64,000 bases of DNA from a virus (IMGVR_UViG_2974655483_000001:96001-160000), one strand, 5' to 3'. Counted from the stretch's first letter, positions 1 to 64,000 are shown. A program made the numbers and translations. The notes: generated from the sequence alone by a model not told the origin.

Positions 1-1
1 A

Positions 2-364
2 GTAAAATTACTTCCAGATGTTGGAGAAACTAAGGATGTACCTGTTACATTAACTAGTGTTGATTATGAAGATACTTATGAGGGTGACTTTTCTGCTCGT
101 AGAGCGATTATTTACACTTTACAGTTTACAGTGAAAACATATCTATACGGTCCTATTACAGATAGCAAGACTATCAAGAAAGTTATCACTGATATGTACA
201 CTGATGTCAATACTTCTTCTGCACCTAGAGAAGTTCGATATACAATTCAACCAGATCCTCTCACGGCAGATGCTGATGATGACTTTGGATTTGGTGTTGT
301 TGATGAAGACTTCACCGACAATAAGAAACGTAATCCTGTAAGTGGCGCTGACGAGGCAATCTAA
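2..364 (+). CDS. gp15: Tail sheath stabilizer / tail completion protein, 5'-truncated by window edge
   Basis: Frame open from position 2 (VKLLPDVGETKDVPVTLTSVDYEDTYEGDF...YTLQFTVKTYLYGP), typical gp15 C-terminus; directly upstream of gp16. Confidence 0.9.
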   Translation, partial: VKLLPDVGETKDVPVTLTSVDYEDTYEGDFSARRAIIYTLQFTVKTYLYGPITDSKTIKKVITDMYTDVNTSSAPREVRYTIQPDPLTADADDDFGFGVVDEDFTDNKKRNPVSGADEAI

Positions 365-795
365 TGACAACTCCTTTTAATGGACTAAATGATGCTTTTG
401 GAGCAGAACCTTCTGAACTCCAGAAGCATGTTGAGAAAGTGAAACCTACTTTGAAAAAGACGGATAGTCCTGATATTAAACAGGACTATGAGACTACTCG
501 TGCTGCATTACATATGTTAGTAATGAAAGGTCAAGAGGCAGTAGATGGAATACTTGATGTGGCACGAGCGTCAGATCATCCTCGTGCTTATGAAGTTGCT
601 GCAACAACAATTAAAAGCGTAGCAGATACTGCTGATAAGTTGATTGACTTGCAAAAGAAAATGAAGGAGTTAGATGCTGATGAGAAAAAGTCAAGCCCGT
701 CTACTGTTAATAACACGATGTTTATTGGCAGTACTGCGGACCTCCAAAAAATGCTAAAGAAGCAAAAGGAGATAAATAATACTGACTCGAAATAA
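364..795 (+). CDS. gp16: Terminase small subunit
   Basis: DYETTR...HPRAYEVA...NNTMFIGST motifs of T4-like gp16; synteny. Confidence 0.93.
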   Translation: MTTPFNGLNDAFGAEPSELQKHVEKVKPTLKKTDSPDIKQDYETTRAALHMLVMKGQEAVDGILDVARASDHPRAYEVAATTIKSVADTADKLIDLQKKMKELDADEKKSSPSTVNNTMFIGSTADLQKMLKKQKEINNTDSK

Positions 796-801
796 CACGA
801 C

Positions 802-1338
802 ATGACAGTATTAAATGTTTTAAGCACTAACGCAGTTGCTGCTGGAGCTACAGAGTATCAAGTTGTTGAAACTGGATACTATCGTGTAGTTGCAACTGCA
901 GGCGATGCTACCATCGCATTCAATGATGGTCCTGCAATCACTATTGTTCAAGACCAAGCACTTTTGCTGAAAGGTGGAAAACCTGGTCAAGCAAGAGTTG
1001 TAAAAGCAACAGATTCTGCAACTACAGTATATACACTCGGTACAAATCTTGGAGAGACCAGTAACACTCATCCATTCTCAGTAGGAGACTTTATTGCTGT
1101 TGTCGATACTGCAACTTCCCCTGCTATTGGCAGTGAATTCTTATCTGCTGGCACCGCTGGGAAAACGATCACAGCAGCTACTGGTAGCACGATTACAACT
1201 AATGTGGACTCTTCTGCTGCTGCTGCAGATTACACATATGCTTATAGTGGACCACAAGCAATCGTCAAACGATGCATAAAGGTTGCAGTAACTGGTAATG
1301 CAGTTGCTCTAGAAGAAGTACAAGTAGTCGGAGGTTGA
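802..1338 (+). CDS. Hypothetical, probable virion structural protein (A/T/G/V-rich, beta-type)
   Basis: 178-aa ORF preceded by late-promoter-like ATAAATA near 773; composition. Confidence 0.6.
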   Translation: MTVLNVLSTNAVAAGATEYQVVETGYYRVVATAGDATIAFNDGPAITIVQDQALLLKGGKPGQARVVKATDSATTVYTLGTNLGETSNTHPFSVGDFIAVVDTATSPAIGSEFLSAGTAGKTITAATGSTITTNVDSSAAAADYTYAYSGPQAIVKRCIKVAVTGNAVALEEVQVVGG

Positions 1339-1339
1339 T

Positions 1340-2704
1340 ATGGCGCAAGGTTTTGCATCAGATATTCCACCTGCCGTTAATGGCACCGCTAAGAAATATA
1401 TTAGGGGTATGATGAAGGGTAAGAATAGGTGGAATAAACTCTATGGAAATCGTTCCAAAGAGGTAATGCATAAAACTGCAAACAAGATGGCTATGGGAGA
1501 GATGTCTAAAATGCCACCAACATATACAGATGTATTCGGAGAAGCAAACAAGTCTGGAGATAATTCTCTTCGTGACTGGTTTGGTAAGAGTAAATCATCT
1601 GATGGCACTAAAGGGTGGGTCCAACTTGGTGGTAAGTATGCAGGAAAACCTTGTGCAAAGCAACCTGGTCAGACCACTAAACCCAAATGCGGGTCTAGTA
1701 AGATGAAGAGAAACCTAAATAAAGGCGAAGAGGAAGCAGCATTCCGTCGCAAAAATGCTGAAGACCCAAATCCAGATAGAAAAGGGAAGGCGAAAAACGT
1801 GAGGACAGAAGCAACTATCAACGAAAGAGGCGATTTCTGGCATCCCGATCCTGAGAAAGATCGTAAGTTGGGTGGTCCTGGTGCTAATGTTCGTGCTCGT
1901 GAAGATCGTGCTGCTGCATCTAAACCCAAGTCAGACCCTAAGAAACTAAGAGATGGTGAGTCTTACATGGATTACGCCAAGCGTCAGAAAGCAAGTAGGA
2001 TGAAGAAAGAAGAAGTACAAGTAGAAGGTATGGGTGATGTTGCTATCAAGGCAATCAGAAAAACCCAAGGGGAGAAACCTGCATATCTTAGTAAGCGTTC
2101 TTCTATGATCCGTGCAATCAAGCAGAAGCAACTCGATTCATATCTCAAAAAGAGAGATACTAAGAAGAAAGAACGAGTAACCAATGTTGGTGTTGGTGAA
2201 GAATTTGTCAATGAGAAAGCAGGCGAGAAAGATGCTTGCTATAAGAAAGTAAAAGCAAGTGCAAAGGTATGGCCTTCTGCATATGCTAGTGGTAGATTAG
2301 TCCAGTGCCGTAAGAAAGGTGCTGCTAACTATGGTAATAAGTCTGAAGGAATGACACTCCAAGACTTTCAAGAGAAGTGCTGGAAAGGATATAAGCGAGT
2401 TGGGATGAAGAAGAAGGGTAATAAGATGGTTCCTAATTGCGTTCCAGAAGGTGTAACAAATGAAGGAGCAGCATGGACAAAAAAATCAGGAAAGAACTCC
2501 GAAGGAGGACTCAACGAAAAAGGACGCAAATCTTATGAGAGAGAAAACCCTGGAAGCGATCTTAAAGCACCTTCCAAAAAAGTAGGGAATCCTCGTCGTG
2601 CTTCTTTCTGTGCGAGAATGAAGGGTATGCGTAAGAGACAGAAACCTTCCAACAACACAGGCGATGACCGTCTGTCCAAGTCCCTTAGAGCGTGGAACTG
2701 CTGA
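1340..2704 (+). CDS. Lys/Arg-rich modular protein, probable internal head protein (DUF6321-like C-terminus)
   Basis: Basic modules separated by short xxE linkers; C-terminal RRASFCARMKG...SLRAWNC motif. Confidence 0.6.
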   Translation: MAQGFASDIPPAVNGTAKKYIRGMMKGKNRWNKLYGNRSKEVMHKTANKMAMGEMSKMPPTYTDVFGEANKSGDNSLRDWFGKSKSSDGTKGWVQLGGKYAGKPCAKQPGQTTKPKCGSSKMKRNLNKGEEEAAFRRKNAEDPNPDRKGKAKNVRTEATINERGDFWHPDPEKDRKLGGPGANVRAREDRAAASKPKSDPKKLRDGESYMDYAKRQKASRMKKEEVQVEGMGDVAIKAIRKTQGEKPAYLSKRSSMIRAIKQKQLDSYLKKRDTKKKERVTNVGVGEEFVNEKAGEKDACYKKVKASAKVWPSAYASGRLVQCRKKGAANYGNKSEGMTLQDFQEKCWKGYKRVGMKKKGNKMVPNCVPEGVTNEGAAWTKKSGKNSEGGLNEKGRKSYERENPGSDLKAPSKKVGNPRRASFCARMKGMRKRQKPSNNTGDDRLSKSLRAWNC

Positions 2705-3030
2705 TGAAATCTTACAACGAATTTATATCCGAGTCTGTAAACATCTCGGGAGATTTAAACGGAAATCTCTATATCAACTCGCAACCTGAAGAACCTCAGC
2801 AGGTAGGGGAAACCTATACTGCCGATGTGCTCTATAAAGGCGAGTTGTACAACATTGAGTTTGTCTCGGAAGGTTCTCCTACCAAGAATGAGTTGGTAGA
2901 AATGCTTCAGGGAGAATATCCTGGTGCAATGGTACAGGGTATCTATCCTGTAGAAAAGAGCAAACTGAATATCACCAAGTCAAACAAAGTTACGATTGAT
3001 GGCGAGGGTCATAAGTACGGAGCATTTTAA
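2704..3030 (+). CDS. Hypothetical protein with N-terminus resembling the T4 capsid-targeting sequence
   Basis: ATG overlaps previous stop; starts MKSYNEFISE, compared with T4 internal-protein MKTYQEFIAE. Confidence 0.65.
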   Translation: MKSYNEFISESVNISGDLNGNLYINSQPEEPQQVGETYTADVLYKGELYNIEFVSEGSPTKNELVEMLQGEYPGAMVQGIYPVEKSKLNITKSNKVTIDGEGHKYGAF

Positions 3031-3033
3031 GTC

Positions 3034-4359
3034 ATGGCACAGTGGAATAAGAACACACAAGATTTCTTAAATCAAGAAAGGTCTCTGTTTGAGACTATCA
3101 ATATAGCAACCAAAGATGGTGAGCAGGTATCTACGGACAATCCATTACCAGTATCTGGAACAATTGCGACTACAGCACCAACAGGAACTACAGATGCTTT
3201 CGGTCGCACAAGAATATCTCAACCACTCACTCTATTTGATAGTTCCCACAGATACAGAGATAATAACCTGTGGTCAACTGCTACTACTGGGACTGCTTCT
3301 ACTACCTTTAGTGCTACTGAAGGTCTGGTAAATCTAACAGTTGATGATGCTTCTGGAGCACAGATTATTCGTGAGACCACAAAAGTATTCGCATACCAAC
3401 CAGGCAAATCTTTGCTCATTATGAGCACATTTGTTCCTGCCACACCAAAAGCAAACTTGAGACAGAGAGTTGGATATTTTGGTGCTGATAATGGAATGTA
3501 TTTTGAGATCAACGGCACCACACCTTATTTTGTAGAAAGAAGTTTATCCACTGGAACTCAAACAGAAGTAGCACAAGCAAATTGGAATATTGATAAGTTA
3601 GATGGCACTGGTGTTTCTGGTATTACATTAGATACAACTAAAGCACAAATTCTTTGGATGGATATTGAGTGGTTGGGTCTTGGCACAGTCAGAATGGGAT
3701 TTGTAATAAACGGACAGTTTATCCTCTGCCATTCATTCCATCACGCAAATATAATTACATCAACTTATATCACAACAGCCTCATTACCTTTGAGGTATGA
3801 GATTACTAATACTGGTGCTACAAGTGGTAGTAGCACGATGAAGCAAGTTTGCTCTACCGTAATTTCTGAAGGTGGTTATGAACTTCGTGGAATACAACAA
3901 GCAGTTGGAACACCGATTACGGATACATACAACCTTGCCACAGCAGGAACATATTATCCAATTGTAAGTATTCGTTTGAAATCTACTAGATTTGATGCGA
4001 TTGTTATTCTTACAGCACTTTCTATTCTCCCAACAGAAAATGGTGATTTTAATTGGCGAGTAGTTGCTGGAGGCTCAACAACAGCAGGCAGTTGGGTATC
4101 TGCTGGTGCTGATTCCTCTGTTGAATACAATCTTACTGGCACAGGAACTTCAGGTGGCAGAGTTTTAGCAAGTGGTTTTGTTAAATCTACAAATACTGCT
4201 GGTTCTGGCGTTGATATTTTGAAAGAAGCACTATTCAAATTTCAACTTGAAAGAAACACATTTACATCTACAGCAGAAGAACTTTCATTGGTTATGGCCA
4301 GTAATGGTAATAATGATGAAGTTTACGGTTCAATGGACTGGGAAGAAGTTAGTAGGTAA
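3034..4359 (+). CDS. Putative virion structural protein
   Basis: 441 aa; DAFGRTRISQPLTLFDS and YQPGKS motifs recognised from cyanophage structural proteins; T/G/S-rich. Confidence 0.7.
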   Translation: MAQWNKNTQDFLNQERSLFETINIATKDGEQVSTDNPLPVSGTIATTAPTGTTDAFGRTRISQPLTLFDSSHRYRDNNLWSTATTGTASTTFSATEGLVNLTVDDASGAQIIRETTKVFAYQPGKSLLIMSTFVPATPKANLRQRVGYFGADNGMYFEINGTTPYFVERSLSTGTQTEVAQANWNIDKLDGTGVSGITLDTTKAQILWMDIEWLGLGTVRMGFVINGQFILCHSFHHANIITSTYITTASLPLRYEITNTGATSGSSTMKQVCSTVISEGGYELRGIQQAVGTPITDTYNLATAGTYYPIVSIRLKSTRFDAIVILTALSILPTENGDFNWRVVAGGSTTAGSWVSAGADSSVEYNLTGTGTSGGRVLASGFVKSTNTAGSGVDILKEALFKFQLERNTFTSTAEELSLVMASNGNNDEVYGSMDWEEVSR

Positions 4360-4420
4360 GTGCTAAACCACTTTCTGAATCGTCTGTCGAAGTCATTAAG
4401 AGTTTGGAACTGCTGATATA

Positions 4421-4453
4421 TTGACAAATTGTAGCAAGATGCTACAATAAATA
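4421..4453 (+). promoter_or_regulatory. Overlapping sigma70-type promoter (TTGACA-16-TACAAT, extended TG) and late-type AATAAATA, with 9-bp-arm palindrome
   Basis: ttgaca 4421-4426, tacaat 4443-4448, ATTGTAGCA-aga-TGCTACAAT 4428-4448. Confidence 0.65.
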
Positions 4454-4485
4454 CTTAAAATAATTATAGAAGGATACTGCATTTT

Positions 4486-4779
4486 ATGACTGATCCAAAA
4501 GAAGTATCATCCTTTTCTATGGAACGGAAAGAGTGTGAGAAGTGTGGTGCCGTTTGGTTGAACGGACAGCATATGTGGACTGGCACTGGAAAAAAAGGCA
4601 ATGAATTAGATCTAGCTGGACTCGTTTGCAATAACATTTCAAAAGAAAATCCAGACTATACGAAGTGCATAAACGATAGTCGTGGAAAGATAGGTGGTCA
4701 AACTTGGGAGTATAGAAGAGGGTATGTTGAGGGTCAATTGGATGCTACGATGAAGTCGTCAGCGATGCCTGACACATAA
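4486..4779 (+). CDS. Conserved cyanophage hypothetical protein (CxxC)
   Basis: 97-aa ORF, ECEKCGAVWLNGQHMWTGTG, DLAGLVCN. Confidence 0.7.
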   Translation: MTDPKEVSSFSMERKECEKCGAVWLNGQHMWTGTGKKGNELDLAGLVCNNISKENPDYTKCINDSRGKIGGQTWEYRRGYVEGQLDATMKSSAMPDT

Positions 4780-4830
4780 AGGACATACACTAAAAGTCTA
4801 GTCATAGATAGTGCAGTTGAATAGACTATT

Positions 4831-5172
4831 ATGAATTTTATTCGCGCAATTATTATTGCAACTTTAGCCGCAATGGTTTTTTTCTTACCTAAAACTGCAT
4901 ACGCTTTAGATGTAACAATGGGTGCTGGTGGTAACCTAGTATTTGAACCTAACGAGATCACAATCTCAGCAGGAGACACAGTTCACTTTATTAACGAAGC
5001 ACTACCCCCTCACAATATTATTGTAGAAGGTCGTGCAGATCTTTCCAGAGAAGCACTACTGTTTGCTCCTGGAGAAACACAGGATGTTGTATTTGCTGAT
5101 GTAGGGGACTATAATTTCTTCTGTGGTCCTCATCAAGGAGCAGGTATGACTGGCGTTGTTCACGTAAATTGA
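4831..5172 (+). CDS. petE: Plastocyanin
   Basis: Signal peptide, LVFEP, PPHN and C-x-P-H-x-GAGM copper ligands. Confidence 0.97.
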   Translation: MNFIRAIIIATLAAMVFFLPKTAYALDVTMGAGGNLVFEPNEITISAGDTVHFINEALPPHNIIVEGRADLSREALLFAPGETQDVVFADVGDYNFFCGPHQGAGMTGVVHVN

Positions 5173-5181
5173 GAGACTACA

Positions 5182-5385
5182 ATGAATTGGTCTCCCGAAT
5201 TAAAAAAACGATATAACTTTGCGTTATCAGCATTTTCAAGAATGTATGGTACAAGTCATATCACCATGGAAATGATGCACTTTAGTTATAAGTGGGCAGA
5301 TTCTGATCATGACCATCCCGAAGGAACATTAACTACTATCGATTTTTATTTTAGAGACTTATGGACAAACGCAAAAACGATATGA
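5182..5385 (+). CDS. Hypothetical protein
   Basis: 67-aa ORF in operon context. Confidence 0.6.
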   Translation: MNWSPELKKRYNFALSAFSRMYGTSHITMEMMHFSYKWADSDHDHPEGTLTTIDFYFRDLWTNAKTI

Positions 5386-5465
5386 AAGTAATACCATCAT
5401 TAATAATCTTAGGTGGTGTTGCTTTTTTTGTTATCTGGGGAGTCAATAACGCTTATCCGCTATGA
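5382..5465 (+). CDS. Single-TM microprotein (MKVIPSLIILGGVAFFVIWGVNNAYPL); alternative in-frame start 5361
   Basis: Translated by hand; ATGA overlaps at both ends; hydrophobic stretch. Confidence 0.55.
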   Translation: MKVIPSLIILGGVAFFVIWGVNNAYPL

Positions 5466-5614
5466 TGTTACAGTTTGCTAGATTTTGTGGAACAGTATTG
5501 AATAATCCATATGGTATTGGCATCATGGCATGGTGCCTAGTCTTTGTTCCTATCATAGGTATGTGGGCAGTTCATAAATATGGATGGCAACATTGGGAGC
5601 CATTTCATAAATGA
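5462..5614 (+). CDS. Small membrane protein (50 aa, ...VPIIGMWAVHKYGWQHWEPF)
   Basis: Translated by hand; ATGA coupling on both sides; resembles a conserved picocyanobacterial/cyanophage small protein. Confidence 0.65.
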   Translation: MMLQFARFCGTVLNNPYGIGIMAWCLVFVPIIGMWAVHKYGWQHWEPFHK

Positions 5615-5820
5615 ATTTATTATTGAGACCTCTTGATAATCCAGGTGATCCTGTATGGTCAGTGATCTTTATGGTATTCCTTGCTGTCGCAGGAGCATTC
5701 TATTGTATCGTATACATACTAAGAGAAGCATTTGCAGAGTTAGAAAATGGGAGCAATGAAACCACCGAGCAGGAAGAGCTGCTACAACTTCCGAGTGACG
5801 GAGATCAATCGTGTCCTTGA
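5611..5820 (+). CDS. Small membrane protein
   Basis: One TM helix (DPVWSVIFMVFLAVAGAFYCIVYIL), acidic tail. Confidence 0.65.
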   Translation: MNLLLRPLDNPGDPVWSVIFMVFLAVAGAFYCIVYILREAFAELENGSNETTEQEELLQLPSDGDQSCP

Positions 5821-6208
5821 TGGTGATACTATTGATGTCACTATTGACCTCGGGTTTGATTTATACAAGAAAGAAAGAGTTAGAGTTGCAGGAGTTGATA
5901 CGCCAGAGAAGAGGACCAAAAACTTAGAGGAGAAGGCACTTGGAATCGACGCAACCAACTGGCTCAAAGAAAAACTCGAAGGCACGTTGGCTGGTGATGA
6001 TGAGTTGTCTGTTAGGACTGAACTTGTTGGTGGCACTGGGAAATACGGGCGTCTTCTGGGTTGGCTTTACATTGGGGACGACAATGTGTCCCTCAACGAG
6101 CAAATGATTGAAGAAGGATATGCTCACGCATATGATGGCGGAACCAAGGATATGAACCTTGAAGCACTAAGAGAAATTCGTAGACAGCATGGGACACTAG
6201 TAGAATGA
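5747..6208 (+). CDS. Thermonuclease (SNase-like) family endonuclease
   Basis: RVLDGDTIDV, RVRVAGVDTPE, KYGRLLG motifs. Confidence 0.9.
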   Translation: MGAMKPPSRKSCYNFRVTEINRVLDGDTIDVTIDLGFDLYKKERVRVAGVDTPEKRTKNLEEKALGIDATNWLKEKLEGTLAGDDELSVRTELVGGTGKYGRLLGWLYIGDDNVSLNEQMIEEGYAHAYDGGTKDMNLEALREIRRQHGTLVE

Positions 6209-6291
6209 TGAGTGGAATTTTTGTATTTGGATTTATGATATTGATTACAATAGGAATGGAAATGACTTGGCCTGTGAAAAATAATAAGTAA
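6205..6291 (+). CDS. Single-TM microprotein (MMSGIFVFGFMILITIGMEMTWPVKNNK)
   Basis: Translated by hand; ATGA overlap with nuclease stop. Confidence 0.55.
   Translation: MMSGIFVFGFMILITIGMEMTWPVKNNK
6256..6287 (+). repeat. Direct repeat copy 1 (ATGrAAATGACTTGGCCTGTGAAAAATAATAA)
   Basis: 31/32 identical to 7418-7449. Confidence 0.95.
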
Positions 6292-6302
6292 AAGAGTAGT
6301 GA

Positions 6303-6310
6303 TATAAATA
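6303..6310 (+). promoter_or_regulatory. T4-type late promoter TATAAATA
   Basis: Exact consensus upstream of 6338. Confidence 0.8.
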
Positions 6311-6337
6311 ATTTAGAGAAGTCCCAGGTTTATTTGC

Positions 6338-7399
6338 ATGTCGGAATTAAATGTAGGAACAATTACTGCTACTAATGTCAACACTTCTAATGTAAGTGCT
6401 ACAAGTGATGTAGATGTTGATGGGAACTTTACTATTCCCAATAAAACTAATAGTACTCGTCCATCATCACCTCCTGCAGGTACAGTTATTCATAACACCG
6501 AAGAGGATAAGCAGCAAGTTTATAATGGTACTGAATGGAAAACTATTGGTGGAGACATAGTTGCTACCCAATATAAGATTCAGTGCTGGGGTGCTGGTGG
6601 TGGCGGTGGAACTAGTGGTGGATGGAGTTATGGTGCCGAAGGTGGTGGAGGTGGATATATTGAGGCAGATATAACAGGACTAACACCAGGAAACACTCTT
6701 TATATTCGTGTTGGTGAAGGTGGATTAGTTAATGGCACACGCATGTCATATGGTGGTGGCGGTGAAGCAAACCGCGCTGGTAATGATAATAGGTATGGTT
6801 CTAATGGTGGTGGTGCAACTGGTGTATTCCTTGGATCTGTATCTCATGCTAATACAATAATCATCGCTGGCGGCGGCGGCGGAGGTGGATCATCTAGAAA
6901 CCAAGAAGGCAACTTTGGTGGTGCAGGTGGTGGTCCTACTGGTCAAGATGGTTCTTCTCCTTATGAATATAAAACTCAATATCGTGGCAGAGGTGGTGGA
7001 GCATCTGAAGGTGGTAGAAACAACCAGCAGGGAGCTTCGTATGCGGCCCAAGCATTAGAGGGCGGATCTGCTGCATCTAATGGTTATGGTGGTGCAGGTG
7101 GTGGAGGATATTATGGCGGCAGTGCGGGAGGTTACTCTGAATCTAACACAATGGCAGGTGGTGGAGGTGGATCTGGATTTGCAAATCCTACATATTGCAA
7201 AGCTATTAGGAATCTGCGTGGGGAATATCGTATGCCAGCAGGTGCTGGTGAATTAGGATATCCTGGTGGTAGTCTTTCATTTGGCGGTAATGCTAATGCA
7301 ACTGCTGGTGGTCATGGATACTGTAGAATTACAGATGCTAATGGGACAGTAACGACTTATACATATACAGGTTCGGATGTAACTATAACAGTACCATGA
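6338..7399 (+). CDS. Glycine-rich virion / tail-fibre-associated protein
   Basis: RPSSPPAGTVIHNTE...YNGTEW N-terminal module, then WGAGGGGG / AGGGGGG glycine-rich domain; late promoter. Confidence 0.75.
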   Translation: MSELNVGTITATNVNTSNVSATSDVDVDGNFTIPNKTNSTRPSSPPAGTVIHNTEEDKQQVYNGTEWKTIGGDIVATQYKIQCWGAGGGGGTSGGWSYGAEGGGGGYIEADITGLTPGNTLYIRVGEGGLVNGTRMSYGGGGEANRAGNDNRYGSNGGGATGVFLGSVSHANTIIIAGGGGGGGSSRNQEGNFGGAGGGPTGQDGSSPYEYKTQYRGRGGGASEGGRNNQQGASYAAQALEGGSAASNGYGGAGGGGYYGGSAGGYSESNTMAGGGGGSGFANPTYCKAIRNLRGEYRMPAGAGELGYPGGSLSFGGNANATAGGHGYCRITDANGTVTTYTYTGSDVTITVP

Positions 7400-7417
7400 T
7401 AAGTTGAATTTGTGTAT

Positions 7418-7449
7418 ATGAAAATGACTTGGCCTGTGAAAAATAATAA
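7418..7449 (+). repeat. Direct repeat copy 2, abutting the gp17 start
   Basis: 31/32 identical to 6256-6287. Confidence 0.95.
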
Positions 7450-9099
7450 ATGAGTACGACTGAAGTATATCTTGGTAATCCCAATCTAAAGAAAGCAAAT
7501 ATTGCTCAGGAGTTTTCCCCTGAGGAAGTACAAGAGTATCTAAAATGTGCTGATGATCCAGTACATTTTATTCTTAATTACATTAAGATTGTTTCCCTAG
7601 ATGAAGGTGTTATACCTTTTACTATGTACGACTTTCAAGTCGATATGGTAAAGAGTTTTCATGACAATAGATTCAATATTGCCAAGTTACCTCGTCAGTC
7701 AGGTAAGTCTACTATCGTTACAGCATATCTTCTTTGGTATGTTCTATTCAACCCCAATGTCAATGTAGCAATCCTTGCAAACAAAGCAGCGACTGCCCGT
7801 GAAATGTTAGGTCGCTTACAACTTAGTTATGAAAATCTTCCCAAATGGCTCCAGCAAGGAATCCTCCAATGGAACAGGGGATCATTGGAACTTGAGAATG
7901 GCAGTAAAATTTTGGCTGCATCTACTTCCGCTAGTGCCGTCAGGGGCATGTCTTTTAATGTCATATTTCTGGACGAGTTCGCGTTTGTTCCGAACCATAT
8001 TGCTGACCAGTTCTTTTCATCTGTGTATCCTACTGTATCTTCTGGTAAGTCTACAAAGGTAATCATCATCTCCACGCCACATGGGATGAATATGTTCTAT
8101 AAACTGTGGCATGATGCTGAACAAGGGAAGAATGAATACCTCCCAACTGAGGTACATTGGTCACAAGTTCCTGGTAGAGATGCTGCATGGAAAGAACAGA
8201 CTATCAAGAACACTTCAGAGCAACAGTTCAAGGTTGAGTTTGAGTGCGAGTTCCTTGGATCTGTCGATACATTGATTAGTCCCAGTAAGTTGAGGACTAT
8301 GCCGTATGTTGAACCTATTGCACAAAATAAAGGTCTTTCTATCTACGACAGAGTAGAGGCAGAGCATAATTATATTATTACGGTTGACGTATCTCGTGGA
8401 ATAGGAAATGATTACAGTGCATTTGTTGTGGTAGATACGACAACTATGCCATACAAAGTAGTTGCAAGGTATAGAAATAATGAAATTAAACCTATCATTT
8501 TTCCCAACATCATTATTGATGTTGCAAGAAATTATAATAATGCGTATATACTTTGCGAAGTGAATGATATCGGTGGACAAGTAGCAGATATTATTCAGTT
8601 TGATTTGGAGTACGAAAATCTATTGATGGCAGCAATGCGGGGTCGTGCTGGTCAACAATTAGGTCAAGGGTTCTCTGGTAAGAAAACTCAACTAGGTGTC
8701 AAGATGTCCAGTGCCGTAAAGCAGGTTGGATGTTCTAACCTCAAAGCATTAATTGAAGAAGATAAACTTATCATTCCTGATTATGAAACTATTGCAGAAC
8801 TAACTACATTTATTGTCAAAGGGCAGTCTTTTGCTGCAGAAGATGGTTGTAATGATGACCTCGCTATGTGTCTTGTCATTTTCGGATGGATGGCAATGCA
8901 GGAGTATTTCAAACAAATGCATGATAATGATGTAAGACAAAGAATATACGACGACCAGAGAGAATCAATCGAACAGGATATGTCACCCTTTGGATTTATT
9001 AGTGATGGTATGGAAGATGAATACTTTGCGGATGCTCAGGGAGATGTTTGGCAGGTTGCGGAATATGGGGATAAGTCTTATATGTGGGAGTTTAGGTAA
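7450..9099 (+). CDS. gp17: Terminase large subunit
   Basis: PRQSGKST Walker A, IFLDEFAF Walker B, DVSRG / DDLAM nuclease motifs. Confidence 0.98.
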   Translation: MSTTEVYLGNPNLKKANIAQEFSPEEVQEYLKCADDPVHFILNYIKIVSLDEGVIPFTMYDFQVDMVKSFHDNRFNIAKLPRQSGKSTIVTAYLLWYVLFNPNVNVAILANKAATAREMLGRLQLSYENLPKWLQQGILQWNRGSLELENGSKILAASTSASAVRGMSFNVIFLDEFAFVPNHIADQFFSSVYPTVSSGKSTKVIIISTPHGMNMFYKLWHDAEQGKNEYLPTEVHWSQVPGRDAAWKEQTIKNTSEQQFKVEFECEFLGSVDTLISPSKLRTMPYVEPIAQNKGLSIYDRVEAEHNYIITVDVSRGIGNDYSAFVVVDTTTMPYKVVARYRNNEIKPIIFPNIIIDVARNYNNAYILCEVNDIGGQVADIIQFDLEYENLLMAAMRGRAGQQLGQGFSGKKTQLGVKMSSAVKQVGCSNLKALIEEDKLIIPDYETIAELTTFIVKGQSFAAEDGCNDDLAMCLVIFGWMAMQEYFKQMHDNDVRQRIYDDQRESIEQDMSPFGFISDGMEDEYFADAQGDVWQVAEYGDKSYMWEFR

Positions 9100-9110
9100 G
9101 GATCCAAAAA

Positions 9111-9118
9111 TATAAATA
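9111..9118 (+). promoter_or_regulatory. Late promoter TATAAATA
   Basis: Consensus upstream of gp18. Confidence 0.85.
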
Positions 9119-9163
9119 ATCTTAGACAACCGATGTTGGAATTAAACCTAGGAGACTTAAACA

Positions 9164-11416
9164 ATGGCAGTCAATCAATCCTCGCCAGGGGTAGTCGTTC
9201 AGGAAAGAGACCTGACGACTATTACTTCACTATCAACCGCAAATGTTGGAGTTCTTGCAGCACCATTTGAACTTGGTCCAGTAGAAGAGATCGTTAATAT
9301 CTCCACCGAAAGAGAATTAGTTGAGCAATTTGGTAAGCCAAATGACTACAACTATGAGTACTGGTATACTGCTGCTCAGTATTTGAACTATGGTGGTGTA
9401 CTTAAGACAGTTCGTGTCAATTCTACTGCGCTGAAGAATGCAGTTGATACTGGTGCTGCTCCTCTGATTAAAAATCTTACGGATTATGAAACCACTATCG
9501 AAAGTGCAAACAACACTTGGTCTTGGGCAGCAAAAACTGCAGGCACTAAAGGAAATTCTATCGGTGTCTTCGTAACTGATGCTGGTGCTGACCAGATTGC
9601 AGTTATCCCTGCTCCAGGTTCAGGTAATGAATTTGAGTTTGTCAATGACGCTGCAGTAAGTGCTGCTTCTGGAGCTGCTGGTAAAGTCTTCAAGTATAGC
9701 ATTGTATTAACTGTCACAACTATTGTTGGTGACTTCACTCCTGGTGCAAGTACAACTATTGCTATTTCTGGTTCTAACGAAACTGTCGATGTTCTTGCGT
9801 GGGATCCTGCTAACAAAAAACTTGAAATCGGTCTTCCTGCTGGTGGTGTAACTGGTATTGTTGTTGATGCACAGACCATTACTCAGGGTACTAACACTGC
9901 TGTAATTGCTACTGCTGGTATTGAACGCAAATTGTATATTGCTAAGAATAAGGACAGTGTAGATTTTGCTGCTGCAGATAGTATTGAAGATACAAACACC
10001 AACGCTGCTGCTATTACTTCTGTTCGTGGTGAGTATGATGAGCGTGAGTATCTGCCTGGTGTAAAATGGGTAAACACTGCTCCTCGTCCTGGCACTTCAC
10101 AGTGGTCAACTACTGCTGGTGGATTCCGTGATGAACTGCATGTCTTAGTTATTGATGTTGATGGTGCTATCACAGGAACTGCTGGTGCTCTTCTTGAGCG
10201 TTTCATTGGTGTTTCTAAAGCATCTGATGCCAAAACTTCTGTTGGTGAGACCAACTATTATGCCGAAGTTATCAAGCAGCGTTCAGCATATATCTATTGG
10301 GGTGAGCACGAGACTACATTGTTCAATGCAACTGCAACCCCTGCCGATGGTAACTGGGGTTTAACCGCAACTGCTCGCCAGTTTAATCTTCTTCGTTCTA
10401 CTGCTGGTACAGTAGACTATCCTGCAGGACGCACAACAGTTGGTTCTGCTAGCAATGCCACTTACTACTACCGTCTCGCCAATGGTGCCGACTATACATT
10501 ATCTGGTGGTACATATTCAGTATCCAACAGCGATGTTTCTACATCGTATGAGTTAGTCGAAGATCCAGAATCGCAAACTGTTGACTTTATCTTGACAGGT
10601 CCTTCTGGTCCTGATGATGCATCCGCTATCGCTAAAATTACTTCATTGGTTAATATCGTTGAAGAACGCCGTGACTGTATGGTATTTGCTTCTCCTCGTA
10701 GAGCAAATGTAATCGGAATTTCTAACTCCACTGCAGCAACAAATAATATCATCGATTTCTTTGATCAACTGCCTTCTTCATCTTACGCAGTATATGATTC
10801 TGGTTACAAGTACATCTACGATAAGTACAATGATGTATATCGTTATGTCCCTTGTAACGGTGATGTTGCTGGTCTTTGCCTGCAAACAACTGAAGTCGCA
10901 GAACCTTGGTTCTCTCCTGCTGGTTTCCAGCGTGGTAACTTGAGAAATGCAATCAAACTTGCATATACTCCCAACAAGACTCAACGCGACCGTTTGTATT
11001 CTGCTCGTGTCAATCCAATCGTTTCTTTCCCTGGTCAGGGCGTAGTTCTTTACGGTGATAAGACTGCACAAGGTTTCGCCTCTGCATTCGATCGTATCAA
11101 TGTTCGTCGCTTGTTCCTTACGATTGAGCGCGTAATCAGCGGTGCTGCTAAGGCACAACTGTTTGAACAGAATGATGAGTCACAACGCGCATTGTTCCTG
11201 AACATTGTCGAACCTTATCTTCGCGATGTTCAAGGTCGTCGTGGTGTAACTGACTTCTTGGTCAAGTGTGATACTCAGAACAATCCTCCCGAATCCGTTG
11301 ACCGTGGAGAGTTCTATGCTGAGATCTTCGTTAAGCCTACACGCACAATTAACTACATCACACTAACATTCGTAGCAACCAGAACTGGTGTTGCATTCAA
11401 CGAAGTTGCTTCCTGA
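9164..11416 (+). CDS. gp18: Tail sheath protein
   Basis: SPGVVVQERDLT start; PWFSPAG; FDRINVRRLF; IFVKPTRTINYITLTFVA. Confidence 0.98.
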   Translation: MAVNQSSPGVVVQERDLTTITSLSTANVGVLAAPFELGPVEEIVNISTERELVEQFGKPNDYNYEYWYTAAQYLNYGGVLKTVRVNSTALKNAVDTGAAPLIKNLTDYETTIESANNTWSWAAKTAGTKGNSIGVFVTDAGADQIAVIPAPGSGNEFEFVNDAAVSAASGAAGKVFKYSIVLTVTTIVGDFTPGASTTIAISGSNETVDVLAWDPANKKLEIGLPAGGVTGIVVDAQTITQGTNTAVIATAGIERKLYIAKNKDSVDFAAADSIEDTNTNAAAITSVRGEYDEREYLPGVKWVNTAPRPGTSQWSTTAGGFRDELHVLVIDVDGAITGTAGALLERFIGVSKASDAKTSVGETNYYAEVIKQRSAYIYWGEHETTLFNATATPADGNWGLTATARQFNLLRSTAGTVDYPAGRTTVGSASNATYYYRLANGADYTLSGGTYSVSNSDVSTSYELVEDPESQTVDFILTGPSGPDDASAIAKITSLVNIVEERRDCMVFASPRRANVIGISNSTAATNNIIDFFDQLPSSSYAVYDSGYKYIYDKYNDVYRYVPCNGDVAGLCLQTTEVAEPWFSPAGFQRGNLRNAIKLAYTPNKTQRDRLYSARVNPIVSFPGQGVVLYGDKTAQGFASAFDRINVRRLFLTIERVISGAAKAQLFEQNDESQRALFLNIVEPYLRDVQGRRGVTDFLVKCDTQNNPPESVDRGEFYAEIFVKPTRTINYITLTFVATRTGVAFNEVAS

Positions 11417-11433
11417 TAATAGTTAACATAACT

Positions 11434-11460
11434 AAGAGACCTTACGGGGTCTCTTTTTTT
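11434..11460 (+). terminator. Rho-independent terminator
   Basis: AAGAGACC-ttacg-GGGTCTCTT followed by T-run. Confidence 0.9.
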
Positions 11461-11518
11461 GTCTGAAAATATGATTTGTAATAAATACTAAGGACAGAGA
11501 CACCTGAGCAAAAAAACA

Positions 11519-12097
11519 ATGGCAAAAAGAGGAACTATTGACGACTTTAAAGCAAATGTCGCTTCGGACTTTGCGCGTCCTAATCTATTCCAAGTAGATT
11601 TAAATTTCCCACAAGGAATCATTAACAATTCTAGTCTGATTGAACTTGGTAAGTTCACTGTTCGTGCAGCAAATCTTCCCTCTTCTCAGATTGGTGTTAT
11701 TGAAGTTCCTTTCCGAGGAAGAGTCCTGAAGATTGCAGGTGACAGAACGTTTGAACCTTGGACCATCACTGTTCAGAATGACAGCAACTTTGTTCTGCGT
11801 GATGCATTTGAACTTTGGGCATCCAGCATTCAGGCATACAACGAGAACTTCACTCAAGCAGGTGGTCTTGGAGATGCTGATGATGCTACTGGATACTTCG
11901 CTGACATGACTGTTCATCAGTTAGCACGCGATATCAAAGATGGCAATTCACCTAAGATTCTCAAGTCTTATAGGTTCTATAATGTATTCCCAAGTGCAAT
12001 CGCTGCTATCGATCTCGACTTCGGTAACAATGATGCTATTGAAGAGTTTACTGTTGAACTTCAGACTCAGTACTGGACTCCTGTAGTTGCTAACTGA
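11519..12097 (+). CDS. gp19: Tail tube protein
   Basis: ARPNLFQV, FRGRVLKIAGDRTFEPWTITV, IEEFTVE; late promoter AATAAATA at 11480. Confidence 0.97.
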   Translation: MAKRGTIDDFKANVASDFARPNLFQVDLNFPQGIINNSSLIELGKFTVRAANLPSSQIGVIEVPFRGRVLKIAGDRTFEPWTITVQNDSNFVLRDAFELWASSIQAYNENFTQAGGLGDADDATGYFADMTVHQLARDIKDGNSPKILKSYRFYNVFPSAIAAIDLDFGNNDAIEEFTVELQTQYWTPVVAN

Positions 12098-12139
12098 GAT
12101 ACTTGATAAATAGAACAGGACCAGTTACTTAGAAATATA

Positions 12140-13744
12140 ATGTCTCAGCTCTTCGGTTTTTCACTGGAAAGAGCAAAGAAGGTCCCCAAGGGGCCTTCTT
12201 TTGTTCAAAAAGATAGTATGGATGGTTCGCAACCTATTGTAGGTGGCGGATATTATGGATATTCCGTTGATTTTGATGGTGCTGTTCGTAATGATTATGA
12301 ACTCATTTCTCGTTATAGAGAGATGGTAATGCAACCAGAATGTGATAGTGCGGTTGATGATATCGTCAATGAAACTATTTGTGGTAATTTTGATGATGTA
12401 CCAGTAGAGGTTGAACTCTCTAATCTCAAGGCGTCGGATAAAATTAAAAAACTTATCAGAGAAGAGTTTGAAACTGTTCTCAGATTATTAGACTTTGAAA
12501 ATCGTTCCTATGAAATTTTTCGTAGGTGGTATGTAGATGGAAGACTATTTTATCATAAAGTAATTGACCCCAAAAATCCTGCTGGTGGTCTTGCAGAACT
12601 GCGATATATTGATCCTCGCAAGATTCGTAAGGTTACTGAATATGAGCAGAAGAAACCCGATCAAATGCGTGGGGTTGATTTAAACCAACAATTAACACAA
12701 AAAGCAGCAGAGTATTTCTTATACAATCCAAAGGGATTAAAGAATTCTACGAATCAGGGTATGAAAATTACCACGGATTCTGTTACTTATTGCCACTCTG
12801 GCATTCAAGATTTGAACAAGAACATGACTCTTAGTCACCTGCATAAGGCGATTAAAGCAGTCAACCAACTGAGAATGATTGAAGATTCTCTGGTTATCTA
12901 TCGTTTAAGTAGAGCACCTGAGCGTCGTATCTTTTACATTGACGTTGGTAATCTTCCCAAAAACAAAGCAGAACAATATCTGCGTGAAGTTATGGGTCGC
13001 TATCGTAACAAGATGGTTTATGATTCCAACACTGGTGAGATTAAAGACGATAAGAAGTTCATGTCCATGATGGAAGACTTCTGGTTACCTCGTCGTGAAG
13101 GTGGTCGTGGTACAGAAATCTCTACACTTCCTGGTGGTCAGAATCTTGGAGAACTTGAGGATGTAAAGTATTTCCAGAAGAAACTTTATAAGGCACTCAA
13201 TGTTCCTTCGTCCCGTTTAGAAACAGAAACGACTTTTAATATCGGTCGTGCTGCTGAGATTACTAGGGACGAAGTTAAGTTCCAGAAGTTTATTGCTAGA
13301 CTGCGTAAGCGTTTCTCGGAACTCTTTACAGATCTTTTAAAAACACAACTCATTCTTAAGGGAGTCATGTCTCTTGAAGAGTGGGAAGACATGAAGAATC
13401 ACATTCAGTTTGACTTCATTGCTGATAACTACTTCACCGAACTGAAAGAGATTGAAATCCGCAACGAAAGAATGAATCAAGTTGCAGCGATGGATCCTTA
13501 TGTTGGCAAATATTTCTCCGTAGATTATATGCGTCGTCAGGTTCTGAAGCAAACCGAAATCGAGATTAAAGAAATTGACAAGCAAATTGCCTCTGAGATG
13601 GAAGCAGGTATTATTGCTGATCCTATGGCGGAAATGGATCCTGCTATGGCTGCTGGCGGTGAAGGTGCCCCTGCAGCAGAAGTAGATCCAAACGCACAGG
13701 AATCTTCAGTTGATCCTGGTGATGTCCGCAGAGGAGAATTTTAA
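12140..13744 (+). CDS. gp20: Portal vertex protein
   Basis: RAPERRIFYIDVGNLPK, EDFWLPRREGGRGTEI. Confidence 0.99.
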   Translation: MSQLFGFSLERAKKVPKGPSFVQKDSMDGSQPIVGGGYYGYSVDFDGAVRNDYELISRYREMVMQPECDSAVDDIVNETICGNFDDVPVEVELSNLKASDKIKKLIREEFETVLRLLDFENRSYEIFRRWYVDGRLFYHKVIDPKNPAGGLAELRYIDPRKIRKVTEYEQKKPDQMRGVDLNQQLTQKAAEYFLYNPKGLKNSTNQGMKITTDSVTYCHSGIQDLNKNMTLSHLHKAIKAVNQLRMIEDSLVIYRLSRAPERRIFYIDVGNLPKNKAEQYLREVMGRYRNKMVYDSNTGEIKDDKKFMSMMEDFWLPRREGGRGTEISTLPGGQNLGELEDVKYFQKKLYKALNVPSSRLETETTFNIGRAAEITRDEVKFQKFIARLRKRFSELFTDLLKTQLILKGVMSLEEWEDMKNHIQFDFIADNYFTELKEIEIRNERMNQVAAMDPYVGKYFSVDYMRRQVLKQTEIEIKEIDKQIASEMEAGIIADPMAEMDPAMAAGGEGAPAAEVDPNAQESSVDPGDVRRGEF

Positions 13745-13777
13745 TTAACTAAATAATACTAATAATGGATACTTATT

Positions 13778-14101
13778 ATGCCTAGTGATATTGCAAAACA
13801 AATAGTTCAGCAAGTTTTTAGTGATGAAAAAGCAAAAGCGATTGACTCCATTAATGATGCATTAGCATCTTCAACTTACGATGCTATTCAAGCACAAAAA
13901 GTTCAGTATGCGAAGAGTATTGGTTTTGAGTTAGATCAGACCGCGCAAGATTCGGCAGATGAAATTGCTGATAGTTTGCCAGACGGTTCTGAAAATGCTC
14001 AAGATGTTGAAGTTGATGGGCGTATGCCACATGAACCTCCTACTGATGAATTAGAACAACCTGTAGAAACCCCCGAAGAAGAAAATGAAACTGATAGCTG
14101 A
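13778..14101 (+). CDS. Acidic prohead core protein (gp67-like position)
   Basis: Between gp20 and gp21, very acidic. Confidence 0.6.
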   Translation: MPSDIAKQIVQQVFSDEKAKAIDSINDALASSTYDAIQAQKVQYAKSIGFELDQTAQDSADEIADSLPDGSENAQDVEVDGRMPHEPPTDELEQPVETPEEENETDS

Positions 14102-14729
14102 AGAAATTACTCAAGTAGATTTTCTCTGTGAAGAGAAAGAAGGCAAGAAAAATTACTTCATTGAAGGTATCTTCTTGCAGGCAGAACTACAGAACCGCAA
14201 TGGTCGCATGTATAAGTTACCAACTTTACAGCGCGAAGTTGCTAAATACAGCGAGAACTACATTCAAAAAGGGCGTGCCCTTGGAGAGTTAGGTCATCCC
14301 GATGGTCCTTCTATCAATCTTGATAGGGTGTCACATAAGATTGAATCTCTCAAAGAAGATGGAAACAACTTCATTGGTAGAGCAAAAATCCTTGACACTC
14401 CCATGGGTAATATTGCAAAGAACCTTCTTTCTGAAGGCGTCAGTCTTGGCGTTTCTTCTAGAGGTATGGGTTCTTTGGTTAAAAGAGAAGGTTGTAATGT
14501 CGTCGCAGATGACTTTATGCTTGCAACTGCTGCTGATATTGTAGCAGATCCTTCTGCTCCTGATGCTTTTGTTGATGGAATCATGGAAGGAAAGGAATGG
14601 GTTTGGGATAATGGCATCCTCAAAGAGTCTGCTATTGCTCAAATCAAGACTGAAATTGATGAAGCAACTATTATTAATCTGCAGGAGCGTAAAATCTCCG
14701 CGTTTGCAGCATTTTTAAAGAGTTTGTGA
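14085..14729 (+). CDS. gp21: Prohead core scaffold and protease
   Basis: ALGELGHP, GVSSRGMGS, DIVADPSAPDAFV. Confidence 0.98.
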   Translation: MKLIAEEITQVDFLCEEKEGKKNYFIEGIFLQAELQNRNGRMYKLPTLQREVAKYSENYIQKGRALGELGHPDGPSINLDRVSHKIESLKEDGNNFIGRAKILDTPMGNIAKNLLSEGVSLGVSSRGMGSLVKREGCNVVADDFMLATAADIVADPSAPDAFVDGIMEGKEWVWDNGILKESAIAQIKTEIDEATIINLQERKISAFAAFLKSL

Positions 14730-14731
14730 TT

Positions 14732-14739
14732 TATAAATA
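14732..14739 (+). promoter_or_regulatory. Late promoter TATAAATA
   Basis: Consensus upstream of gp22. Confidence 0.85.
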
Positions 14740-14778
14740 ATAAAAGATAACGCTACTATGCATAACGGAGAATATCAA

Positions 14779-15798
14779 ATGTCTGAGACCCTCGACAAAA
14801 ACTTAGATAATATGGAGTCTGTGACCGAAGGTTCCAACGCAGTTACCAAAGACGCCAAGCCTGGCGAAAAAATTGACACCTCTAAGGGTGGAGCATCTAA
14901 GGTAATTGATGTTACTTCTGATTCAGAAGAAGGTGCTAAAGGAACTAAGAATGCAGGCAAATCTGCAGCAGCACCTGTAGGTAAGGCACCTGTTCCAAGT
15001 ACCAAGCCAAGTGACGCATCTGCTAAAATGGAGGAAACGGAAGATGGCGAAGAAGAAGTCCTCGCTGAAACCGACCTCGACTTTACTGAAGATGTTGACG
15101 CTCTTGTCGCTGGTGAAGACCTCTCAGAAGAGTTCCGTTTAAAAGCAGCAACAATCTTTGAAGCCGCTGTAACCAGTCGTGTTAACAAAGAAGCAGCAGC
15201 GTTGCAAGAAGCGTATGAATCTACGCTGACTGAAGAAGTCGAAAAGATCCAAACAGAATTGGCCGAGAAGGTTGACAACTACCTGACTTATGCCGCTGAA
15301 TCCTGGATGAAGGAAAATGCTCTCCAGGTTGAGCACGGTATTAAGACTGAAATGGCAGAGTCATTCTTCAACGGTCTAAAAGGTCTTTTCCTTGAGCATA
15401 ACTTTAGCGTGCCCGAGGAAAAATTCAACATGCTTGACGGCATGGTTGGAGAAATTGATGAAATGGAAGCTAAACTCAACGAGCAAATCGACGCTAATGT
15501 TGCTTTAAATAAGCGTATTGGCGAGTTTGTCAAAATGGAAATTGTGAACGAAGTCGCTGCAGGTCTCGCTGAGACTCAGAAGGAGAAGCTTGCTTCTCTG
15601 GCAGAGGGTGTTGAGTTTGAAACTGAAGAAGACTTTCGAAAGAAAGTCGAAACGATTAAGGAATCCTACTTTACCCGTAAGGCTGAAGTTGCTTCTGCAA
15701 CCGACCCCACCGAAGAAGTTTCGGAACCCCTTGTCGAAGAAAACCTAGGCGGAACAATGTCGAAATACGTTGATGCAATCGCCCGTTGGTCTAAATAA
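14779..15798 (+). CDS. gp22: Prohead core (scaffolding) protein
   Basis: LSEEFRLKAATIFEAAV, acidic coiled coil; GGAG SD before ATG 14779. Confidence 0.96.
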   Translation: MSETLDKNLDNMESVTEGSNAVTKDAKPGEKIDTSKGGASKVIDVTSDSEEGAKGTKNAGKSAAAPVGKAPVPSTKPSDASAKMEETEDGEEEVLAETDLDFTEDVDALVAGEDLSEEFRLKAATIFEAAVTSRVNKEAAALQEAYESTLTEEVEKIQTELAEKVDNYLTYAAESWMKENALQVEHGIKTEMAESFFNGLKGLFLEHNFSVPEEKFNMLDGMVGEIDEMEAKLNEQIDANVALNKRIGEFVKMEIVNEVAAGLAETQKEKLASLAEGVEFETEEDFRKKVETIKESYFTRKAEVASATDPTEEVSEPLVEENLGGTMSKYVDAIARWSK

Positions 15799-15836
15799 TT
15801 AATTAACTTTATCTACTTTTTAACTCGGAGATACAA

Positions 15837-17213
15837 ATGTCTTTACGTCAACTCCAGGAGAAGTGGGCACCCGTTCTGAATCACGATGCTCTTCCAGAGA
15901 TTCAAGATTCCCATAAGCGTGGCGTCATCGCTCAACTCCTCGAAAACCAAGAAAAAGCACAAGTCGAAGAAGGACAAATCCTTAACGAGACTCTTCAAAC
16001 AACTGGCTACACTGGTGCCAGCACAGCGACAGGTCCTGTTGCAGGTTTCGACCCTGTACTGATCAGCCTCATCCGTCGCTCCATGCCTCAGCTTATCGCT
16101 TATGATATTGCTGGCGTTCAACCGATGACTGGTCCTACTGGACTTATCTTCGCAATGCGTACGAACTACGGTTCTGAGCGCGATCCTAATGCCTCTGGTT
16201 ACGACGAAGCATTCTTCAACGAGCCTAACGCTGGTTTCTCTGGTGGTCCTGGTGCATACGATCCTGGTGCATCAAGTTCTACTGACAACGATGCAGAAGG
16301 AAACAACCCTGGACTTCTCAATGATTCCCCCGCTGGAACCTATGAGTTGACTGGCGATGCTCAGGGCATGTCAACAGGAACTGCTGAAGCTCTCGATGAC
16401 TCTGCATCTAACACGGCATTCCGTGAGATGGGTTTCTCGATCGAGAAAGTCACTGTAACCGCCAAGGCACGCGCCCTGAAGGCTGAGTACAGCATCGAGA
16501 TGGCACAAGACCTGAAGGCGATTCACGGTCTGGATGCTGAAACTGAACTGGCTAACATCCTCAGCACAGAGATTCTTGCTGAAATCAACCGCGAAGTCGT
16601 TCGTACTATCGTAGTTAACGCTGTTGCTGGTGCTCAGAACAATACCGCTACTGCTGGTATCTTTGACCTCGATGTTGATTCCAACGGTCGCTGGTCTGTT
16701 GAGAAGTTCAAAGGACTTCTTTTCCAAATCGAAAGAGATGCTAACGCTATCGGTCAGCAAACTCGTCGTGGCAAAGGCAACATCCTGATCTGTTCTGCCG
16801 ACGTTGCTTCTGCACTGGGTATGGCTGGTGTTCTTGACTACACCCCTGCTCTTGCTGGTAACAACGGTCTTACAGGCGTTGATGACACCTCCAGCACACT
16901 GGTTGGTACACTCAACGGTCGTATCAAGGTCTATGTTGATCCTTACTCAGCAAACGTTGCTGATAAGCACTTCTATGTTTCTGGTTATAAGGGTACTTCA
17001 CCTTATGACGCTGGTCTGTTCTATTGCCCATATGTTCCTCTTCAGCAGGTTCGTGCAATTAACCCTAACACCTTCCAACCAAAAATCGGTTTCAAGACTC
17101 GCTACGGCATGGTCTCGAACCCCTTCTCTGGTGGTCTTACCCAAGGCAGCGGTGCTCTTACCGCCAACGCCAACAAGTACTACCGTCGTGTACAGGTTGC
17201 AAACTTGATGTGA
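15837..17213 (+). CDS. gp23: Major capsid protein
   Basis: GVQPMTGPTGLIFAMR, ARALKAEYS, FQPKIGFKTRYG. Confidence 0.99.
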   Translation: MSLRQLQEKWAPVLNHDALPEIQDSHKRGVIAQLLENQEKAQVEEGQILNETLQTTGYTGASTATGPVAGFDPVLISLIRRSMPQLIAYDIAGVQPMTGPTGLIFAMRTNYGSERDPNASGYDEAFFNEPNAGFSGGPGAYDPGASSSTDNDAEGNNPGLLNDSPAGTYELTGDAQGMSTGTAEALDDSASNTAFREMGFSIEKVTVTAKARALKAEYSIEMAQDLKAIHGLDAETELANILSTEILAEINREVVRTIVVNAVAGAQNNTATAGIFDLDVDSNGRWSVEKFKGLLFQIERDANAIGQQTRRGKGNILICSADVASALGMAGVLDYTPALAGNNGLTGVDDTSSTLVGTLNGRIKVYVDPYSANVADKHFYVSGYKGTSPYDAGLFYCPYVPLQQVRAINPNTFQPKIGFKTRYGMVSNPFSGGLTQGSGALTANANKYYRRVQVANLM

Positions 17214-17240
17214 TATCAGCCTTTGGGCATATCATTCTTC

Positions 17241-17267
17241 GGACCCCTCTTAGAGGGGTCTTTTTTT
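17241..17267 (+). terminator. Rho-independent terminator overlapping a late promoter (TATAAATA 17267-17274)
   Basis: GACCCCTC-tta-GAGGGGTC plus T-run. Confidence 0.9.
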
Positions 17268-17298
17268 ATAAATAAAGTTACCAACGCAATGGTAACCC

Positions 17299-17607
17299 AT
17301 GAGATCAAATCTGGAAGAACGAAGAGAATATCAAAGACGCCGTAGAGATAAACGGAAAGATATGCTGGTAGAAAAGTTTGGTGATAAATGTCATGACTGT
17401 GGTGATACATTTCACAAGTGCATGTATGATTTCCATCATGTCAATCCCTTAGAGAAAAAGTTTGAGATTGCACCAGCATTAGATAGAAACTGGGATACAA
17501 TCTTAGAGGAGATTGAAAAGTGTGTAATGCTCTGCTCAAACTGTCACAGACTCAGACATTACAACGAAGATAGAGGTTCTACAGTATTTGCCAGTAATCT
17601 TGTCTAG
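17299..17607 (+). CDS. Small HNH endonuclease (freestanding)
   Basis: CHDC...DFHHVNP...LCSNCHR zinc-finger/HNH pattern. Confidence 0.85.
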   Translation: MRSNLEERREYQRRRRDKRKDMLVEKFGDKCHDCGDTFHKCMYDFHHVNPLEKKFEIAPALDRNWDTILEEIEKCVMLCSNCHRLRHYNEDRGSTVFASNLV

Positions 17608-17750
17608 GTATAAATTAGTAGGCAATAATATTCGTTGCATAAAGTTAGTATTTCCTGACAAATCAGCCTAGATAGTATAGAATTATGAGGTGACCAAATG
17701 AACCCAAACTTTAATTATATTATGAGTCACATTTCCTGATAGTAAAACCA

Positions 17751-17909
17751 ATGAATAACATCACTTCTAGAAATCAATTATATGAATGGTCTCATTTTGA
17801 AGATTCTGCAGAACTAGAAAAAATTAACGATTACTACGAATGTTTAATTGAATGTACCGATACACATCAAGCATCATGTAAAAGAATCTGTAAAGAGGTG
17901 CTTATGTAA
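17751..17909 (+). CDS. Small Cys-containing protein (52 aa; DYYECLIEC...CKRIC)
   Basis: Translated by hand; resembles a small protein family of picocyanobacteria and cyanophages; followed by terminator. Confidence 0.7.
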   Translation: MNNITSRNQLYEWSHFEDSAELEKINDYYECLIECTDTHQASCKRICKEVLM

Positions 17910-17945
17910 GTCGTATACATATTGTACCGTGTGAAGGAAGTGAAG

Positions 17946-17972
17946 GAGGTCTCAATAGAGACCTCTTTTTTT
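17946..17972 (+). terminator. Rho-independent terminator
   Basis: GAGGTCTC-aata-GAGACCTC plus T7. Confidence 0.9.
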
Positions 17973-18005
17973 ATACCTAAATATCTCTAGATAGAATGAT
18001 TTATT

Positions 18006-18596
18006 ATGATTACTGATAGTAAATTTGAGGATTTTATTGGCATCTTTGATACTGATTATGATACTTCAGATCTTATTGAGTATTTTGAGTATCAAAATAA
18101 ATGTGGTGCCACCTTTGGAAGAAAGGGATTATTTGGTAAGGAGCGAAAGGCACATGCAAGAATTGATAACAGTTTAGTTACTGAAGAGTTTATGCTCGAT
18201 CACTCCTGCGGTTATCCATACATGAGATCATATAATGAAGTTGTCAGTTCCTGTTTGGCGAGATATATTGATAAGTATGAACAACTTCTACATTATAGAT
18301 ATCAACAAGTTTATTTAAATGTGCAGAAAACTTTGCCTCAGCAAGGTTATCATGCTTGGCATGACGAGAAAGGATCAATGGGATGTAATCGAAGGGTTGC
18401 AGCAACTATGATGTATCTCAATGATGTTGATGACGGTGGAGAAACTGAGTTTTTATATCAATCTAAAAGATATAAACCAGTAAGAGGAAGAGTTCTTATT
18501 TGGCCAGCAGGTTACACTCATGTCCATAGAGGAAATCCTCCTCTATCAGGCGAAAAATATATCGCCACTTCTTGGTTAGAAAACATAAACGCATAA
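18006..18596 (+). CDS. 2OG-Fe(II) oxygenase (prolyl-hydroxylase-like)
   Basis: WHDE, YLNDVDDGGETEF, THVHRGNPP...KY. Confidence 0.92.
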   Translation: MITDSKFEDFIGIFDTDYDTSDLIEYFEYQNKCGATFGRKGLFGKERKAHARIDNSLVTEEFMLDHSCGYPYMRSYNEVVSSCLARYIDKYEQLLHYRYQQVYLNVQKTLPQQGYHAWHDEKGSMGCNRRVAATMMYLNDVDDGGETEFLYQSKRYKPVRGRVLIWPAGYTHVHRGNPPLSGEKYIATSWLENINA

Positions 18597-18597
18597 A

Positions 18598-19146
18598 ATG
18601 GCAAACTGGTATAACGATCAATTAACAAACAGAAACTTTTTGTCTCCTATCGGATTTATATTCGTTTTGGATAAGGCAAACAAGGTATCATTTCTGTGTC
18701 AAAAAGCAGAGATCCCTCCCATCACATTAGGAGATGTTCAGATTCCAACTAGAGGATTAGTTCCAATTCCTGTTGAAGGAAACATGCGTTACAACGATTT
18801 CACTATAGATTTTATCGTAGATGAGGACTTAGAGAACTATATGCAGATTCATAACTGGATGCGTGCATTAGGTACTCCTCAAGAGTTGAAAGAAAGAAAA
18901 CTTTGGAATGATAAGTATCGGAATGATTCTACAAGAGATGCAAGATTTTCTGATGCCACTCTTCAAGTTTTAAATAATAACAACATTGCAAATTTCGATG
19001 TTGTATTTAAAGATATGTTCCCCACAGATTTATCTACACTTGCATTCGATGTTACTGGTTCTGATAATGATTATTTCATAGCAACAGCATCATTCAAATA
19101 CACTTTATATGAGATTAGAAATGTTAACAGTCAGACTAGACGATGA
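18598..19146 (+). CDS. gp3: Tail tube terminator / tail completion protein
   Basis: NFLSPIGF, FIVDEDLENY, SDATL, FPTDLS motifs; position before uvsY. Confidence 0.9.
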   Translation: MANWYNDQLTNRNFLSPIGFIFVLDKANKVSFLCQKAEIPPITLGDVQIPTRGLVPIPVEGNMRYNDFTIDFIVDEDLENYMQIHNWMRALGTPQELKERKLWNDKYRNDSTRDARFSDATLQVLNNNNIANFDVVFKDMFPTDLSTLAFDVTGSDNDYFIATASFKYTLYEIRNVNSQTRR

Positions 19147-19310
19147 GTAATTGGAAACACCACGCTCTAGATGACCCCAATTTAAAATACAAACACGCTC
19201 GAATTATTATTAATGGCCCAAAGTCCTTGTCTCAGGCATGGATATTACAAGCAATGAAATTGAAGTATAGTTATGAATCTCGAATCGCTACAAGAAATGT
19301 GGAAGACTGA
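19143..19310 (+). CDS. Small hypothetical protein (55 aa, GPKSLSQAW motif)
   Basis: Translated by hand; ATGA overlap with gp3. Confidence 0.55.
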   Translation: MSNWKHHALDDPNLKYKHARIIINGPKSLSQAWILQAMKLKYSYESRIATRNVED

Positions 19311-19701
19311 TTCCGTATTGGATGATGATCTACATGATAATGACTCTTTGAAAATTCCTCAACTCCATGCAAAATATATGGAGTATTACAATACTTTCTC
19401 ACTTATGAAGAGTGAGAGAGAGATTGAGTTGAATCGAATTACTAGAGAGAAATGGTTATATTACAAGGGAAAGGCACCAGCAGCAATCTACAAGGAAATG
19501 CCTTTTGATTTAAAACTTACAACTAAAGAAGAGATATCAATGTTCATCGCTGCTGATGAGGACATTGGAAAAATTCAATACAAGATAGGATATATAACTC
19601 AAGTTCTATGTTTCCTTGATGGCGTGCTACGACAAATTAACAATCGTAGTTTTCATATTAAAAACGCCATTGAATGGAAAAGATTTCAGTCTGGTATGTG
19701 A
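19273..19701 (+). CDS. uvsY: Recombination mediator
   Basis: KIPQLHAKY, KWLYYKGKA, IKNAIEWKRF. Confidence 0.95.
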   Translation: MNLESLQEMWKTDSVLDDDLHDNDSLKIPQLHAKYMEYYNTFSLMKSEREIELNRITREKWLYYKGKAPAAIYKEMPFDLKLTTKEEISMFIAADEDIGKIQYKIGYITQVLCFLDGVLRQINNRSFHIKNAIEWKRFQSGM

Positions 19702-20252
19702 TGCATTACGGTTTATATTATAAACAAGTTTCTTTTAATCGCCAGTCGATGCAAGTAGTCAATACTGCATTATCTGGCAATTCTTTTAAGTGGCACGATG
19801 GTCAGTTGCATGATCAAAAAAATGAAACAAAACGAAAATCTAAAATAGCATGGGTGAGAGATGATCAGTTATACATCCTGTTACTTAAGATGGTAAAGCA
19901 TGTGAATAGGGATGCTGGATGGAACTTTAATATTACTGGAGTTGAACCAATTCAATATGGTTTATATGAACCAGGGGGTACATACAATTGGCATGTAGAC
20001 CAGCATCCAAAACCTGTTCGGGGTTGTGTAAGAAAGATTAGTATGTCTCTTTTTTTAAATGATGACTATGAAGGAGGGGAGTTTGATTTGGAGATATATA
20101 GTCCAGGGGTAGAACCTAGGTATAAATCTTTCAAAACAACACCAGGAACTGCCGTTTTCTTCCAAGGTGATCAATGGCACAGGGTTAGACCTGTAACATC
20201 AGGATTGCGTAAATCTCTTGTAGCATGGTTTTATGGACCTCCGTATTCGTAA
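19701..20252 (+). CDS. 2OG-Fe(II) oxygenase
   Basis: YNWHVD, RKISMSLFL, YEGGEF, WHRVRPVTSGLRKSLVAW. Confidence 0.92.
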   Translation: MHYGLYYKQVSFNRQSMQVVNTALSGNSFKWHDGQLHDQKNETKRKSKIAWVRDDQLYILLLKMVKHVNRDAGWNFNITGVEPIQYGLYEPGGTYNWHVDQHPKPVRGCVRKISMSLFLNDDYEGGEFDLEIYSPGVEPRYKSFKTTPGTAVFFQGDQWHRVRPVTSGLRKSLVAWFYGPPYS

Positions 20253-21699
20253 AAAGAATGAAGTTTATCTTAAGATTGAGGCAGAACCTCATATTAATTA
20301 TGAACTAGCAGATTATTTTTGTTTTGAAGTTGAGTCTGCTAAGTATATGCAGAAGCAACGTCGTTGGAAAGGATGGGACGGAAAGATCCGTTTGTACTCA
20401 CCAGCAACAGGAGAAATTTATTGTGGTCTCTTAGACTATCTTTTGGAGTGGGCAGACGAGAAGAAGTATCAATATAAGTTTGAAGAGTGTAAGTTCTTTG
20501 GTCATCCTCTAGCACAGAATGAGTTCATCACTCCTGAGGGTGTTGTAGGTTTTGTAAAGTCTCTTCGCTTACCGTATCCCGTTCGGGATTATCAGTATAA
20601 AGCAATATACGAGGCATTAAAATATAATAGAAGACTTTTATTATCACCAACAGCTTCTGGAAAGTCTCTGATGATTTATGCATTGGTACGCTTCCATGTA
20701 AATGCAAATAGAAATATATTAATTGTTGTCCCAACTACATCTCTAGTTGAGCAGATGTATAAAGACTTTGAGGAATACGGATGGGTGTGTGCCGAAAACT
20801 GCCACAAGATATATGCGGGGCAGGAAAAATACACGAACCATCAGGTGGTAATTACCACTTGGCAATCTATCTATAAGGAACCTCGTAAGTGGTTTGACAG
20901 GTTTGATGTGGTCATCGGTGACGAGGCACACCTTTTCAAAGCTAAATCTCTTACGTCTCTTATGGGTAAGTTGCATGAATGTAAGTATCGTATTGGATTT
21001 ACAGGAACTCTTGATGGTGCAAATGTCAATCAATTAGTTCTGGAAGGTGTATTTGGTAGGTGCTCACAGGTTACAAGAACTGCACAACTAATGCAAGAAG
21101 GACATGTTGCTAAGTTGAAAGTAAAAATTGTTCTAGTAAAACATGAAGAGAAACTGTTTGAAGGTTATCAAGATGAGATCGGATACCTTGTGGAGCATGA
21201 AAGTAGGAACAAATTTATTCGCAATCTTGCTTGTGACTTGAAAGGAAATACTCTAGTGTTATTCAACTATGTAGAGCGTCATGGGGTGCCTCTTTATGAG
21301 ATGATAAATAGTTACACCGAAAGACCAGTACATTTTGTACACGGTGGTGTAGATGTTAGTGACCGTGAAGACATTAGACTACTAACTGAAAAGTCTGACA
21401 ATGCAATCATTGTTGCTTCTTATGGTACTTTTTCTACAGGCATCAACATTAAAAACCTACACAACGTTATCTTCGCAAGTCCTTCAAAGTCCAGAGTTCG
21501 CAACCTACAATCTATTGGTCGTGTTCTAAGGAAAGGCGAAAATAAATCTCAAGCAACATTATATGATATTGCTGATGATATCTCTACCGATAGAGGTAAC
21601 AACTATACACTCAACCATTTAATGGAAAGAGTTAAAGTATACAATCAAGAAAAATTTAATTATGAAATCATAGATGTCAACTTAAAAACTTATGATTAA
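20233..21699 (+). CDS. uvsW: SF2 DNA helicase
   Basis: SPTASGKS, DEAH, QSIGRVLR. Confidence 0.97.
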   Translation: MDLRIRKKNEVYLKIEAEPHINYELADYFCFEVESAKYMQKQRRWKGWDGKIRLYSPATGEIYCGLLDYLLEWADEKKYQYKFEECKFFGHPLAQNEFITPEGVVGFVKSLRLPYPVRDYQYKAIYEALKYNRRLLLSPTASGKSLMIYALVRFHVNANRNILIVVPTTSLVEQMYKDFEEYGWVCAENCHKIYAGQEKYTNHQVVITTWQSIYKEPRKWFDRFDVVIGDEAHLFKAKSLTSLMGKLHECKYRIGFTGTLDGANVNQLVLEGVFGRCSQVTRTAQLMQEGHVAKLKVKIVLVKHEEKLFEGYQDEIGYLVEHESRNKFIRNLACDLKGNTLVLFNYVERHGVPLYEMINSYTERPVHFVHGGVDVSDREDIRLLTEKSDNAIIVASYGTFSTGINIKNLHNVIFASPSKSRVRNLQSIGRVLRKGENKSQATLYDIADDISTDRGNNYTLNHLMERVKVYNQEKFNYEIIDVNLKTYD

Positions 21700-22111
21700 T
21701 TACGCAAGACATGATGAAGAATTCTACGGAGTTTTCAAACTTCTTAATGGTGAGGAAGTTTTAGGTAAAGCAGTGCTTACAGAAGATGAGGGTGAAACCT
21801 TAGTTTTTCTCCAAGATCCTGTTTGCACCCAAGTCATTCATAAAGAACTTGAAGAAGGGAAAATGATTCGTGGAGTGGGATTTTCAAAATGGATGCAATT
21901 TTCTAATGAGGACTTCTTCATTTTACGCGAGAAGGATATCCTTACTGTTACCTCAATGAGTAAAGAAGTTTCATACTTATACGAAGCTTTTATTCTTAGT
22001 GAAGATGACGAGAAGTCATCCAAAACCAAAGTAGAACTAGAACCCGAGATGGGTTATCTAGGTAAAATTGATGAAGCAAGAAAACTCTTAGAGAAGATTT
22101 ATAGAAGCTAG
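21692..22111 (+). CDS. Conserved hypothetical protein (Sm-like fold suspected)
   Basis: FKLLNGEEVLG N-terminus; conserved position between uvsW and gp55. Confidence 0.7.
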   Translation: MINYARHDEEFYGVFKLLNGEEVLGKAVLTEDEGETLVFLQDPVCTQVIHKELEEGKMIRGVGFSKWMQFSNEDFFILREKDILTVTSMSKEVSYLYEAFILSEDDEKSSKTKVELEPEMGYLGKIDEARKLLEKIYRS

Positions 22112-22149
22112 TAGTTCTCTGAACCTCCACAAGGTTATTATACAGAGAC

Positions 22150-22177
22150 TTGACGATTCTGTCAAGTATGTTATAAT
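22150..22177 (+). promoter_or_regulatory. Sigma70-type early/middle promoter for gp55
   Basis: TTGACG-16-TATAAT with TG extension; TTGAC-N6-GTCAA palindrome. Confidence 0.75.
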
Positions 22178-22197
22178 ATTAACAAAGCAGATACCAT

Positions 22198-22734
22198 ATG
22201 AAAACGCCTGTTAAAAAACAAAAACAACATTACGTTGATAATCAAGAGTTTCTTGCTGCAATAATTGTATATAAAAAGAAACTTCTTTCTGTAGCAGAGC
22301 AAGAGATTCCTGGATTTCTAGATCTTCCTCATAACAAACAGGTGCAAGCTCTTAAGAAGTGGGATAGTCCTAAGAAACCCAGAGTGAATAATTACATTGG
22401 TGGATGCTTTCTGAAGATTGCAACTCACCTTTCATATCGTCCTAACTTTATTAACTACATGTATAAGGAAGATATGATTTGTGATGGTATTGAAAATTGT
22501 ATTCAATATATTAACAATTTTGATCCTGAAAAATCCAAGAATCCGTTTGCATACTTTACACAGATTGTATACTATGCATTCTTGAGAAGAATTCAAAAAG
22601 AAAAAAGACAGATGGAAATTAAAGATAAGATTCTAGAGAAATCTGGTTATGAACATGTCTTTAGTATTGACGGAGATGTTGATTCGGGGTATAATCAGAT
22701 CAAGTCCCGTGTGGAGATGAACTCGAAACGATGA
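22198..22734 (+). CDS. gp55: Late-transcription sigma factor
   Basis: HYVDNQEF, YRPNFINY, NPFAYFTQI...AFLRRIQKEK. Confidence 0.97.
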   Translation: MKTPVKKQKQHYVDNQEFLAAIIVYKKKLLSVAEQEIPGFLDLPHNKQVQALKKWDSPKKPRVNNYIGGCFLKIATHLSYRPNFINYMYKEDMICDGIENCIQYINNFDPEKSKNPFAYFTQIVYYAFLRRIQKEKRQMEIKDKILEKSGYEHVFSIDGDVDSGYNQIKSRVEMNSKR

Positions 22735-23762
22735 AGATCTTATTGATTACGGACCAGCACTTTGGTGTTCGTAACGACAATCAGTATTTTATTGAGAGTT
22801 ATAGAAAATTTTATACCAATGTAGTTGTACCATACATAGACGCACATAATATTAAAAATGTTATTTGTCTGGGTGATACCTTTGATAAGAGACGTTCCAT
22901 CAACTTTATGTCGCTGGAAGCAGCAAAAGAGATGTGGTTTACACCTCTTCAAGAGATGGGTGTTACGATGGATATGCTTGTAGGAAACCATGATATTTAT
23001 TACAAGAATACTTTACGAGTTAACGCCCCAAGTGAGTTACTTGGAGAATACAACAACATCAGAGTACATACCAAACCTACCACTGCTGTTTTCGGTGGTC
23101 TTTCTATACTCCTTCTCCCTTGGATTTGCGATGAAAATCGTGCAGAAGTTCTGGAAGAAGTAGGAAGTACTGAAGCAAAAGTATGCATGGGTCATCTAGA
23201 ACTCAATGGTTTTGAAGCACATCCTGGTCATGTAATGCAACATGGTATGGACAAGAATACATTCTCAAAATTTAAGAAAGTATTTTCTGGACACTACCAC
23301 ATGAAATCCAATAAAGGTAATGTGTATTACTTGGGTAATCCTTATCAGTTGTATTGGAATGACTATGGATGTAAAAGAGGGTTTCATGTATTTGATACCG
23401 ATACTCTGAAGACAACTTTTATTAGAAATCCATTTGACACTTTCTATAAAGTGTATTATAATAATGGAGTAAGTTTGCCAGACTCTAGCGAACTACAAGG
23501 AGCATACGTCAAACTAATCGTAGAAGAGAAGGGAGACTATGCAAAGTTTGATTACACGGTCAATCAACTTCAAGGAATGTCTCTTGGTGATTTAAAAATC
23601 ATCGAAGATCTTAATGCAGAAGTATCTAGTGATTCGGTGTTGGAAACCGAAGATACTATGACTCTTCTAGATAACTACATAGATGAAATAGATCTTAAGG
23701 TTAGTAAATCTAATATTAAGAATCTAATGAGATCTCTATACATGGAAGCATCTGAAATCTAA
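22731..23762 (+). CDS. gp47: Recombination endonuclease subunit (Mre11/SbcD-like)
   Basis: DQHFG, GDTFD, GNHD, SGHYH metallophosphoesterase motifs. Confidence 0.97.
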   Translation: MKILLITDQHFGVRNDNQYFIESYRKFYTNVVVPYIDAHNIKNVICLGDTFDKRRSINFMSLEAAKEMWFTPLQEMGVTMDMLVGNHDIYYKNTLRVNAPSELLGEYNNIRVHTKPTTAVFGGLSILLLPWICDENRAEVLEEVGSTEAKVCMGHLELNGFEAHPGHVMQHGMDKNTFSKFKKVFSGHYHMKSNKGNVYYLGNPYQLYWNDYGCKRGFHVFDTDTLKTTFIRNPFDTFYKVYYNNGVSLPDSSELQGAYVKLIVEEKGDYAKFDYTVNQLQGMSLGDLKIIEDLNAEVSSDSVLETEDTMTLLDNYIDEIDLKVSKSNIKNLMRSLYMEASEI

Positions 23763-24010
23763 TGTTCGTTTTAACAGACATAAACTCAGGCGGTATCTAT
23801 GCTGTAACTAGCAAAGATTCAATCAAAACTGTCACTGTGTTTGAAGATCGAGACGACGCAGAACGGTATGTACAACTACTACTTGCCGATGATTATGAAG
23901 ATGAACTAGAAATTTTTGAAGTTGACAAAGACGTTGTTGCTATCAACTGTAACACATACGGATATAGTTATTCCGTTATTGAAAAAGATGATCTGATTAT
24001 CCCCCCGTAA
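23762..24010 (+). CDS. Hypothetical protein (DUF3110-like)
   Basis: VFEDRDDAERY motif; between gp47 and gp46. Confidence 0.65.
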   Translation: MFVLTDINSGGIYAVTSKDSIKTVTVFEDRDDAERYVQLLLADDYEDELEIFEVDKDVVAINCNTYGYSYSVIEKDDLIIPP

Positions 24011-25731
24011 TGATTACATTTGAAACTATCCGCTGGAAAAACTTTCTTTCAACAGGAGATCAGTGGACTGAGATTGACTTTTGTGAGTCATCCTCAACTC
24101 TTATTGTAGGTTCTAATGGCGCAGGGAAGTCCACTATGTTGGATGCCCTGTGTTTTGCTTTGTTTGGAAAGGCATTCCGTAAGATAAACAAACCTCAACT
24201 AGTCAATAGCATCAACGAGAAAGATGCTAAAGTGGAAGTTACCTTTAGTATTGGTAAGGAAGAGTATCGTGTGTTCAGAGGCATTAAACCAAATGCGTTT
24301 GAACTTTACAAGAATAATAAACTGGTTGATCAGGATGCTGCTACCAAGGACACACAAAAATATCTTGAACAATCTGTACTCAAACTTAACTATAAGTCAT
24401 TTACTCAAGTAGTCATTCTTGGGTCTAGTACATTTGTCCCCTTCATGCAACTTGCTGCTTCTCACAGGAGAGAGGTGATTGAAGACTTGCTTGATATTAA
24501 TATTTTCTCGAATATGAATGGTCTTTTGAAAGATCGTATTCGTGCATCACAGGGTCAAAGTAAAGATTGTTCTCACATGTTGACTCTTGCTGAAGGCAAA
24601 GTCCATGCTCAGAAAAAACTAATCAACTCTCTTGAAGAAGTTAATCAGAATCGTCAAGAAGAGAAACAGAAAAAGTATGATGAGAATCTTTCTTTCATGA
24701 AGAAGGTACATGAAGATAAGTATATTGTAGAGAAAGATATTAAAGATACAGAAAGTAAAATCGGTGACTATGATGCTGCAGCAAAAACTTTATCATCTTT
24801 GCGTCAAGGTCAGTCGGATAGAAAATCTCAACTAAAAATTATTTCCAAAGATCTGAAATTTTTTAAGGGGCATGATGTATGTCCTACATGTACACAAGAC
24901 ATTAGTGGCACTTTTAAAGATGACCAAATTACTACATTAACACATTCAGGCAAACTAGTTGCAGAAGAAATTGTGCAATTTAATGTAGATGTTGCTGATG
25001 CATCTCAGATTATATCTGAGATTTCTGAGCAGTCTATGAAACTTAAAGAACTTTCTAGTAATCTTTCTGCACTTGATCGTGATTATGTTAGACTAGAGTT
25101 TGAGAATCTTCGCATTAAAGATGAACTTGTAAAGTTACAGGAACATACTCCCAACATTGATAAAGAGAGGGAACATTTACAAAATGTCCAAGATGAGTAT
25201 GCAAAAACAGAATCCGATTGTGCAGCAGTTAGCCAACAATTAGATGAGTTTCAAGTCATTGCTTCCTTACTCAAAGATTCTGGAATTAAGAGTAGGATCA
25301 TCAAAAAATATATTCCTATCTTCAATCAACTAATTAACAAGTATCTTCAATCGATGGACTTCTTTGTTAACTTTACTCTTGATGAAGAGTTTAATGAAGT
25401 TATTAAGAGTCGTTTCAGAGATGAGTTTTCTTACGCATCGTTCTCTGAAGGTGAGAAGCAAAAGATTGATTTGGCATTATTGTTCACATGGCGTGAAGTT
25501 GCTCGTATGAAAAATAGTGTTGCTACTAACTTACTTATTCTTGATGAAGTATTTGATAGTTCATTAGATGCTTCTGGTACTGGAGAACTTCTTCAGATTC
25601 TTCGTGGTCTTGGAAAGGATACTAATGTCTTTGTTATCTCACATAAAGGAGACATTTTAGTCGATAAGTTCTTGCGAACACTGAAGTTTGAAAAGATTAA
25701 TGATTTTTCAAAGATGTCTGATGAGTCCTAA
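24010..25731 (+). CDS. gp46: Recombination ATPase (Rad50/SbcC-like)
   Basis: GSNGAGKS, CPTC hook, FSEGEK, LILDEVFD. Confidence 0.98.
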   Translation: MITFETIRWKNFLSTGDQWTEIDFCESSSTLIVGSNGAGKSTMLDALCFALFGKAFRKINKPQLVNSINEKDAKVEVTFSIGKEEYRVFRGIKPNAFELYKNNKLVDQDAATKDTQKYLEQSVLKLNYKSFTQVVILGSSTFVPFMQLAASHRREVIEDLLDINIFSNMNGLLKDRIRASQGQSKDCSHMLTLAEGKVHAQKKLINSLEEVNQNRQEEKQKKYDENLSFMKKVHEDKYIVEKDIKDTESKIGDYDAAAKTLSSLRQGQSDRKSQLKIISKDLKFFKGHDVCPTCTQDISGTFKDDQITTLTHSGKLVAEEIVQFNVDVADASQIISEISEQSMKLKELSSNLSALDRDYVRLEFENLRIKDELVKLQEHTPNIDKEREHLQNVQDEYAKTESDCAAVSQQLDEFQVIASLLKDSGIKSRIIKKYIPIFNQLINKYLQSMDFFVNFTLDEEFNEVIKSRFRDEFSYASFSEGEKQKIDLALLFTWREVARMKNSVATNLLILDEVFDSSLDASGTGELLQILRGLGKDTNVFVISHKGDILVDKFLRTLKFEKINDFSKMSDES

Positions 25732-25737
25732 ATAAAC

Positions 25738-26070
25738 TTGGTTGGGGAAAAACTTTTGCTTTCTACACAGTACAGACTACGACTGGAATTTATTTGTAAA
25801 TGTATTGCTAATGGCGAAGAAGTAAAATTGTCTGATATGATTTGGGCAAACAAACTTGCTAAAGCAAATACAACTGCTAATGAAATGTTGAAGATGGCAC
25901 GTCGCCAAATCACACAACAGATTGAAGAAGGAAGCACAGATGATTTTCTGAATAGGATGGGGTTAGGTGATCCCGACCCATCCAATCATAAAACGGGATT
26001 CGATAGTGCTGATGATATCAAAGACTGGTTTCAACAGGACCGCAGTGAAGATTGGAGACAGCGAGACTAA
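25738..26070 (+). CDS. Conserved cyanophage hypothetical protein
   Basis: LSTQYRLRLEFIC...DWRQRD; exact start uncertain. Confidence 0.7.
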   Translation: MVGEKLLLSTQYRLRLEFICKCIANGEEVKLSDMIWANKLAKANTTANEMLKMARRQITQQIEEGSTDDFLNRMGLGDPDPSNHKTGFDSADDIKDWFQQDRSEDWRQRD

Positions 26071-26258
26071 TGCCACATGAATTTGATTATGTCGAAGCAC
26101 CTGCTGAAGGTGAAGTTGACAAATGGGGATTTACGATAAAACCCACTATCACAGATACTGAGTGTATTTTGCGATGTTTGCGAAATGCTCCTGAGGGAAC
26201 TGATAGGAAACAAGTTGCAAGATTAATTAAACAATATCATGACCAAGAAACAATATAA
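26070..26258 (+). CDS. Hypothetical protein
   Basis: ORF coupled to previous stop. Confidence 0.6.
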   Translation: MPHEFDYVEAPAEGEVDKWGFTIKPTITDTECILRCLRNAPEGTDRKQVARLIKQYHDQETI

Positions 26259-26343
26259 ACAACTGCTGCTCGATCACTTCACAGAGCAGTTGGATAAATT
26301 GACAGCAAAGGAACTGAAGGAACTTGCTGCGAGACACACATGA
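26239..26343 (+). CDS. Small hypothetical protein (34 aa)
   Basis: Translated by hand; fills operon gap. Confidence 0.45.
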   Translation: MTKKQYKQLLLDHFTEQLDKLTAKELKELAARHT

Positions 26344-26471
26344 AGGATTATGTCTGTATCCCCATGTGGGATCCTATTTTCGAGATGATGCGCTATCATT
26401 GGGTTCACAAGTCAGAAAGGGATCCTGAGCAATTCGTGAAAAATCTTAATCCAGAGCAAGAAGTGCTATGA
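26340..26471 (+). CDS. Small hypothetical protein (43 aa)
   Basis: Translated by hand; ATGA overlaps at both ends. Confidence 0.55.
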   Translation: MKDYVCIPMWDPIFEMMRYHWVHKSERDPEQFVKNLNPEQEVL

Positions 26472-26767
26472 GTAGTAAGATGCTATTCCTAGTTGCTAAT
26501 GGTGATAACAAATGTATCACTCATGATGGATACATTCAACTTGGTAGTTTCTCCCATAGTGTGGAGAAGCATCTAGAGTTAAATCCTGAACAAGATTGGC
26601 AGGTAACATACTGGATGCCTGATCCATTTAGTATCAGATACCCAAGACCTAATTATCAGCATACAATGAAGGCGAATGAAGGTTCTCCTAAAACTGATAA
26701 TTCTACTGATAGTAGACCAAGAGATTTCCCTGACCAAGCAACAAATAGATTGGAGAGAACATTATGA
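26468..26767 (+). CDS. Hypothetical protein
   Basis: 99-aa ORF in coupled chain. Confidence 0.65.
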   Translation: MSSKMLFLVANGDNKCITHDGYIQLGSFSHSVEKHLELNPEQDWQVTYWMPDPFSIRYPRPNYQHTMKANEGSPKTDNSTDSRPRDFPDQATNRLERTL

Positions 26768-26913
26768 AGATGTGGGAGACTGAGTGTGTTGGGTGTGGTA
26801 AACTGACACCAGCAAATCAATGTCCTCAGGTAGGATGCTATGTTCCGTCCGAGAATAAATATAAAAATTCACTATGCAAACCCTGTTGGTTAAAAAGCAA
26901 ATGCAAGCAGTAA
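26764..26913 (+). CDS. Small zinc-ribbon-like protein (49 aa, CxxC...CxxC)
   Basis: Translated by hand: ECVGCG...LCKPCW. Confidence 0.55.
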   Translation: MKMWETECVGCGKLTPANQCPQVGCYVPSENKYKNSLCKPCWLKSKCKQ

Positions 26914-27143
26914 TCTATTCAAATGGAAGTCAAGAGTGTCAGCGTATGGCAGCACTATTAGAGTCTCTTGGTGGAGAGTTTTTAGAATATAAACTCAATA
27001 ATCACTTTACTCAAAGATCATTTGAAAATGAATTTGGCGAAGGGGCGACTTATCCCCAAGTATCTTTGGATTATAAGCATGTTGGTAACATGCATGACAC
27101 ATTACATTTCCTGCAAGAGAAGGGAATGCTTGTAGGACAGTGA
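26901..27143 (+). CDS. Glutaredoxin-like protein (degenerate active site SQEC)
   Basis: VIYS...C, ATYPQV, HVG glutaredoxin fold motifs. Confidence 0.75.
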   Translation: MQAVIYSNGSQECQRMAALLESLGGEFLEYKLNNHFTQRSFENEFGEGATYPQVSLDYKHVGNMHDTLHFLQEKGMLVGQ

Positions 27144-27199
27144 CGAAAGTGTCTCATTGGTTGTCCAACGGTAGGAATCTCTGCTATAATTACAGGGTA
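27136..27199 (+). promoter_or_regulatory. Early promoter with upstream GACA-N7-AAGTGTCTCA element
   Basis: TTGTCC-18-TATAAT, TG extension; 20 bp identical to 63220-63239. Confidence 0.7.
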
Positions 27200-27213
27200 A
27201 CCAAGAGAGACGG

Positions 27214-29325
27214 ATGAACACTCAGGAAGTCAAAGGCACTCTTGCCAAACTACTTGCTACAGAGAACCTGACGGTAGAGCATCGCAAGGTTAGCACTGCG
27301 TGCTTCGATGTTGATAAACGTCTCCTCATCCTTCCCATCTGGAAAACTGCATCTAACACTGTCTATGACCTTCTGGTAGGTCATGAGGTAGGTCATGCTC
27401 TATATACACCTAACGAGGACTTTGGTAGCGTCTCAAAGGCATTTGTGAATGTCTTAGAGGACGCTCGTATTGAGAAGATGATGAAGGTCACTTATCCTGG
27501 TCTTCGCAAATCCTTCTTTGAAGGTTACCGAGAACTTTGGGAGAGAGATTTCTTTGGTGTTAAGAATGAAGAGGTATCAGATTTATCTTTGATTGATCGT
27601 ATCAACTTATACTTCAAAGGTAAACCTGATATGGTTTTCTCTGATGATGAAAGAACTTGGGTTGACCGTGCTGATAATACCAAATCATTTCAAGAGGTTC
27701 TCCAACTTGCACGAGAACTCTGGGAATATGTCAACCAGAAGAAAGATGAAACTGAGACTCCAATTCAACCCAAGTCGGAGAATGGTCAGCAGTCTGCAGA
27801 TACAGAAGAGGAAATAAATTTTGAAGATCAAGACGAGCAAGGAGAAGATGAAGACGGTGAGTATGAAGATACTTCTGAATTAGAAATTCCTACATACGAG
27901 AGTGGTGGAGAAATTGATGAGACTCAATCTATAACAGATGAGGCACTGTCTCAAGCACTAGAAACTTTGGTTGATGATGATGCTAAGGAATGGGTATACT
28001 TAAGTTTACCTAAGATTGATCTTGATGATTATGTTGTTCCTTATAATGTCGTTCAAGAAAATTTGAATGCCCATTATTATGGATATGATTTTGGTGATGA
28101 CCAGGAGTCCAAAGAATACTATGATCGGAATCTTTCATATGCTGTAGATCATTACAACAGTTTCAAAAAAGATACTCAGAAAACAGTCAACTACTTATGT
28201 AAGCAATTTGAAATGAGGAAGTCTGCTGATGAATACAAACGTGTAGCAACTTCTAAGACAGGGATTCTTGATACAAACAAACTGCATACTTATAAATTCA
28301 ATGATGATATTTTTAAGAAAGTTGCTATCATCCCTGAGGGTAAGAACCATGGTCTAGTAATGCATCTTGACTGGTCTGGTTCTATGCAGAGTCAACTTCT
28401 AGATACTATGAAGCAACTTTATAATCTAGTATGGTTCTGCAAAAAATGCGGTATTCCTTTTCGAGTGTATGCTTTCCAATCTGGATTTGTCACTAACCGA
28501 CAACAGTTACCAGAAGACTTGAAGCAGAGTGAGAATGAACTTGCACTGACTAATGATTTTAGATTGTTGGAGATGTTCTCTTCCAGGCAAAATGCAAAAT
28601 CATTAGAGAAGTCTATGCATCTAATGTATGTTCAGGCGTTTTCTATTGGAGGATATCGCATACAACACTACTCTGAGTATACTCTTGGTGGTACTCCTCT
28701 TGCAGAAGCAGTGTATTGTACTCGTGAGATTGTTGCTCAATTGAAAAGAGTTGAGCGTGTCAGTAAAGTAAATGTTATTTGTCTGACTGATGGTGAGTCC
28801 AATCCAATGGGATACATTAAACGAATTCCTGATGAATACCAATATGCCAACAAAGAGTTTGCTCACTCATATCTCTGCCATCAACGCAATAAAATCTTCT
28901 TCCTTCGCGATTCTCAAACTGGATATACTCGCAGAATAAATCCAATTCCTTATAATACTACAAATGAGATTGTATCTTTTTATAGAGAGATTACTGATTA
29001 CAACTGGATTGGTATTCGTATTTGTAGTAAGTCGGAATTGACACGTCTTGTGCGAGAGAGTATAGATATAGATAGGAATGAATATGAATCCATTGACAAA
29101 CAATGGAAGAAGGAACGCTTCGTTTCTATCAAAGGCAAAGCAGGATTTACTGAATCTTTTTATATGCCAAATCAAGGTTCTGGCATGGGTAGTCAGGATC
29201 TTGAGGTTAAAAATAAAAAAGAAGTCGCTACTCGCGCTGAATTGACTAGAGCATTTAAGAAACATATGGGTTCTAAAATGACAAACAAGACCATCCTTAA
29301 CGCATTTATTGAGCAAATCGCATGA
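27214..29325 (+). CDS. HEXXH metallopeptidase-like / vWA (CobT-like) protein
   Basis: HEVGH, NVLEDARIE, acidic linker, DWSGS MIDAS, GGTPL, LTDGE. Confidence 0.85.
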   Translation: MNTQEVKGTLAKLLATENLTVEHRKVSTACFDVDKRLLILPIWKTASNTVYDLLVGHEVGHALYTPNEDFGSVSKAFVNVLEDARIEKMMKVTYPGLRKSFFEGYRELWERDFFGVKNEEVSDLSLIDRINLYFKGKPDMVFSDDERTWVDRADNTKSFQEVLQLARELWEYVNQKKDETETPIQPKSENGQQSADTEEEINFEDQDEQGEDEDGEYEDTSELEIPTYESGGEIDETQSITDEALSQALETLVDDDAKEWVYLSLPKIDLDDYVVPYNVVQENLNAHYYGYDFGDDQESKEYYDRNLSYAVDHYNSFKKDTQKTVNYLCKQFEMRKSADEYKRVATSKTGILDTNKLHTYKFNDDIFKKVAIIPEGKNHGLVMHLDWSGSMQSQLLDTMKQLYNLVWFCKKCGIPFRVYAFQSGFVTNRQQLPEDLKQSENELALTNDFRLLEMFSSRQNAKSLEKSMHLMYVQAFSIGGYRIQHYSEYTLGGTPLAEAVYCTREIVAQLKRVERVSKVNVICLTDGESNPMGYIKRIPDEYQYANKEFAHSYLCHQRNKIFFLRDSQTGYTRRINPIPYNTTNEIVSFYREITDYNWIGIRICSKSELTRLVRESIDIDRNEYESIDKQWKKERFVSIKGKAGFTESFYMPNQGSGMGSQDLEVKNKKEVATRAELTRAFKKHMGSKMTNKTILNAFIEQIA

Positions 29326-29465
29326 AGTGTAAAGTACAACTATTCAAAGCAGGAACAATTTTTGATGAGATTGTTATTGCTACAGACTATGACGATGCTA
29401 AGAAAGTTGCCTTGGCACGAAACCCTGGAGCAACTATCATGGGAGTAACGGCAGTATTTGAATGA
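29322..29465 (+). CDS. Small hypothetical protein (47 aa, ALARNPGA)
   Basis: Translated by hand; ATGA overlaps. Confidence 0.6.
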   Translation: MKCKVQLFKAGTIFDEIVIATDYDDAKKVALARNPGATIMGVTAVFE

Positions 29466-29974
29466 ACATCTTTGTCACTGACGAGTCACCTTACAAGTCT
29501 GCACGGGTTCTACCAGACAAGCACATTGTCAAGATGCCCCTGGAGACCTGTCAGATGCTCGCTATAGTCGCCTCAGACAAGTGGGGGCATGGTTATGGTA
29601 CTTTGCCTAAGGCAGACGGTACACCCTATGCCACAGAGAAGGGAGCGTTTCGTAATCACCCCTGTACTAAGTGGGCAAACGAGACTGTGGCAAACTCTCG
29701 CTGGTTGCTGCAGCATGGGTTTGCTTTATGTGAGGAGTATGCAGCACGATATGGTAAAGTCCATACTTGCTTCAAGACTCTCCTTGCTGCTGACGAAATC
29801 ATCCCCAAAGTATCCTTGGATGATCATACTCCTTTTGTCTTTGCAGGACCTGACGAGTATAAGTATGACACCAGCATTGACATCTTCACTGCTTATAAGA
29901 TGTACATTGCATCTAAGCCATGGGTGGCATCCAACTATCTGCGTGTGCCACATCACAAACCGTCTTGGGTTTGA
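29462..29974 (+). CDS. Pyrimidine-dimer DNA glycosylase family protein
   Basis: MNIF...DKHIVKMPLETCQML, NHPCTKW, RYGKVH. Confidence 0.85.
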   Translation: MNIFVTDESPYKSARVLPDKHIVKMPLETCQMLAIVASDKWGHGYGTLPKADGTPYATEKGAFRNHPCTKWANETVANSRWLLQHGFALCEEYAARYGKVHTCFKTLLAADEIIPKVSLDDHTPFVFAGPDEYKYDTSIDIFTAYKMYIASKPWVASNYLRVPHHKPSWV

Positions 29975-30026
29975 CCCAAATCGATCCAAGACCTGCTATA
30001 ATTAAAACATAAACAAAGGAGACACG

Positions 30027-31097
30027 ATGTCCCGCAAGTCTGAAATCACTACGGCACAACTTGTAGAGAATCTTACTAGCAATTTTGGCACGGAAGTTAG
30101 TACTGTACAAGTTCGTGATGCAGCAAATGCTCTAGGTGTATCATATCCTACGGCATGTAAACGTCTTGACTCGTACAAGTCTGGTCGTGGCAAGTGGAAC
30201 TTGACTGCTCAAGAGATTGAGCAAGCATATGAAGCACCTTCAGCCAAACCTTCTGTCGATTATATTCCTGAGAAAGATGATGCCTATGTCCAGTTTGGTA
30301 ATTTTCAGTCTGTACGCAAGGTTATCCAGTCCCGTAAGTTTTATCCTGTTTTTATCACGGGTCTTTCTGGTAACGGTAAAACACTTTCCGTTGAGCAAGC
30401 ATGTTCTATCACAAAGAGAGAGTTAATTCGTGTCAACATCACGATCGAAACAGATGAAGACGATCTTATTGGTGGTTTTCGCCTTGTCAATGGTGACACT
30501 GTTTGGCATAATGGTCCAGTCATCGAAGCTCTGGAACGGGGAGCTGTACTTCTTCTAGATGAGATTGACCTAGCATCTAACAAGATTCTTTGTCTGCAGT
30601 CTGTTCTTGAAGGTAAGGGTATTTTCCTCAAGAAAATTGGTAAGTATGTAACCCCTAAGGCAGGATTCAATGTTATTGCAACTGCAAATACTAAAGGTAA
30701 AGGCAGCGATGACGGTCGTTTTGTTGGAACTAATATTCTCAATGAAGCATTCCTCGAACGTTTCCCGATTACCTTTGAGCAAGATTATCCATCTGCATCG
30801 GTAGAAGAAAAGATTCTACGAAATGTTGGTTGTGATACTATCTTTGCAGAGAATCTTGTTAAGTGGGCAGGTGTAATTCGTAAGACTTTCTTTGATGGTG
30901 GTGTTGATGAAGTGATCACAACCCGTCGTTTGGTTCATATTGCACAAGCAATGGAAATCTTCAATGATCGTTTTACTGCTATTACTATGTGTGTCAATCG
31001 TTTTGATGACGATACTAAGCAATCTTTCTTAGACCTCTATACTAAGGTTGACGCTGGAGAAGATTCCGAATATAATGAAGAGGATGAAACCATTTAA
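30027..31097 (+). CDS. cobS: CobS-like / MoxR-type AAA+ ATPase
   Basis: GLSGNGKT, LLLDEID, ATANTKGKG, NEAFLERF; TGCTATAAT promoter at 29994. Confidence 0.9.
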   Translation: MSRKSEITTAQLVENLTSNFGTEVSTVQVRDAANALGVSYPTACKRLDSYKSGRGKWNLTAQEIEQAYEAPSAKPSVDYIPEKDDAYVQFGNFQSVRKVIQSRKFYPVFITGLSGNGKTLSVEQACSITKRELIRVNITIETDEDDLIGGFRLVNGDTVWHNGPVIEALERGAVLLLDEIDLASNKILCLQSVLEGKGIFLKKIGKYVTPKAGFNVIATANTKGKGSDDGRFVGTNILNEAFLERFPITFEQDYPSASVEEKILRNVGCDTIFAENLVKWAGVIRKTFFDGGVDEVITTRRLVHIAQAMEIFNDRFTAITMCVNRFDDDTKQSFLDLYTKVDAGEDSEYNEEDETI

Positions 31098-31099
31098 TT

Positions 31100-31381
31100 A
31101 TGAAGTACAATGAAGACGCGCTTCTCAAGGAGTTGCGCGATTACATTTCGGGAACCTATGGTCAGCATTATTCTGCTGGTAATGACAAGATTCAGACATT
31201 AGACCTTATTGAATCTTGTGGCGATGCTGAAGCATTCTGTCGCAGCAACATACTAAAGTATGCTTCACGCTACGATCGTAAGGGTACTGCCCGTCGCGAT
31301 ATTATTAAAATCTTACACTACGGACTACTTCTCCTCCACTTCTCCGACAAATCTCAAATCACTGAAACCTATCCTCAATGA
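31100..31381 (+). CDS. DUF3310 / SaV-like putative nucleotide kinase
   Basis: HYS, FCRSNILKYASRY, DIIKILHY. Confidence 0.7.
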   Translation: MKYNEDALLKELRDYISGTYGQHYSAGNDKIQTLDLIESCGDAEAFCRSNILKYASRYDRKGTARRDIIKILHYGLLLLHFSDKSQITETYPQ

Positions 31382-32046
31382 CAGTAATTTCACGTCCAAC
31401 AATTGAAGTCCTTAAGAACTTCTGTTCTATTAACAAATCCATTGTCATCAAACCTGGTAATACTCTTTCCACGCTGAGCATCAATAAGAACATTCTTGCT
31501 ATTGCAGATGTTCAGGAACAGTTTGATTCTCAGATTAGTATTTACGATTTGAGTGTATTCCTTGGAGGTCTATCTCTTTTCAATGCACCAAAGGTTGATA
31601 CTTCTCATCCTAACTTTGTCACAGTAAGTGACGAAAGAGGTAAGTCTAAGACTAGATTCTTCTATGCAGACCCTGATATCATTACACAACCACCAGAAAA
31701 AGAGATCACTCTTCCATCTGTTGACTGTGATTTTGCTTTGAGTGCTGAAGTTCTTCAACAACTTCTTAAAGCTGCTTCTGTTTATCAGTTGCCTGACCTG
31801 TGTCTTTTTGGGCATGAAGGTGCTGTTCAAATTATGGTAACTGATAAGAAGAACGATACCTCTAACAGTTACTCTGTTGATCTTCCTGATGCTGTGATTG
31901 GAGACGAAGAGTTTTGTTTCTGCTTTAAAGTGGAGAACCTGAGACTTCTTCCTGGTGCTTATCATGTTATGATTAGCAAGCAAAACGTTGCCGAATTCCG
32001 AGGTGACGGTATCAAATACTTTATTGCTCTCGAACCTAACAACTGA
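31378..32046 (+). CDS. gp45: Sliding clamp
   Basis: LKNFCSIN, IYDLSVFL, YFIALE; synteny. Confidence 0.95.
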   Translation: MTVISRPTIEVLKNFCSINKSIVIKPGNTLSTLSINKNILAIADVQEQFDSQISIYDLSVFLGGLSLFNAPKVDTSHPNFVTVSDERGKSKTRFFYADPDIITQPPEKEITLPSVDCDFALSAEVLQQLLKAASVYQLPDLCLFGHEGAVQIMVTDKKNDTSNSYSVDLPDAVIGDEEFCFCFKVENLRLLPGAYHVMISKQNVAEFRGDGIKYFIALEPNN

Positions 32047-32987
32047 TGAATGATTTTTTATGGGTAGAGAAGTATCGTCCTCAGACTGTTGAGGAATGTA
32101 TTCTTCCTGCCAATGTGAAAGAAACCTTCCAGAGTTTCGTTAATCAAGGAGAGATTCCCAATCTTCTCCTTTCTGGTACTGCTGGTGTTGGTAAAACTAC
32201 CATCGCCAAAGCACTCTGCAGAGAACTGGGTGCAGATTATTATGTTATCAATGGATCGGATGAAGGTAGATTCCTGGACACTGTACGCAATCAGGCAAAA
32301 TCCTTTGCTTCTACTGTGTCTCTCACTGCTTCTGCTAAGCACAAAGTTCTTATCATTGATGAGGCAGATAACACAACCCCAGATGTCCAACTTCTCCTTC
32401 GTGCAAGTATCGAAGAGTTCCAAAAAAACTGTAGGTTCATATTCACTTGTAACTTCAAGAATAAAATTATCGAACCTCTACATAGTAGGACGACGGTCGT
32501 AGAGTTCAATGTCAGAGGACAGACAAAGCAAGAACTTGCTGGTGCGTTTTTTACAAGGTGTCAAGATATCCTCAGGAGCGAGGAGGTCACCTTCGCTCCG
32601 AGAGTTGTTGCAGAAGTCGTCCAGAAATACTTCCCAGATTTCCGAAGAACCCTCAACGAACTCCAAAGATACGCTAGCACAGGGGTTATCGACACTGGTA
32701 TTCTGGCGGCGCTAGGTGATGCTAATGTAGATACTCTTGTAGCAGCATTAAAGAACAAGCAGTTCAACGATGTTAAGAAGTGGGTGACACAGAATCTCGA
32801 TTCAGATCCAACTTCTATCATGCGTAAACTGTATGATAATCTATCTGGTGTCATGGGTGGTCCTAGTATTGCAGCAGCAGTTCTAATTATTGCTGAATAC
32901 CAATACAAGTCTGCTTTCGTTGTAGACCAAGAGATTAATCTACTTGCATGTTTAACTCAAATTATGGTGGAGTGTGAATTTAAATGA
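32046..32987 (+). CDS. gp44: Clamp loader large subunit
   Basis: LWVEKYRP, GVGKTT, IIDEAD. Confidence 0.98.
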   Translation: MNDFLWVEKYRPQTVEECILPANVKETFQSFVNQGEIPNLLLSGTAGVGKTTIAKALCRELGADYYVINGSDEGRFLDTVRNQAKSFASTVSLTASAKHKVLIIDEADNTTPDVQLLLRASIEEFQKNCRFIFTCNFKNKIIEPLHSRTTVVEFNVRGQTKQELAGAFFTRCQDILRSEEVTFAPRVVAEVVQKYFPDFRRTLNELQRYASTGVIDTGILAALGDANVDTLVAALKNKQFNDVKKWVTQNLDSDPTSIMRKLYDNLSGVMGGPSIAAAVLIIAEYQYKSAFVVDQEINLLACLTQIMVECEFK

Positions 32988-33262
32988 AATTCAAAGCATT
33001 AGTATTTGTCCGTCTACGATCGCAGGTGGATGACTCTCCTGGTAATGCTGTGAGAGACGCCTGTAAGCGATTGTCTGAGTTGGATATCAAGAAACTTAGA
33101 CTTGGTAAGGTGATTGATGTTTGGTTGGAAGCAGAGACCAGAGAGTATGCTGAGAAGGAACTCGAAATGCTCTCTGATAGATTTCTTGCCAACACAGTCA
33201 TGGAAGACTGGGACTACGAACTGACCGAAATTGAAAACTTCCCTAAAGGTATTGAACAATGA
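32984..33262 (+). CDS. purS: FGAM synthase subunit PurS
   Basis: VRLRSQVDDSPG, LRLGKVI, FLANTVMED. Confidence 0.9.
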   Translation: MKFKALVFVRLRSQVDDSPGNAVRDACKRLSELDIKKLRLGKVIDVWLEAETREYAEKELEMLSDRFLANTVMEDWDYELTEIENFPKGIEQ

Positions 33263-33552
33263 TTGATGTTAAACTAATTCGGATGATCACTGGAGAAGAG
33301 ATTATTGCCGAAGTTGTAGATTTTGCGAATGGTATTCTGACAATCAAGAATGCTCTTGCTGTCATTCCTCAACAGGGACAAATTGGATTTGCTCCTTGGG
33401 CAACAGTCATTAGTTTAGACCATCCTGATATTGCTCTTGATATTAAGCATGTTATCTATTCCGTTGAAGTACAACCCGAAGTTGTACAACAGTATACTAA
33501 ACTATTTGGTGGTCCTGACATTATCACTCCAAGTAAGCAATTGATTCTATGA
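33259..33552 (+). CDS. Hypothetical protein (Sm-like fold suspected)
   Basis: VKLIRMITGEEIIAE...GFAPW. Confidence 0.7.
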   Translation: MIDVKLIRMITGEEIIAEVVDFANGILTIKNALAVIPQQGQIGFAPWATVISLDHPDIALDIKHVIYSVEVQPEVVQQYTKLFGGPDIITPSKQLIL

Positions 33553-34376
33553 GTTCATTAAAGACACCTCTTCGTTATCCTGGTGGTAAGTCTCGTGCCA
33601 CCAAAAAGATGGCAGAGTTTTTTCCACTATTCAAAGACTATACTGAATTTCGTGAACCCTTTGTTGGTGGAGGTTCTGTTGCTCTTTATATCACTCAGAT
33701 GTATCCTCACCTGGATATCTGGGTGAATGATTTGTATCAACCATTATATAATTTCTGGAAAGAACTTCAGTATGATGGACGCAAACTTCGTGACCAGTTG
33801 GTTGGACTAAAGAATAGTCACCCAGAACCAGTATCAGCAAAAGAATTATTTTTAAATGCTAAGGACATATTAAACAATGATCAGACATCCAATCTATCTC
33901 GTGCTGTTAGTTTTTACGTTGTTAATAAGTGCTCTTTTTCTGGTCTCACTGAGTCCTCGTCCTTCAGCAAACAGGCGTCAGACTCAAACTTTAGTATGCG
34001 AGGAATTGACAAACTCCCTTACTACGCAGAACTCATCCAAGACTGGAGAATTACTAATTTGTCATACGAAGAACTTCTAACTAATAAGAAGGAATCGTTT
34101 GTATATCTAGATCCTCCTTATGAGATTAAGTCTAATCTCTATGGTAAGAAAGGTGGAATGCATAAGGGGTTTGACCATGACGAGTTTTTCTTTGCATGTG
34201 ATAGACATGCTTGTGACCAGATGGTATCGTATAATTCTTCCAACTTAATCAAGTCACGATTCATCGATTGGAAACCATACGAGTATGATCATACTTATAC
34301 TATGCGATCGGTTGGTGAGTATATGAAAGACCAGCAACAACGTAAAGAACTGCTTCTACTTAACTATGTCGTATGA
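33549..34376 (+). CDS. dam: DNA adenine methyltransferase (D12 class)
   Basis: RYPGGK, EPFVGGGSV, YLDPPY. Confidence 0.93.
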   Translation: MSSLKTPLRYPGGKSRATKKMAEFFPLFKDYTEFREPFVGGGSVALYITQMYPHLDIWVNDLYQPLYNFWKELQYDGRKLRDQLVGLKNSHPEPVSAKELFLNAKDILNNDQTSNLSRAVSFYVVNKCSFSGLTESSSFSKQASDSNFSMRGIDKLPYYAELIQDWRITNLSYEELLTNKKESFVYLDPPYEIKSNLYGKKGGMHKGFDHDEFFFACDRHACDQMVSYNSSNLIKSRFIDWKPYEYDHTYTMRSVGEYMKDQQQRKELLLLNYVV

Positions 34377-34770
34377 TGACAGGTATCCTCTTAAGGATTA
34401 TCTAAACAGTATCAATATCTCCAAAGAAAATCTTATGGAAGATGAAGATCCTGCTTGGGAAAAGAACTATCCTCCATTCATCATCAATAAATGTATGTCT
34501 CATCATATGGATACTGTGATGTTTGCGAACGAGATGAATATGTATTCTGGATTAGATAAAAAACTCCAGTATGATTTTTTTATAAATATCGTGAGGACCC
34601 GTAAGAGATTTTCTCCATGGGGCAAGAAGGAAAAGGTGAAGGATATTGAACTTGTTAAAGAGTTCTATGGTTATTCGACCGAGAAAGCTGCACAAGCTCT
34701 CAGGATTCTATCTCCTACCCAACTTGATGTTATTAGATCTAAATTGAATAAAGGGGGTAAGAAACGATGA
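34366..34770 (+). CDS. gp62: Clamp loader small subunit
   Basis: YPPFIINK, ANEMN, KRFSPW, YGYS. Confidence 0.93.
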   Translation: MSYDDRYPLKDYLNSINISKENLMEDEDPAWEKNYPPFIINKCMSHHMDTVMFANEMNMYSGLDKKLQYDFFINIVRTRKRFSPWGKKEKVKDIELVKEFYGYSTEKAAQALRILSPTQLDVIRSKLNKGGKKR

Positions 34771-35192
34771 ATGAGATTAAAGAGATCCAGTGGACAAAGA
34801 ATGATATGATAGAAGTGAACCTTAAGGAACCAGATGATTTCCTTAAGGTTCGTGAAACTCTTACTCGTATTGGTGTTGCTTCTAGAAAGGAGAAGAAACT
34901 ATATCAATCTTGCCATATTCTTCATAAGAAGGGTCAATATTATATCGTTCATTTCAAAGAGTTGTTTGCACTTGATGGTAAAAAAGCAAATTTTTCTGAG
35001 AATGATTTACAGAGACGTAATAGAATTATTAAACTGCTCTCTGATTGGGGACTTGTAGAAATAGTAAAAGAAGATTCTGTAACTGATGCAGCACCTTTGA
35101 GTCAGATCAAAGTGATTGCCTATAAAGAAAAAACAGAATGGACGCTAGAGTCTAAGTATAATATTGGAAAAAAACGACAGACGAATGAGTGA
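34767..35192 (+). CDS. regA: Translational repressor
   Basis: DFLKVRETLTRIGVAS, CHILHK, HFKELF. Confidence 0.98.
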   Translation: MNEIKEIQWTKNDMIEVNLKEPDDFLKVRETLTRIGVASRKEKKLYQSCHILHKKGQYYIVHFKELFALDGKKANFSENDLQRRNRIIKLLSDWGLVEIVKEDSVTDAAPLSQIKVIAYKEKTEWTLESKYNIGKKRQTNE

Positions 35193-35823
35193 GTTTAATT
35201 ATCATGTGAAGCAGTTTCAATCTCCAGGATATTTGTTGATTGAAGTTCCTTCTGATGTGAGGAAAGAGTTGGAAGAAACTATCGAAGTCTTACATAAAAC
35301 ATCTGAGTCTGATGCTCGCATGACTTTGCGAGGACATCTTAATCAGGAATGGCATCTTCCAATTGGTAAAGAGATGCAACTCTTTACTAAGAACTTATCA
35401 AACCTTTATCTACAGCATTTTGGAATGCAACCTAGTATGGGTATTGCAGAAACTATGCGTGATATGTCTAAAGTTGATTTTAATTTAGAAAAACTTTGGA
35501 TTAATTATCAAAAGAAGTATGACTTCAATCCTCTGCATATTCATTCGGGTGTCTTTTCTTTTGTCATATGGGTAAATATACCATATGATTTACAAGAGGA
35601 ACGAGATAGATATGTAACAAATGGAAACGAAACTGCTAATTTTGTATTTCAATATATGAATGCTATTGGTGGATTAGATGCAGAGCATCTTCCTATTGAC
35701 AAAAGTTTTGAATGGAAGATGGCATTCTTTCCCGCACGATTGAGTCATGCAGTAAATCCATTCTACACTTCGGATGAGTATCGAATTTCTATATCGGGTA
35801 ACGTATATTTGAATGATAAATAA
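35185..35823 (+). CDS. 2OG-Fe(II) oxygenase
   Basis: FNPLHIHSG, FFPARLSHAVNPF, RISISGN. Confidence 0.88.
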   Translation: MSEFNYHVKQFQSPGYLLIEVPSDVRKELEETIEVLHKTSESDARMTLRGHLNQEWHLPIGKEMQLFTKNLSNLYLQHFGMQPSMGIAETMRDMSKVDFNLEKLWINYQKKYDFNPLHIHSGVFSFVIWVNIPYDLQEERDRYVTNGNETANFVFQYMNAIGGLDAEHLPIDKSFEWKMAFFPARLSHAVNPFYTSDEYRISISGNVYLNDK

Positions 35824-35843
35824 AAGAGCCTCGCTGTTCGTCA

Positions 35844-36263
35844 ATGCCAGAAGAAGTCAAAAAAGATGAACCTAAGAAAAAGGGTATCATTGGTAAAATT
35901 AAAGAGGCAGCAGATGATAAAGAAGAGCAGCTTGCTATTCTGTCTACTTTTGTTAGGCTCGGCATCCTTGTTTGGTCTGGCGGAATACTCACGCTGGCAT
36001 ACATCAAACTTCCACCAGCACTTGGAATTCCTGAACAAAAACTAGATCCAACTTTTATCGCCAGTGTCTTTACTGGGGTGCTAGCTACCTTCGGTGTTCA
36101 GGCAGCAAAGAAAGCAGGAGAAGGTGGTGGTAGTAATGGTGGCATCAGTAAAGACCAGATGGAAAGATTGATTGAAAAGGCAGCACAAACTGCACCTTCA
36201 CAGACTATTCGTCTTGAGCAGGGACCAATCAAAATTTCTACTGACGATTCATACAAAATGTAA
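35844..36263 (+). CDS. Two-TM membrane protein
   Basis: Two hydrophobic helices, DPTFIASVFTGVLATFG; GATAAATA late promoter about 35815. Confidence 0.75.
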   Translation: MPEEVKKDEPKKKGIIGKIKEAADDKEEQLAILSTFVRLGILVWSGGILTLAYIKLPPALGIPEQKLDPTFIASVFTGVLATFGVQAAKKAGEGGGSNGGISKDQMERLIEKAAQTAPSQTIRLEQGPIKISTDDSYKM

Positions 36264-36274
36264 CGGAGAATAAA

Positions 36275-36538
36275 ATGCAAAAAGTAATTAATGTTTTAGC
36301 AGTACTATCATTTGTAGGAACTGCTGGTATTGTCGGCGGTGGTGCTGCAGTATATCTCAATAAGGATTCTATTGTTGAGAACATCAAATCCCAAGTTGCA
36401 GCAGCTGCTGGTGAAGCAATTGCTGGTGCTCTACCTGGAATGATGGACTCTGCAATGCCAGAACTACCTGGTGCTACTGGTGGCGCTATTCCTGCACTTC
36501 CATCTACGACGGGTGGTGCTATTCCGTTTGGTATGTAA
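36275..36538 (+). CDS. Small membrane-anchored protein
   Basis: N-terminal TM, Pro/Gly tail. Confidence 0.7.
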   Translation: MQKVINVLAVLSFVGTAGIVGGGAAVYLNKDSIVENIKSQVAAAAGEAIAGALPGMMDSAMPELPGATGGAIPALPSTTGGAIPFGM

Positions 36539-36540
36539 TC

Positions 36541-37110
36541 ATGACCAAACTAAAGATTGTAGCTGGTGCTGTCGGTGGTTTATTTGCTATCGCACATGTT
36601 GGTTTGTTGGGATATGTAATCCACAGACCGAGACAACCTCAGGTTCCTATTATCAATATTCCTAAGGGTGATTATTCATCTTACAGAATCAAAGCAGGTA
36701 AGGATGGATATGAGGTTGAGTATCGTGCAAACGATCCTGCTATCCTTGAGTCCCAAAAATCTTTATCTCTAGATAAAGATAAGAAAGGATTCTTTGGTGG
36801 TAACACCACCGAGGTTAGACGAGAGTGGCGTCAAGACCAATTCACTATGGACGGCACACGCAACCTAGGAGGTGCCGTATCAGAGGGCGAGGGAAAGTCT
36901 GCAAAAGACATAGAGTGCATCGTGGCGGACGCTGGAGCACGATCACAAGGTGCAATGGCAGGTAGTGCTATCGCTGCTGGTGTCGCTGTTCCTGCTGTTG
37001 TTGGCATCCCTTATGTTGGATGGTTAGCAGGTGGATGGGCATTGCTGCTAGGACAAAAAGCAGGGTCCAGTATCGGATCTACAGTTGGTAGTGTATTTAA
37101 TGATTGCTGA
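36541..37110 (+). CDS. Membrane protein with glycine-zipper-like C-terminus
   Basis: N-terminal TM; GAMAGSAIAAG...GWLAGGW. Confidence 0.7.
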   Translation: MTKLKIVAGAVGGLFAIAHVGLLGYVIHRPRQPQVPIINIPKGDYSSYRIKAGKDGYEVEYRANDPAILESQKSLSLDKDKKGFFGGNTTEVRREWRQDQFTMDGTRNLGGAVSEGEGKSAKDIECIVADAGARSQGAMAGSAIAAGVAVPAVVGIPYVGWLAGGWALLLGQKAGSSIGSTVGSVFNDC

Positions 37111-37916
37111 TGGACATACCTAATATTAATATTCCGAATAACAATATTCGTATTGGTGATATTCGTGATGTGAATATAAACATAATGCCTGATTGGATGA
37201 CTAATCCTCCACAGGCAATACCAATTTACCCACCCGTGACTTCACAGGTGGGTATTCCTATTGTTAATATACCTGGATGTGTTGAGTCTCATAGAGATAG
37301 TAGTGAGAATCAAACACTCAAAGATGAAGATAGTGATGGTGTTCGGGTATATTGTGATGCAGGAACTCCTAGTTTCAATCCAATAGATTATGATCCTCGT
37401 AGATTAAAGATAACAACAGAGTCTTCCCCACCTCTACCAGTTATCCCAAACACTCCAGAAGCACCAGAGACTCCTGCTACACCAACACCTCCTAAGACTG
37501 ATGCTGCAAAAGTAGAGTGTCCTAGTAGAGCACAAGAATTAAAAAACCCTGTTGGAAAAATCATAGAGGGTAATAAAAAGATTACTGGGTATGAGACAGT
37601 AGGAAAAGAATGTCTCCCTGTATTTGAAACTCTTAATATAACGGATCAGATTGTCCAGAACATACCATCAGCAGGTATGATAACTGTTACCGCCTCAATT
37701 GCTGTAGTTGCGACGACTTCTGCACTGCTTGCAAAGCCTCTTGCTGATCTTTTGTTAAAAGTGGTGAAACCTGTGACGAAGAAAGTGGTGAAGAAGATTG
37801 CTGCCTTACGGGGAAAGAAACCCCCTGTGTTGTCTGAGTCTGAGAGGAAGGCGGCACAGCGTGATCGGAACCGTGCGATAAAGGTCCTACGGTCGGCACT
37901 GAAACCGAAGGGATAG
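37110..37916 (+). CDS. Pro-rich protein with C-terminal TM and basic tail
   Basis: IGIPIVNIPGCV-like, YCDAGTPSF, Cys pairs, TM near C-terminus. Confidence 0.7.
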   Translation: MDIPNINIPNNNIRIGDIRDVNINIMPDWMTNPPQAIPIYPPVTSQVGIPIVNIPGCVESHRDSSENQTLKDEDSDGVRVYCDAGTPSFNPIDYDPRRLKITTESSPPLPVIPNTPEAPETPATPTPPKTDAAKVECPSRAQELKNPVGKIIEGNKKITGYETVGKECLPVFETLNITDQIVQNIPSAGMITVTASIAVVATTSALLAKPLADLLLKVVKPVTKKVVKKIAALRGKKPPVLSESERKAAQRDRNRAIKVLRSALKPKG

Positions 37917-38700
37917 AGTGACGATGTTGCTTGACGGTATTAACATTTTGCACCACGACATCGGCACACACTTTATAGTAAGGACTCCTAGGGTGGAAAC
38001 TAATTCCCTGCTGCATTAACTGACCACAATTCTTAAGTCTCGCAATCTCAAAGTCTAATCTTTTGTTAGCAATCATTTGTTGCTGCATTTGGATCTGAGT
38101 ATCTGCTGCTTGCTTACAACGCTCTTGTAATCCACCATCAAGTGGGAAAGAAAGTGTTGCAGATAAACCAAGACTTGTACTGTTATTAATTGCATCACCA
38201 GTCCTTACTGGTTTTCTCCATAATTCTGACCCTGGATTATCGGGCACACCATCCCCCATCATTTCCATAGTGGTGATAGTCATATCTTGACCATCTTCAT
38301 ATGCACGAACAGTTTCGCCTTCTGAATTTGTATATGATCTATCATCATACCAAGGTTCCCAAGGAAAGTTTTTTACTACTTTCTGAGTTTCTACCATCTG
38401 ACCTTGAAAATCTCTGTTATCATATTGAGGTTCCATATAGTATTGCTCAAATGGATCCTTCTGACTACGAGCATGAGTAATGAATGGTGTGATGTTAGCA
38501 GTCGGTCCTTGACATGCGATACCACCACCATATTGATTGGTGATGTATGGTCCTTGTAAGACCTGAATAGCTTGGTTGGTCACTGAACCTGAGCTATTCG
38601 CGATTGGATTAGCAGTCGCAGAAACACCTCCCACATCAGCAGCACTGACGGGAGATGCGATTAACAACCCAATTACTGGGTAAAGATACTTGTAGTATCT
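37687..38700 (-). CDS. Secreted protein (signal peptide ...LLIASPVSA); true start uncertain, frame open to 38964
   Basis: ATANPIANSSGSVTNQAIQV, CQGPT, LSATLSFPLD, RLDFEIARLKNCG motifs. Confidence 0.7.
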   Translation of the reverse strand, partial: RYYKYLYPVIGLLIASPVSAADVGGVSATANPIANSSGSVTNQAIQVLQGPYITNQYGGGIACQGPTANITPFITHARSQKDPFEQYYMEPQYDNRDFQGQMVETQKVVKNFPWEPWYDDRSYTNSEGETVRAYEDGQDMTITTMEMMGDGVPDNPGSELWRKPVRTGDAINNSTSLGLSATLSFPLDGGLQERCKQAADTQIQMQQQMIANKRLDFEIARLKNCGQLMQQGISFHPRSPYYKVCADVVVQNVNTVKQHRHSIPSVSVPTVGPLSHGSDHAVPPSSQTQTTQGVSFPVRQQSSSPLSSSQVSPLLTKDQQEALQAVQKSSQLQQLRR

Positions 38701-39149
38701 GTTACGCTGGTAACTTCTGTTGTTCTTTGGATTACAGTCTGATTTGTTACCCCTGGACCCATGTAGGTCTGGGTGAATTGGAATGCTGCTCCTGGTTCTT
38801 TGATTGTGAAACTCTGTCCATTTAAATCTAGACCAGAGTTGGCGCTTGTTACTTGCCCCTCTGTTCCTCCTAATGGATTCACTATCACCGAGTTTGTCGT
38901 TGGGTTCGGACTGAGGGATTGCCCCCCGTTGGTCACGTTTGTTCCCGATACTGAATATTGCCATCCTGTTGCATAATCTATAGAGTTAATAGTTTCAGTC
39001 ACCTTCGATGTTGTTTCTGTGTGACTGGTCATGCTTCCCTGAGTGAAGTTTGGGACCACGGGGACCGCCAGGGCAGGAGCAAGTGTGACAAATGCACCCA
39101 CCACACTTAGGACACACCAAAGAATCGTAGTAGTCTTTCCAGAAGTCAT
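38673..39149 (-). CDS. Secreted Thr-rich beta protein
   Basis: Signal peptide ending ALA, VPVVPNFTQGSM; GGAGG SD upstream. Confidence 0.8.
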   Translation of the reverse strand: MTSGKTTTILWCVLSVVGAFVTLAPALAVPVVPNFTQGSMTSHTETTSKVTETINSIDYATGWQYSVSGTNVTNGGQSLSPNPTTNSVIVNPLGGTEGQVTSANSGLDLNGQSFTIKEPGAAFQFTQTYMGPGVTNQTVIQRTTEVTSVTDTTSIFTQ

Positions 39150-39169
39150 GATTTCTGACCTCCATTTAT

Positions 39170-39676
39170 TTAGTGTATGATTGAGAGTTCACTTACGAAC
39201 TGACCTGTAGCATTCGTACCAGCTCCACCAGCCGTCAAACTAATTGCACCAGTAGTCCCAATAGTACCTGCTAGAGTTCCAGCAGTTCCTGCAGTTGTGG
39301 AAGTAATGTTGCCGAAGTTTGCTACATCACCAACAGTCACTGCTGCTGCTGGGATTGCATCACCTTGAGTATATGACTGACTGAATGAGAAAGCAGATTC
39401 TGCAGTTCCTTGGACTGCTTCAATAGTACCAGGAGAATAAATTCCACTAGTAATGGTGCCAGCAGAAACAGCATCAGCAGTTGTTCCGTCAGTAGTGCCA
39501 ATGTTGTTGCCTGAGATTGAGAATGTACTACCAAGTCTTGTGACATTAGAAGCAGCAGCATCGACAGTCAGTTGAACACTAGAAGATAATTTATGTGTAA
39601 GGGCACCTGCATTTGCTGCTGGTGCGGTCATCAGTAACATTATGAAGGGTAAAAACCTTTTCATACGATTTACCAA
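39170..39676 (-). CDS. Secreted Thr/Gly/Ala-rich beta protein
   Basis: MKRFLPFIMLLMTAPAANA signal peptide; SSSVQLTVD, FSFSQSYTQGD. Confidence 0.8.
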   Translation of the reverse strand: MVNRMKRFLPFIMLLMTAPAANAGALTHKLSSSVQLTVDAAASNVTRLGSTFSISGNNIGTTDGTTADAVSAGTITSGIYSPGTIEAVQGTAESAFSFSQSYTQGDAIPAAAVTVGDVANFGNITSTTAGTAGTLAGTIGTTGAISLTAGGAGTNATGQFVSELSIIH

Positions 39677-39769
39677 ATAGGTATGTATAGTATGTAGGTG
39701 AGGTATCCCTTACATAGAGGTTCGGGATATTACACAATGCATTAAACTGGATACTTGTTAAATACTACT

Positions 39770-39821
39770 GGTTGCCTTCGGGGACCACACAATACAATCT
39801 CGCTTTATAAGGAGAAGTTAC
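39770..39821 (+). promoter_or_regulatory. hsp20 5' leader: UUCG hairpin plus ROSE-like SD-occluding hairpin (putative RNA thermometer)
   Basis: GGTT-G-CC-TTCG-GG-GACC at 39770-39786; TCTC-G-CTT-tat-AAG-GAGA at 39798-39815; TAAATA promoter at 39759. Confidence 0.6.
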
Positions 39822-40268
39822 ATGGACCTTACTAGATGGACATCGAAAGATGTTGATAAAATTTTTGATGCTGCAAACAGATACAGCGTCGGACTAGATG
39901 ATATCTTTTATCGATTGCATTCATATGGATCGAATCATCCTGGTGGACAATATCCTCCATACAATATCGTCAAAGAATCAAATGTTAAATGGCGTATTGA
40001 ATTAGCACTTGCTGGATGGGATCCAAAAGATGTTGAGGTTACTACTGAGTCAAATATACTCCTAGTAAAATCTGTTGCACCTAAGAATGATGGTGAAGAT
40101 GATGAGTATGTGCATCGTGGATTGTCTTCACGCACCTTCACTAGGGGATTCAACCTGAGTGATGATGTCGAAGTCGGCACAGTCAGTTTCAATAATGGAT
40201 TACTTGTGGTAGAATTACGAAGAATCATTCCTGATCATCAGAAACGAAAGGTTTATGAAATTCAATAG
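39822..40268 (+). CDS. hsp20: Small heat shock protein
   Basis: YPPYNI, IELALAG, YVHRGLSSRTFTR, NGLL. Confidence 0.96.
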   Translation: MDLTRWTSKDVDKIFDAANRYSVGLDDIFYRLHSYGSNHPGGQYPPYNIVKESNVKWRIELALAGWDPKDVEVTTESNILLVKSVAPKNDGEDDEYVHRGLSSRTFTRGFNLSDDVEVGTVSFNNGLLVVELRRIIPDHQKRKVYEIQ

Positions 40269-41220
40269 CAAAGCAATCGCAACAATCGCTGCTGCTGCTC
40301 CTCTAATGGTGGCATGTGGTGGCACATCTACTACATTCAGACTTGATGGAGCAGGTGCTACATTCCCTGCTCCATTGTATCAAGCATGGTTTCAAACCAT
40401 GGCAGGTGAAACTGGTAACCAAGTAAACTATCAAGCAGTTGGTAGTGGTTCTGGTGTCCGTCAATATATTGCTGGTACTGTTGACTTCGGTGCCAGTGAT
40501 GGTGCTGTAAGTGATGAGAAACAAACCATCCCCATGGTCCACATTCCTATGACTGGTGGTGCTATTGTTCCTGCTTACAATATGCCTGGTTGTGATGTCA
40601 AGATGACACAGACACAACTTGCTGATGTGTATCTCGGTAAGATTACTAACTGGTCTACCTTTGGATGTGATAGTAAAACTATCGTTCCTGTCTTCCGTTC
40701 TGATGGTAGTGGCACCACAAAAGGTTTCACTAACTCACTATCAGCATTCTCTCCCGAATGGAAAGAGAATGTGGGCACAGGTAAGGCAGTAAAGTGGCCT
40801 GCTGGTGTTGGTGGTAAAGGTAACTCTGGTGTTGCCGCACAAGTTAAACAAGTTCCTGGTGCCATTGGTTACCTGAACTATGGTTATGTGACTGGTGATA
40901 AGTTTCAACAAGTATCCCTACAAAACAAAGCAGGTAACTATGTCAAAGCAAATGCTGAAACATCTGCGGCAGGTCTATCGCGAATCGTCTTGGACGATCA
41001 GCTTCGTGGTGCTGACGCTAACCCTGCTGGTGCCAATGCATACCCTATTGTCTCCCTTACTTGGGTCCTAGCATACCCTGAGTCTAAGGAAGGTGTAAAG
41101 GAAACTCTTCGTTATATGTTGAGTGAGAAAGCACAGGCAATGTCTGATGGTCTTGGTTATGTCCCTCTTCCAGAGGACCTGAGACAGAAAGCACTTGCTG
41201 CTGTTGAAACTATCAACTGA
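40255..41220 (+). CDS. pstS: Phosphate-binding protein (lipoprotein)
   Basis: Lipobox MVAC; GAGATFP, YQAVGSGSG, DFGASD, RSDGSGTT, YPI. Confidence 0.97.
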   Translation: MKFNSKAIATIAAAAPLMVACGGTSTTFRLDGAGATFPAPLYQAWFQTMAGETGNQVNYQAVGSGSGVRQYIAGTVDFGASDGAVSDEKQTIPMVHIPMTGGAIVPAYNMPGCDVKMTQTQLADVYLGKITNWSTFGCDSKTIVPVFRSDGSGTTKGFTNSLSAFSPEWKENVGTGKAVKWPAGVGGKGNSGVAAQVKQVPGAIGYLNYGYVTGDKFQQVSLQNKAGNYVKANAETSAAGLSRIVLDDQLRGADANPAGANAYPIVSLTWVLAYPESKEGVKETLRYMLSEKAQAMSDGLGYVPLPEDLRQKALAAVETIN

Positions 41221-41245
41221 TTAACTACCTATATAATGTACAACC

Positions 41246-41271
41246 AAAGAGACCTCACGGGGTCTCTTTTT
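41246..41271 (+). terminator. Rho-independent terminator
   Basis: AAAGAGACC-tcacg-GGTCTCTTT plus T-run. Confidence 0.85.
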
Positions 41272-41284
41272 GTTTGGAGTTACT

Positions 41285-41512
41285 ATGAATGTCTATGTAA
41301 ATTTAAAACCGAATACTTACGATGGCGATACTGATCTCTTGACAGTAGAAGTCCCAGCATCTTATACTGAGGAACTTCTAAAGCATGTCAGACCTATCGC
41401 AGAACAAAAGAATATCGACGAAGCCAAAATCCTTAAGGATATTATTAGGGAAGCAGTAAACGAAATTGAAAGGAGGAATTATGAGCGTAAGAATCGTAAG
41501 AACAAGAAGTAA
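41285..41512 (+). CDS. Hypothetical protein
   Basis: GGAG SD before ATG 41285. Confidence 0.65.
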   Translation: MNVYVNLKPNTYDGDTDLLTVEVPASYTEELLKHVRPIAEQKNIDEAKILKDIIREAVNEIERRNYERKNRKNKK

Positions 41513-41831
41513 CGAAGATGTGATCTGTGACCTCTATGAAGTTACAACACAAGAAGAACCAGACAAAGCAGTAGGGTTTCAAATGAAAAATCCGTACTCG
41601 GTCTGGATTTCTGCACCTAAAACATCTACGGTAGTCGAACAAACTGAAGAAGAAGTCACTGCTAAAATCAGTGAACCATCTATTAACTTTGAACCTTGGG
41701 CACCTCTGTCTAAAAACAAAGACCTTATGATGAAACTAGATGAGATTGTTACAGTCTACGAGACTCATGAAGAAATTGAAAGCAAGTACAACCAACTGAT
41801 TGAGGCAGAAAATGGAACAACAGTCGATTAA
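41481..41831 (+). CDS. Conserved hypothetical protein upstream of gp43
   Basis: AGGAGG SD; EDVICD...FEPWAPLS. Confidence 0.7.
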   Translation: MSVRIVRTRSNEDVICDLYEVTTQEEPDKAVGFQMKNPYSVWISAPKTSTVVEQTEEEVTAKISEPSINFEPWAPLSKNKDLMMKLDEIVTVYETHEEIESKYNQLIEAENGTTVD

Positions 41832-42057
41832 GTTAGTTCTTCTGAGAGAAAGAAAAGAATATCTTGTCGGTAGTATTACCGAATTAGATGAAGAACCAAG
41901 TCTCTTGATTGAGAAGTGTATGGAAGTTCTTGAGGATGGAACTCTTAGAGAGTTTCCTCTTCATGCTGAGCAACGTGATTTGTTCTTGACATCCGAGTGT
42001 GTTTTGACTATACTGGATCCAAGTCCTAATGTGCTGGAGACATACAAAAACGCATGA
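41812..42057 (+). CDS. Conserved hypothetical protein upstream of gp43
   Basis: ORF coupled to gp43 by ATGA. Confidence 0.7.
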   Translation: MEQQSIKLVLLRERKEYLVGSITELDEEPSLLIEKCMEVLEDGTLREFPLHAEQRDLFLTSECVLTILDPSPNVLETYKNA

Positions 42058-44552
42058 GTTCGTTTTACACCAACATTCAACTCGCTGGCGATACAATCTT
42101 GTATAGGGGATATGAAGACGGACAACCCGTCTCATATCGAACAAATTTCTCCCCAACACTGTATATTCTTTCTCGCAAAGAAGAAGAGTTTAAGACCCTA
42201 GAGGGTAAGAATGTATCGCCCATACAGTTTCAAACTTCTAGAGAAGCACGAAACTTCATTCAGCAATATGATGGTGTTGAAGGGTTTGAAGTTCATGGAT
42301 ATGAGCGATTCGTATATCAATATATTCGTCGTGAGTTTCCTGATGAAGTCAACTATAACATCAGTCAGATGAAAATCTATGCATTGGATATTGAGGTCCA
42401 GTGTGAGAATGGATTCCCTGATGCCGAAGCAGCAGCAGAAGAAATGCTATCCATCACCATTAAAGATATGGTGACAAAGAAGTATTATAGTTGGGCAACT
42501 CGGGAGTTTGAAGCACCTGAAGGTGTCGAGACACATATCTTCTGGACAGAACATGAAATGCTAAACCATTTTATTAATTGGTGGGTGCAAAATACTCCAG
42601 ATATTTTGACGGGTTGGAATGTGAATCTTTATGATGTTCCATACATTGCTCGTCGGATTAGTCGTGTGCTAGGTGAGAAGTGGATGAAGAGTCTATCGCC
42701 CTGGAACCGTGCAAATGAGAGAGAAGTATATGTCAAGGGACGCAAAAATATTGCTTATGATATCTCTGGTGTCAACATTCTTGACTATCTCGATCTTTAT
42801 CGTAAGTTTACATATACAAACCAAGAATCTTATCGTCTAGATCATATTGCTTTTGTTGAATTGGGTCAAAGAAAACTTGATCACTCTGAGTACGAAAACT
42901 TTAGAGATTTCTATACCAGTGATTGGCAGAAGTTTATGGAGTATAACATCCAAGACGTTGAGTTGATTGACCGACTGGAAGATAAGATGAAGTTGTTGGA
43001 ACTTGCCATCACTATGTCTTATGATGCTAAGGTAAACTTTGAAGATGTTTATAGTCAAGTCCGTATGTGGGACACGATGATCTATAATTATCTAACTGAT
43101 AGAAAAACAGTTGTCCCCGCAAGGAAAGGTGCTAAGAAAGATGAAAAATACGCAGGAGCATATGTCAAGGAACCGATTCCTGGAAAGTATGATTGGGTGG
43201 TGTCTTTTGATCTCAACTCTCTGTATCCTCATCTTATCATGCAGTACAATATCTCGCCCGAAACCTTACTCGATGCGAGGCATCCAACAGCAACAGTTGA
43301 TAAAATACTTAATCAAGAACTAGATATTGATGGGGAGTATTGTGTATGTGCTAACGGTGCTCAGTATCGTAAGGACATCCATGGGTTTCTACCTGAAATA
43401 ATGCAGAAGATCTACGATGAACGAACCATTTACAAAAAGAGGATGCTTGCCGCTAAACAAAATCTTGAACATGCCACCACACCTGCAGAGACCGCATCAT
43501 TACAAAAGGATGTGTCCAAGTTCAACAACATCCAAATGGCAAGAAAAATCCAACTCAACTCTGCCTATGGTGCCATTGGAAACCAATACTTCCGATACTA
43601 CAATCTGGCAAATGCTGAGGCGATTACCCTCTCGGGTCAAGTCTCGATTAGATGGATTGAGGGAAAGGTAAATAGTTACTTAAACAAGTTACTTAAAACC
43701 GAGGATCATGATTATGTTATTGCCTCTGATACTGATAGCATCTACATCTGTCTTGATTTACTTGTCCGTTCTGTATTTCCTTCACAAGATGTTCCTCCAG
43801 AGAGGATTGTTGGATTCCTTGACTCCGCTTGCAAAGAAAGAATCGAACCCTTCATTGAAAAATCCTACCAAGAACTAGCAAATTACGTTAGTGCTTATGA
43901 CCAGAAGATGGTCATGAAGAGAGAGAACATTGCAGACAAAGGTATCTGGACCGCTAAGAAACGATACATCCTTAATGTATGGGATAGTGAGGGAGTTCGT
44001 TATGAGAAACCTAAACTAAAAATCATGGGTTTGGAGGCAGTTAAGTCTTCTACTCCTGGTGCATGTCGCACTGCAATTAAAGAATGTATGATTGTTATTG
44101 TCAATGAAACTGAAGAAGCAGCACAAAAATATATTGCTGACTTCAGAGACAAATTTTCTTCGTTGCCAGTTGAAGACATTTCATTCCCAAGGGGAGTTAA
44201 CGGAATAAATAAATGGTCTAATCCAGCAACGATCTATAGTAAAGGCACACCAATTCATGTGCGTGGTGCGTTGCTTTATAACTTCCATAACAAGAAGAAC
44301 AAACTAACTCACAAGTATCCTCTGATACAAGATGGAGATAAATTAAAGTTTGTTTACTTAAAGACTCCCAACAAAATCGGTGAAAATGTTATTAGTTATT
44401 TGAACACATTTCCCAGAGAGTTAAAGCTTGACAAACAGGTAGACTATGACCTACAATTCTCAAAGTCTTTCCTAGACCCTATTAACGTTATTATGGATAC
44501 GATTGGATGGAAATCAGAAAAAATAGCATCGCTGGAGTTCTTATTCGGATGA
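42054..44552 (+). CDS. gp43: Family B DNA polymerase
   Basis: LDIE exonuclease, SFDLNSLYPH, KIQLNSAYG, DTDS, KKRY. Confidence 0.99.
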   Translation: MSSFYTNIQLAGDTILYRGYEDGQPVSYRTNFSPTLYILSRKEEEFKTLEGKNVSPIQFQTSREARNFIQQYDGVEGFEVHGYERFVYQYIRREFPDEVNYNISQMKIYALDIEVQCENGFPDAEAAAEEMLSITIKDMVTKKYYSWATREFEAPEGVETHIFWTEHEMLNHFINWWVQNTPDILTGWNVNLYDVPYIARRISRVLGEKWMKSLSPWNRANEREVYVKGRKNIAYDISGVNILDYLDLYRKFTYTNQESYRLDHIAFVELGQRKLDHSEYENFRDFYTSDWQKFMEYNIQDVELIDRLEDKMKLLELAITMSYDAKVNFEDVYSQVRMWDTMIYNYLTDRKTVVPARKGAKKDEKYAGAYVKEPIPGKYDWVVSFDLNSLYPHLIMQYNISPETLLDARHPTATVDKILNQELDIDGEYCVCANGAQYRKDIHGFLPEIMQKIYDERTIYKKRMLAAKQNLEHATTPAETASLQKDVSKFNNIQMARKIQLNSAYGAIGNQYFRYYNLANAEAITLSGQVSIRWIEGKVNSYLNKLLKTEDHDYVIASDTDSIYICLDLLVRSVFPSQDVPPERIVGFLDSACKERIEPFIEKSYQELANYVSAYDQKMVMKRENIADKGIWTAKKRYILNVWDSEGVRYEKPKLKIMGLEAVKSSTPGACRTAIKECMIVIVNETEEAAQKYIADFRDKFSSLPVEDISFPRGVNGINKWSNPATIYSKGTPIHVRGALLYNFHNKKNKLTHKYPLIQDGDKLKFVYLKTPNKIGENVISYLNTFPRELKLDKQVDYDLQFSKSFLDPINVIMDTIGWKSEKIASLEFLFG

Positions 44553-44707
44553 AACAGACAAAGTTTATTGTAACCTATCAGAAAGCATTCAGTGCTGGTG
44601 CTGCCAGAGAAGAAAAACTTTTTGATGAATTGAAAGATGCCCAATGGTTTGAGCGTGCTATGAAACGGTCACAACACATCACAACATTATTAGAGGTTAA
44701 AGAGTGA
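44549..44707 (+). CDS. Small hypothetical protein
   Basis: Overlaps gp43 stop and uvsX start. Confidence 0.6.
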
Positions 44708-45714
44708 ATTTTCTTAAAGAAGTAGTAAAGGAGATTGACAATGAATATGCAGGATTGGTCAGCGACGGTGTTGCTGCAGGAGATACCAGTGGTTTCATTG
44801 ATACTGGCAGTTATATCTTTAACGCTTTGGTATCTGGCTCAGTCTATGGTGGTGTCCCAGGAAATAAGATTACCGCTATTGCAGGAGAGTCGTCTACTGG
44901 CAAAACTTTCTTTTGCCTTGGGATTGTACAGCATTTTCTCGACAGTAATCCTGATGCAGGTGTAATTTATTTTGAATCTGAATCTGCTATTTCTAAGCAG
45001 ATGATTGAGGATCGTGGTATTGCATCAGACCGTATGATGATTGTACCTGTATCTACCATTGAAGAATTTCGTACACAGTCTTGTCGTATTCTTGACAAGT
45101 ATATGGAGCAGAAGGAAGATGAACGTAAACCTTTGATGTTTGTTCTTGATTCCTTAGGTATGCTTGCTAGTAACAAGGAAGTAGAGGATGTAGCGAACGA
45201 TAAGCAAGTTCGTGATATGACTAAGAGTCAGTTGATTAAAGGTGCCTTCAGGGTCCTTACACTCAAACTAGGCAAGGCAAATGTACCTATGCTGGTCACC
45301 AACCATACCTATGATGTCATTGGTTCCTATGTGCCCATGAAAGAAATGGGTGGCGGTAGTGGTCTCAAGTATGCATCTTCTACTATCATCTATCTGTCTA
45401 AGAAGAAAGAGAAGGATGGCACAGATGTTGTTGGTAACATCATCAAATGTAAAGCACAGAAGTCACGTTTGACCAAAGAGAATAGTCAGATTGAAACTCG
45501 TTTATATTATGATCGTGGTCTTGACAAATACTATGGACTCTTAGAACTTGGTGAGAAGTATGGGATGTGGAAAAATGTTGCTGGTCGATATGAAATGAAC
45601 GGTAAGAAAGTCTATGCCAAGGCAATCTTAAAAGATCCAGAAACATATTTCACTGAGGAAGTAATGCAAGCACTGGATGAAGCAGCAGCAAAGGAGTTCC
45701 GTTATGGCAGCTAA
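44704..45714 (+). CDS. uvsX: RecA-like recombinase
   Basis: [22 protein letters not shown]. Confidence 0.97.
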
Positions 45715-46270
45715 ACTTGTAGATTATATCAAAACTTATAATGGATTGGTTGATGAACAGTTTTGCAAAAATGTAATTGAAACATTTAGTAAATCTAATG
45801 GCGAATATATTGATAACAACCAGCGACCTTCCTTTACGGAATTAAATATATCTCGTCGTTTTTTGGATAAAGATCCTAACTGGATTGATATCCAAAATAA
45901 TTTGACTAAGGTATTCATTGATGCAGTAGAACTGTACATGGATGATTTGGATTCAGGTCCAGACTTCCCTGAAAAGTATGCATTTGAGGAACATCGTCTC
46001 AAGATGTATCACCCCAATGGATATGATCAGTTTAAAGACCATGTTGATGTTGGAGATTATAAGTCTGCTAGGAGATTTCTAGTTTGCTTTCTATACTTGA
46101 ATACTGTGTCTGAAGGAGGGGAGACATCTTTTCCTAAACTTGACTACCAAATTGCTCCAGAGTGTGCTAAGATACTAGTGTTCCCTGCTACCTGGCAGTG
46201 GAGGCACGCGGGTCTTCCTACAGTCTCCGAGAACAAGTACATCGTTGGAACCTACCTGCATTACGTTTAA
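45704..46270 (+). CDS. 2OG-Fe(II) oxygenase
   Basis: [24 protein letters not shown]...KY. Confidence 0.9.
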
Positions 46271-47655
46271 TGAATTTAGAAGTAACCATTCTCAGTAACC
46301 TCATCTATAACGAGAGGTATACACGCAAGGTACTTCCTTTCATCAAGTCAGACTATTTTACTGCTCGTGAACATAAGATTATCTTCTTAGAGATTCATGA
46401 GTACGTTAGTCAATATGATGCGTGTCCCAGTCTGAATGCAATTGGTATAGAATGTCAGGAACGAATTGATCTTACTGAAGATCAGTTTAAAGAAATTATT
46501 GGAGTTTTAAATGTCCTTTCCGATGATCCCTCGGACTACGATTGGCTCGTTGATACTACAGAAAAGTGGTGTCAGGAGCGTGCGATTTACTTATCTCTTA
46601 TGGAATCTGTCAAGATTGCTGACGGGCAAGATTCCAAGAAAGATAAAGGTGCTATCCCTTCGATTCTTTCGGAGGCACTTGGAGTATCCTTCGACCAACA
46701 TGTAGGACATGATTATGTCTCGGATTCAGAATCCCGATACGAATACTATCACAGGAAAGAAGGTAAGATCCCTTTCGACCTCTCGCTCTTCAACAAAATC
46801 ACAAAGGGTGGTCTACCTAACAAGACTCTTAATATTGCACTCGCTGGCACTGGTGTAGGTAAGAGTTTGTTTATGTGTCATGTTGCTTCTGCTGCATTAC
46901 TTCAAGGTAAAAATGTTTTATACATTACAATGGAGATGGCAGAGGAAAAGATTGCAGAACGAATTGATGCTAATCTTCTTAACATTCCAATCCAGCAACT
47001 TGGTGATCTTCCGAAAGTAATGTTCGATAAGAAGATTGCAAGTCTTGCTAAGAAAACTCAAGGCAAGTTAATTATCAAAGAATATCCTACTGCTTCTGCT
47101 CATGTTGGACATTTTAAGTCTCTTGTTTCTGATCTTGCTCTTAAGCGGAGCATTAAACCCGATATTATCTTTGTGGATTACCTTAATATCTGTGCTTCCC
47201 AGAGATATAAAGGGAGCATTGTCAACTCCTACACCTACGTCAAAGCAATCGCAGAAGAACTTAGGGGTTTTGCTGTGGAGTGTGACGTTCCTATTATCAG
47301 TGCTACGCAGACCACTCGTTCAGGTTTTGGTAGCACTGATGTTGACCTTACTGATACTTCTGAATCCTTCGGACTCCCTGCTACTGCTGATCTTATGTTT
47401 GCCCTTATTAGTACGGAGGAGCTTGAGGGCATGAATCAATTGATGGTCAAGCAATTGAAGAATAGATACAATGATACAAACTCGTTCAAGAGATTTTGTA
47501 TAGGTATTGACAGAGCGAAGATGAGGTTGTATGATGTTGAGGAATCTGCTCAAGACGACCTTGTTAATTCTGGACAAGGCACCGAACCTCAACAGATTGA
47601 TTTAGTTAAAAAATTTACTGCCAAGAAAACATTTCAAGATCTTAAGTATGATTGA
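46270..47655 (+). CDS. gp41: Replicative DNA helicase (DnaB-like)
   Basis: AGTGVGKS, VDYLNI, SESFGLP, KQLKNRY. Confidence 0.98.
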   Translation: MNLEVTILSNLIYNERYTRKVLPFIKSDYFTAREHKIIFLEIHEYVSQYDACPSLNAIGIECQERIDLTEDQFKEIIGVLNVLSDDPSDYDWLVDTTEKWCQERAIYLSLMESVKIADGQDSKKDKGAIPSILSEALGVSFDQHVGHDYVSDSESRYEYYHRKEGKIPFDLSLFNKITKGGLPNKTLNIALAGTGVGKSLFMCHVASAALLQGKNVLYITMEMAEEKIAERIDANLLNIPIQQLGDLPKVMFDKKIASLAKKTQGKLIIKEYPTASAHVGHFKSLVSDLALKRSIKPDIIFVDYLNICASQRYKGSIVNSYTYVKAIAEELRGFAVECDVPIISATQTTRSGFGSTDVDLTDTSESFGLPATADLMFALISTEELEGMNQLMVKQLKNRYNDTNSFKRFCIGIDRAKMRLYDVEESAQDDLVNSGQGTEPQQIDLVKKFTAKKTFQDLKYD

Positions 47656-48049
47656 TTTTATTAAGTATGCCCAATTTGTATCTGCGGTCACGTCGCAAGA
47701 AAGCAAAGACTATACTAGTTTTGCCAACCGAGTCTATGAACTCGCAGAAGATGGTGTTCCTACCGAGCGATTGCTTACTGCTTCTGTAGGTCTTTGTGCA
47801 GAGTCTGGTGAGTTTACTGAGATTGTAAAGAAGATGGTCTTCCAAGGAAAACCTGCTAGTGAAGAAAACTTCTATCATATGAAGCGCGAACTAGGCGACA
47901 TCATGTGGTACTTTATGCAAGCATGTTTGGCACTAGATGTTTCTCCCGAAGAGATTGTTGAAATGAATGTAGAGAAACTCAAAGCACGCTACCCTGGTGG
48001 TGAGTTTGATGTTCGCTACTCCGAAAATCGTAAGCAAGGAGACCTCTGA
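47648..48049 (+). CDS. mazG: MazG-family nucleotide pyrophosphohydrolase
   Basis: ESGEFTEIVKK, RELGDIMWY, KLKARYP. Confidence 0.93.
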   Translation: MIDFIKYAQFVSAVTSQESKDYTSFANRVYELAEDGVPTERLLTASVGLCAESGEFTEIVKKMVFQGKPASEENFYHMKRELGDIMWYFMQACLALDVSPEEIVEMNVEKLKARYPGGEFDVRYSENRKQGDL

Positions 48050-48168
48050 TGGACGGAGCAGTACACGCTTGGAACACCATGTCATACGGGGAGGGGTTCC
48101 TCTTCTCCGTCTGGATCTTGGGAATGTATTATGTCAAACTACAAATGGATAAGAGGTTTGGACGATGA
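48049..48168 (+). CDS. Single-TM microprotein (39 aa)
   Basis: Translated by hand: MDGAVHAWNTMSYGEGFLFSVWILGMYYVKLQMDKRFGR. Confidence 0.6.
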   Translation: MDGAVHAWNTMSYGEGFLFSVWILGMYYVKLQMDKRFGR

Positions 48169-48506
48169 ATTTTACACAAGAAGATCTGTGGCAACAGATT
48201 GCAACCCTTGGATGGGATGTTAGACACGATAAGATTGTGATTGAACTTGGTGGCACAGTAGTTTCTGGAATCCATCAAGGAGAAAATTACAATAAGAAGT
48301 GGGCATCTCCTTTTGGACATCGTAAGTACAATAAGGATGCGTTCATTGTTCTTAAAAATCTATCTCGAAATGACGATACAAAATCACAACCTTTAGACAG
48401 AGAGCACAAACCTCATCATGGAACCCCAACTACCGCAACGACAACCCGAGACACCCCAACAGAAGAGGCAGTTTCGTCAGACAGTAGTGCAAACACAACT
48501 GAATAA
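48165..48506 (+). CDS. Hypothetical protein
   Basis: 113-aa ORF, coupled. Confidence 0.7.
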   Translation: MNFTQEDLWQQIATLGWDVRHDKIVIELGGTVVSGIHQGENYNKKWASPFGHRKYNKDAFIVLKNLSRNDDTKSQPLDREHKPHHGTPTTATTTRDTPTEEAVSSDSSANTTE

Positions 48507-48621
48507 CATTTGTCAATGTGTAAGTGGTAAATGGTATAGAACTCATTACTGGGATCCTGAAGGAAACCGAACGGATAAATTTGTTATTGAGTTTCCACCT
48601 GAAGAGTTTGATGACGTTTGA
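48418..48621 (+). CDS. Hypothetical protein
   Basis: 67-aa ORF overlapping previous. Confidence 0.55.
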   Translation: MEPQLPQRQPETPQQKRQFRQTVVQTQLNNICQCVSGKWYRTHYWDPEGNRTDKFVIEFPPEEFDDV

Positions 48622-48827
48622 TGCTTAGTCTTTGGATTCACATACGAGCATTCTTTGCTGTTGTAGTGGTGAGTTGTTCTCATCCTGTCAACTGGGCACA
48701 GTGTGTTCGTGTGGACCAATGGTTATTGCCTGAGGTTGTTCAGGGATATAAACTATGGACAGGGCAGGAAAAAATCTATGAAAAAGAAGAGCAGTATCTA
48801 AATAGTTTGGATGATTCCATAGAGTAA
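48618..48827 (+). CDS. Hypothetical, possible lipoprotein
   Basis: Hydrophobic N-terminus ending VVSC. Confidence 0.55.
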   Translation: MMLSLWIHIRAFFAVVVVSCSHPVNWAQCVRVDQWLLPEVVQGYKLWTGQEKIYEKEEQYLNSLDDSIE

Positions 48828-48828
48828 G

Positions 48829-50001
48829 ATGGCAACTAACGCTAAAGAAACTGCCAAGCAGGAAAATGGATCTAGGTATTTCTTTGAGTCGGTAATTGAG
48901 AGAGGTAAAGAACCTACTGATGCTGAAATGAAAAAAGTATATGATGGGTTCGGTCCAGAATGGAGAGCAACATATACAAAACAAACCGCAGCATTAAAAA
49001 AATATTTGGGTAGTAGTAAAGGGTATGAATATTCCAGAGACAATGGAATAATGCCTTACATTGAAGAAATTGCTAAGAAAGAATGTGGTGTATCTGTGAA
49101 GGACCGTTGGAATCCTATGGATATTGTTCTTGTTAAAAAGAGTTTGAAGAATGTTGTGCAAGGTACAATTCGTGAGTTAACAAATATTGATGGTATGTCT
49201 AAGGATGCTAAACTTACTCTCCTTAATGCTTATATGAGAGATGCTCTTAAGGAAAAAGTTTTGATTGGTGTTTCTCTAAAAGCAATTGCAGCAAAAAAGA
49301 AAACTGCATCTGCTGAAGTTGCAAATGCAGGTGGGAAAGGTGGACAACCTGCTCAAATTGATGCAGTGAAAGGATCTTTAAAATGCACATTAACTCTAGG
49401 GAAGAAAAAGAATTACTTGTTTGATACAGGTGAACTTGGATTTGACATGCAAACTCAGAAGGGTGGACAAATCCATGGTCAATCTAGAAACTTTCAATAT
49501 TCTAAAGAAAGAAATCTTGTACAGACCGACCTAACACCTAAGGGTAAGGATGCTGGTGCTAAGTTAGGAAAGGTATCGAGTGTTGCTTTGGATAAGTTTC
49601 TAGGTAGTTTGAATCTTGAGCGTCCAACTTCAGCGGCAAAGCATCGTCACATTCCAGCTGTAGGTAAGTGGAATGATGCTGATAAAAAATATTGGATTAG
49701 TTTGTATAATAAGTTAAAGAATACTGGCGTTGATTTTGGTGAGGTTGCTGTATATGAAAACAATCAAAAAGTTGCTGAGGGATTTGAATCGGTTTTAGAC
49801 TACGCAATTAACTATGAAACTCAAAAAGCAGATAGAAGTTCTGGTGGTAGATTTTCTTCTAAACTAATTGCTATGGAATGGGCACACATATGGGTGCAGA
49901 TTGAAAAGAAAAAGAAGACTAGAGAGTGGTGTACTTCTTTATATTATGGTGCTAAGAAAGAATTTGGAGACTCTAACGGACCTTTCCTCAAGATCTACTG
50001 A
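48829..50001 (+). CDS. Hypothetical protein, possible PD-(D/E)xK nuclease
   Basis: WNPMDIVLV...IGVSLK pattern; Lys-rich; CTAAATA late promoter at about 48798. Confidence 0.55.
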   Translation: MATNAKETAKQENGSRYFFESVIERGKEPTDAEMKKVYDGFGPEWRATYTKQTAALKKYLGSSKGYEYSRDNGIMPYIEEIAKKECGVSVKDRWNPMDIVLVKKSLKNVVQGTIRELTNIDGMSKDAKLTLLNAYMRDALKEKVLIGVSLKAIAAKKKTASAEVANAGGKGGQPAQIDAVKGSLKCTLTLGKKKNYLFDTGELGFDMQTQKGGQIHGQSRNFQYSKERNLVQTDLTPKGKDAGAKLGKVSSVALDKFLGSLNLERPTSAAKHRHIPAVGKWNDADKKYWISLYNKLKNTGVDFGEVAVYENNQKVAEGFESVLDYAINYETQKADRSSGGRFSSKLIAMEWAHIWVQIEKKKKTREWCTSLYYGAKKEFGDSNGPFLKIY

Positions 50002-50055
50002 CACCCTAAGAACTGGCACAACCCTGGTTGCAACTGCCTTCTGCCATGCTATAAT
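50000..50055 (+). promoter_or_regulatory. Early promoter with upstream GACA-N7-AACTGGCACA element
   Basis: TTGCAA-16-TATAAT with TG extension. Confidence 0.65.
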
Positions 50056-50076
50056 ATGTGTATAGACAGAGGACGG

Positions 50077-50973
50077 ATGCCAAACAAACACCTGGAGCAC
50101 CTAGAGGATTCCATCTTTGATGGTCGTCGGGTTGCTCTTGCTGCTGTCAAGGAGGCACTGACTGTCAAGAAGGTCAGCGTCAAGTGGGATGGTGCTCCTG
50201 CTATCGTGTTCGGCACTAACCCTGCCAATGGTCAGTTCTTTGTGGGCACCAAGTCTGTATTCAACAAAAAGAAAGTTCTAATCAACTACACCTATGAGGA
50301 CATTGAGACGAATCATAAAGGGAACGTTGCAGATATCCTTCGCTTATGTCTGCGTCATCTTCCTCGTATCAGTGGTATTATCCAAGCTGATTGGATCGGT
50401 GTCGGTGGCGGCAGTGTTTATTGCCCTAATACTGTGGAGTATCGCTTTGCCACTCCGATTGCTCAACAAATTATTCTAGCACCACACACTTCTTATACTG
50501 AGGTATCACCTAATGCAAATGCAAAACTCGGTGTCACTTTACAATCTACTAATAGTGTTCGATTCATTGATACTAATGATGCAATTGTTGGTAAGTGGTC
50601 TGCAGTAAAACTTGTTGCTGAGATTGTTGCTCTGATTCCTTTCTGTAAGATTGCTAAGAGTGCAGAACTCAAGAAGCATGTCAATACATTTATTCGTATG
50701 GGTGAGATACCCAGTCCTGAAATGATGTTCAATGTCTTCAATGCTAAATATAAAGGTGAGGTTAATCTGACCACCTTTATGGTGTGGCATAAAATCTTCC
50801 AACTGAAACAGCATCTACTTAATGCGGTTGTACCTAATGATAATGTTGAGTGTTTCATTGATGGCAATCTTTCTTTGCATGAAGGATTTGTTATCCCCTC
50901 AAACAACCCATACAAACTTGTAGATAGACTGACTTTTAGTAAAGCAAACTTTAACTTAAATAAAACTTGGTAG
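50077..50973 (+). CDS. DUF6267-like protein with ligase-type KxDG motif
   Basis: HLEHLED, VKWDGAPA, HEGFV, KLVDRLTFS match nucleotidyltransferase motifs I, IV and V. Confidence 0.7.
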   Translation: MPNKHLEHLEDSIFDGRRVALAAVKEALTVKKVSVKWDGAPAIVFGTNPANGQFFVGTKSVFNKKKVLINYTYEDIETNHKGNVADILRLCLRHLPRISGIIQADWIGVGGGSVYCPNTVEYRFATPIAQQIILAPHTSYTEVSPNANAKLGVTLQSTNSVRFIDTNDAIVGKWSAVKLVAEIVALIPFCKIAKSAELKKHVNTFIRMGEIPSPEMMFNVFNAKYKGEVNLTTFMVWHKIFQLKQHLLNAVVPNDNVECFIDGNLSLHEGFVIPSNNPYKLVDRLTFSKANFNLNKTW

Positions 50974-50974
50974 A

Positions 50975-52132
50975 ATGAAAAAGTTCAGTGCTTTCCTAAC
51001 TGAAGCCGAAAAATCATTTGCAGCAAAGTCTGCACAAACATTAAAATTAAAACATGTAGGTTACGGACGTTATGCCGACGCTTCGGGCAACGTAACTCAC
51101 ATGTCGAAGGATGGTAAACTTGTAAAAGTTGACCCCCAAAATCCCGACATTACGCCGAATCAACAGAATGGAGAAGAAGAAACTGGAGACGGCTCGGGTG
51201 CGGTCGATCAAGGCACAATATCTATTACATTTGGAAGATTTAATCCACCTACGGTTGGGCATGAGAAACTTCTAGCAAAAGTAGCTAGAGAGGCAAAATC
51301 AAATGGAGGAGAGTATAGAATATACCCCTCAAGGTCGGAGGATCCTAAGAAGAATCCCCTTGACGCAGGCACTAAAATTAAATATATGCGGATGGCATAT
51401 CCCGATCACGCGAACGCGATTGTTGACAATGGGGACATGCGTACTATCTTTGATGTTCTTACCGCCCTCGATTCTGACGGGTATAGCAGCGTTAACATTG
51501 TGGTGGGAGGTGACAGGGTTAGCGAGTTCAACAGTCTTGCACAGAAATATAACGGAGAGTTATATACATTCGACGAAATCAAAGTAACCTCTGCAGGAGA
51601 AAGAGACCCTGATGCTGAAGGTGTAGAAGGTATGTCTGCATCTAAGATGCGTAAGGCAGCAGCAGAAGATGACTTTGATGCATTTAGTCAAGGTACTCCA
51701 GAAGGTCTTGGTAAGGATGGTTCTGAGAAGTTATTTTTAACACTGCGACAAGCAATGAAAGTTGAAGAGTATGGAGACTTTGCTGATGCATCGTTTCAAT
51801 TGTATGAGATTGCACCAAAGTTGGATCCTAAAGGTATGCGTGAAGCATACTTCGACAATAAAATGTTTCCAGTAGGAACTTTTGTTGAAAATGTAAATAC
51901 TGGTATTCTTGGTAAAGTTGTTAGTAGAGGTAGTAACTATATCATCTATATTGATGAGCAGGAATCTGTTTATAGAGGATGGTTCAAGGATTTAATTGAA
52001 AGAAATGATATTAAATTCTTTAACTTTACACCTGCTGGAGAGATGGGTACAGATAAACTTGCTAACTATATGAGAAAACTTACCCCTGGTGAGTTTATTA
52101 GGAAGATAAATAAAAAGGACAAGGACGCTTAG
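50975..52132 (+). CDS. Cytidylyltransferase-like (HIGH superfamily) nucleotidyltransferase
   Basis: TFGRFNPPTVGH, VVGGDR, MSASKMR; N-terminus MKKFSAFLTE. Confidence 0.88.
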   Translation: MKKFSAFLTEAEKSFAAKSAQTLKLKHVGYGRYADASGNVTHMSKDGKLVKVDPQNPDITPNQQNGEEETGDGSGAVDQGTISITFGRFNPPTVGHEKLLAKVAREAKSNGGEYRIYPSRSEDPKKNPLDAGTKIKYMRMAYPDHANAIVDNGDMRTIFDVLTALDSDGYSSVNIVVGGDRVSEFNSLAQKYNGELYTFDEIKVTSAGERDPDAEGVEGMSASKMRKAAAEDDFDAFSQGTPEGLGKDGSEKLFLTLRQAMKVEEYGDFADASFQLYEIAPKLDPKGMREAYFDNKMFPVGTFVENVNTGILGKVVSRGSNYIIYIDEQESVYRGWFKDLIERNDIKFFNFTPAGEMGTDKLANYMRKLTPGEFIRKINKKDKDA

Positions 52133-52136
52133 TAAA

Positions 52137-53609
52137 ATGAATCTCAGAGATCTTCCCGATATGTCTGCTGCCTATAAACAGGTGCAGGAAAAGAACGATG
52201 GTAACCTCGCTAACAACGCTCCTCCTTATGATAAGGTAACCCGCCGTGATGTTATCACTGGTGCCAAGGGTAAGGATGAGATGGGTGGTAAGCGTAAGAA
52301 GCACGATTGTGCTAAGAAAGTTAATTACGAAGGTAAAGAGTTTGATGTCATCCCTGAAATGCACACCATGCTTGAAGATGGTACAGTAACTCATTATGAT
52401 ATTGAAGATGCTGAGTATATCTACGAGAACGTCCCTGTCGGAGATCTTGAGATTCTGATTTCTGAGAAGCACGAGCACTTTGATAACTACGATAAGAATG
52501 CTGAGGTTCTTGGGGAAGGTATTGATGCCAAGGGTGCTGCTCGCATGGATGCTGCTAAGGGTAAGAAGAAAGAGACTCAAGACGAAATTGATAAGCGTCT
52601 TATGATGGGTAAGTATTCTCCCTCAGCTAAGAAAGAAGCATTTGCATTCTCAGAAGAAGACTTTGCTGAGTTGGAAACTCTTGGAGAAGAGATTGATTCA
52701 CTGACTGATGAGCAACTCATTGATGTCATGGAAGATATTATCCTTGAGATGGCACAAGATGACCAAGACTTGATTGAAATCTGTGAGCACCTTGAGGGTG
52801 TTGAGGTTCTGTCTGAAGAGAAGACTAAGCAACTTGAACTCAAGTTACAACCTTCCCGTATGGATCGTCTGAAGGGTGCTGCTAAGAAAGCAGGTGAAAA
52901 GGTTGGTGCTGCTGCTAAGAAAGCAGGTAGTGCAGTCAAGACAGGCGTCAAGGCAGCAGGTAAGTCTGTTGCTAAGAATGCAGGTAAAGCAGTTGGTGAA
53001 TTCCAAGCAGCACGCACCAAAGCAAAGCGTGCATCGATGGAAAAAACTCCTGCCAAGTCCAAGTCATCTGACGATGATGGTACTGGTGGTAAGTTGGATG
53101 GTGTTCTGAGCAGCATCAGAAAGTCTAAAGGTACAGGTTCAAGTTCTAGCAGTAGTTCCGACAGCGGTTCTTCTTCTAGTGGTGGCGGGGAAAGAGATGC
53201 AGGTTCTGAGGCACGTCAGCGTCTCACTGCTAAGAAGAAAGGTCCTAGTCTTCTGAGAAGAGCAGCAGGTGCTGTTGGTAGAGGTCTGAAGAAAGCAGTT
53301 GGTAAGACTGCTCGTGCAGTATCGAGCGGCAGTGGCAAACTTGCCAAGCGTCTTGGCGAAGATTATGATCAGATTGCACACTTGTATGAGTCTGGACTCT
53401 TCTCTATCGAAGAGATTGAGAATGTAATTGAAGAGGGTTACAAAGAACTGCCCAAGAATAAAATGTTCCGTAAGGCAGGAAACTTAGGTCGTGAGGTTGT
53501 AAGTCCTTCTACTACTGATGCAAAGCGTCAGAAGTCATACGATCGTTCCAAGAAAATTGTTAAGACTCTCAACAAGGAAACTGAAAAACAAGAAAGAGGG
53601 GAGAAGTGA
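52137..53609 (+). CDS. Low-complexity modular protein, probable internal head protein
   Basis: Alternating acidic and AKKAG-rich basic blocks; Ser-rich linker. Confidence 0.65.
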   Translation: MNLRDLPDMSAAYKQVQEKNDGNLANNAPPYDKVTRRDVITGAKGKDEMGGKRKKHDCAKKVNYEGKEFDVIPEMHTMLEDGTVTHYDIEDAEYIYENVPVGDLEILISEKHEHFDNYDKNAEVLGEGIDAKGAARMDAAKGKKKETQDEIDKRLMMGKYSPSAKKEAFAFSEEDFAELETLGEEIDSLTDEQLIDVMEDIILEMAQDDQDLIEICEHLEGVEVLSEEKTKQLELKLQPSRMDRLKGAAKKAGEKVGAAAKKAGSAVKTGVKAAGKSVAKNAGKAVGEFQAARTKAKRASMEKTPAKSKSSDDDGTGGKLDGVLSSIRKSKGTGSSSSSSSDSGSSSSGGGERDAGSEARQRLTAKKKGPSLLRRAAGAVGRGLKKAVGKTARAVSSGSGKLAKRLGEDYDQIAHLYESGLFSIEEIENVIEEGYKELPKNKMFRKAGNLGREVVSPSTTDAKRQKSYDRSKKIVKTLNKETEKQERGEK

Positions 53610-54241
53610 TGCTAAGTTTTAAAGCACTATCCGAAAGGAAAACTAAGGTCAAGATTAATCCCAGACAATCTGAGATTACTGAAAAGGAATGTGGATGTGA
53701 TGATAAGAAAAAGAAAAAGTGTCCTAAGTGTGAAGGCAAAGGATGCAAGCATTGTGGTGGCACAGGTTACCATGATGAAGATGGCGATGGTGCCGACATG
53801 AGCGAAGCGAAAAAGAAAGACGATTCTTATCTGGAGGTGAACTTCAAGAAGCGTCAAAAAAATAATGAGAAAGCTCGTAAAGAGATGGATAAAGTTCCAG
53901 GACAAAAAAACCCTCACTTTGAATCTAAGGAGAATTCAGCCTATGTCAGTCAAGAAGAAGTTTCAGAAGAAAGCACAGAAGAAGTCGCAGAAACTGAAAC
54001 CCTCTTGACATTTAAACAATATGTTTCTGAGGAAGGTGCAGATTCATTGAAGGATCGTCGCATGGAGCGTGGTGGTGTTGGTGGTAACCAGCGTTACAAC
54101 AAACCAATTAGTAACACACCTAATACCTTTGGCAAGAAAAAACCAAAGTATGATGGCATGTCAGCACTTGATAAAGTAAAGGCAAGTATTGAGAAGCAGT
54201 ATGGTAAAGGTGCCATCATGGACACCAAAAAGAAAAAGTAA
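53606..54241 (+). CDS. Charged modular protein with CxxCxGxG zinc motif
   Basis: CPKCEGKGCKHCGGTG; MMLSFKALSE and internal LTFKQYVSE. Confidence 0.65.
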   Translation: MMLSFKALSERKTKVKINPRQSEITEKECGCDDKKKKKCPKCEGKGCKHCGGTGYHDEDGDGADMSEAKKKDDSYLEVNFKKRQKNNEKARKEMDKVPGQKNPHFESKENSAYVSQEEVSEESTEEVAETETLLTFKQYVSEEGADSLKDRRMERGGVGGNQRYNKPISNTPNTFGKKKPKYDGMSALDKVKASIEKQYGKGAIMDTKKKK

Positions 54242-54275
54242 GCATATATAGATTAGATCCCTTTGGTAACTAATC

Positions 54276-54479
54276 ATGCTTGCATTTCTACTCCCACTAG
54301 CGTCGAAAATCATTAAAGATGCCGTTTCAAATATTCCAGAGAATGAAGAACTTGGTGAGAAAATGGTTGAGATCTGTCTTGTTATTCTTTCTAAAGCAGT
54401 TAAGTTGACTAAGACTGATATGGACGACCAACTTCTCGAAGTTGTTAAGAAGGCAATGGTTTCACGCGAGGGAGAATGA
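54276..54479 (+). CDS. Conserved small hypothetical protein
   Basis: AVKLTKTDMDDQLL motif. Confidence 0.7.
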   Translation: MLAFLLPLASKIIKDAVSNIPENEELGEKMVEICLVILSKAVKLTKTDMDDQLLEVVKKAMVSREGE

Positions 54480-54481
54480 TT

Positions 54482-54512
54482 AAAGGGGCGTAGTCCCCTT
54501 TTTTTATAAATA
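54482..54512 (+). terminator. Terminator overlapping a late promoter (TATAAATA 54505-54512)
   Basis: AAGGGG-cgtagt-CCCCTT plus T-run. Confidence 0.8.
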
Positions 54513-54541
54513 AATATATTGGAATTAATACGGAGTAACCC

Positions 54542-55162
54542 ATGTCTCTTTACGGGAGAACTGACAGCGACGCAAATAAAACTCAAGCAGGACTCGCCCG
54601 TGGTAACGGTGCTGGATCCGCTACTGAGACAATTGTGTTTATTGATGCTGCCGAAGCAGCATTGAACGAGAACGCTTCTCGTGGTATCACTGGTCCTGGT
54701 TGGTGGGCATATAAGACCTACACTGATGGCGCTGGTAATACTCGTCACAAGGCAGAATGTCTTGCCTTCATCAGCAACCCTGATGGCACAGAAACACAAG
54801 CAGATGATACTATCGCAGCAGACGTAGCATCGGCAGTAACCATTACGGTTCAACCTGCAGCATCTACATCTTCTAGTGAGGCTGGTACATTCACGCTTAC
54901 CACTACCACCACTGGAACACCTGGTGCTCTGTCTTATGTCTGGCAACGTCAGACCGCAGCAGCAACAACCCGTTGGGTTAACATTGCAGCAGACACTGAC
55001 GCTGGTATCACCTACGCAGACTTCACTACTGCAACTCTTGCATATAGTGCTTACGGTGATGATTCACTTGACGGTTATAAGTACCGTGTCAAGATCACCT
55101 CAGCAGGTGGTACTGAAGAAGTCATCTCTGATGGTGCAGCAACACTGACCTACGGCGATTGA
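54542..55162 (+). CDS. Virion structural protein with Ig-like C-terminal domain
   Basis: PGWWAYKTYTD; ITVQP...SYVWQ...YKYRV Ig-like motif; late promoter. Confidence 0.75.
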   Translation: MSLYGRTDSDANKTQAGLARGNGAGSATETIVFIDAAEAALNENASRGITGPGWWAYKTYTDGAGNTRHKAECLAFISNPDGTETQADDTIAADVASAVTITVQPAASTSSSEAGTFTLTTTTTGTPGALSYVWQRQTAAATTRWVNIAADTDAGITYADFTTATLAYSAYGDDSLDGYKYRVKITSAGGTEEVISDGAATLTYGD

Positions 55163-55165
55163 TAA

Positions 55166-55528
55166 ATGAAATTTGACGAACTGAATGAGTCCAACTACAT
55201 TCTGTTCGCCATTAAGCATTATGAGAATCCTGCTTGTGTAACGCGAGAGGATTTTGATGAGGACATCAAACGCTTTAAGTATCTGAAAAGACTCTTAAAG
55301 CGTTATGTGCGTGGAGGGTCATTAAGAACTCACCTAGTTATTAATCATCTTATTATTCTTTATAATGTTTTTGGTGAAGCAGCAACTCCCTTATTATTTT
55401 TCAGACTTGAAAGAGAGTATTGGAGTATTTTGAAAACTGTATTACTTTATTTGAATAAATACCCTATAGGGATGCTTCCAGGTCTGGAAGTTGATGAGGA
55501 TCTTAAAGAGGAACTGGAGCAATTATGA
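55166..55528 (+). CDS. Conserved T4-like hypothetical protein
   Basis: YENPAC...KRFKYLKRL...NHLIILYNVFG. Confidence 0.8.
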   Translation: MKFDELNESNYILFAIKHYENPACVTREDFDEDIKRFKYLKRLLKRYVRGGSLRTHLVINHLIILYNVFGEAATPLLFFRLEREYWSILKTVLLYLNKYPIGMLPGLEVDEDLKEELEQL

Positions 55529-56082
55529 CAGTTATGACTGCTGGTACTGGAGGATTTAGTGGCGCTTCAGATGCTACAGGACCTACTGCTGGATTTGATC
55601 CTGTGATGAAGTTTCGTAGTAAATTAAAAAAGAAAAGTAAAGAGGATAAGAAACTTGTGATGCCTGGTAACAAACTAGGCGAATCAAAAGAAAATCCTTC
55701 AATGCCATCCAGACTTTTTCAGTATAAAGTCACAATCCCTGAAGTTGGTGAGACTATTGTCTATGCAAGTTCTCCTGCAGAACTGAGACAAAAGATGCGT
55801 CTGTTAATAAACTATCGCTATAGAGGTGAGATTAAAATTGAAAGAATACTACCTGCTAATGCTGGTAAGTTCTTTATGGACAAGCGTATGAATCATTTGC
55901 GTAACGTCAAAGAGAATGTTGATAAGCAAATGCAGCAGCAAATGACGCAGCAGCAAATTGCCAACGAAAAGAAAAAAGTTAATATGAAAATTAAGGAGTT
56001 GCAAAGTCAACTTCAAAAGAAAACTGCATCCTTGAAATTAAAAGCAAGGGCAGGTGGCGCACAAGCAACTGTAGATAGGTAG
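55525..56082 (+). CDS. Hypothetical protein
   Basis: GPTAGFDP motif; Q/K-rich C-terminus. Confidence 0.7.
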   Translation: MTVMTAGTGGFSGASDATGPTAGFDPVMKFRSKLKKKSKEDKKLVMPGNKLGESKENPSMPSRLFQYKVTIPEVGETIVYASSPAELRQKMRLLINYRYRGEIKIERILPANAGKFFMDKRMNHLRNVKENVDKQMQQQMTQQQIANEKKKVNMKIKELQSQLQKKTASLKLKARAGGAQATVDR

Positions 56083-56084
56083 CT

Positions 56085-56459
56085 ATGGAAAATCAAATCA
56101 ATGCAGCCATTTTAGAAAGATTAGAAAGAGTTGTAGATACGCTACAAGACAACTCTATTCAAATGGGCAAGCTTCTTGCTGTCCATAATGAAAAACTAGA
56201 TAAGCAAGATAAGGTTGATACGATTCTGTTTGAAAAGTTGGACAGATTATCTGCAGATTTAAATCGAGAGACTACTGCGATTAAGAAAGGGTGTGAAAGA
56301 GATATCCGTCTTATTGATGATAGACTTAGAGTATTAGAAAAGAAGATGTGGAGTATTGCAGGAGCACTAGCAGTGATTAGTGTTTTGATTTCCCCTCTTG
56401 GACAAAAAATTCTTGGAAATGCATTGACACCACCGCCAGTAGATGGTAGACTACGATAG
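56085..56459 (+). CDS. Coiled-coil protein with C-terminal TM
   Basis: LLAVHNEKL; RLRVLEKKMW followed by hydrophobic helix. Confidence 0.7.
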   Translation: MENQINAAILERLERVVDTLQDNSIQMGKLLAVHNEKLDKQDKVDTILFEKLDRLSADLNRETTAIKKGCERDIRLIDDRLRVLEKKMWSIAGALAVISVLISPLGQKILGNALTPPPVDGRLR

Positions 56460-56477
56460 TCCTACAGCATCTCAAAG

Positions 56478-57476
56478 TTGTCTGAATTTGTCGATGCTCA
56501 TTATGTAAGTCTCCTTTCAGGACGACTGGAAAAGTTTGCTCGTAAGAAGGCAGACCTTTATAACTTTCGCTGTCCTTACTGTGGTGACTCTCAGAAGCAT
56601 CGTAACAAGGCACGAGGGTACTTCTTTCGTATCAAGGCAGACATGGTGTTCAAGTGCCATAACTGTGGCGTAGGAAGGACGCTACCAAATTTTCTAAAAG
56701 ACAATGCACCTGATCTTTATGATGAATATATCATGGAGAGGTACAAGTCTGGAACAACTGGTAAAGGGTCATATGTGCCCAAACCAAAACTAACTAAGTT
56801 TGAAAAACCGAAGTTCAAAAAGAAAGGAGAACTTCAAAGTATCAAAGAACTAAATAATGAACACCCTGCAGTTGGATACCTTCTCGGTCGTAAAATTCCT
56901 GAGAAATATTTCTCGGATTTATTCTATACTGATAAGTTTTTTACCTGGGTAAACACACAGAAACCAACGTTCAAAGATGTCAAAAAGGATCACCCCAGAA
57001 TTATTATCCCTTTCATTGACACAGATGGAACTTGGTTTGGATTTCAAGGAAGGTCCCTAGCATCAAAGGATAAGTTGAGATACATCACTATCATGCTGGA
57101 CGAATCCAAAACTAAAATTTTTGGTCTTAATAGAGTAGACTTCAATAAGACCATATACATTACAGAAGGACCGTTTGATAGTTTGTATATTGACAATGCA
57201 ATTGCTATGGCAGGAGCAGATGTTGATTGGGAATTATTACGAGACAAAGAAGTTGTTTTCGTCTATGATAATGAGCAGCGTAACAAAGAGATCATTGTTC
57301 GTATGCAAAAAGTCATCGACAAAGGATATGAGATTGTCATCTGGCCAAAAAATCTAGAGGATAAAGATTTAAATGATATGTTCCTTGCTGGACATGATGT
57401 CCAATCTCTAGTAGAATTCAACACTTACAGCGGACTACAAGCACAGATTAAACTAAGCGAATGGAAAAAAGTATGA
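56478..57476 (+). CDS. gp61: DNA primase
   Basis: CPYCGDS...CHNC zinc finger, FQGR, EGPFDS, DNE TOPRIM. Confidence 0.97.
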   Translation: MSEFVDAHYVSLLSGRLEKFARKKADLYNFRCPYCGDSQKHRNKARGYFFRIKADMVFKCHNCGVGRTLPNFLKDNAPDLYDEYIMERYKSGTTGKGSYVPKPKLTKFEKPKFKKKGELQSIKELNNEHPAVGYLLGRKIPEKYFSDLFYTDKFFTWVNTQKPTFKDVKKDHPRIIIPFIDTDGTWFGFQGRSLASKDKLRYITIMLDESKTKIFGLNRVDFNKTIYITEGPFDSLYIDNAIAMAGADVDWELLRDKEVVFVYDNEQRNKEIIVRMQKVIDKGYEIVIWPKNLEDKDLNDMFLAGHDVQSLVEFNTYSGLQAQIKLSEWKKV

Positions 57477-59773
57477 AAGAAATCCAGGTAATCAAGAGGG
57501 ATGGGGTGAGCGAACCTCTAAATCTTGATAAAATTCATGTGATGGTTGAGCGTGCTTGCAATGGACTTGCTGGTGTGTCTGAGTCTCAGGTAGAAATGAA
57601 TGCCAATCTACAATTTTTTGATGGCATTAAGACTTCAGATATTCAAGAAATCTTGATTCGTTCTGCTAATGATCTTATCTCATTAGATGCTCCTAACTAC
57701 CAGTTTGTTGCTGCTAGACTTCTTTTGTTTGGTCTAAGGAAGGCAGTATATAATGGACATCCAGATGGACATCCTCCCTTACTGGAGCATGTGGAGAAGT
57801 GTGTATCGAGAAAGATTTATGATGCGTCCATTCTTAAAAAATATACAGAGCAAGAGTGGGAAAAACTATCTGGTTATATGGATCATGAACGGGATTATCT
57901 ATTCACCTATGCTGGAGTACGACAGGTTGTAGATAAATACTTAGTGCAGGATCGTAGCACTGGGAATCTTTTTGAAACACCCCAGTACATGTACATGATG
58001 ATTGCTGCTACGTTGTTTCAAGATGACGATAAATTTTACAGACTAGAATACGTCAGAAAATACTACGATGCAATCTCCAAACACCGAATCAACATTCCAA
58101 CCCCCGTCATGGCAGGAGTGCGAACGCCTCTCCGTCAGTTTGCGAGTTGTGTTCTCGTTGATGTTGATGACACCCTCGATTCTATCTTTAGCAGTGACAT
58201 GGCTATTGGTAAATATGTTGCACAACGTGCAGGAATCGGCATCAACGCAGGTCGAATCCGTGGCATCAACGCTAAAATCAGAGGTGGAGAGGTACAACAC
58301 ACAGGCGTGGTCCCCTTCCTTAAAAAGTTTGAATCAACTGTACGATGCTGTACACAAAACGGCATCAGAGGTGGTTCTGCTACAGTTCACTTTCCTATCT
58401 GGCACCAAGAAATAGAAGACATTATTGTTCTTAAGAATAATAAAGGAACAGAAGACAACCGAGTGAGGAAACTTGACTACTCAATCCAACTATCAAAAAT
58501 TTTCTACGAGCGTTTCATTGCGAATGGAGAGATTAGCCTCTTCTCACCGCATGACGTACCAGGTCTCTATGATGCTTTTGGTACTGATACATTTGACGAT
58601 CTCTATGTACGCTATGAATCAGATGACTTTACTCCAAGAAAGACTATCGGGGCACAAGAACTCTTTCTAAGTCTCCTTAAGGAGAGAGCAGAGACTGGTC
58701 GTCTTTACTTGATGAATATTGACCACTGTAATAGTCACTCATCCTTTAAGGATAAGGTGAACATGTCTAACCTGTGTCAGGAAATCACCCTGCCTACTGA
58801 TCCTATTAGTCACATTGATGATCCTAAAGGAGAGATTGCTTTGTGTATTCTGTCTGCTATCAATGTTGGCAAACTAAAGAACCTTGATGAATTAGATGAA
58901 CTCTGTGACCTTGCTGTGAGGGGTCTGGATGCCTTGATTGATTATCAGGAGTATCCAGTTGAGGCAGCAAAGCAAAGCACCATAAACAGGCGTTCTCTTG
59001 GCGTTGGTTATATTGGTCTCGCACACTACTTGGCAAGGCATGGTGCATCATATGACAGTACTAAGGCACATGACCTAGTACATAAACTGACTGAGCGTTT
59101 CCAATTTGCTTTATTGTCAGCATCAAATAGTCTCTCAATGGAGAAGGGTCCTTGCGGATATTTTGGTAAAACTAAGTACGCTGATGGAATTCTTCCAATC
59201 GATACATATAAGAACGACGTTGATGAGATTGTACCGAATGACCTTCAGTGTGATTGGGAATTTCTTAGAGGCAGGATCAAGCAGTACGGTCTTAGGAACT
59301 CAACATTGTCCGCACAAATGCCATCGGAAAGCAGTTCCGTTGTGTCAAATGCAACCAATGGAATCGAGCCTCCTAGAGCATACTTGTCCATTAAGAAGTC
59401 CAAAAAAGGACCTCTTAAGCAGATTGTTCCACAGTATAGTACGTTGAAAAATGCATATACTCTGCTTTGGGACATGCCTAATAATGATGGATACATTAAA
59501 ATTGCTGCAGTGATGCAGAAATTCTTTGACCAGGCAATCTCTGGTAACTGGAGTTACAATCCAGAAATGTATCCTGATAATGAAGTGCCCGTGTCTGTGA
59601 TGGCAAAAGATCTTCTTACTACTTACAAGTATGGATGGAAGACTTCTTATTATCAGAACACATATGATAATAAGAAAGATGGCGATGAAGAACCAGCACC
59701 TGAAAGTGTTGACAATTTAATAACCGAACTGCTAGAATCCGAGGAGGAAGACTGTGAGTCCTGCAAAATCTGA
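57473..59773 (+). CDS. nrdA: Ribonucleotide reductase class Ia alpha subunit
   Basis: ATP cone VIKRDG, QFASC, SNLCQEI, TNGIEP, C-terminal CESCKI. Confidence 0.98.
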   Translation: MKEIQVIKRDGVSEPLNLDKIHVMVERACNGLAGVSESQVEMNANLQFFDGIKTSDIQEILIRSANDLISLDAPNYQFVAARLLLFGLRKAVYNGHPDGHPPLLEHVEKCVSRKIYDASILKKYTEQEWEKLSGYMDHERDYLFTYAGVRQVVDKYLVQDRSTGNLFETPQYMYMMIAATLFQDDDKFYRLEYVRKYYDAISKHRINIPTPVMAGVRTPLRQFASCVLVDVDDTLDSIFSSDMAIGKYVAQRAGIGINAGRIRGINAKIRGGEVQHTGVVPFLKKFESTVRCCTQNGIRGGSATVHFPIWHQEIEDIIVLKNNKGTEDNRVRKLDYSIQLSKIFYERFIANGEISLFSPHDVPGLYDAFGTDTFDDLYVRYESDDFTPRKTIGAQELFLSLLKERAETGRLYLMNIDHCNSHSSFKDKVNMSNLCQEITLPTDPISHIDDPKGEIALCILSAINVGKLKNLDELDELCDLAVRGLDALIDYQEYPVEAAKQSTINRRSLGVGYIGLAHYLARHGASYDSTKAHDLVHKLTERFQFALLSASNSLSMEKGPCGYFGKTKYADGILPIDTYKNDVDEIVPNDLQCDWEFLRGRIKQYGLRNSTLSAQMPSESSSVVSNATNGIEPPRAYLSIKKSKKGPLKQIVPQYSTLKNAYTLLWDMPNNDGYIKIAAVMQKFFDQAISGNWSYNPEMYPDNEVPVSVMAKDLLTTYKYGWKTSYYQNTYDNKKDGDEEPAPESVDNLITELLESEEEDCESCKI

Positions 59774-60914
59774 ACTACAAGGAATGACCGTATTTAACAA
59801 GAATAAAGTAGACACAAAGAAACAACCCATGTTTTTTGGGCAACCTCTTGGAGTGCAGAGGTATGATTCATATAAGTATCCTGTGTTTGACAAACTAACT
59901 CAGCAACAACTGGGTTATTTTTGGAGACCAGAAGAAGTATCCCTACAGAAAGACCGTGCCGATTACCAAACTCTATCGCCAGAGCAGAAGCACATCTTCA
60001 CTAGTAACCTTAAGTACCAAATCATGTTGGATAGCGTACAAGGGAGGGGTCCTGGGATGGCTTTTAGCCCTTACTGTTCACTCCCTGAGTTAGAAGCATG
60101 TATGAATGTGTGGCAGTTTATGGAGATGATTCATAGTCGCTCTTATACTTACATCATCAAGAATGTATATTCAGATCCTACAGAAGTCTTTGATACTATT
60201 TTAGATGATGAGCGTATTTTGGATAGGGCATCATCAGTGACTGAATCTTATGATGACTTTATCAATCACGCTCACGAGTATGATAATGGAACCATGTGGG
60301 AACTGGCAAAGGATGGTCACTATGCAGGACAGTTTGATCGTCGTGAACTGAAACGTAAACTCTATCGTGCAGTTGCTAATGTGAATATCCTTGAGGGTAT
60401 TCGTTTCTATACATCCTTTGCATGTTCATTTGCTTTCGGTGAGAACAAACTCATGGAAGGTAGTGCAAAGATTCTTTCATTGATTGCTCGTGACGAATCT
60501 CAGCATTTGAATCTGACTCAAAATATTCTTCGTAAGTGGTCGGAGGGTGATGACCCAGAGATGGAAGTCATTGCTAGAGAGGAACAATCATGGGTAATGA
60601 GTATGTTCCAGCGTGCTGTAGATGAAGAGAAGATGTGGGCAGAGTATCTATTTAAAAATGGATCTATGATTGGATTGAATGAGCGTCTTCTTCATAACTA
60701 TGTTGAGTGGATTGCTAATCGTCGTATGAAAGCAATCGGCATCAAACCTATGTTTGACATCCCTGCTAAAAACAATCCGTTACCTTGGACGGAGCACTGG
60801 TTAAATAGTAAAGGACAGCAAAATGCACCTCAAGAAACGGAGATTGAAAGTTATGTCATCGGAGGAATCAAACAAGACGTTGAAGCAAACACCTTCGCAG
60901 GATTCTCCCTCTAG
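59754..60914 (+). CDS. nrdB: Ribonucleotide reductase class Ia beta subunit
   Basis: FWRPEEV, EMIHSRSY, LEGIRFY, RDESQH. Confidence 0.98.
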   Translation: MSPAKSELQGMTVFNKNKVDTKKQPMFFGQPLGVQRYDSYKYPVFDKLTQQQLGYFWRPEEVSLQKDRADYQTLSPEQKHIFTSNLKYQIMLDSVQGRGPGMAFSPYCSLPELEACMNVWQFMEMIHSRSYTYIIKNVYSDPTEVFDTILDDERILDRASSVTESYDDFINHAHEYDNGTMWELAKDGHYAGQFDRRELKRKLYRAVANVNILEGIRFYTSFACSFAFGENKLMEGSAKILSLIARDESQHLNLTQNILRKWSEGDDPEMEVIAREEQSWVMSMFQRAVDEEKMWAEYLFKNGSMIGLNERLLHNYVEWIANRRMKAIGIKPMFDIPAKNNPLPWTEHWLNSKGQQNAPQETEIESYVIGGIKQDVEANTFAGFSL

Positions 60915-61242
60915 TGATGAATGCTATAGGGCAATCCTAGATGCAGCAGAACACGGTTGGGATGACCTATTAGATAAGGCAGACCAACCAGCAAACCCTT
61001 TCGCAGAAGAACTTTGGTTAATGGAAAAGAAAAAAGCACAGCAACAAAAAGAAACTGATGACATCGTTGTCAATATGGATGGTGGTGTTGGCGGTAGTTG
61101 GCAAACTGTAGAAACCCCTGAAGAACGCAACACCCGTCATAGTGTTGATAAGGGTGAAGAGTTTATCAAAAGTGGTATGACCCTTATCACAGACATTGAT
61201 AGTGATAAGTATCTTAAATCAGCACGACGCAATTCAAAATAA
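60823..61242 (+). CDS. Hypothetical acidic protein (start uncertain, overlaps nrdB end)
   Basis: Open frame filling the gap to 61242. Confidence 0.55.
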   Translation: MHLKKRRLKVMSSEESNKTLKQTPSQDSPSSDECYRAILDAAEHGWDDLLDKADQPANPFAEELWLMEKKKAQQQKETDDIVVNMDGGVGGSWQTVETPEERNTRHSVDKGEEFIKSGMTLITDIDSDKYLKSARRNSK

Positions 61243-61253
61243 GTATGCTACAA

Positions 61254-61261
61254 TATAAATA
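61254..61261 (+). promoter_or_regulatory. Late promoter TATAAATA (with TGCTACAAT extended -10 just upstream)
   Basis: Consensus immediately 5' of the structured RNA. Confidence 0.75.
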
Positions 61262-61287
61262 TAAGTGGCAGCGCAAGTTGCCATTTA

Positions 61288-61511
61288 CGTTCATCCCTTC
61301 GGGGACGCAAGTAAGTCGCGGAACGGAGCCGTTCATCCCATGCTAGAACTATTATTCTATTCGTCACTCACATGTGCTCAAGCTGATAGCATTATGCTAC
61401 GGATGAGAACAAATGAGAATATTCCTCCCGAATATAAGGTGGAATTGATTGAGGTCATGAAGGAATCAACGCCTGATTGCTATCCATGGGACGCAAACGA
61501 CTGAAGGAACG
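61288..61511 (+). ncRNA. Double glutamine-riboswitch-like element (glnA / Downstream-peptide family)
   Basis: Two CGTTCATCCC...GGGACGCAA...GGAACG units (61288-61325 and 61330-61511); upstream of a YRG peptide. Confidence 0.8.
61340..61504 (+). CDS. 54-aa ORF embedded in the riboswitch P2 stem-loop
   Basis: MLELLFYSSLTCAQADSIMLRMRTNENIPPEYKVELIEVMKESTPDCYPWDAND; GGAG at 61325-61328. Confidence 0.6.
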   Translation: MLELLFYSSLTCAQADSIMLRMRTNENIPPEYKVELIEVMKESTPDCYPWDAND

Positions 61512-61546
61512 GGGGAATAAACCACCCTAACTTCAGGAGTAACAAC

Positions 61547-61714
61547 ATGAACACATTACAAATGGTCAAAGAGCAGATCCAAAAGGCATCTGCAGTTCAC
61601 AACGCACAAATTTCTCACACTTCATATCGTGGTGTTGAGTATTCTACTCGTTGTGTAGAGTCTAAAGAGACTCATGGCACATTCTGTTATCGTGGTCGTA
61701 CTTACAGCAAGTAA
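61547..61714 (+). CDS. DUF4278-like peptide (55 aa, two YRG motifs)
   Basis: Translated by hand: ...HTSYRGVEY...FCYRGRTYSK; AGGAG SD. Confidence 0.85.
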   Translation: MNTLQMVKEQIQKASAVHNAQISHTSYRGVEYSTRCVESKETHGTFCYRGRTYSK

Positions 61715-61735
61715 ATATTATTTGCATACGAACAC

Positions 61736-61760
61736 AAAGCACCCTTAGGGGTGCTTTTTT
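61736..61760 (+). terminator. Rho-independent terminator
   Basis: AAAGCACCC-tta(g)-GGGTGCTTT plus T-run. Confidence 0.9.
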
Positions 61761-61796
61761 GCTATAATAAATACTGACAACCTATACGGGAGAGTC

Positions 61797-62453
61797 ATGA
61801 AACTTTTTCTGGACTGTTCTGACCCAGAGTTAATTGCCTCTGCATTTGAGACTGGACTAATAGACGGAGTTACAACAAACCCCAGTCTCATGTTGAAAGC
61901 AGGAGAGGATCCTAAGCATATCATCAAAGAAATCTCAGCAATCTTTCCATGGAACTCTTCAGTATCTGCTGAAGTAGTTGGAGATACTGCAGAAGAGATG
62001 CTTGATATGGCACAGGAGTACCTGGAGATCGGACCAAACATTACTATCAAAGTTCCATGCACAGTTGAAGGACTGAAAGCATGTAGAGAACTAGCAGACG
62101 AAGATGTACACGTAAATGTAACATTGATTTTTAGTACAGCACAAGCAATTCTTGCTGCAAAAGCAGGAGCAACATATGTTTCTCCTTTTGTTGGTCGTGT
62201 TTATGATCAGCATTGGAATGGAATCTATTTGATTGAACAGATTGCAGATGTATTTGCAACTCATCAGGTCAAAACTGAAATCCTTGCAGCATCTATCAGA
62301 GATCCTATTCAAGTAACAGATGCCTTTAAAGTGGGTGCTGATATTTGTACAATCCCATTACCCATGTTCTATCAACTCTACAAACATATTCTTACCGATA
62401 AAGGTCTAGAACAGTTTGATAAAGATTGGACATCACTACAAGAGAAAATCTAA
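61797..62453 (+). CDS. talC: Transaldolase (TalC type)
   Basis: DGVTTNPSL, IKVP, NVTLIFS, YVSPFVGR, LAASIR. Confidence 0.97.
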   Translation: MKLFLDCSDPELIASAFETGLIDGVTTNPSLMLKAGEDPKHIIKEISAIFPWNSSVSAEVVGDTAEEMLDMAQEYLEIGPNITIKVPCTVEGLKACRELADEDVHVNVTLIFSTAQAILAAKAGATYVSPFVGRVYDQHWNGIYLIEQIADVFATHQVKTEILAASIRDPIQVTDAFKVGADICTIPLPMFYQLYKHILTDKGLEQFDKDWTSLQEKI

Positions 62454-62620
62454 TGCCTAGGTCACAAATGTTGAAAGTTGATATGGAAGCCCGTCTTTAC
62501 AAATTAAAGACTGAGTTGTATGAAATGGAAAACCATAAAGGTAAAACTGGGCAATGGTGTGATGGTGCTCATCATGCCTACAACGAAGTTCTAAAAGTCC
62601 TACAAGAATATCGAGTATGA
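62453..62620 (+). CDS. Small hypothetical protein
   Basis: ATG overlaps talC stop. Confidence 0.65.
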   Translation: MPRSQMLKVDMEARLYKLKTELYEMENHKGKTGQWCDGAHHAYNEVLKVLQEYRV

Positions 62621-62769
62621 ATAAAAATAATTTAAAAGTCTTGATACACGACCTTGAAGTTGCTTTATACGAACTCAAGGCAGAAGTTTACTCCGATACA
62701 GAATCCTACCTAGATAGTGAGAATGTGAGACGAGTACACACATACGATGACGACGGAGAAACCGACTAA
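62617..62769 (+). CDS. Small acidic hypothetical protein (50 aa, LKAEVYSD)
   Basis: Translated by hand; ATGA overlap. Confidence 0.65.
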   Translation: MNKNNLKVLIHDLEVALYELKAEVYSDTESYLDSENVRRVHTYDDDGETD

Positions 62770-63205
62770 TGAAAAAGAAATTGACTATGAAAACCCCTGG
62801 ATTTTTGAAGGACAACCTTTTCTATCTAAGGACATTGACGACTATTATGGTTTTGTCTATTGTATTACAAATAGTCTCACTGGGAAGAGATACATCGGAA
62901 GAAAATATTTTCAGCAGTTACGAAAGCCTAGAACTGGAGGTAGGCGAGTTAAATCTGAAAGTGACTGGAAACGATACTACGGAAGCAGTGCTGAATTATC
63001 TGAAGAACGGAAGCGGTTCGGGAATCTTGCCTATAAACGGGATATAATCAGCCTACATAAAACCAAGGGACTCACAAACTTTGAAGAGACCCGACAATTA
63101 TTTCTCAATAATGTACTTACGGAGGCATTTGAAGATGGCACACCAGCATTTTACAACTCAAACATCCTTGGCAGGTACATGCGTAAAGATTATTTTAGAC
63201 CTTGA
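62747..63205 (+). CDS. GIY-YIG family endonuclease
   Basis: GFVYCITNSLTGKRYIGRK, YYGSS, FYNSNI. Confidence 0.85.
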   Translation: MTTEKPTNEKEIDYENPWIFEGQPFLSKDIDDYYGFVYCITNSLTGKRYIGRKYFQQLRKPRTGGRRVKSESDWKRYYGSSAELSEERKRFGNLAYKRDIISLHKTKGLTNFEETRQLFLNNVLTEAFEDGTPAFYNSNILGRYMRKDYFRP

Positions 63206-63239
63206 CGCTCGCTGAGTCGTCTGCTATAATTACAGGGTA
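63202..63239 (+). promoter_or_regulatory. Sigma70-type early promoter
   Basis: TTGACG-17-TATAAT with TG extension. Confidence 0.85.
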
Positions 63240-63256
63240 GTCAAGGAGAGTTCAAC

Positions 63257-63409
63257 ATGAACACAGAGTTCTACGAGGCATTGAGTAACGAAGACGCACT
63301 GCTCGACTTATTTGTTGATCAGTTACATCGTTTTGCTGAATTGGAATTGGAAGAACCTAAGACTACTACTGGGTCAGTAGCTCAGATGGATAGAGCAACT
63401 GCCTTCTAA
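63257..63409 (+). CDS. Acidic 50-aa ORF overlapping the 5' half of tRNA-Arg
   Basis: AAGGAG SD; frame runs into the tRNA and stops at TAA in the anticodon loop. Confidence 0.5.
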   Translation: MNTEFYEALSNEDALLDLFVDQLHRFAELELEEPKTTTGSVAQMDRATAF

Positions 63410-63444
63410 GCAGTCGGTCACAGGTTCGAGTCCTGTCTGACCCG
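63371..63444 (+). tRNA. tRNA-Arg (anticodon TCT), no encoded CCA
   Basis: GGGTCAG/CTGACCC acceptor stem, ACTGC-CTTCTAA-GCAGT anticodon arm, GGTTCGAGTCC T-arm. Confidence 0.96.
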
Positions 63445-63483
63445 TTGCCCTTCGGGGCATATGGTCTACCAGAGGTAAAGCAT

Positions 63484-63693
63484 ATGACTACAACGCAGAA
63501 GTTTTCTTCCTGTCTCGACATCCTTTCGGAAGCAGTTGACAGACAAGTAACACTTGACATTGAGTATCCTATTCTTTATAATAAAGTTGTGAAATTTTAC
63601 GAGGAGAAAGGTGTCAGTTTTTACGGTGATGTAGACGAAAATTATTTTATCCTTTTGAGTAAACTAGAACAAGACCTTTGTTATGTCAATTAA
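63484..63693 (+). CDS. Hypothetical protein
   Basis: GAGG SD, ATG 63484. Confidence 0.65.
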   Translation: MTTTQKFSSCLDILSEAVDRQVTLDIEYPILYNKVVKFYEEKGVSFYGDVDENYFILLSKLEQDLCYVN

Positions 63694-64000
63694 AAAGATA
63701 GTTGCTAAGTACGTCTCTCTAATCCAAAAGATTCCAGAGAGGCATTACTGGCCTATTTTTATTATCTTATCTTTATACTTCATCGTTCCGATGAGTGAGA
63801 TTACAGTCACACTTGCAGCAATCCTCTATTTCAAATTTGAAAAGAGGATCGCCCCAGTGGTAGGCAAACTCACCAAGAGATTGCCTAACTGGTTGAGGTT
63901 TGGTGGTAGTGTCATCTTCTTCCTTGTGATGATTGATGACACCTTGTTCTATTTTGCCTTGATTGCTCTAGCATTCTGGAGCAGTCGGCAGATCAAAAAC
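63683..64000 (+). CDS. Multi-TM membrane protein, 3'-truncated by window edge
   Basis: Open frame MSIKKIVAKY...YWPIFIILSLYFIVP...VIFFLVMIDDTLFYFALIALAFW. Confidence 0.65.
   Translation, partial: MSIKKIVAKYVSLIQKIPERHYWPIFIILSLYFIVPMSEITVTLAAILYFKFEKRIAPVVGKLTKRLPNWLRFGGSVIFFLVMIDDTLFYFALIALAFWSSRQIKN

Follow-up and report, generated by a model that had tools for sequence, protein, structure and literature searches.

How can a putative RNA sensor hold a complete protein gene inside one of its own stems? The question is raised by positions 61288–61512 of the stretch of DNA analysed here (the window, 64,000 nucleotides, corresponding to bases 96001–160000 of a 174,670-bp record), in which two glnA-type glutamine-aptamer cores have one P3 helix in common. 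The source phage is an S-RIM12/Syn33-type T4-like cyanomyovirus, and the region is 99.8% identical to KX349307. An earlier note on this DNA had listed a set of sequence elements around the two cores, and every one of them was found where it had been placed. Is this arrangement a product of chance? The pattern of the first unit (unit A) occurs once in the window, against 0 expected from shuffles, and once in the whole 174,670-bp genome; a related region is carried by 412 phage records and the helices covary, which places the element far above chance. It is real and conserved, and its architecture differs from that of known glutamine riboswitches. The explanation that we consider probable, a grade given to its parts jointly, is that the region opens a phage mini-operon of two genes, comprising its leader and its first gene, and that the leader would act as a translational glutamine riboswitch of unusual build. 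The features that flank the two cores and the peptide gene are the following.

60823–61242: hypothetical gene (phrog_1336), upstream neighbour of the element
61254–61261, + strand: TATAAATA, putative T4-type late promoter, called from sequence only
61262–61287, + strand: 5' hairpin with a GCAA loop, an 11-bp stem in the minimum free energy (MFE) fold, specific to the lineage
61736–61757, + strand: intrinsic-terminator-like hairpin followed by a T run, 9-bp stem with 5 G-C pairs
61797–62453: talC, downstream neighbour of the element

How general are these borders? The late-promoter match TATAAATA is found only in the window and in one other of 83 evaluable relatives, and 54 of the 83 have a sigma70-like TTGAC-N17-TAnnnT that ends 4–12 nt 5' of the aptamer; no sigma70-like site was found on the + strand in the window region. 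A lineage-specific late promoter is a plausible call for the window, with most relatives carrying a sigma70-like promoter instead. Conservation was followed in 91 unique relatives sampled by protein and not by RNA motif, and the promoter and 5' hairpin (61255–61287) are poorly conserved in this set, with 3% of columns at least 98% identical; in S-CAM8 and ACG-2014a the similarity to the window begins only at 61285. At the other end, the putative terminator hairpin would close the mini-operon before talC. Contigs from RNA libraries, of which they make up a small share, include one that covers 61315–61514 and others that join the inner open reading frame (ORF) or the 3' part of the aptamer to the peptide gene; such contigs are silent on strand, ends, transcript unity and expression level, and the parts that they leave uncovered carry no meaning.

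Between the 5' hairpin and the peptide gene, the two units are laid out as follows (all on the + strand).

61288–61293: CGUUC-A of unit A (CGTTC at 61288–61292), 5' strand of outer P1, pairing with 61507–61511
61294–61305: P2a hairpin UCCC-UUCG-GGGA, with double-sided changes in 3 of 4 pairs among 22 ORF-free relatives
61306–61313: CGCAAGTA, the CGC pocket linker strand plus A, then the E-loop 5' strand AGUA (61310–61313)
61314–61318: P3 5' strand AGUCG, partner 61498–61502, with compensatory variants
61320–61326: G-GAACG-G of unit A (GAACG at 61321–61325), an inner P1 strand and its trailing G, partner CGUUC 61330–61334
61325–61328: GGAG in the inner P1 loop, the likely ribosome-binding site (RBS) of the inner ORF, from its association with the ORF
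61326–61329: inner P1 loop GAGC
61330–61335: CGUUC-A of unit B (CGTTC at 61330–61334), the other inner P1 strand
61336–61342: P2b 5' strand UCCCAUG, which includes the inner start codon, partner CAUGGGA 61485–61491
61340–61504: inner ORF, 54 codons plus stop (ATG at 61340, TGA at 61502–61504), phrog_504, a two-Cys helical hairpin
61485–61491: P2b 3' strand CAUGGGA, doubling as the codons for P-W-D
61492–61497: CGCAAA, pocket linker strand of unit B
61498–61502: P3 3' strand CGACU, partner AGUCG 61314–61318
61501–61506: CUGAAG, comprising the last P3 pair, the E-loop 3' strand (GAAG, 61503–61506) and the 5' strand of an anti-Shine–Dalgarno (anti-SD) helix
61507–61512: GAACG-G of unit B (GAACG at 61507–61511), 3' strand of outer P1 and its trailing G

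In the nested fold, the outer core is a complete class-I aptamer, built from P1 (61288–61292/61507–61511), P2a, the E-loop strands AGUA/GAA and P3 (61314–61318/61498–61502). What would normally be the loop of its P3 is a second, circularly permuted core, attached to the far end of the common helix and formed by a P1 hairpin (61321–61325/61330–61334) together with P2b. The sequences of both E-loop strands (61310–61313 and 61503–61505) are there, adjoining P3 in the manner of the consensus. All columns of 61306–61313 are at least 98% identical in the 91 relatives and agree with the Rfam consensus CGgAAGUA, the pocket role of the CGC strand being taken from PMC6698751; on the other side of the E-loop, AAAG takes the place of GAAG in 26 of 87 relatives. 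The scaffold accepts different contents. The ORF-free ACG-2014f keeps both units with P2b as a plain GAAA hairpin, S-CAM1 has ORFs inside both P2a and P2b, and in S-B05 P2b is filled by a different ORF which starts and stops at the matching places.

Do the existing covariance models recognize this RNA? At gathering thresholds, Rfam reports no glutamine family in the window. A permissive scan gives 25.8 bits for RF01739 (cut-off 35) and 24.5 bits for RF01704 (cut-off 33), in both cases on unit A only and with P3 collapsed; the window stays below the RF01739 cut-off because 179 nt separate its P3 strands. When the ORF is missing the outcome is different. ACG-2014f scores 41.1 bits over 92 nt with RF01739, aligned in the nested register (outer P1, P2a, CGCAAGUA, P3 as AGU[41 nt]ACU, then GAAG-GAACG), which identifies the outer aptamer as a genuine glutamine aptamer of class I. 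With RF01704, unit B of the same phage reaches 32.1 bits; the H-type pseudoknot that belongs to the definition of this family is not needed by the nested fold. The kinship with glnA RNAs proposed at the outset stands for the ORF-free homologue, through RF01739, and the window itself is sub-threshold in both families. A practical consequence is that ORF-bearing forms escape standard Rfam scans, so that counts of glutamine riboswitches in phages come out too low, and the genes embedded in them carry ordinary hypothetical-protein annotation.

Is the inner ORF really a gene? Its protein matches phrog_504 over the full length (E 2.5e-30), its interior has a dN/dS of 0.17–0.22 compared with 0.77 and 4.7 in the other frames, and its variable columns fall 19/7/29 on the three codon positions. 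There are 274 relatives in IMG/VR, and all 80 of the 80 that were kept lie within an aptamer. Judged by this substitution pattern, the ORF inside P2b is coding, as had been supposed for a frame with its ATG in the stem and its TGA in the P3/E-loop strand. And what is its product? C12 and C47 are invariant, and AlphaFold (AF2) predicts a two-helix hairpin (pLDDT 78, helices 12–24 and 30–43). The protein has no match in Pfam, its predicted structure has none in the PDB at E <= 0.001 (Foldseek), and in the protein atlas it falls into unnamed clusters only.

The wider family shows how closely gene and aptamer are interwoven. P2 lengths are bimodal (12–47 or 186–223 nt for P2a, 11–27 or 138–195 nt for P2b), and every long P2, in either unit, encloses an ORF whose AUG is placed 3–6 nt inside the 5' strand (+10 in one case). 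Fifty of 56 unit B ORFs pass through stem and core and end at the UGA of CGAC-UGA-AGG, which means that the aptamer itself encodes their C-terminal DAND or DAKAD; for unit A ORFs the end lies either within the 3' strand of P2a or at the UAA in CGCAAG-UAA-G. The P2a loop bears an ORF in 22 of 87 relatives, and another count of 22 of 87 refers to units that are free of ORFs with the whole scaffold kept. How would ribosomes reach a start codon that is part of a stem? GGAG is present in the inner P1 loop of 134 of 193 units with a P2b ORF and in 0 of 29 with only a hairpin (Fisher 8e-14, a test that ignores shared ancestry). This dependence on the ORF fits a ribosome-binding site, the role for which the motif had been put forward. 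In the folded RNA the motif is partly paired: G61325 belongs to inner P1, and G61326, the trailing G, is expected to pair with the CGC strand. Since the inner AUG also lies within P2b, we infer that translation competes with folding. Once the RNA has folded, RBS (in the inner P1 loop) and AUG (in the P2b stem) would be buried, so the inner gene is probably translated mainly before folding or instead of it.

What, then, is the sensor expected to control? Two further features on the + strand, just 3' of the outer core, suggest an answer.

61531–61539: CUUCAG anti-SD partner (61531–61536), overlapping the Shine–Dalgarno sequence AGGAG (61535–61539)
61547–61714: gene for a 55-aa peptide with two YRG motifs, phrog_545, weak DUF4278

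The peptide matches phrog_545 over its full length (E 1.5e-35) and DUF4278 (PF14105) with 20.9 bits, below the cut-off of 25.3 (E 4.6e-4, residues 26–54); the YRG/DUF4278-like peptide that had been announced downstream is there, with both motifs and with its DUF4278 similarity at this sub-threshold level. It has at least 554 relatives in IMG/VR, and the double unit precedes 63 of the 71 that could be evaluated. Directly before the gene, 78% of the columns of 61531–61539 are at least 98% identical. In the window CUGAAG (61501–61506) can pair alternatively with CUUCAG (61531–61536), and the leaders of relatives have CUUCAG or CUUUAG immediately 5' of the Shine–Dalgarno sequence of the peptide or in overlap with it. 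Position 4 of this motif covaries with position 1 of the E-loop strand GAAG/AAAG, giving 27 G-C, 26 G.U, 25 A-U and 0 A.C combinations (n=78; Fisher 1.7e-6, ancestry ignored). This anti-SD helix and its covarying partner were newly found in the present analysis. Folding energies, calculated with a model that takes no account of ligand, Mg2+, base triples or the E-loop, put the window MFE at -77.0 kcal/mol, which is essentially the anti-SD state (-76.7), and the nested aptamer at -65.4; the unconstrained fold combines the anti-SD helix with inner P1 and P2b.

A covarying helix over the RBS of the peptide implies a glutamine-ON translational switch. Without ligand, CUGAAG would pair with CUUCAG and mask the RBS of the downstream IF17-like YRG peptide; folding of the aptamer, driven by glutamine, would sequester CUGAAG and turn the peptide on. 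Glutamine as the ligand and ON as the direction fit the precedent of the gifB leader, for which the proposed ON logic is that glutamine frees the ribosome-binding site (PMC6212724). A reciprocal switch between the two small proteins is possible. No less plausible is a positive coupling of the two translations, given that the inner stop codon (UGA, 61502–61504) lies within the anti-SD strand CUGAAG: a ribosome terminating there would unmask the peptide RBS. In its full form this alternative states that ribosomes ending at 61502–61504 open the mask, so that any translation of the inner gene also yields the peptide, regardless of glutamine, and the riboswitch governs only those RNAs in which the inner gene is silent. 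Besides the position of the stop codon, the termination of 50 of 56 unit B ORFs at the UGA of CUGAAG and the distance of 43 nt from the inner stop to the peptide AUG speak for it. The common stop may, however, reflect common descent, the C-terminal DAND/DAKAD being encoded by the aptamer core, and ORF-free forms retain the identical platform, which leaves the coupled reading, taken with both its parts, a serious but doubtful competitor of the translational glutamine riboswitch.

The preferred riboswitch reading raises another question: does the RNA have one pocket or two? In glutamine-II the pocket is made of the CGUUC/GAACG helix, the CGC strand after the hairpin and the G preceding GAACG; the G of the CGC strand takes part in a base triple and its C pairs with the G after GAACG (PMC6698751). 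The glutamine-I pocket is virtually identical (PMC6698751). Units A and B each hold CGUUC, CGC and G-GAACG-G, the full set of pocket nucleotides named in that study, and a G follows each GGAACG in every sequence. Across the 91 relatives, the share of columns at least 98% identical is distributed as follows.

Outer core: 79%
Inner core: 76%, rising to 100% at the level of at least 90% identity, CGCA of unit B included
P3 strands: 100%
Inner ORF, first and second codon positions: 43%
Inner ORF, third codon positions: 0%

Sequence and conservation together show that the leader holds what read as two complete glutamine-aptamer cores, and both sites may be occupied. Could the outer core still be the only one that senses glutamine? 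The inner junction would then be a degenerate ex-aptamer, retained to lengthen P3 structurally and, as a hairpin, to control translation of the inner gene. An E-loop is missing from the inner core, which has CGCAAA and CG at the places where the outer core has CGGAAGUA and GAAG and which might not bind; the slight shortfall of unit B of the ORF-free homologue with RF01704 (32.1 vs 33) and a relative with CGAAAA in place of CGCAAA (L209) point in the same direction. But glutamine-II aptamers bind without an E-loop, the inner core is conserved like the outer one (76% vs 79%), and it retains every pocket nucleotide known from PMC6698751, trailing G included, which makes a sensor with a single working core unlikely. 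The double form is not strictly required, one natural variant (L272) having a single unit. The fullest form of the riboswitch reading, which we put forward tentatively, is a two-site and possibly cooperative glutamine sensor whose fold picks the protein to be made. The unfolded state, at low glutamine or during transcription, would yield the two-Cys protein, a small protein of disulfide type encoded in the sensor stem; the folded state would yield an IF17-like inhibitor of the glutamine synthetase of the host. Phages would, in addition, trade the stem-embedded genes between both sensor stems as cassettes.

How strong is the evidence for the helices themselves? IMG/VR loci were collected with a pattern imposing no sequence on the P3 strand, and parsing gave 87 unique double units. 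P3 occurs as the compensatory variants AGUCG/CGACU, AGUCA/UGACU and AAUCG/CGAUU, as GGUCG/CGACU through a G.U pair, and as a further variant, GGACGAC with GCCGCCC; in the longer form the eighth pair flips between U-A and A-U in perfect step. The 22 ORF-free units show double-sided changes at three P3 pairs, together with A.C mismatches that two lineages repeat at constant positions (pair 3 in 13 of 22) and that a plain helix does not explain. On the same 22 natural units RNAalifold picked the nested P1 helices unprompted. The full nested structure has 95.9% of cells paired against 85.7% in shuffles and a covariation score of 0.258 against 0.084 (each reached by 0 of 500 shuffles, which ignore shared ancestry), and sliding the partners by 1–3 columns as a control lowers pairing to 33–56%. 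In 56 ORF-bearing units, parsed with no pairing requirement on P2b, the base helix of P2b is 98.2% paired against 87.6% in shuffles (0 of 1000 reach it, again with ancestry ignored) and double-sided changes affect 4 of 5 pairs. Both long-range pairings for which a covariation test had been proposed, AGTCG/CGACT and TCCCATG/CATGGGA, covary.

Might the repeated cores serve mainly another purpose? T4-type phages have promoter-stem-loop cassettes, a parallel for the shuffling of cassettes. One ORF subfamily is found in P2a of one relative (L036) and in P2b of three (L009, L024, L105); the single unit of L272 arose by deletion between CGTTCA repeats; and L226 has a 110-nt insert within the inner P1 loop. 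These three observations indicate that the repeated cores also recombine. The P2a and P2b ORF families, moreover, align Cys to Cys (hhalign E 1.5e-4, probability 52%). It could be argued from all this that the cores are mainly recombination sites which swap small-gene cassettes and that the RNA fold is incidental. Such a role would not account for compensatory changes in four helices, for single-stranded pocket nucleotides conserved far above synonymous sites, or for the full scaffold of the 22 ORF-less units among 87, and we regard it as improbable. Recombination may well occur without replacing the RNA function.

Which strands pair with which? Both 5' strands of the riboswitch read CGUUC and both 3' strands GAACG, so nested and side-by-side topologies give identical pairs in canonical sequences. 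Loci found through the peptide exposed another form, in which unit A has CAACG and unit B has CGUUG. Two scans were run, each fixing only one side of the apical P1 pair, and strict parsing of their output left 222 unique units with these combinations.

A CGUUC, A GAACG, B CGUUC, B GAACG: 163 units
A CGUUC, A CAACG, B CGUUG, B GAACG: 50 units
A CGUUU, A CAACG, B CGUUG, B AAACG: 8 units
A CGUUU, A GAACG, B CGUUC, B AAACG: 1 unit

The apical pair varies in 59 of the 222 units, which span 49 distinct inner proteins or hairpins, and the nested topology leaves it fully paired in 59 of 59. In inner P1, CAACG of unit A goes with CGUUG of unit B in 58 relatives; in outer P1, the pair changes from C-G to U-A, CGUUU going with the distal AAACG, in 9 units. 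The varying pair is C5:G36, one of two pairs of the pocket helix reported as not highly conserved (PMC6698751). Tandem aptamers lying side by side, each with a local P1 and kissing through AGUCG/CGACU, would match the word 'tandem', the only one used in the published descriptions consulted (PMC2864571), and explain canonical sequences equally well, but they pair 0 of the 59 variants, bring the AGUA and GAA E-loop strands next to no outer P1 strands, as only nesting does, and run against the nested register of the Rfam alignment, so this topology is rejected as extremely improbable. The nested topology is settled: an outer class-I-like aptamer and an inner permuted junction on a common P3, as the earlier note had drawn it, agree with the apical variants, the Rfam alignment and RNAalifold alike.

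Has such an RNA been described before? The glnA alignment of Weinberg et al. has wide insert columns, phages are outside the treatment of Klahn et al. 2018, and where glnA hits appear in phage papers they come without a structure (one of 99 nt in S-CREM1; also the Melnitz phage paper). A literature search outside the papers of Ames and Breaker (2011) and Ren et al. (2015) found no description of a nested, permuted or gene-embedded form; the earlier note likewise knew of none. A search of genome contigs with CGGAACGG-N0-6-CGTTCA gave no double unit among the at least 120 loci listed, which were chance matches in unrelated bacteria.

Riboswitch aptamers are usually treated as compact non-coding modules arranged in series. 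Here one aptamer is inserted in another with a helix shared between them, and complete, selected protein genes sit inside aptamer stems. The element offers a natural system for studying the competition of co-transcriptional folding and translation on one RNA, for asking whether two helix-joined pockets bind cooperatively, and for learning how cyanophages read the nitrogen status of the host and time an IF17-like peptide.

How does this RNA compare with known systems? Group I and II introns have protein genes in peripheral loops, well inside the loop, which encode mobility or maturase proteins. The phage leader resembles them in that a complete ORF is tolerated in a loop of a structured RNA while the stem is closed over a long range; unlike in the introns, the stem contains its start codon and the aptamer core itself supplies its last codons and stop. 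In the atypical B12 riboswitches of Mycobacterium tuberculosis, translation of a short leader ORF interacts with control of the downstream gene, and this ORF is reported to belong to the expression platform, whereas the 54-codon phage gene lies inside the aptamer (PMC11260477). The tandem glycine riboswitch, cited as a precedent for tandem glnA RNAs (PMC2864571), likewise has two sensor domains for one ligand, physically joined in one leader, but its aptamers stand side by side with their own helices, and the phage cores are inserted one in the other with a helix shared. With glutamine-II (the Downstream-peptide motif, RF01704; PMC6698751) the inner core has in common CGUUC-A-hairpin-CGCA and GGAACGG, identical pocket nucleotides and the lack of an E-loop; it differs by having no H-type pseudoknot and by a circular permutation, the GGAACG strand lying 5' of CGUUC and closing a simple hairpin with it. 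Glutamine-I (glnA RNA, RF01739; for example the Synechocystis gifB (IF17) leader, PMC6212724) comes closest. It has the CGUUC/GAACG P1, a P2 hairpin after a single A, the E-loop sequences CGNAAGUA...GAAG around P3, a downstream peptide of the YRG/DUF4278 type and, by analogy with the gifB leader, what may be the same translational ON logic through release of the RBS. The leader studied here departs from it in being encoded by a phage, in P2 stems able to enclose whole genes, and in a P3 that is no hairpin and forms instead a long-range helix whose far end bears a second, permuted core.

How could the folding state of the aptamer reach the peptide encoded downstream? The hexamer GUUCAU at window 61289-61294, made up of the 5' strand of outer P1 and the two bases after it, is perfectly complementary to AUGAAC at 61547-61552, the start of the MNTL-type 55-aa YRG peptide, and this pairing is present in the minimum free energy fold of the window RNA. 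On that predicted fold, GUUCAU could mask the peptide start codon while P1 is open. Is the match, alternatively, a coincidence? It could be, and pairing of this type is impossible for the MAQVTYRG-type peptides found in other lineages.

The leader between aptamer and peptide varies among the IMG/VR relatives of the element. In some of them the aptamer is separated from the CUUCAG/Shine-Dalgarno region by an extra element of ~35 nt with the form ACGGAUCC-hairpin-(A/G)AAGGU(U/G); this element might be either another partial sensor or a hairpin serving as a spacer. Other relatives depart from the window within the aptamer region built from unit A and unit B, the two CGUUC...GAACG repeats. The variants are as follows.

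L026, L095, L017, L049, L080, L105, L112 and L090: the ~35-nt ACGGAUCC element, between the GGAACG of unit B and the peptide ribosome-binding site.
L272: a natural single-unit form, in the order promoter, CGUUCA, P2b with its ORF, CGCAAACGACU-AAAG-GAACG.
L226: inner P1 loop enlarged by an insert of ~110 nt.
L209: unit B with CGAAAA and CGGCU.

In a 2015 RNA-seq library (run X12) labelled with one organism, 244 short contigs from a close relative match window 61289-61531; their word depth across the aptamer and the inner ORF is very high, and they give no expression ranking.

Upstream of unit A, a sigma70-like promoter of the form TTGAC-N17-TAnnnT is present in 54 of the 83 relatives; it ends 4-12 nt 5' of CGUUC, and its -10 element often lies within a palindrome. 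At window 61254-61287 and at one other locus it is replaced by TATAAATA and a GCAA hairpin. Because the promoter type differs in this way, most phages may use the riboswitch operon early, and the window's lineage may use it late. At the other end of the mini-operon, TGCTATAATAAATA (61757-61770) lies immediately 3' of the terminator T run and 5' of talC, the next gene; it contains -10-like and late-promoter-like motifs. Beyond talC, past several small ORFs, lies:

63371-63444: tRNA gene (RF00005, 71.5 bits).

The P3 helix shared by the two aptamer cores takes a different form in one lineage of relatives (e.g. L005, L012 and L044), where its strands read AGCCGAC(U/A) and (A/U)GCCGACU. The same sequence, AGCCGACU, stands on both strands; the 8-bp helix they form is quasi-palindromic, and its two A.C mismatches are placed symmetrically. 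In a third lineage, which pairs GGACGAC with GCCGCCC, A.C occurs at positions matching those of the AGCCGACU lineage. This may hint at pseudo-two-fold symmetry or at protonation of the A.C pairs.
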